Below are positions 1-16,877 of a stretch of DNA of 16,877 bases, piece by piece. The DNA is from Promethearchaeota archaeon (GTDB lineage Archaea; Asgardarchaeota; Lokiarchaeia; Sigyniarchaeales; SOKP01). Position 1 is the stretch's first letter. Every line of letters begins with the position of its first letter. Made by a program: the position numbers and the translations under genes. Where the stretch lies: positions 1 through 16,877 of the forward strand of contig JBHLOC010000005.1 of the NCBI GenBank assembly GCA_048940925.1, read 5' to 3'. The notes beneath the pieces are model-generated. The model was not told the DNA's origin. It worked only from the letters and a program-made list of their open reading frames with translations, and made no database searches.

Positions 1-257
1 TTTTTCGCTTCTTCTTCCACTTCAGTTAATTCAGATATACCTTTACCTACTTCAGCTGAAGGTTTGCCTTTTAAATCGATTAACAAATTTCTTGCATTAT
101 TTACTATTTTTTCGGCTGTTGTTTTACCAATACCTTTTAATTCAGTCAGCTCATCTATAGAGATATTTGCTAATTGTTCGACTGAATTTATTCCTGCTTC
201 TTTTAATGTATCAATCTTCTTACCAAGACCTTTTACATCTTCTAATTTAAGCGACAT
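1..257 (-). CDS. Helix-hairpin-helix (HhH) domain protein, N-terminal part (runs off the left edge)
   Basis: Not in the ORF track. ATG at 257 opens a frame with no stop up to the window edge: MSLKLEDVKGLGKKIDTLKEAGINSVEQLANISIDELTELKGIGKTTAEKIVNNARNLL... It has two HhH motifs (VKGLG, LKGIGKTTAEKI) followed by an acidic linker. The C-terminal domain lies outside the window. Confidence 0.85.
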   Translation of the reverse strand, partial: MSLKLEDVKGLGKKIDTLKEAGINSVEQLANISIDELTELKGIGKTTAEKIVNNARNLLIDLKGKPSAEVGKGISELTEVEEEAK

Positions 258-540
258 TTTAATTCAATTATGTTAGTTCCTAAAGCAGAATTTTCAGAAA
301 TTAAGTTTTATAATAATTGTTTACTTATAGATTTTTCTAAATCATGATATCTTTATGAAAGAGGTTTGTTTCTTATATCTAATTTATCAACATATCCTTT
401 TACTTCTTTTATCTTTTGCAAGGTTAGTCTATGGCTTATCGGTTTAAATATATTCACCATTATTAATTACTGAAATGAATTTTTTCAAATTCTTTCTATT
501 TTAATAGATTTAAAATAGCCTTTATTTGAAATAATAAAAG

Positions 541-1137
541 CGTCGTATTAGGAAGTATATTTGACAAAATGTTGATGACTCCTTTTCCGCCAATTGCTAT
601 TACATATTAGGTTAGTGAATCATCTCCACTTAATGCATTGAAATCGTCAGGAGTAGATCTGATGATTTGACTGATTTGGTCAATATATCTGCTATCACAT
701 TTAATCTTCGCATTATTTTCTTTCACATATTCTAATTAGGATAACATGTCAGGTTGTAATTTTCTTACAATGCAAGTGGGTACATCATAAAGAATAATTA
801 GTAAAGATACCAAATCCGCTAATGCTGAAAAGTACGAAATTTGTGAATTCTAGATTGATTTATTATAATAGGGACCTACTACAAGTATTTCATCGACACT
901 AATACGTTCAGCATACTGTGAAAGGGAGATAATCTTCTTGGTAGAGTTTGATCCAATCCCTGCCAAAACAAGAGGATCTCGCTCACTCTATCTTGCCTCA
1001 TCCAACATAATATCCATCTCATAATGATGCTTTTTATGAGAAAGCGTCAAATTTTCTCCAGTTGTGCCCATAGTAAGAAGATTACAACCATTTGCAATTT
1101 GGAATCGAATCACAACTTCCAGATGTAATAGCTTGAA
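541..1137 (-). pseudogene. dapA: Dihydrodipicolinate synthase (DapA family) pseudogene
   Basis: One minus-strand frame reads ...VIRFQIANGCNLLTMGTTGENLTLS...LAGIGSNSTKKIISLSQYAERISVDEILVVGPYYNKSI*...IILYDVP...KIKCDSRYIDQISQIIRSTPDDFNALSGDDSLT*YVIAIGGKGVINILSNILP. The DapA motifs GTTGE, GSNST, PYYNK, LY(N/D)VP, the Schiff-base Lys (IK), LSGDD and GGKGVI are in the correct order and spacing. In-frame stops lie at 988-990 (TAG), 850-852 (TAG), 736-738 (TAA) and 607-609 (TAA). No start codon or 5' end is visible. A degraded tail may extend to about 353. Confidence 0.9.
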
Positions 1138-1177
1138 TTAACCATATAACAAATAATAAAAAAAAATTAATTAAATA

Positions 1178-2459
1178 TTAGTTAAATTTTTTCTTTAAAG
1201 AAAATATCGTAAGTAGACCGATAGTGCTAAGAAATATTAATAATGGATACCCTAAAATAATTTTTTTCCCCCCTCCTTCCTTACCTTCTTCTCCCTCTTC
1301 TTCTTCTAATTTACTTAATTTTACCAGAATTACTTCAAAATAAGTATTTCCAGCAAGATAGATATTACCTAAAGAATCTATTGCTATTGCCTCACCATAT
1401 TCATATTTCCCCCAAGCTAAACTGATAGTCCATTGTTCTGCACCTGAACTATTACATTGCATCAATGCAATATGGTGATAAGGGTCGTATGACGTTCCTA
1501 CGAAATAGATGTTGTTTAGTGAATCTAATACTATATCATTAAGAGCGACATCAGAATGATAGACGGTTGTTTCCCATTGTAGCACACCAGAACTACTAAA
1601 TTTAGTAAGATTATTAGTATAATAACCAGTGCTCAGTATATAAACATTATTTGATGAGTCTATTGCTAGTTTTTTCCCATAACCGATACTTGGAGTAGTA
1701 ACATTCCATTTAACTACTCCATCACCGTCAAACTTCACAAAAAATCCGACCTGACTAATGATTCCTGTGACATATATGTTATCTAATGAATCCACCACAA
1801 TTTCAGAAACTTCATCAGAACCGCTTCCACCCCAAGTGCGATTCCATAGCTGCGTACCAGACTGATCATATTTCGCCAGAATGATATCAACTTCATTATA
1901 ACTTCTTTCCCAAATTCCCGTAAAATAAATATTGTCCAACGAATCTATAACAATACTTACGCCTTCCGTATTATTAATTATATCTCCTAGTGTGCGATTC
2001 CATAGCTGCGTACCAGACTGATCATATTTTAACAGAATAATAGTTTTAGTAGAGATATTATAGATATTGTAGTAAGATGTAGTACCTACAATATAGACAT
2101 CATCAGACGAATCTATTGCCACTCCAAAGCCTCCAGCGGCAACTAGAGAAGATGAAGTCGTAGTCTCCCAAGTTGAATTCCATTCTAGAGTCCCAGAACT
2201 TGTATATTTCAAAATGAACTCCGTTCCTGTAACATAGATATTATCTGATGAATCTACAGCTACATCATGCGCACCTGCATGTCTGCCCCATGTACGATTC
2301 CATTCAAATACGTAAGAAATATTCGTAGATAAATTAATTTTAAAATCTCTATTGGGTTTATCTAAGTTGCTGCTGAAAAAAAATAATATTGTTATACAGC
2401 AAGAAATTAAAGAATAGAATTGAGATTAAGGCTAACAAATAATACTTTTTATTTATCAT
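1178..2459 (-). CDS. Secreted SBBP-repeat beta-propeller surface protein with C-terminal TM anchor; frameshifted near its 5' end
   Basis: Repeats of the form (G/V)xAxDSxDNIYVTG...KY/FDxSGxxxWNRTWGG. The C-terminus is an acidic/Gly linker, then ILGYPL, a hydrophobic helix and KKK (Loki-CTERM-like). The track ORF (1178..2212) continues upstream in frame (VFEWNRTWGRHAGAHDVAVDSSDNIYVTG). The signal peptide MINKKYYLLALISILFFNFLLY from ATG 2459 is out of frame by one base across an A8 run (2376-2383). Total span is 1282 nt = 3n+1. Confidence 0.85.
1836..2029. repeat. Exact 38-bp direct repeat inside the beta-propeller gene
   Basis: GTGCGATTCCATAGCTGCGTACCAGACTGATCATATTT occurs at 1836-1873 and 1992-2029. 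Both copies encode KYDQSGTQLWNRT on the minus strand. Confidence 0.95.
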
Positions 2460-3074
2460 ACACTATTACTTCTTTAAAAATTGGATTATTATTTTTAAAA
2501 GTAGATTTAATATTTAAGTCTTGTCTTCGTCTTTCTTAATAGTTATTTTCATCTTTGGTAAAATTCTCTCTAAAAGGAGAATTTTAGGCTTCAGATTTAA
2601 AATAATATTATGATTTCGTTATCACATTTAATATATTAATTATAGCAATAACTCTGATGTTTAGTAATCCAGAAAAGATAAAATATCTTTCCGCAAAACT
2701 CACATACAATCTTTTAATCCTTACTAATATCTAGACATTTTTCACAACGATTGCAGTATGTATAATGTTTCACAAATTGGTACCTAACCTTTTGAAATAG
2801 TTTTGCTTTTACTTTATATTTTAATTGGGCTATCAGTATCTTATAGTTACCATAGAGCTTTAAAAAACTAAAGGCAAATTTAGTGTGGATTTTATGTTTA
2901 TAATTACCATTATTTATAGCTTTTAAAGTTAGTAATATTTATGAGAGGAGATAGTTTTTATGACAATTATGTAATACTTTTTATCAAATAATCCCCTTAT
3001 ATTTATATATTTAAAGGCTAAATTAATGCAATGTTGATAGAATTTCTATAATCTAAATTGTAAGGAGTTAATAA

Positions 3075-3188
3075 AAGATAGTATTTGAATATGAGTTTAA
3101 AACTGTCTTAATTGGTGGTAAAGGAATAGGGAAAAGATATCTAAAAAACCTATTCATTTGCAATTGTAAGACTAATTCAATACTTTAA
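3075..3188 (+). pseudogene. Possible remnant of a Ras/Rab-like small GTPase N-terminus
   Basis: Start-less frame KIVFEYEFKTVLIGGKGIGKRYLKNLFICNCKTNSIL* resembles the Rab-type beta1/P-loop (DYLFKIVLIGDSGVGKS). It is preceded by AAGGAG. No G3/G4 motifs follow. Confidence 0.3.
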
Positions 3189-3195
3189 TCTATCT

Positions 3196-4308
3196 TTATG
3201 AAACTGGTTTATATATTATTCCTAATTCATCAGCATAATCTTTTACTTCTTGAATCTCTTGGGAGGTTGGTCTACGATTTATCTCAGGATATTGACTAGC
3301 CTTCCACTGTGCCCGATATTGCCCCATAATATTAACGACAGCCTTCGGAAGTTCCTTAACAACGTAATCTAATATTGGCTTAGAACAGCATTCAACATGG
3401 TTTGGCATTACTAAATGACGTATACAAATTTCTCCACTACCTTCATCATGAACTCTCTTATGATTTCTGGAGATCACATCAAAGTAATTTTCAATACCAG
3501 AATATTTTTTTGCACATTCATTATTTCCATATTTAAAATCAGGTAACCAAAAATCTATTAAGTCAATAATTAGAGATAATCCCTTTTCTGTTAAATAAAA
3601 GTTTGAATTCCACAATTGACAAATATTAGAATTCTGATAAAGTAAACTACCGACTATAGTATGAATATTGGGGATTGGATCACCGCCAACATAATTTATA
3701 TTTATCGCGCCTCTTTTTACGAGTTTTTCTGCGATCTCTGCTAATTGTTGAGGGCTGATTTTTTGTGCTACTTCATCTATTTCTCTTTTAACTTTCCAAG
3801 CTTGAGAGATATCATAATTTTGACAGAAAACACAACCAAAATTACAGCCTTGGAAAAAAATAGTACCACTTGGTATTAACACACTCTCTTCTCCCATATG
3901 AAGGAAGGCAGATGAGACATATGAATCTTTAGAAATCAAACAAAAACCTTTTTTCCCATCTATTCTATTAACTTCACATTGGCGCTCGCAGAATATGCAA
4001 CTTTCTAAATATTTTTTCGCAACAGTTTCTGCTAAAAGTATATAGGATTTAGAAGTGGTTTTTCGAGATTTTATGTCTCCCAAATCTTTTTTTAACAATT
4101 CATTGAATTCGATAGATTTTGTTTTTAATAATTCCTCGAGATTTTCTATGTGATCATTCGAATTGAACTCACATTCTAATGTTTTAGCTACTAAATATCG
4201 TGCTGGTTGAGTCCCATCAATAATACCTTTATATCTAAAATAACGTTTCTTGATTTCTTCATTATTCCATACGGATACTGAATCTGGTCGAAGAATTCTA
4301 AAAACCAT
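3196..4308 (-). CDS. Radical SAM protein, PflX family (pyruvate-formate-lyase activating enzyme-like)
   Basis: CxxxCxxC motif (GCNFGCVFCQNYDIS), N-terminal CxxCxxxC...C cluster (CIFCERQCEVNR...GFC), HMGEE, SGTIFF, VGGDP, PDFKYGNNECA and RHLVMPNHVECCS, all typical of archaeal PflX-like proteins. Confidence 0.9.
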   Translation of the reverse strand: MVFRILRPDSVSVWNNEEIKKRYFRYKGIIDGTQPARYLVAKTLECEFNSNDHIENLEELLKTKSIEFNELLKKDLGDIKSRKTTSKSYILLAETVAKKYLESCIFCERQCEVNRIDGKKGFCLISKDSYVSSAFLHMGEESVLIPSGTIFFQGCNFGCVFCQNYDISQAWKVKREIDEVAQKISPQQLAEIAEKLVKRGAININYVGGDPIPNIHTIVGSLLYQNSNICQLWNSNFYLTEKGLSLIIDLIDFWLPDFKYGNNECAKKYSGIENYFDVISRNHKRVHDEGSGEICIRHLVMPNHVECCSKPILDYVVKELPKAVVNIMGQYRAQWKASQYPEINRRPTSQEIQEVKDYADELGIIYKPVS

Positions 4309-4332
4309 AATAAAAGTGTATTTCTTAATTAA

Positions 4333-5064
4333 CTAAATCTCAAAAGACAACCAATCAAGAATATTACGCAAGAAATTTAAATTATCCGCATGATCAAGTC
4401 CATAATCAGAATCTTCAAGTAACCAATCAGTTGAGCCTATTGTGACGCACCGTCCCTCATAAAAATCAGAAACGACACAGATGGGAACGGGCCCAAGAGC
4501 TCCTACATCTTCATCAACATAATATTTAAATTCTGATTTTTCAGAAGTTACTATTATATCATCGACATCTTCTTCTGAAATGGTAAAGAAAGTACAATTT
4601 GGCAGTACTAACTCAGTTATTCCATCAGTAATGGGATGATGAAATAATTCAGTGACTAAGATGTTTTTTTTCTTTACTAAAAAGTTTGAGGTAGCTTCAA
4701 ATATAATTCCATTCCAGAATCTTCGAACACCTGTTATCTTATATAGAACTCTAATTGATCCTTGTTTCATAGGGATATCCCTATCTCCCCCAGCTCCACT
4801 AGTCAGGAAAAGTCCACCACCTTCTCCAACAAACCTTTTTATTGCTTTCAGTTCATCCTGTGAAAATTTATCCACTTTTCTATCTTTATTATGCTGGATA
4901 TTTCCAAAAAAGAGAATATCAAAATCTTCTAATATATCAAAGTCTATGGGTCCCTCATTTTTGTCAATATAATCAACTTCAAAATCTTCTTCATCAAGTA
5001 CGAATTCTGGGAATTCTTCTAATTGCTCATTATGAGATAAATCCACTAAGATACTATAGGGCAT
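4333..5064 (-). CDS. Stand-alone GIFT/IFT52-like (DUF4350/GldG-type, class I glutamine amidotransferase-like fold) protein
   Basis: ILVDLSHNE start, LKAIKRFVGEGGGLFLTSG, HPITDGI, PICVVS...GRCVTIGS and DNLNFLRNILDWL match the GIFT-domain pattern. The protein is acidic with no signal peptide, and lies 24 bp upstream of the radical SAM gene on the same strand. Confidence 0.65.
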   Translation of the reverse strand: MPYSILVDLSHNEQLEEFPEFVLDEEDFEVDYIDKNEGPIDFDILEDFDILFFGNIQHNKDRKVDKFSQDELKAIKRFVGEGGGLFLTSGAGGDRDIPMKQGSIRVLYKITGVRRFWNGIIFEATSNFLVKKKNILVTELFHHPITDGITELVLPNCTFFTISEEDVDDIIVTSEKSEFKYYVDEDVGALGPVPICVVSDFYEGRCVTIGSTDWLLEDSDYGLDHADNLNFLRNILDWLSFEI

Positions 5065-5337
5065 AATGCTTTCACTGAGTGTAATATTATATTGCGTTAA
5101 TTGTTAAATCCTAAACATTTTATTTTAAATCGTTAAATCATAAATCTGTTAATTGTTGGTTTTTTGATAAGAAAATACAATTTACTTCTAAAAACGTATT
5201 TTCTTTATATAAGTTTATCTACTATAATTCTATTTCTAAATTTTCTCTTTTAAACTTTTTTAAAAAAAGAACTGAACACCATAAAACTTAAATAAGAAGA
5301 GAGCAATTAAATAAGGATTGAGATACTAAAAAAAATC

Positions 5338-6042
5338 TTATATGGGAATAAATTCACGTTCAGCTGGACCTTCTTTAGTAACAGTTACTATGTCAATGCC
5401 ATTTCCACTAGCCATATCTCTTATTATAGAGGAAGTAATAGCTTTTTTGATGATCTCCTTACCCTCATCAATAGATAAGTTATCTTTATATTTTGCTTCT
5501 AAAACACCATATGAAAAATTCTGCCCTGAACCAACTGCACAGTACTTCTCAGGTAAGATTGAGCCATAGGCGCTTATGTCAAGAAGAGTAGGTCCTTCTT
5601 CTTCCGTCACTCCCCCTAATAAAAGCCCTACTTCAAAAGGAAACATTTTATTGTAATATAAAATATTTGATAATAATTTTCCAGCAGTTTTGATTAAAAT
5701 AGGTTTATTATCATGGGCTAATTGATAAATGGAAGTTTCAGCCTTTAATACATCCACAAGATACTGAGCATCTGCTACACCACCAGCAGTAGTCATCCAA
5801 AGATGGGTTTGAATTTCGTATAATTTTTCAGAAGTTTTACTAGCAACAAAATATGCCATTGTGGCTCTTTTATCTGTGCCTAGAATTGTAGCATCTTTAC
5901 AAGTTAGACCTACTGTAGTAGTACCAGTTTTAAAGATTTTAGAATTATTATTATCCGCAGATTTAGAAACCTTTTTAACATCGAATCCTGATTTCTTAAA
6001 AATTGCTGAATTTAAATTACTAAATTTTTCTTCATTCCTCAT
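5338..6042 (-). CDS. psmB: Proteasome subunit beta (Ntn hydrolase)
   Basis: KTG|TTTVGL autolysis site, mature Thr1/Asp17/Lys33 (TDKRATM...SEK), AGGVADAQ, AVGSG and RDMASGNG. Confidence 0.96.
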   Translation of the reverse strand: MRNEEKFSNLNSAIFKKSGFDVKKVSKSADNNNSKIFKTGTTTVGLTCKDATILGTDKRATMAYFVASKTSEKLYEIQTHLWMTTAGGVADAQYLVDVLKAETSIYQLAHDNKPILIKTAGKLLSNILYYNKMFPFEVGLLLGGVTEEEGPTLLDISAYGSILPEKYCAVGSGQNFSYGVLEAKYKDNLSIDEGKEIIKKAITSSIIRDMASGNGIDIVTVTKEGPAEREFIPI

Positions 6043-6160
6043 AATTTCATTAAAGAACCTATGATTTAATAAATTTCTTCTAATTTATTATAAATAAATA
6101 CTAATTACAAAAAATGACTGAATGAATTTAATTTATTAATGAGATAAGATTTTAATTTTT

Positions 6161-7333
6161 ATGTATGATGTAATTGTATCAGGAGCAGGACCAGCAGGAT
6201 CTACTTGTGCTGAAGTTTTAGCTAAAAAAGGATTTAAAGTAGCTTTAATCGAAAGAGATACTAATTGGAGAAAGCCTTGCGCAGGTGCTGTAAGTTCGAG
6301 AGTTTTTAAATACTTTCCTCAACTTAGAGAAACTGATTTTCAGAAAATCAATGGAATATGTATTTATTCTGCTAATTACAGAAAATTAGAATACTCTTGG
6401 CAGGGTATTAGGGAACCTTCTATCAATGTAGACAGATTAGAGTTTGATAAGATTCTACAGGAAATCGCTATAGATAAGGGTGCTGAGCTTTTTGATAAAA
6501 ATCTTTCCTATAAGTTTATTACTAGAAATGGAAAGAAAATAGGAATTAAAACCAAATCTCCTTCAGGAAATAATGAATTTGAGGGTAAAATTATAGTAAT
6601 AGCTGATGGAATGGGCTCTAAATTAGCAATTAAATCGGGATTACGGAAGAAATGGAATATAGAAAATATTGGACTTCTAAAGTGTGCAATATTAGAAGGA
6701 GACACAAATTTAAATGAAGAATTTATTAACATATTCTTCCAACCTTATGTAGGATATGGCTGGATTTTTCCTCTTAAAAACAATAGGTTTAATGTGGGGG
6801 TGGGAACTTGGGAAGAAGAAAATGTTAATTATAATGTAAATAATTTGTTTAAAGATTTTCTCAAGAAAAATTATGAACAAAAAATATTACTAAGAAAACC
6901 TTATAAAGAATTTTGGTCTGCTTCTTATCCAATTCCAGCGACAGGTGTTTTAGAGAAAAGTCTTTATGGTGAAAATATTATGATTATAGGGGATGCAGCT
7001 GGATTTGTCTCCCCTATTAGTGGTGAGGGAATTCACGCCAGTATTGTTTCAGGGTTTGCAGCAGGGGAGACAGCAGTAAAAGCTCTTGAAAAAGGAAGTG
7101 TGGTAAGTGATACATTAAAGGCATATAAACAATTTCCTAATATTAGAAAAATTGTGAGAAATTTTAAATTAAAAAAATCACTAGTAAATTTCTTCTTTGA
7201 AAATAGTGGTAGTAATTTTTCTAGAATGTTAGAATTGGCTGAAAATGATAAAAATGTGAAAGAAGAAGTAATTAACATGTTTTTATTCAATCAAGCTCCA
7301 TCTAGAGAATTATTATTGAATATTAAATCATAA
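6161..7333 (+). CDS. Geranylgeranyl reductase family FAD-dependent oxidoreductase (DGGGPL reductase-like)
   Basis: YDVIVSGAGPAG FAD motif, KPCAGA, DRLEFD, IADG, GYGWIFP and GDAAGFVSPISGEGI. Confidence 0.92.
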   Translation: MYDVIVSGAGPAGSTCAEVLAKKGFKVALIERDTNWRKPCAGAVSSRVFKYFPQLRETDFQKINGICIYSANYRKLEYSWQGIREPSINVDRLEFDKILQEIAIDKGAELFDKNLSYKFITRNGKKIGIKTKSPSGNNEFEGKIIVIADGMGSKLAIKSGLRKKWNIENIGLLKCAILEGDTNLNEEFINIFFQPYVGYGWIFPLKNNRFNVGVGTWEEENVNYNVNNLFKDFLKKNYEQKILLRKPYKEFWSASYPIPATGVLEKSLYGENIMIIGDAAGFVSPISGEGIHASIVSGFAAGETAVKALEKGSVVSDTLKAYKQFPNIRKIVRNFKLKKSLVNFFFENSGSNFSRMLELAENDKNVKEEVINMFLFNQAPSRELLLNIKS

Positions 7334-7343
7334 TTTATAAATA

Positions 7344-8279
7344 ATGCCTGAACTAATAGGATATATTTTAACCTTAGATGCTATCTTTACTTGGGCAGGA
7401 GCAAGTTTAATTTACAAATGGGGTCTAGGGAAAACCCAACCAAAAGCGAATTTATTCTTTAGACTTTGTTGTGTTAGTCTTAGTACCTTTGTGTTATCGT
7501 TAATATTTGGGAATTATTCATTTTTTAAGGTTATGGATAATGCTGAGCTTCTAAGCTTTATAATCGTTTGTATTATCTCAGGGTTAAGTGTCACATTAGG
7601 AGATTTATTTTATTATATGTCATTGAAAAAGATTGATGCTTCTCGTACTTATCCACTTACCCAATTATCATTAGTTTTCGTATATCCCTTTTCTTTTTTC
7701 CTGTTTGGGGAAGATATAACTTTTTCGATTTTTATAGGAGGTGCTATAATTTTATCAAGTGTTTTTATATTAAGTTCAAAAGATAAATCTGAAAAAAATA
7801 GTACAAAGAGAAAACTAAAAGAAAAAATATCAGAAGATTTAATTATAGGGGTACTATTAGCAATCGGTACAGCATTCTTGTGGGCCGTTGCCTACGTCTC
7901 ATTTAACCAAGCAAGAATTATGACTGGTGATGTTTTTGTACCCAATTTTTTTAGAGTAAGTGCTGGCATGATTGTTATAGCTTTTTTAGGCATTTTTAAA
8001 AAAGATTATTATGAAGGATTTACAAAGGAAAACAGAAATAATTTAAAATATTTCATTTTCATCGGAATAGCTGGTATGTTATCTTTAGGTTTAGCTGATG
8101 CGATATTCATTAAAGCAGCAGAAATTAATGGATTAGTTTTAACATCAACTTTTACAGTAAATACACCTATGGTTCAGCAAATACTTTCTATATTAATTTT
8201 AAAAGAAAAATTTAGGAAAAGGTTTATTCTAGCAGTTTTCTTAATGATTTTAGGTAATTATATTATATTATTTTTATGA
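7344..8279 (+). CDS. EamA/DMT family transporter
   Basis: About 10 hydrophobic helices in two homologous halves (YYMSLKKIDASRTYPL...LFGE; ...ILILKEKF). It starts 10 bp after the reductase, so the two are probably co-transcribed. Confidence 0.88.
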   Translation: MPELIGYILTLDAIFTWAGASLIYKWGLGKTQPKANLFFRLCCVSLSTFVLSLIFGNYSFFKVMDNAELLSFIIVCIISGLSVTLGDLFYYMSLKKIDASRTYPLTQLSLVFVYPFSFFLFGEDITFSIFIGGAIILSSVFILSSKDKSEKNSTKRKLKEKISEDLIIGVLLAIGTAFLWAVAYVSFNQARIMTGDVFVPNFFRVSAGMIVIAFLGIFKKDYYEGFTKENRNNLKYFIFIGIAGMLSLGLADAIFIKAAEINGLVLTSTFTVNTPMVQQILSILILKEKFRKRFILAVFLMILGNYIILFL

Positions 8280-8431
8280 CATACTCTGATTATGATTTCT
8301 TGCCATTATAAAAAATGTGATTGATATGTTATAATTTTTTGAAATATTCGATTATAAAATCATAATAAATAAAAATAAGATTCATTTATCTTATTAAAAT
8401 AGGAAATATAAAGATGTAAAGTGAAATTAAA

Positions 8432-9100
8432 TTGATTGAATTGATAAATAAACAAAAAATTCGTGCTGATGATCGCATTAGTGTTATTCTTGTTATAGGT
8501 TATATAATATTTGCCTTGTTCTTAAGGCTTGAAGCATTTTTATCGCTAATTGTTTACCCTTTTGTTGCATTAATAATATATGGAACTTTAAAGATTGTAA
8601 ACGCTTTAAATAAAAGAAATAAAGGTAAAACTGATAATACAGTTAAATTTATATTTGGACTAGTATCGATCATATTCTCAATATTTTTTCTAATGTTTAT
8701 CTTATCATATCCTAATGTTACCCTACAAATTATTCTTAATCTAATTGCTTTTCCTTTAATTATTGTTGGTTTAGCAGCTATTATAAAAGGTAAAATGATT
8801 AATATTTATTTAAAGAAATATCGTATTTTGAATATAGTTATAGGGTTAATAACAATTATAGTGTGTCTGTTAACCTTCTTTTCTCCATCAATTTTTCCTA
8901 AAAATCCTTTTATATTTCATTTTACGTCTCTATGTGTTGTACTTTTTCTGAATATTTATGGTAGGGCTGCTTTATATCTAAGTGAGTTTGGGCTATCCAT
9001 AAAGCATGTCAGAAATTTTAAACTTTTCTTATATATTATTTCTGATTATCTTGTGCATATCGATATAAATGGAAAAATTTTATTGCATAAAATAGAATAA
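8432..9100 (+). CDS. Multi-pass membrane protein of unknown function, tandem paralog 1
   Basis: About 6 TM segments, TTG start. Clear homology with the next gene (INKQKIRAD, ALFLR, IVYPF, AFP, GRAxxYLSEFGLS, YIISDYL). Confidence 0.8.
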   Translation: MIELINKQKIRADDRISVILVIGYIIFALFLRLEAFLSLIVYPFVALIIYGTLKIVNALNKRNKGKTDNTVKFIFGLVSIIFSIFFLMFILSYPNVTLQIILNLIAFPLIIVGLAAIIKGKMINIYLKKYRILNIVIGLITIIVCLLTFFSPSIFPKNPFIFHFTSLCVVLFLNIYGRAALYLSEFGLSIKHVRNFKLFLYIISDYLVHIDINGKILLHKIE

Positions 9101-9124
9101 ATTTTTTTTACAAGTATTTTTTTT
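9101..9124 (+). terminator. Putative archaeal oligo-T terminator
   Basis: Two T-runs (TTTTTTTTACAAGTATTTTTTTT) immediately after the stop codon at 9100. Confidence 0.4.
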
Positions 9125-9193
9125 CTACAAAGATTTTAAGGCTATAACATCCTAAATAATTATTAATTATAAATTCTAAAATGTTAATTGAGA

Positions 9194-9877
9194 ATGTCAA
9201 CATTTCTTAATATAAATAAGCAAAAAATCCGTGCTGATAATTTCATTACTATTTTTCTTGTTATAGGATACTTATTTTTTGCTTTATTTTTAAGAATTGA
9301 AGGATTAATGGGCGTTATTGTATATCCATTTGCCGCACTTTTTGCCTTAGGAATTATAAAGATAATTAGTAGTTTAAATAGGAGAAATAGGGGAGAAAAT
9401 AATAGTTTCCGAAAAATCTTAATAGGGCTATTATACATAATTTTTTCTGCAGGTTTCTTATCATTTTTGTTTTCATTTTCAAATGTGACTACTCAAGTTA
9501 TTGTCAATCTGGTTGCTTTTCCTATAACAATCGTTGGTATATCAGCAATTATTAAAGGAATAATAATAAAAGTTTATTCACTGAAATTTCGTATTATAAA
9601 CATAATAATAGGAAATATCACCATAATATTATGTTTTTTTACGTATAGTTCTCCCAACTTTTTACCTAAGAGTTTCTTTCTATTTGATTTAATTGTTCTT
9701 TCAATAGCACTTTTTTTTAATGTTTTAGGGAGAGCAGGAATTTATTTAAGCGAGTTTGGTTTATCATTGTTAAGTTTGAGGAACCTTAAAATCTTTTTTT
9801 ACATTATATCTGATTATTTATTACAAGTGGATGAAAATGGAAATCTTCTTCTAGAAAAAATAGAAGCTACTAAATAG
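9194..9877 (+). CDS. Multi-pass membrane protein of unknown function, tandem paralog 2
   Basis: Homologous over its full length to 8432..9100. ATG 9194 (MSTFLNINKQKIRAD) is a likelier start than the track's TTG at 9188. Confidence 0.8.
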   Translation: MSTFLNINKQKIRADNFITIFLVIGYLFFALFLRIEGLMGVIVYPFAALFALGIIKIISSLNRRNRGENNSFRKILIGLLYIIFSAGFLSFLFSFSNVTTQVIVNLVAFPITIVGISAIIKGIIIKVYSLKFRIINIIIGNITIILCFFTYSSPNFLPKSFFLFDLIVLSIALFFNVLGRAGIYLSEFGLSLLSLRNLKIFFYIISDYLLQVDENGNLLLEKIEATK

Positions 9878-10002
9878 ATAATTTTATAAATTTCGATTAT
9901 TCAAAAATGTAAGAAAAAATAATAAAAATTATATCAAACCTAACTAGTTAATTTAATGTATTAAATTAAAAATTCTCAATTTATAAATAAAACGACTTAA
10001 AT

Positions 10003-11115
10003 ATGACTGATATTCATTTTAATAAAGAAAAAGGTTCTCAATTAAAGTTATTTACCCCAGGACCAGTCTATGTTCCAGAAAGAGTTCTCAAGGAATTAGC
10101 AAAACCAAACGATACTCATAGATCTAAACCATATTCAGAGATGCATCAAATAGTGACAGAAGGTCTTCAAAAATTATTATATACTAAAAATGAGTGTTTA
10201 ATATTTACATCGAGTGCAACAGGTGTTATGGAAGCATGTGTTAGAAATTTAGTGAAAGATGATGAAAAAGCATTATTTTTTTCAATTGGCGCTTTTGGTG
10301 ATAGATGGTATAATATAGGCATTTCAAATGGAAAAGATTCTATTAAAGAAGGAGTGGAATGGGGAAAAGCTATAACCCCTGAATTTGCTCAAGAAGTTTT
10401 GAATAAAAACAAATATTCAGTCGTCTTTATCCAAGCTAATGAAACATCCACAGGAGTATATAACCCTATCGATAAAGTAGTGCCAATAATTAAAGATTAT
10501 GGTGCTTTAGTGTGTGTAGATGCTACTTCTTCAATGGGGGGAGTTAAAGTCGAAGTAGATAAATTAGGAATTGATGTTTGTTTAGCTTCAGTTCAAAAAT
10601 GTTTTGCCTTATCGCCTGGTCTTGCTGTATGTTCTGTTTCAAATAACGCTTTTGAGAAAACAGAACAAGTAAAAAATAGGGGACTATATTTTGATCTTCT
10701 TGAAATGAAAAAAAGAAATGCAAAACACCAAACACCTACCACTCCGCCTATACCTCAAATAAGAGGCCTAAGTGCTCAATTAGATTATATTTTAAATAAA
10801 GAAGGTTTGGAGAAAAGATTCGAGAGACATGAACAACTTGGAAAAAGAACACGGATGTGGGTACGTGACATTAGCCTTGAAATGTTTCCTGAAGAAGGAT
10901 ATGAATCAAATACTGTCTCTACTATAAAGAATTCATTAAATCTTGATATCTCTAAAATGATTTCTATGCTTCTAGATAAAGGTTATAGAATTGTTAATGG
11001 ATATGGAGACCTCGTAAATAGAACGTTCCGAATTGGCCATATGGGAGAGCTAACTCTTAAAAATCTTGAAGATATGTTAAAAGTTCTTACAGATATTATA
11101 ATAGGGTTAAGATGA
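10003..11115 (+). CDS. Class V PLP-dependent aminotransferase (serine-pyruvate/alanine-glyoxylate/archaeal phosphoserine aminotransferase-like)
   Basis: LFTPGP, THRS, SSATGVMEA, NETSTGV, VDATSS, PLP lysine in SVQKCFALSPG, TPTTP and FRIGHMG. Confidence 0.92.
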   Translation: MTDIHFNKEKGSQLKLFTPGPVYVPERVLKELAKPNDTHRSKPYSEMHQIVTEGLQKLLYTKNECLIFTSSATGVMEACVRNLVKDDEKALFFSIGAFGDRWYNIGISNGKDSIKEGVEWGKAITPEFAQEVLNKNKYSVVFIQANETSTGVYNPIDKVVPIIKDYGALVCVDATSSMGGVKVEVDKLGIDVCLASVQKCFALSPGLAVCSVSNNAFEKTEQVKNRGLYFDLLEMKKRNAKHQTPTTPPIPQIRGLSAQLDYILNKEGLEKRFERHEQLGKRTRMWVRDISLEMFPEEGYESNTVSTIKNSLNLDISKMISMLLDKGYRIVNGYGDLVNRTFRIGHMGELTLKNLEDMLKVLTDIIIGLR

Positions 11116-11286
11116 ATGAATGTGGCTAATTACTCTTCGCATTAAATTTACAATTTTTTTTAACATTTTACTTATATTAAACCACATTATTGAAAATAGA
11201 GTTTAATATTAGATCAAAAACTCTTTAAAGATCTATTTACTAAAAAAAATATTCAAAATTAAACAATTGAGAATCATGCGATTGAT

Positions 11287-12219
11287 ATGAAGATATTAAT
11301 CAGTGATAAACTTCAAGAAGAAGGTATAAAAATATTTGAAGATAATGGATTTGAGGTAGTAAAAAAATTTTCTATAACTAAAGAAGAATTAAAAGAAGAA
11401 ATTGGAGATTATGATGGTATTGTAGTTCGTTCACGGACTAAGTTAACTGCTGATGTATTAGAAAATGCCAATAAGTTGAAAGTTATAGGAAGAGCTGGTG
11501 TTGGATTAGATAATGTAGATAGCGAAAAAGCTTCAGAGAAAAATATTGAAGTTTTAAATACACCAGAAGCTCCTGCTGTATCCGTTGCTGAATTCGCATT
11601 AGGATTAATGTTAGCACTTGCTAGAAAAATTTCCTATGCGGATCGTACTACTCATGAAGGAAAATGGAATAAAAATGAATGTTTAGGTTACACATTAAAT
11701 GGAAAAAAACTTGGATTGATAGGTTTTGGAAATATAGCAAAACATTTAGCAAAAATTACAATTGCTATGGGAGCAGATGTTGGAGTTTATTCGAGGTTTA
11801 GCAAGGGTCAAGTAGCTATTGATGAGGCTAAAAAAATGGGGTGTTCAATTTATTCTTCAGTTGAAGATTTATTAAAAGAAGTGCAAATCATCTCATTGCA
11901 TCTTCCTTCTTCACCTCAAACTGTAAATATAATCAATGAGCAAAGAATAAAATTAATGAGAAAAGATGCGATACTTATTAATACGGCAAGAGGCAATTTA
12001 GTTGATGAAAAAGCATTAATTAAAGCATTAAAAGAAAAAGAGATTGCTGGTGCAGCCCTTGATGTGTATCGTGAAGAACCTCTTAAAGACCAAACATTAA
12101 TTAACTGGGATGAGAATCTTATACTCACACCCCACATAGCATCACAAAGTATTGAAAACCAAACTGCTGCAGCTACTATGATTGCAGAAAAAATGTCTAA
12201 TTATCTACAAAAATTTTAA
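11287..12219 (+). CDS. serA: D-3-phosphoglycerate dehydrogenase-like D-2-hydroxyacid dehydrogenase (short form, no ACT domain)
   Basis: VRSRTK, GRAGVGLDNVD, NTPEA..SVAE, GLIGFGNIA, INTARG, LDVYREEP and TPHIAS (Arg/Glu/His triad). 310 aa with no regulatory domain. The exact substrate is uncertain. Confidence 0.8.
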   Translation: MKILISDKLQEEGIKIFEDNGFEVVKKFSITKEELKEEIGDYDGIVVRSRTKLTADVLENANKLKVIGRAGVGLDNVDSEKASEKNIEVLNTPEAPAVSVAEFALGLMLALARKISYADRTTHEGKWNKNECLGYTLNGKKLGLIGFGNIAKHLAKITIAMGADVGVYSRFSKGQVAIDEAKKMGCSIYSSVEDLLKEVQIISLHLPSSPQTVNIINEQRIKLMRKDAILINTARGNLVDEKALIKALKEKEIAGAALDVYREEPLKDQTLINWDENLILTPHIASQSIENQTAAATMIAEKMSNYLQKF

Positions 12220-12248
12220 AAATTTTATTTTTTCATTTTAACTTTATT

Positions 12249-12443
12249 TTAAAAAAATTCTAGACTTTTATCATATATTGATATATTACATTTATCAAAA
12301 ATTTCTAAATTACTCATGACTAATGATAAATATTTAAGTTTTTTTCCTTTCTCAGATTTCCAAATCATATCTAAAATATCACAAATTGCTGTTTGATTCT
12401 TCTCAATATGAAGTGAAAGCATACCTATGATATACTCTATCAT
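12249..12443 (-). CDS. Small hypothetical protein (64 aa; 74 aa if started at 12473)
   Basis: MIEYIIGMLSLHIEKNQTAICDILDMIWKSEKGKKLKYLSLVMSNLEIFDK... ATG 12443 lies 8 bp after the stop of the upstream small ORF. No recognisable motif. Confidence 0.35.
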   Translation of the reverse strand: MIEYIIGMLSLHIEKNQTAICDILDMIWKSEKGKKLKYLSLVMSNLEIFDKCNISIYDKSLEFF

Positions 12444-12451
12444 TTTTATTT

Positions 12452-12628
12452 TTAATGTATACTTTCCTCCCATTCAACTTCTACAAATAATTGTATTTTT
12501 CCAGAATCATTATCTTCGTATATTGCTTCAAATTTGTATATTCTATCTTCCCATTCATCAGGCCAGACCTTTCTGAAGTCTAGAACGATTTCCTCACTCT
12601 TCTCAGAAATAATAATTTTTTCTTTCAT
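12452..12628 (-). CDS. Small acidic hypothetical protein (58 aa)
   Basis: Not in the track. MKEKIIISEKSEEIVLDFRKVWPDEWEDRIYKFEAIYEDNDSGKIQLFVEVEWEESIH*. ATG start, purine-rich coding-like codons, protein-like composition. Confidence 0.6.
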   Translation of the reverse strand: MKEKIIISEKSEEIVLDFRKVWPDEWEDRIYKFEAIYEDNDSGKIQLFVEVEWEESIH

Positions 12629-12750
12629 GCGTTCACTAAAATGTTAAGAAAGAGTTTTTGTATAAAAAATTTTGTTTTGTGTTAATAATATTTTATTTTT
12701 GCACACAAATTTAAACTAAACAAATGAGGGAAAAGTTTCTGAAGATAGCT

Positions 12751-13950
12751 TTATCCAGATAAATCATGAAGGATTAATCCAGATAATACCTTAGGATCAA
12801 ACCAAGTAGATTTAGGGGGCATTACTCCACCATCATCAGCTATCGATTCTAAATCTCTTATATTAACTGGATATAAGTTAATAAATAAATCATTTCCTTT
12901 TTCAATGATATATTTTTCCATTTCTCTTGGATCTTGTATACCTCCCACAAAGAAAAGATTCTCATCAGAGCGAGGATTAATAATTCCTAAAATTGGATTT
13001 AAAATATTATCTTGAAGAATCGCTACATCTAAGGAATCTCGTTTAGTTTTAAATTTTTTGTCTTTTAAAGTAAGCTTATACCATATACCTTTTAAGCAAA
13101 TGGCAATTTCATTTTTCTTTTTTGGATTAAATGCATTTTCCATTGATTTAACTTTAAATTTATTTTCCAATTTCTTTAAGAATTCAGTTTCACTTAATGG
13201 AAGTTTTTTAATTACTCTATTATAAGATAATATCCGAATCTGATCATCAGAAGCGGTGTATGTTAATAAAAATTGCCAAGGAGCTTCGAAATTTTCGTTT
13301 ATGTCTGACTTTTGCAATTGTATCTTACGGTACTCAGCAGCACTTGCAGCTCTGTGATGTCCATCAGCGATATATACTTTTTTATTCCTAAATAAATCCT
13401 TTAATTTTTGAATGGTTTGGATATTAGTCTCTTGCCATAAAATATGATTATAACCATACTTTTTAAAATTAAACTTTGGTTTCTTTTCTTTGATTTGTTC
13501 GATTAGATTATTAATCTTCTTATCAGTTTGGAATACTGTCCATACCAATCCTGCTGCTACATTTGTTGCGACAATATGACTTGTTCTATCTTTAAGAGGT
13601 TTTTCACGGGTGAATTCGTGCTTCACAATCATTTCATCTTCATAATCTTGAAGAGATATTCCAATAATTAATCCTTGGTGGCTGAAATCGACTGATTCTT
13701 GACGATATACAAATATACTAGGTATTTTTTCTTGAACAATGACTTTTCTTTCTTTAAAATCTATATATGATTTTGAAGCATTTTCATAGATTTCATCCCC
13801 TTCTCCATCAGGTAAAATTAAATGGATCAACGAATTTGGGTTTTTTTTTAGTTCATATTCTTCGTCTTCACTAATTACATCATATGGATTAGTGCAAAAC
13901 TCTTCAGGATTTAAAGGAATAAAGGGCGTTAGTGGAGATATAGTTACCAT
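12751..13950 (-). CDS. DUF1015 family protein (ParB/Srx-like DGHHR motif)
   Basis: PYDVIS, KHEFT...KDR, YIADGHHRAASA, ILSYNRV, LDVAILQ and MPPKSTWFDPK are characteristic of DUF1015. Confidence 0.9.
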   Translation of the reverse strand: MVTISPLTPFIPLNPEEFCTNPYDVISEDEEYELKKNPNSLIHLILPDGEGDEIYENASKSYIDFKERKVIVQEKIPSIFVYRQESVDFSHQGLIIGISLQDYEDEMIVKHEFTREKPLKDRTSHIVATNVAAGLVWTVFQTDKKINNLIEQIKEKKPKFNFKKYGYNHILWQETNIQTIQKLKDLFRNKKVYIADGHHRAASAAEYRKIQLQKSDINENFEAPWQFLLTYTASDDQIRILSYNRVIKKLPLSETEFLKKLENKFKVKSMENAFNPKKKNEIAICLKGIWYKLTLKDKKFKTKRDSLDVAILQDNILNPILGIINPRSDENLFFVGGIQDPREMEKYIIEKGNDLFINLYPVNIRDLESIADDGGVMPPKSTWFDPKVLSGLILHDLSG

Positions 13951-14008
13951 AATATTAAATAAAAGGTGTAAGCTCTTATATTAATTTCTATTGGTAGATT
14001 CTCGATCC

Positions 14009-14584
14009 TTATATTTTATATCCTTCTATTTTTAATAATTGTTTTTTGAGATTTGTCTCCCAATTTTTATCTGATTTTCCCATAAAGCCGCCAATTTCGC
14101 CATTTTTTCTTATAACGCGATGACAAGGAATAATTAAGGGTATTGGATTTGACTTACAAACATTTCCTATAGCTCTATATGCTTTTGAACCAATTTCATT
14201 ACCTATATTTGAGTATGTCGTAGTCTCACCATATTTCAGATCTGTGATTTTTTTAATAACATCTTGAGAAAACTTAGTTGAAAATTTTTCTTGTAGATCT
14301 ATTTCGATGTTTAATTCACTGAGCTTAATGTAAAAATTGATAATTTCACCTGACAGGTATTTCTTGATTAGAACTATTAAATTTTTAATATTAGTTTTCG
14401 AGAATATATCCATATCTTCTAATAATTTAAGTTTCTCTCGTTTAATAAAAGCAACAACATTTTTCTTGGTCTTGAAAAAATTAATTTCCTTTAGTTTTAC
14501 TTTCTCTTGTTTATTTAGGAAGTCAAAAGAGATTTGAATAAATACATTTAATATGTTAGTGAAAAAATAAAATGCAAATACCAT
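14009..14584 (-). CDS. ogt: Methylated-DNA--protein-cysteine methyltransferase
   Basis: YGETTTYS, AYRAIGNVCKSNPIPLIIPCHRVI active site, GGFMG and KKQLLKIEG. Confidence 0.95.
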   Translation of the reverse strand: MVFAFYFFTNILNVFIQISFDFLNKQEKVKLKEINFFKTKKNVVAFIKREKLKLLEDMDIFSKTNIKNLIVLIKKYLSGEIINFYIKLSELNIEIDLQEKFSTKFSQDVIKKITDLKYGETTTYSNIGNEIGSKAYRAIGNVCKSNPIPLIIPCHRVIRKNGEIGGFMGKSDKNWETNLKKQLLKIEGYKI

Positions 14585-14763
14585 TTTTCACCTTACGATT
14601 AATTGTCATATAGATCAAATAAAAACCGCATTTTCGAAAATTATATAAAATTAGTCTTTCATAATAGTTATAATTTTATATTAAAAAAATTACTAAATTT
14701 AATAACTACGTAAAGGTACTTTTCATTTTATTTTAAATTATAAACCAAGAGTAAATTAGCCAT

Positions 14764-15768
14764 ATGTCAAAAGATTTAAGAGACGTGTTAGATAACATTG
14801 AATCTAGTGAAAAGAAAACCGCTATATTACAATCAAAAGTTGATAAATTAACAGCATTAGTAGATCGTCAGAAAAAAATAGTGAGTGAACAAGAGGCGAT
14901 AATCGAGGAACAAAAAGCAAAAATTTCTAAAATGAGTGATATACCAGAGGATATTTTAGAATTAAAAGAATTAATCGGAGTTCAACGGCAACAACTCAAT
15001 GAAAAAGAGCTTGAATTAGAATATAGTAAGGCTGAAGTGGCCCAAGCCCAAAAAGAACTAGAATTAGTTAAAAAACAAATTGAGCCAAGTCAAAAAAAAT
15101 TAGAAGAGTCATATGAAAATATAGGAAATTTAAGAGCTGAGCTGGCTGAAAAAAATTCTGAAATACTATTAAAAAATGAGGAGATTAAAGCTTTTCAAAA
15201 TAAAATACAAGAATTAGAAGCTTTCACTGATAAATTTAAAGAAGAACAAGTTAGGATTATCTCAGAAATGGAAGAAAAACATCGAAAAGAAACACAAGAT
15301 TTAAAAGCAGAAATAGGAAAACTAGATTCAATCTTGCTTGATAGTAAGTTAATTACAACTGAAAAAGATTCTGAAGCTAAAGATGCAGTTTCCAGGATGG
15401 AAAGAATGAAGCAAAATTATGAAGATTTAATTAATAAAGTAGGCGAATTAAATGATAAAAATAGAGAAGCAAATGAAAAAATTGAGCATTTGAATTCTAA
15501 AATTAAAGATATCCAAGAGTTCCAAAAAGCTAATGTCGAAAAAATCCATTTCTATGATAAACTAAAACCATTAATGGAAAAAGAATTACTTTTTAAGACT
15601 TTTTTAATAGTTGAAGAAGTAGGGGCTATACCTTTAGAAGATCTTCAAAAAGCACTTGCTATACCTATTGTAACTGTGAAAAAGCATGTAAAACAATTAG
15701 AAGATGTTAATCTAATCGAAGTTAATGAACAAGGAAAAATAACTGTAAAACAAGTCGAAGATACATAA
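14764..15768 (+). CDS. Long coiled-coil protein with C-terminal winged-helix-like domain
   Basis: About 270 aa of E/K/Q/L heptad-rich sequence, then FKTFLIVEEVGAIPLEDLQKALAIPIVTVKKHVKQLEDVNLIEVNEQGKITV (HTH plus beta wing). No Walker A motif. Confidence 0.75.
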   Translation: MSKDLRDVLDNIESSEKKTAILQSKVDKLTALVDRQKKIVSEQEAIIEEQKAKISKMSDIPEDILELKELIGVQRQQLNEKELELEYSKAEVAQAQKELELVKKQIEPSQKKLEESYENIGNLRAELAEKNSEILLKNEEIKAFQNKIQELEAFTDKFKEEQVRIISEMEEKHRKETQDLKAEIGKLDSILLDSKLITTEKDSEAKDAVSRMERMKQNYEDLINKVGELNDKNREANEKIEHLNSKIKDIQEFQKANVEKIHFYDKLKPLMEKELLFKTFLIVEEVGAIPLEDLQKALAIPIVTVKKHVKQLEDVNLIEVNEQGKITVKQVEDT

Positions 15769-15858
15769 AACTTCAAGATTTACTCAGTATAAAAAAGATT
15801 TTTAAAAATAATTACTAATTTCTATTAGATATTAAAAAACAAGAACAAGAATCTTTCC

Positions 15859-16236
15859 TTATACTTTTGCTAATTGTTCATATAATCTAGGCAAGACATC
15901 CTTAAATGTATCATCCGGAATTTTTTCAAGAATTTCAGCTGCAATGGTTTTCAAAATTTCTCTATATTTTCCAGGTTTTTCATCCCGACGAAGTAATAAG
16001 GCAACTACATAATTCTCTACAGATATAAAATCTTGTCCTACACCTGAGAAGAAAGAAACTACTTTATTATTTTTAAGAGCGATACTCGCAAAACCAGGTT
16101 TAAGAGATTGATAACGGTGTGAACTATAAACCTGCGTCAGTAAGTTGTTTGTGATCTTTAATGTATTCGGATAAAAGCCTTCATTTATTGGGCCAATTTC
16201 ATTATCCCAACGAATTACAAGAATCCCTACAGGCAT
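15859..16236 (-). CDS. Stand-alone uDENN/longin-like domain protein
   Basis: 125 aa. The N-terminal ILVIRWDNEIGPINEGFYP fits the uDENN/NPR2-type hairpin (hhhxF/WDxxxGPxhxxxYP), followed by a helix, three strands and two helices (longin topology). Confidence 0.65.
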   Translation of the reverse strand: MPVGILVIRWDNEIGPINEGFYPNTLKITNNLLTQVYSSHRYQSLKPGFASIALKNNKVVSFFSGVGQDFISVENYVVALLLRRDEKPGKYREILKTIAAEILEKIPDDTFKDVLPRLYEQLAKV

Positions 16237-16460
16237 AATATTATACCATCTAAATTATATAATGTAAAACAAAAACCAAATTTTATTGGTAGACTTTTAA
16301 GAATTATATCTATGTTATTATTTTAATATTTTTCAATTATTTATTTCTTATTGTTTTTATATATTTTCTATCCACTCATTACCCTATTTACCAAAGTAAA
16401 ATTTAAATTAAAATTATTACTTTGATTTATTGTTCCCCCCTAAAAGCTTACTTCAAATAA

Positions 16461-16476
16461 AATAAAGCTTTTAAAA
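16461..16476 (+). promoter_or_regulatory. Putative BRE/TATA box of the tRNA gene
   Basis: A-rich AATAAAGC followed by TTTTAAAA (16469-16476), 25-32 nt upstream of the mature tRNA 5' end. This is weak evidence in such AT-rich DNA. Confidence 0.45.
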
Positions 16477-16524
16477 GAAAAACAGCTATTTTTAAGCATT
16501 GGAGGGGTTACCGAGTTTGGTCAA

Positions 16525-16576
16525 TTTGATCAGGTCAATCAAGGTCTTAAAATGCTCTTGTACGGGTCAAGACTAT
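16525..16576 (+). other. tRNA intron 1 (52 nt, D-loop, position 21/22)
   Basis: Central helix GGTC/GACT, bulges AA|T and AT|A, intron helix TTGATC/GGTCAA. Confidence 0.88.
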
Positions 16577-16604
16577 AGGTGCTGGACTTAAGATCCAGTG
16601 GCAA

Positions 16605-16632
16605 TTCGTCAGCATTTTGCTGAAGAGCCAAA
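16605..16632 (+). other. tRNA intron 2 (28 nt, loop of the variable arm)
   Basis: Central helix TGGC/GCCA, bulges AA|T and AA|A, intron helix TC/GA plus the hairpin TCAGCA-TTT-TGCTGA. Confidence 0.8.
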
Positions 16633-16651
16633 AGGCCTTCGTGAGTTCGAA

Positions 16652-16683
16652 TCCTGCTTAACCACTTCGGTGACAGCAGAAAG
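16652..16683 (+). other. tRNA intron 3 (32 nt, T-loop, position 59/60)
   Basis: The T stem acts as outer helix; central helix TTCG/AGAA (3 bp plus a G.A), cut sites AA|T and AG|T. The internal hairpin TGCT..CAC-TTCG-GTG..AGCA ends in a C-UUCG-G tetraloop. Confidence 0.85.
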
Positions 16684-16814
16684 TCTCACCCCCTCCACAC
16701 TTAAATTTAGAGTTAAATGCATTTACTCTCAAATTAAGCTTAAATCAAAAAAAAAAGATATAAAAGATTTTAGTCTAAAAATATGATTCAAGAGTTAATA
16801 TTAACTGGTCAACT

Positions 16815-16877
16815 TTAATTTTTATGTTTCTCTACATCTTTAATATTTTTATATTCCCATTTCTCGTCAGGTACTCT
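16815..16877 (-). CDS. Possible C-terminus of a gene entering from the right edge
   Basis: Open frame ...RVPDEKWEYKNIKDVEKHKN*, followed on the minus strand by a T10 run (plus-strand A-run 16747-16756) that could act as a terminator. Confidence 0.3.
   Translation of the reverse strand, partial: RVPDEKWEYKNIKDVEKHKN

Follow-up and report, generated by a model that had tools for sequence, protein, structure and literature searches.

A leucine tRNA gene cut by three introns in a lokiarchaeial genome, one of which probably carries a docking tag for a box C/D guide RNA

The stretch of Promethearchaeota DNA analysed here (16,877 nt; referred to as the window) contains a tRNA-Leu(UAA) gene that is cut by three introns. 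Judged by comparison of related sequences, they differ in conservation: introns 2 and 3 are gained and lost among members of the genus, whereas intron 1 is fixed across the order and holds a conserved sequence tag that has co-evolved with one arm of a guide RNA. Intron 1 thus probably has a job. The reading we consider likely is that of a working gene whose first intron is kept through a tag for a guide RNA, with the guide acting on the precursor before splicing. What the guide would do there, and above all whether it methylates the wobble base of this tRNA, is put forward with considerably more reserve.

The gene lies on the forward strand. Exon 1 (16501..16524; 24 nt) comprises tRNA positions 1-21, i.e. 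the 5' strand of the acceptor stem and the D arm up to A21; exon 2 (16577..16604; 28 nt) runs from position 22 to the loop of the variable arm and includes an intact anticodon arm with the anticodon TAA at 16589-16591; exon 3 (16633..16651; 19 nt) extends from the 3' strand of the variable arm to A59, and exon 4 (16684..16697; 14 nt) covers positions 60-73, with the CCA only partly encoded. They are separated by intron 1 in the D loop at 21/22 (16525..16576; 52 nt), intron 2 in the loop of the variable arm (16605..16632; 28 nt) and intron 3 in the T loop at 59/60 (16652..16683; 32 nt), all on the same strand. The initial annotation had proposed this division, in which introns make up 112 of the 197 nt, and its coordinates proved exact. 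Its description of the locus as a GC-rich island holds only in relative terms (48% GC vs 30% for the genome). It had also seen a geometry like that of bulge-helix-bulge (BHB) motifs at every junction: the motifs of intron 1 (four of four central pairs, one of them G-U; 6-bp h', 2-bp h) and intron 2 (four of four central pairs; 2-bp h') are indeed canonical, but that of intron 3 is only relaxed (three of four central pairs, one G.A), the T stem serving as h. Within intron 1, whose longer and shorter versions differ by a 5' segment, another BHB motif is conceivable at about 16525-16547; a nested or tandem intron was nevertheless rejected, as no relative was found that cleanly lacks that piece alone. 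A putative TATA-like element was read from the sequence at 16469..16476 on the forward strand, 25-32 nt 5' of the tRNA, and similar T/A runs precede the gene in several relatives.

The joined exons show the cloverleaf, conserved bases, long variable arm, UAA anticodon and A73 of an archaeal class II tRNA-Leu. ARAGORN called the spliced 85-mer as tRNA-Leu(taa) with up to 110% of the score threshold; the other seven splice states yielded no gene in six cases and a spurious Ala call in one. The expectation that standard finders miss such a gene was borne out, with no gene called by ARAGORN in the raw locus and no Rfam match at E<=10. Alignment of the spliced form to a tRNA profile scored 34.8 with 19 stem pairs, compared to a mean of 3.1, a maximum of 22.4 and at most 16 stem pairs for 300 shuffled sequences.

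An Asgard host had been suggested from the letters alone, and the neighbouring gene (15859-16236 of the window, minus strand, divergent from the tRNA gene) is 81-98% identical to records that come mostly from Promethearchaeota MAGs; on this sequence identity, it places the genome among the Promethearchaeia (Loki) MAGs. Its 125-aa product had no Pfam match, and in one cluster of look-alikes 19% of the members were annotated as NPR2 (longin-type), which we regard as a lead only. The genome has a size of 4.8 Mb, a GC content of 30% and a given assembly contamination of 8.4%. It encodes two paralogues of the splicing endonuclease EndA, one with and one without the catalytic Tyr/His/Lys by inspection, as well as RtcB and fibrillarin. 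A census of non-coding GC-richer islands, which is incomplete and undercounts neighbouring introns, recovered 44 tRNA genes, about 70% of them with introns. No second tRNA-Leu(UAA) was among them, and the 13-mer of the anticodon arm occurs once in the genome; a looser match to this arm falls inside a coding frame, and the other Leu(taa) call by ARAGORN, on contig C13, is a tRNA-Glu(CUC) with a D-loop intron. The heavy use of UUA noted at the outset was confirmed (223 of the 417 Leu codons in the window; 53%).

Outside the window lies a tRNA-Ile(UAU) with three introns (C3:52900-53084, minus strand), which ARAGORN called once it was spliced. No tRNA-Ile(CAU) was found, and a search of four Loki genomes (two consisting of a single contig) gave no TiaS; TiaS is present in family f12. 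This suggests a decoding of AUA by tRNA-Ile(UAU), as known from eukaryotes, rather than via agmatidine, and our literature search found no Asgard report of such decoding. ARAGORN also called a tRNA-Sec in this genome (C3:50049-50141).

Comparison with relatives, which the initial annotation had named as a check, separated the three introns. Syntenic orthologues with the same junctions are found in dozens of genomes, and inserts 2 and 3 are absent from relatives at exactly these junctions. Removing the inserts gives the sequence of intron-free relatives; they are therefore introns, and two of them (2 and 3) show turnover. Within the genus, all 18 genes have the D-loop intron, 6 of 18 have intron 2 and 11 of 18 have the T-loop insert, and other variable-region introns occur at two additional sites. 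Intron 1 was present in 81 of 81 related genes and is fixed across the order, orthologues without it being known only from other families. Further introns were seen in this gene in some relatives, either near 15/16 or adjoining intron 1 via a one-base exon (L065, L070, L073, L078, L079, L092, L094, L095; L016). The D-loop intron of tRNA-Leu(CAG) in this genome (C43:107272-107412, minus strand) resembles that of tRNA-Leu(UAA) in some relatives, and its tag is decayed.

Intron 1 is free to vary in length and sequence apart from a GGGTC motif near its 3' end, which is kept in 80 of 81 related genes and occurs in 2% of shuffled introns. Here, the motif belongs to the tag GGGTCAAGA (16564..16572, forward strand). 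In other Asgard families a tag of the form GGG-YY-RGA is found in the tRNA-Leu(UAA) intron wherever this lies, at 21/22, at 37/38 or in the variable arm, and it fills most of one intron of 17 nt. Introns of elongator tRNA-Met contain it too, in the same lineage-specific variant, as do those of tRNA-Ser(CGA) in two families, while most of the remaining introns of five additional genomes lack it. In this genome the h' helix of the intron 1 splice motif takes up part of the tag; in many relatives the tag is unpaired or otherwise paired. Several readings of the tag were rejected. A role as a guide in cis, directed at the anticodon of the same tRNA, was discarded because the CT variants pair incorrectly and a box C is missing from introns of 17 nt; K-turn and H/ACA readings lack a conserved partner strand. 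An 11-nt pattern across the phylum occurred only at chance level. On inspection, neither intron 1 nor its orthologues showed a box C or D, and there was no Rfam match.

A partner was found in trans. A search of family f18 for the complement of the tag returned a box C/D RNA that matches the tag of that genome over 10-11 bp through its D' guide and the anticodon loop through its D guide. The counterpart in the present genome is an unannotated RNA similar to sR47 (C86:42364-42458; 95 nt, between purN and an EF-2 gene). Its D' guide is complementary to the tag in a duplex of 6 bp, one bulged A and 2 bp (about -11.7 kcal/mol), which is weaker than in most families. This RNA is closed by a 13-bp stem and has D' and C' boxes near consensus and non-consensus boxes C and D; it had no Rfam match, and its homologues have near-canonical boxes and sub-threshold Rfam C/D matches. 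Strict box C/D scans and scans of the non-coding DNA for guides first missed it, since it was hidden by a spurious antisense frame of 87 codons, and another partner candidate, on C51, turned out to be a coding gene. A strict consensus scan of the whole genome likewise gave no convincing canonical box C/D RNA despite the presence of fibrillarin; as the outer boxes are degenerate in the genus, more guides may be hidden. Pattern searches recovered intergenic homologues in about 17 families and none in families f12, f24, f26, f28 and f17; of the 19 same-genus genomes searched, 17 gave a match, and 16 of these pass inspection.

The D guide is invariant across families and the D' guide varies. In this gene, the D guide pairs over 11 bp with 16585..16595 on the forward strand (tRNA positions 30-40), with U34 at 16589 opposite guide position -5; the pair at N+5 is G-U, not Watson-Crick. 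In tRNA-Leu(CAA), which matches the D guide perfectly and has no tag in this genome, C34 forms a Watson-Crick pair at N+5 within a duplex of 9 bp or more, and tRNA-Met has, by our reading, two mismatches to the guide. Separate guides for tRNA-Leu(UAA) or tRNA-Met were not found in this genome, nor was there a match to a guide of the sR-tMet type (RF02163), which spans the anticodon and the intron start. Homologues of sR-tMet exist in families f12 and f18 as unannotated RNAs that also resemble sR41 and lie directly 3' of a probable eIF5A gene (L248:1463-1521 and L249:1464-1521). In f12, with its own sR-tMet-like guide, the tRNA-Met intron starts with GGG and has no tag. The 37/38 intron of tRNA-Trp in one f12 genome (G047, L159) is a classical box C/D guide; the tRNA-Trp intron of the genome studied here has 29 nt and no boxes.

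Covariation links the guide to the tag. Across 12 families, compensatory changes were seen at guide positions -2, -6, -7, -8 and -9, in a table that leans towards pairing as its sites were chosen for good pairing, and position -5 of D' is a C-G pair with the tag in 12 of 12 families. When guides were permuted against targets at the family level, cognate pairs averaged -15.1 kcal/mol vs -13.0 +/- 0.5 kcal/mol (p value about 6e-5, which overstates the significance because the families are kin). Nine predictions were made in advance, and the outcome was readable for five families: f19 and f20 matched clearly and f7 partly, while f6 and f15 (Leu only) failed, both having the guide and no tag in tRNA-Leu(UAA). 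Within this genome, pairing with the guide ranked the tRNA-Met intron first and intron 1 second among 42 introns. When both guides were summed, tRNA-Leu(UAA) ranked first of 44 genes, but its best D' site was an exon stretch.

An ATC opens 29 of the 32 introns found at 37/38 in the target tRNAs, compared to 2 of 37 in other tRNAs, which leaves the D-guide duplex intact in the unspliced precursor; shared ancestry could contribute to this. In pre-tRNA-Leu(CAA) and pre-tRNA-Met of this genome (C31:15934-16097; C10:34877-34995, minus strand), intron ends at 32/33 and 37/38 copy the adjoining exon bases, and the guide target is thus continuous even before splicing.

Taken together, these observations are best explained by the following sequence of events. 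The 197-nt precursor would be cut at its three BHB sites by a two-subunit splicing endonuclease and the exons joined by RtcB, with introns 2 and 3 as recent and optional additions. Intron 1 would be old and under selection because its tag pairs, as the covariation indicates, with the D' arm of the sR47-like guide. While intron 1 is still present, the tag may anchor the fibrillarin complex on the precursor, the D arm pairing with positions 30-40 and placing base 34 in the N+5 register, so that the tag compensates for an imperfect match to the anticodon. One guide could in this way serve tRNA-Leu(CAA) by perfect match, and tRNA-Leu(UAA), elongator tRNA-Met and, in some families, tRNA-Ser(CGA) by their intron tags. 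The likeliest product would be 2'-O-methylation at position 34 ahead of splicing; in Pyrococcus, tRNA-Leu(CAA), -Leu(UAA), -Met and -Trp carry a 2'-O-methyl group there (PMC7994747). For tRNA-Leu(UAA), methylation at 34 is the least certain step and is proposed only tentatively, because the target pair is G-U and a Watson-Crick pair at N+5 has been reported as essential (PMC6009581). The general form of the proposal, that a portable docking tag, kept in whichever intron is available, lets a single box C/D guide methylate imperfectly matched wobble bases before splicing, including U34 via G-U, is one to which we likewise give a little less than even credence. Since the tag overlaps the h' helix here, guide binding and splicing may compete.

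An alternative explanation, which we find possible though slightly less probable than the methylation of U34, is that the pairing of tag and guide is real and U34 of tRNA-Leu(UAA) stays unmethylated. The guide would then be a splicing chaperone or timer, or the intron, whether still part of the precursor or already excised, would fill the second guide and so boost Cm34 on tRNA-Leu(CAA); incidental methylation of a G in the tag is possible. A guide complex is more active when both of its guides are occupied. The two mismatches of tRNA-Met, the constant C-G pair at D' position -5 and the overlap of the tag with h' fit this explanation, and the G-U target pair breaks the N+5 rule, which makes a chaperone or timing role a serious rival, conserved mismatches at N+5 having been interpreted as non-methylating interactions (PMC6009581). 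However, the tag occurs in those tRNAs whose anticodon is an imperfect match to the D guide and which are known with Nm34 from Pyrococcus (PMC7994747), and the introns of tagged tRNAs preserve the D-guide duplex.

It is unlikely that all three introns are neutral, tolerated insertions like those published for Asgard archaea. The tag would in that case be left over from a copied D loop or reflect a constraint on folding, and rRNA or a mature tRNA would be the target of the D' guide. The tag does resemble the exon stretch GGTCAA and forms h' in this gene; the D' guide pairs equally well or better by energy with G-rich sites of mature tRNA-Pro, -Gly, -Val and -Tyr, and rRNA stretches match it over 8-10 bp in some genomes. 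Such sites pair about as well as the tag, and a second target of the D' guide in a mature tRNA or rRNA is possible. However, the tag moves with the position of the intron, is shared with tRNA-Met and changes in step with the guide, it is unpaired or differently paired in many relatives, and the best rRNA matches showed no obvious single shared site in the genomes checked, which were compared unaligned. A decaying pseudogene or an assembly artefact that is never spliced, for which the relaxed motif of intron 3 and the contamination figure might speak, is highly improbable given the intact cloverleaf, the single copy and the orthologues with identical junctions.

With the docking tag as the preferred reading, the new part is the arrangement of the intron 1 tag and its guide, of which no report was found in the literature searched; sR47, sR-tMet and the pre-tRNA-Trp intron come nearest to it. 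The three-intron gene alone is relevant to annotation only. Current papers on the retention of many tRNA introns in Asgard archaea treat these as tolerated insertions; the sequence of intron 1 shows selection and its partner can be named, and the in vitro C/D system already available offers a test. If true, the oldest intron of the tRNA-Leu(UAA) gene has been retained for a function, as an archaeal parallel to the intron-dependent wobble modification of eukaryotic pre-tRNA-Leu. The tag would also supply a target for a class of 'orphan' second guides of tRNA-directed sRNAs, which amount to about 80% in Pyrobaculum (PMC6009581).

Asgard tRNA genes with several non-canonical BHB introns have been described before (Valentin-Alvarado 2024, PMC11291895; Goswami 2026 preprint, bioRxiv 10.64898/2026.10.13.758758), including sites in the D and T arms, genes missed by annotators, recent gains and losses and two EndA paralogues; a three-intron gene is therefore not new as such, and the intron proliferation that the initial annotation proposed for an Asgard lineage agrees with the intron-rich tRNA set found here but was already published. 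Introns were reported in 92-95% of the tRNA genes of Atabeyarchaeia and Freyarchaeia (PMC11291895), and a census of 90 genomes found 2.2 inserts per gene in its focal families, with up to five in one gene and 30% missed by tRNAscan-SE (bioRxiv 10.64898/2026.10.13.758758). The published work differs in its focal families (Freyr-, Jordi- and Atabeyarchaeaceae) and in introns per gene, with about one in this genome vs the 2.2 above, and the main text of the preprint names no Loki lineages and makes no mention of guide RNA, methylation or intron function. Multi-intron tRNAs of Thermoproteales likewise have three introns, non-canonical sites and relaxed BHB motifs; copying between tRNA genes, common in that order, is rare in Asgard archaea and fails to explain their pattern (bioRxiv 10.64898/2026.10.13.758758).

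Among guide RNAs, sR47 of Pyrococcus abyssi, which directs Cm34 of tRNA-Leu(CAA) (PMC5558902, PMC3413156), shares the target core and likewise places base 34 in the N+5 register. The Asgard RNA differs in that its second guide pairs with an intronic tag of other tRNA precursors; in Pyrococcus, tRNA-Leu(UAA) and tRNA-Met are served by guides of their own (PMC7994747), unlike what was found here. The guide sR-tMet/sR49, for Cm34 of the intron-containing pre-tRNA-Met, is also trans-acting and pairs with intron bases that are likewise GGG-pyrimidine (PMC2584109), a euryarchaeal situation which the untagged tRNA-Met intron of f12 resembles. Such pairing means that modification must come before splicing. 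There, a single helix formed by one guide spans the exon-intron junction, whereas the Asgard RNA uses its second guide and a free-standing tag at varied intron positions. The intron of pre-tRNA-Trp, itself a box C/D RNA (Cm34, Um39), is likewise a tRNA intron that takes part in wobble methylation. Unlike it, intron 1 has no C/D boxes and its tag is found even in introns of 17 nt, so that the intron would be the target and not the guide.

Follow-up and report, generated by a model that had tools for sequence, protein, structure and literature searches.

Whether an intron that lies in the loop of the long variable arm of a tRNA-Leu, immediately 5′ of the two bases A47c and G47d, controls the charging of that tRNA or is simply carried along by it is the question raised by a tRNA-Leu(UAA) gene in a Promethearchaeota (Lokiarchaeia) genome (assembly of 4.8 Mb, 29.6% GC). 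The gene occupies positions 16501–16697 of the window, by which we mean the whole stretch of DNA that was analysed, namely bases 1 to 16,877 of contig C18, and it and all of its parts described below lie on the forward (+) strand. ARAGORN and Rfam detected no tRNA in the unspliced window, because three introns interrupt the tRNA; the gene and its three inserts were delimited by reading the sequence by hand. In-silico removal of all three introns gave a sequence of 85 nt that ARAGORN called as a clean tRNA, tRNA-Leu(taa). The UAA anticodon arm of this gene is the only one found in the assembly, and TTA accounts for 50.6% of the leucine codons in the long open reading frames of the genome. The gene must therefore give a working tRNA, and it is almost certainly essential and has to be processed.

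The precursor is 197 nt long and the mature tRNA 85 nt, not counting the CCA, which the gene does not encode, and all three introns are non-canonical. Exon 1 (16501–16524; tRNA positions 1–21) is followed by a D-loop intron of 52 nt at position 21/22 (16525–16576), which has a central helix GGTC/GACT of four pairs, one of them G-U, and an intron helix of 6 bp; an attempt by hand to resolve this insert into a tandem pair of introns, or to read it as an intron at 17/18, gave no BHB. Exon 2 (16577–16604; positions 22–47b) comprises the 3′ strand of the D-stem, the anticodon arm, with the anticodon TAA at 16589–16591, and the 5′ strand of the variable arm. It is separated by the variable-loop intron, 28 nt in length and situated at 47b/47c (16605–16632), from exon 3 (16633–16651; positions 47c–59), which starts with A47c and G47d (16633–16634). 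Finally, a T-loop intron of 32 nt at 59/60 (16652–16683), with a relaxed motif in which three of four central pairs form and a junction that can be slid by one base, precedes exon 4 (16684–16697; positions 60–73).

An earlier reading made from the sequence alone (the sequence-only reading) had described the variable-loop intron as flanked by a perfect 4-bp central helix with correctly placed 3-nt bulges. The helix is indeed exact: TGGC at 16599–16602 (T44, G45, G46 and C47 of the exon) and GCCA at 16627–16630 of the intron form four Watson–Crick pairs, from which the strands lead into a 5′ bulge, AA|T (16603–16605), and a 3′ ‘bulge’, AA|A (16631–16633). Only the 5′ bulge, however, is closed on both sides; the second lacks exon-side closure, here and in all orthologues, and on this one point the description needs correcting. 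On the intron side, the helix consists of two pairs, TC/GA, followed by a G-A mismatch and then by a 6-bp hairpin. The exon-side helix h has no pairs in any of 22 orthologous introns, which leaves the strict hBHBh′ arrangement incomplete, and because this helix is absent the motif is classed as HBh′ and not as full hBHBh′. HBh′ is a recognized relaxed class of archaeal tRNA intron motif (PMC4090602; PMC5829648), and several features of that class are found at this locus: a tRNA gene is interrupted and removal of the insert restores a standard cloverleaf, identical to that of intron-less orthologues; a 4-bp helix is formed between exon and intron, each strand of which runs into a 3-nt bulge with the predicted cut after its second base; and a flanking helix h′ (2 bp + 6 bp) lies in the intron and covaries across the orthologues. 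The splice-ready pairing is the minimum-energy structure given by RNAfold, and among 200,000 shuffles of the intron only 0.05% combined four Watson–Crick central pairs with at least two intron-helix pairs (0.4% when G-U pairs were allowed). No other tRNA gene of the genome was found to carry a close copy of the intron, of the sort that marks translocated introns of the Thermoproteales type, the best other matches having an E-value of 1.6. Neither was there a C box or an antisense element of an intron-encoded box C/D guide, of the tRNA-Trp type, in the three introns of the gene, and the Rfam C/D families gave no match on the tRNA genes that were scanned.

The splice register was assessed with orthologous genes, which were recovered from 42 of the 54 genomes of the genus and, in addition, from metagenome contigs. 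Excision of 16605–16632 leaves T-GGC-AAAG-GCC-TTC, as the sequence-only reading had proposed, and this product is identical in every letter to the arm of the intron-less alleles (for example, L013, L014 and L016); a few intron-less alleles have ACAG, ATAG or GCAG loops, ending in AG in every case. At the same 47b/47c site we found 22 distinct introns, 27–36 nt in length and mostly of 28 nt. In the predicted register, 20 of these have both the full central helix, with all four pairs, and the intron helix; with the register moved by one or two bases, the motif is present in none; and one common spliced product is obtained from all 22, in the predicted register only. Such a unique register agrees with an intron placed in the loop of the variable arm and with cuts predicted after 16604 and 16632, as originally put forward. 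In an alignment of 13 orthologues, the intron helix has changed on both sides in seven of its nine pairs, giving a covariation score that none of 500 shuffles reached and that slid controls fell far below, although such shuffle controls overstate significance and are not probabilities, because the orthologues are related. The central helix is 96% paired in the same 13 orthologues, yet it is almost invariant, and it shows no compensatory signal because its pairs hardly vary.

These comparisons also bear on two other ways in which the arm might be made. The 28-nt segment folds into one long hairpin and might be kept, unspliced, as an enlarged variable arm; we find this hard to credit, because ARAGORN makes no tRNA call on the sequence with the middle insert (16605–16632) kept, the exon segment AG-GCC-TTC would be displaced and A47c and G47d moved off the loop tip, the boundaries of the segment fit BHB geometry in a single register, and the exact intron-less allele is present in congeners. 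Slighter still is the chance that a different junction is used, such as a 26-nt excision that would leave a 4-bp arm with a loop of four A residues. The product of that excision is also a tRNA in ARAGORN, but G47d is lost from the loop tip and the junction has no BHB geometry, and it is disfavoured further by the intron-less orthologues, none of which shows an arm of 4 bp.

Turning to the enzymes by which the 28-nt intron would be removed, the genome encodes two EndA subunits, with genes on contigs C58 and C18, and RtcB. The alpha subunit gives its best alignment to the EndA of Aeropyrum pernix, with an intact catalytic region and a specificity-loop lysine equivalent to K44, and the second subunit is of the non-catalytic type and resembles a structural subunit; as judged from these sequences, the host endonuclease is a predicted (αβ)2 EndA with a broad-specificity loop. 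Enzymes of this type, (αβ)2 EndA with the specificity loop, cut relaxed motifs and are general in Asgard archaea (PMC5829648), and, helix h being absent, cleavage at the 3′ site would depend on the predicted relaxed specificity of EndA. The route that we propose begins with the pairing, in the precursor, of T44–C47 of the exon with GCCA of the intron, which sequence, folding and orthologues show to form the HBh′ motif. The (αβ)2 EndA would then cut after 16604 and 16632 and RtcB would join the exons, after which GGC would re-pair with the GCC of the exon, such that, if the work on Haloferax, Pyrococcus and Natrialba can be carried over, an AAAG tetraloop would present A47c and G47d to the leucyl-tRNA synthetase (LeuRS).

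That archaeal LeuRS reads the loop of the variable arm, which the sequence-only reading had taken as known, is well founded: recognition is through A47c and G47d, and it is the C-terminal tip of the enzyme that does the reading (PMC4005665). The LeuRS of the present genome, encoded on contig C57, is of the archaeal type and aligns to that of P. horikoshii over its full length, including the C-terminal tip, and the variable loop is NNAG in all five leucine isoacceptors; on these loops and on the published work we base the designation of A47c and G47d as identity bases. Charging probably requires splicing of the variable arm, because the unspliced arm could not present the two bases at the tip of the loop. 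A search of the genome for LeuRS also brought up two adjacent class I synthetase-like reading frames, of 870 and 917 amino acids (G000:C63:22111–26243), which fall below the LeuRS cut-off.

Two further proposals, that the precursor must switch folds and that splicing gates aminoacylation as a special mechanism, fared less well. The splice-ready fold is already the preferred one, at −17.4 kcal/mol against −14.4 kcal/mol for the alternative and with a pair probability of 0.78 vs 0.03 for the mature pairing; given this gap of 3 kcal/mol, the mature arm should therefore form passively after excision. Two folds of similar energy, conserved in relatives, as in a regulatory switch, were not found, and the borrowing of an exon strand by the intron is true of every non-canonical BHB intron. 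In its strong form, the idea would be that the intron is retained at this site so that splicing, by way of a switch of folds, controls leucylation of the tRNA that decodes UUA. Such control would be well placed, with the intron directly 5′ of A47c and G47d in a tRNA that decodes half of all leucine codons, and positions 47b/c, 47c/d and 47d/e of the loop have been used repeatedly in Asgard tRNA-Leu. Nevertheless, we regard it as very improbable: the alternative fold has roughly a 3% share of the pairing, function would be blocked to the same degree by the introns of the D and T loops, the 28-nt hairpin has no visible ligand- or protein-sensing element and drifts in sequence, and the intron is missing in 25 of the 42 congeners, its state differing between sister species. 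What holds of the proposed gate holds trivially, as it would wherever an intron interrupts the body of a tRNA, the D-loop and T-loop introns of this gene among them. Genuine regulatory gating would be a novelty, but the evidence speaks against it.

Across the genus, the 47b/47c intron is found in 17 of the 42 genomes, an intron at 43/44 in nine (one of which also has that at 47b/47c) and an intron at 47g/47h in four, the 43/44 and 47g/47h introns mostly obeying the same motif rule, and 13 of the 42 have no intron in the region of the variable arm. The 47b/47c intron is not a conserved control switch, because most close relatives are without it. On a tree of RtcB, which is a single gene taken from MAGs, there are at least 10 changes of the 47b/47c state, sister species that are well supported carry different states, the grouping of all carriers in one clade is rejected (p-AU 1e-7), and identical (G046, G017 and G058) or near-identical introns occur on separate branches. 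Across species, the intron types of the D, variable and T loops are found in many different combinations (L001–L059, L138–L143). These observations suggest either that exact loss has happened repeatedly or that species have exchanged alleles, two possibilities which one MAG gene tree cannot separate, and the distribution is what a tolerated passenger would show rather than a conserved control element. We consider it highly probable that the 47b/47c insert is a non-canonical, protein-spliced tRNA intron and a roughly neutral passenger with no dedicated regulatory job. The gene would contain several such interchangeable passengers, of which this one is gained and lost among congeneric species, and we propose that it persists there because the local exon permits a spliceable motif.

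Other orthologues carry introns in further arrangements. In genome G022, a single allele (L012) has introns at both 43/44 and 47b/47c, which would need sequential splicing because both motifs use T44. A D-loop insert at 21/22 is present in every orthologue recovered from the genus, either in a long form with the 6-bp intron helix or in a short form without it, and an intron-less D loop was not seen among these orthologues. Additional sites were observed at about 15/16 (L093 and L105), near 21–23, as a second insert (L018), and at the canonical 37/38 (L140). The series of alleles in the genus (none, 43/44, 47b/47c and 47g/47h, in combination with several D-loop and T-loop introns) provides a test set for the gain, loss and exchange of tRNA introns.

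This is a known kind of intron at an unusual site, and its exact position is possibly unrecorded. ‘V-arm’ introns are reportedly listed by Marck and Grosjean in 2003. A study of complete Asgard genomes reports that 92–95% of their tRNA genes contain introns (PMC11291895), and we placed the intron coordinates from Supplementary Data 4 of that study on the Leu and Ser genes of the matching genomes (G138 and G071). Introns called by tRNAscan-SE lie in the 4-nt variable loop at 47d/47e in Freya Leu(GAG), Freya Leu(TAG) and Atabeya-2 Leu(CAG), and at 47c/47d in Atabeya-2 Leu(CAA), and uncalled inserts are present at the same variable-loop sites in further Leu(UAA) and Leu(CAA) genes of the Freyarchaeia and Atabeyarchaeia lineages. 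The intron described here is like these tRNA-Leu introns (Valentin-Alvarado et al. 2024, PMC11291895) in its Asgard host, in the loop that it occupies, in the kind of motif and in belonging to a multi-intron gene, but it differs in its site, 47b/47c, before both identity bases, and in its occurrence in a Lokiarchaeia genus; the variable arm goes unmentioned in the main text of that paper. It also shares with the HBh′/hBH introns of the Crenarchaeota/TACK archaea (PMC4090602) the 4-bp central helix, the cut after the second bulge base, the single flanking helix, the presence of up to three introns per gene and a CSL-type EndA, whereas 47b/47c is not among the positions given in that review text (20/21 to 59/60, including 45/46).

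A census by Goswami, Ghosh and Sinha (bioRxiv 10.64898/2026.10.13.758758) describes repeated gains and turnover of introns with BHB-enriched boundaries, and it scores insertions in the variable region; insertions in class II variable arms are acknowledged and omitted from the drawing, and the (αβ)2 EndA is treated as a permissive background. That census centres on Jordiarchaeia and Atabeyarchaeia, whereas the present case is a Lokiarchaeia genus, and in its main text recombination and a shared motif of introns both go unmentioned. The position is less new than was suspected, the neighbouring positions of the loop being already catalogued; 47b/47c itself was not met outside the genus and its metagenomic kin in a small sample, made up of some 26 Leu(UAA) genes together with a dozen more. 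The case shows how far Asgard tRNA introns reach, into the loop read by archaeal LeuRS and within an almost certainly essential gene that is invisible to ARAGORN and Rfam.

The part of this work with the best chance of new biology is most likely an intron motif shared by Leu(UAA) and Met genes. The D-loop intron contains GGGTCAAG (16564–16571), a GGGYYAG motif in its local form, and GGGTCAA is kept in the D-loop intron of 41 of the 42 genus genomes, even in the short forms without a pairing partner. Among Leu(UAA) genes from other genera, in about ten families, 20 of 26 contain a GGGYYAG-type motif within an intron (shuffles expect 1.8) and 24 of 26 fit a looser pattern, one of the misses being a trimming artefact, counts that are to be read with the pattern having been defined after it was seen and the sampled genes not being independent. 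GGGYYAG was found in none of 12 Leu(CAA) genes. In two complete genomes the motif is present in the Leu(UAA) and elongator Met introns, plus one other gene each (of 37 and 43), and it also occurs in the Met intron of the present genome; two additional Met genes have it too, and another two have variants of it. The position of the motif-bearing intron varies, being 21/22 here and elsewhere about 25/26, 32/33, 37/38 or, in the variable loop, 47c/47d (window 16564–16571; L144, L186, L191, L201–L221, L281 and L285). One published gene, the second Leu(CAG) of Atabeya-2 (L196; G071:C1:2410455–2410592), has the appearance of a tRNA-Thr(CGU) that contains two introns and has a short variable loop, and it carries the motif as GGGTCAG.

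In archaeal pre-tRNA-Met, base pairing between the intron and a guide RNA precedes splicing (PMC2584109), and by analogy with that system our guess is that GGGYYAG may have a role in precursor-dependent modification of the wobble base. A broader version, which we put forward tentatively and think somewhat more likely to be wrong than right, is that, the variable-loop intron being a passenger, GGGYYAG could be a functional element that tethers a precursor-specific modification, independently of the position of the intron, in Leu(UAA) and elongator Met across the Asgard archaea. No credible box C/D guide lying antisense to GGGYYAG, or to the anticodon loop of Leu(UAA) or Met, emerged from a search of this genome and 60 others, and a literature search on the motif found nothing relevant. 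If the proposal is true, selection maintains some Asgard tRNA introns even as the sites that they occupy change.

Two observations from the same contig may be added. A partial look-alike of the variable-loop intron at C18:18521, 1.9 kb downstream (E 1.6), lies outside any tRNA and was judged to be due to chance; the stretch adjoining it (G000:C18:18390–18560, beyond the window) looks non-coding, and a short reading frame within it, YWIGFLYAE, is reminiscent of a helix of a LAGLIDADG endonuclease. Within the window, genes for a class V aminotransferase, a SerA-like dehydrogenase and a DUF1015 protein are grouped at 10003–13950.
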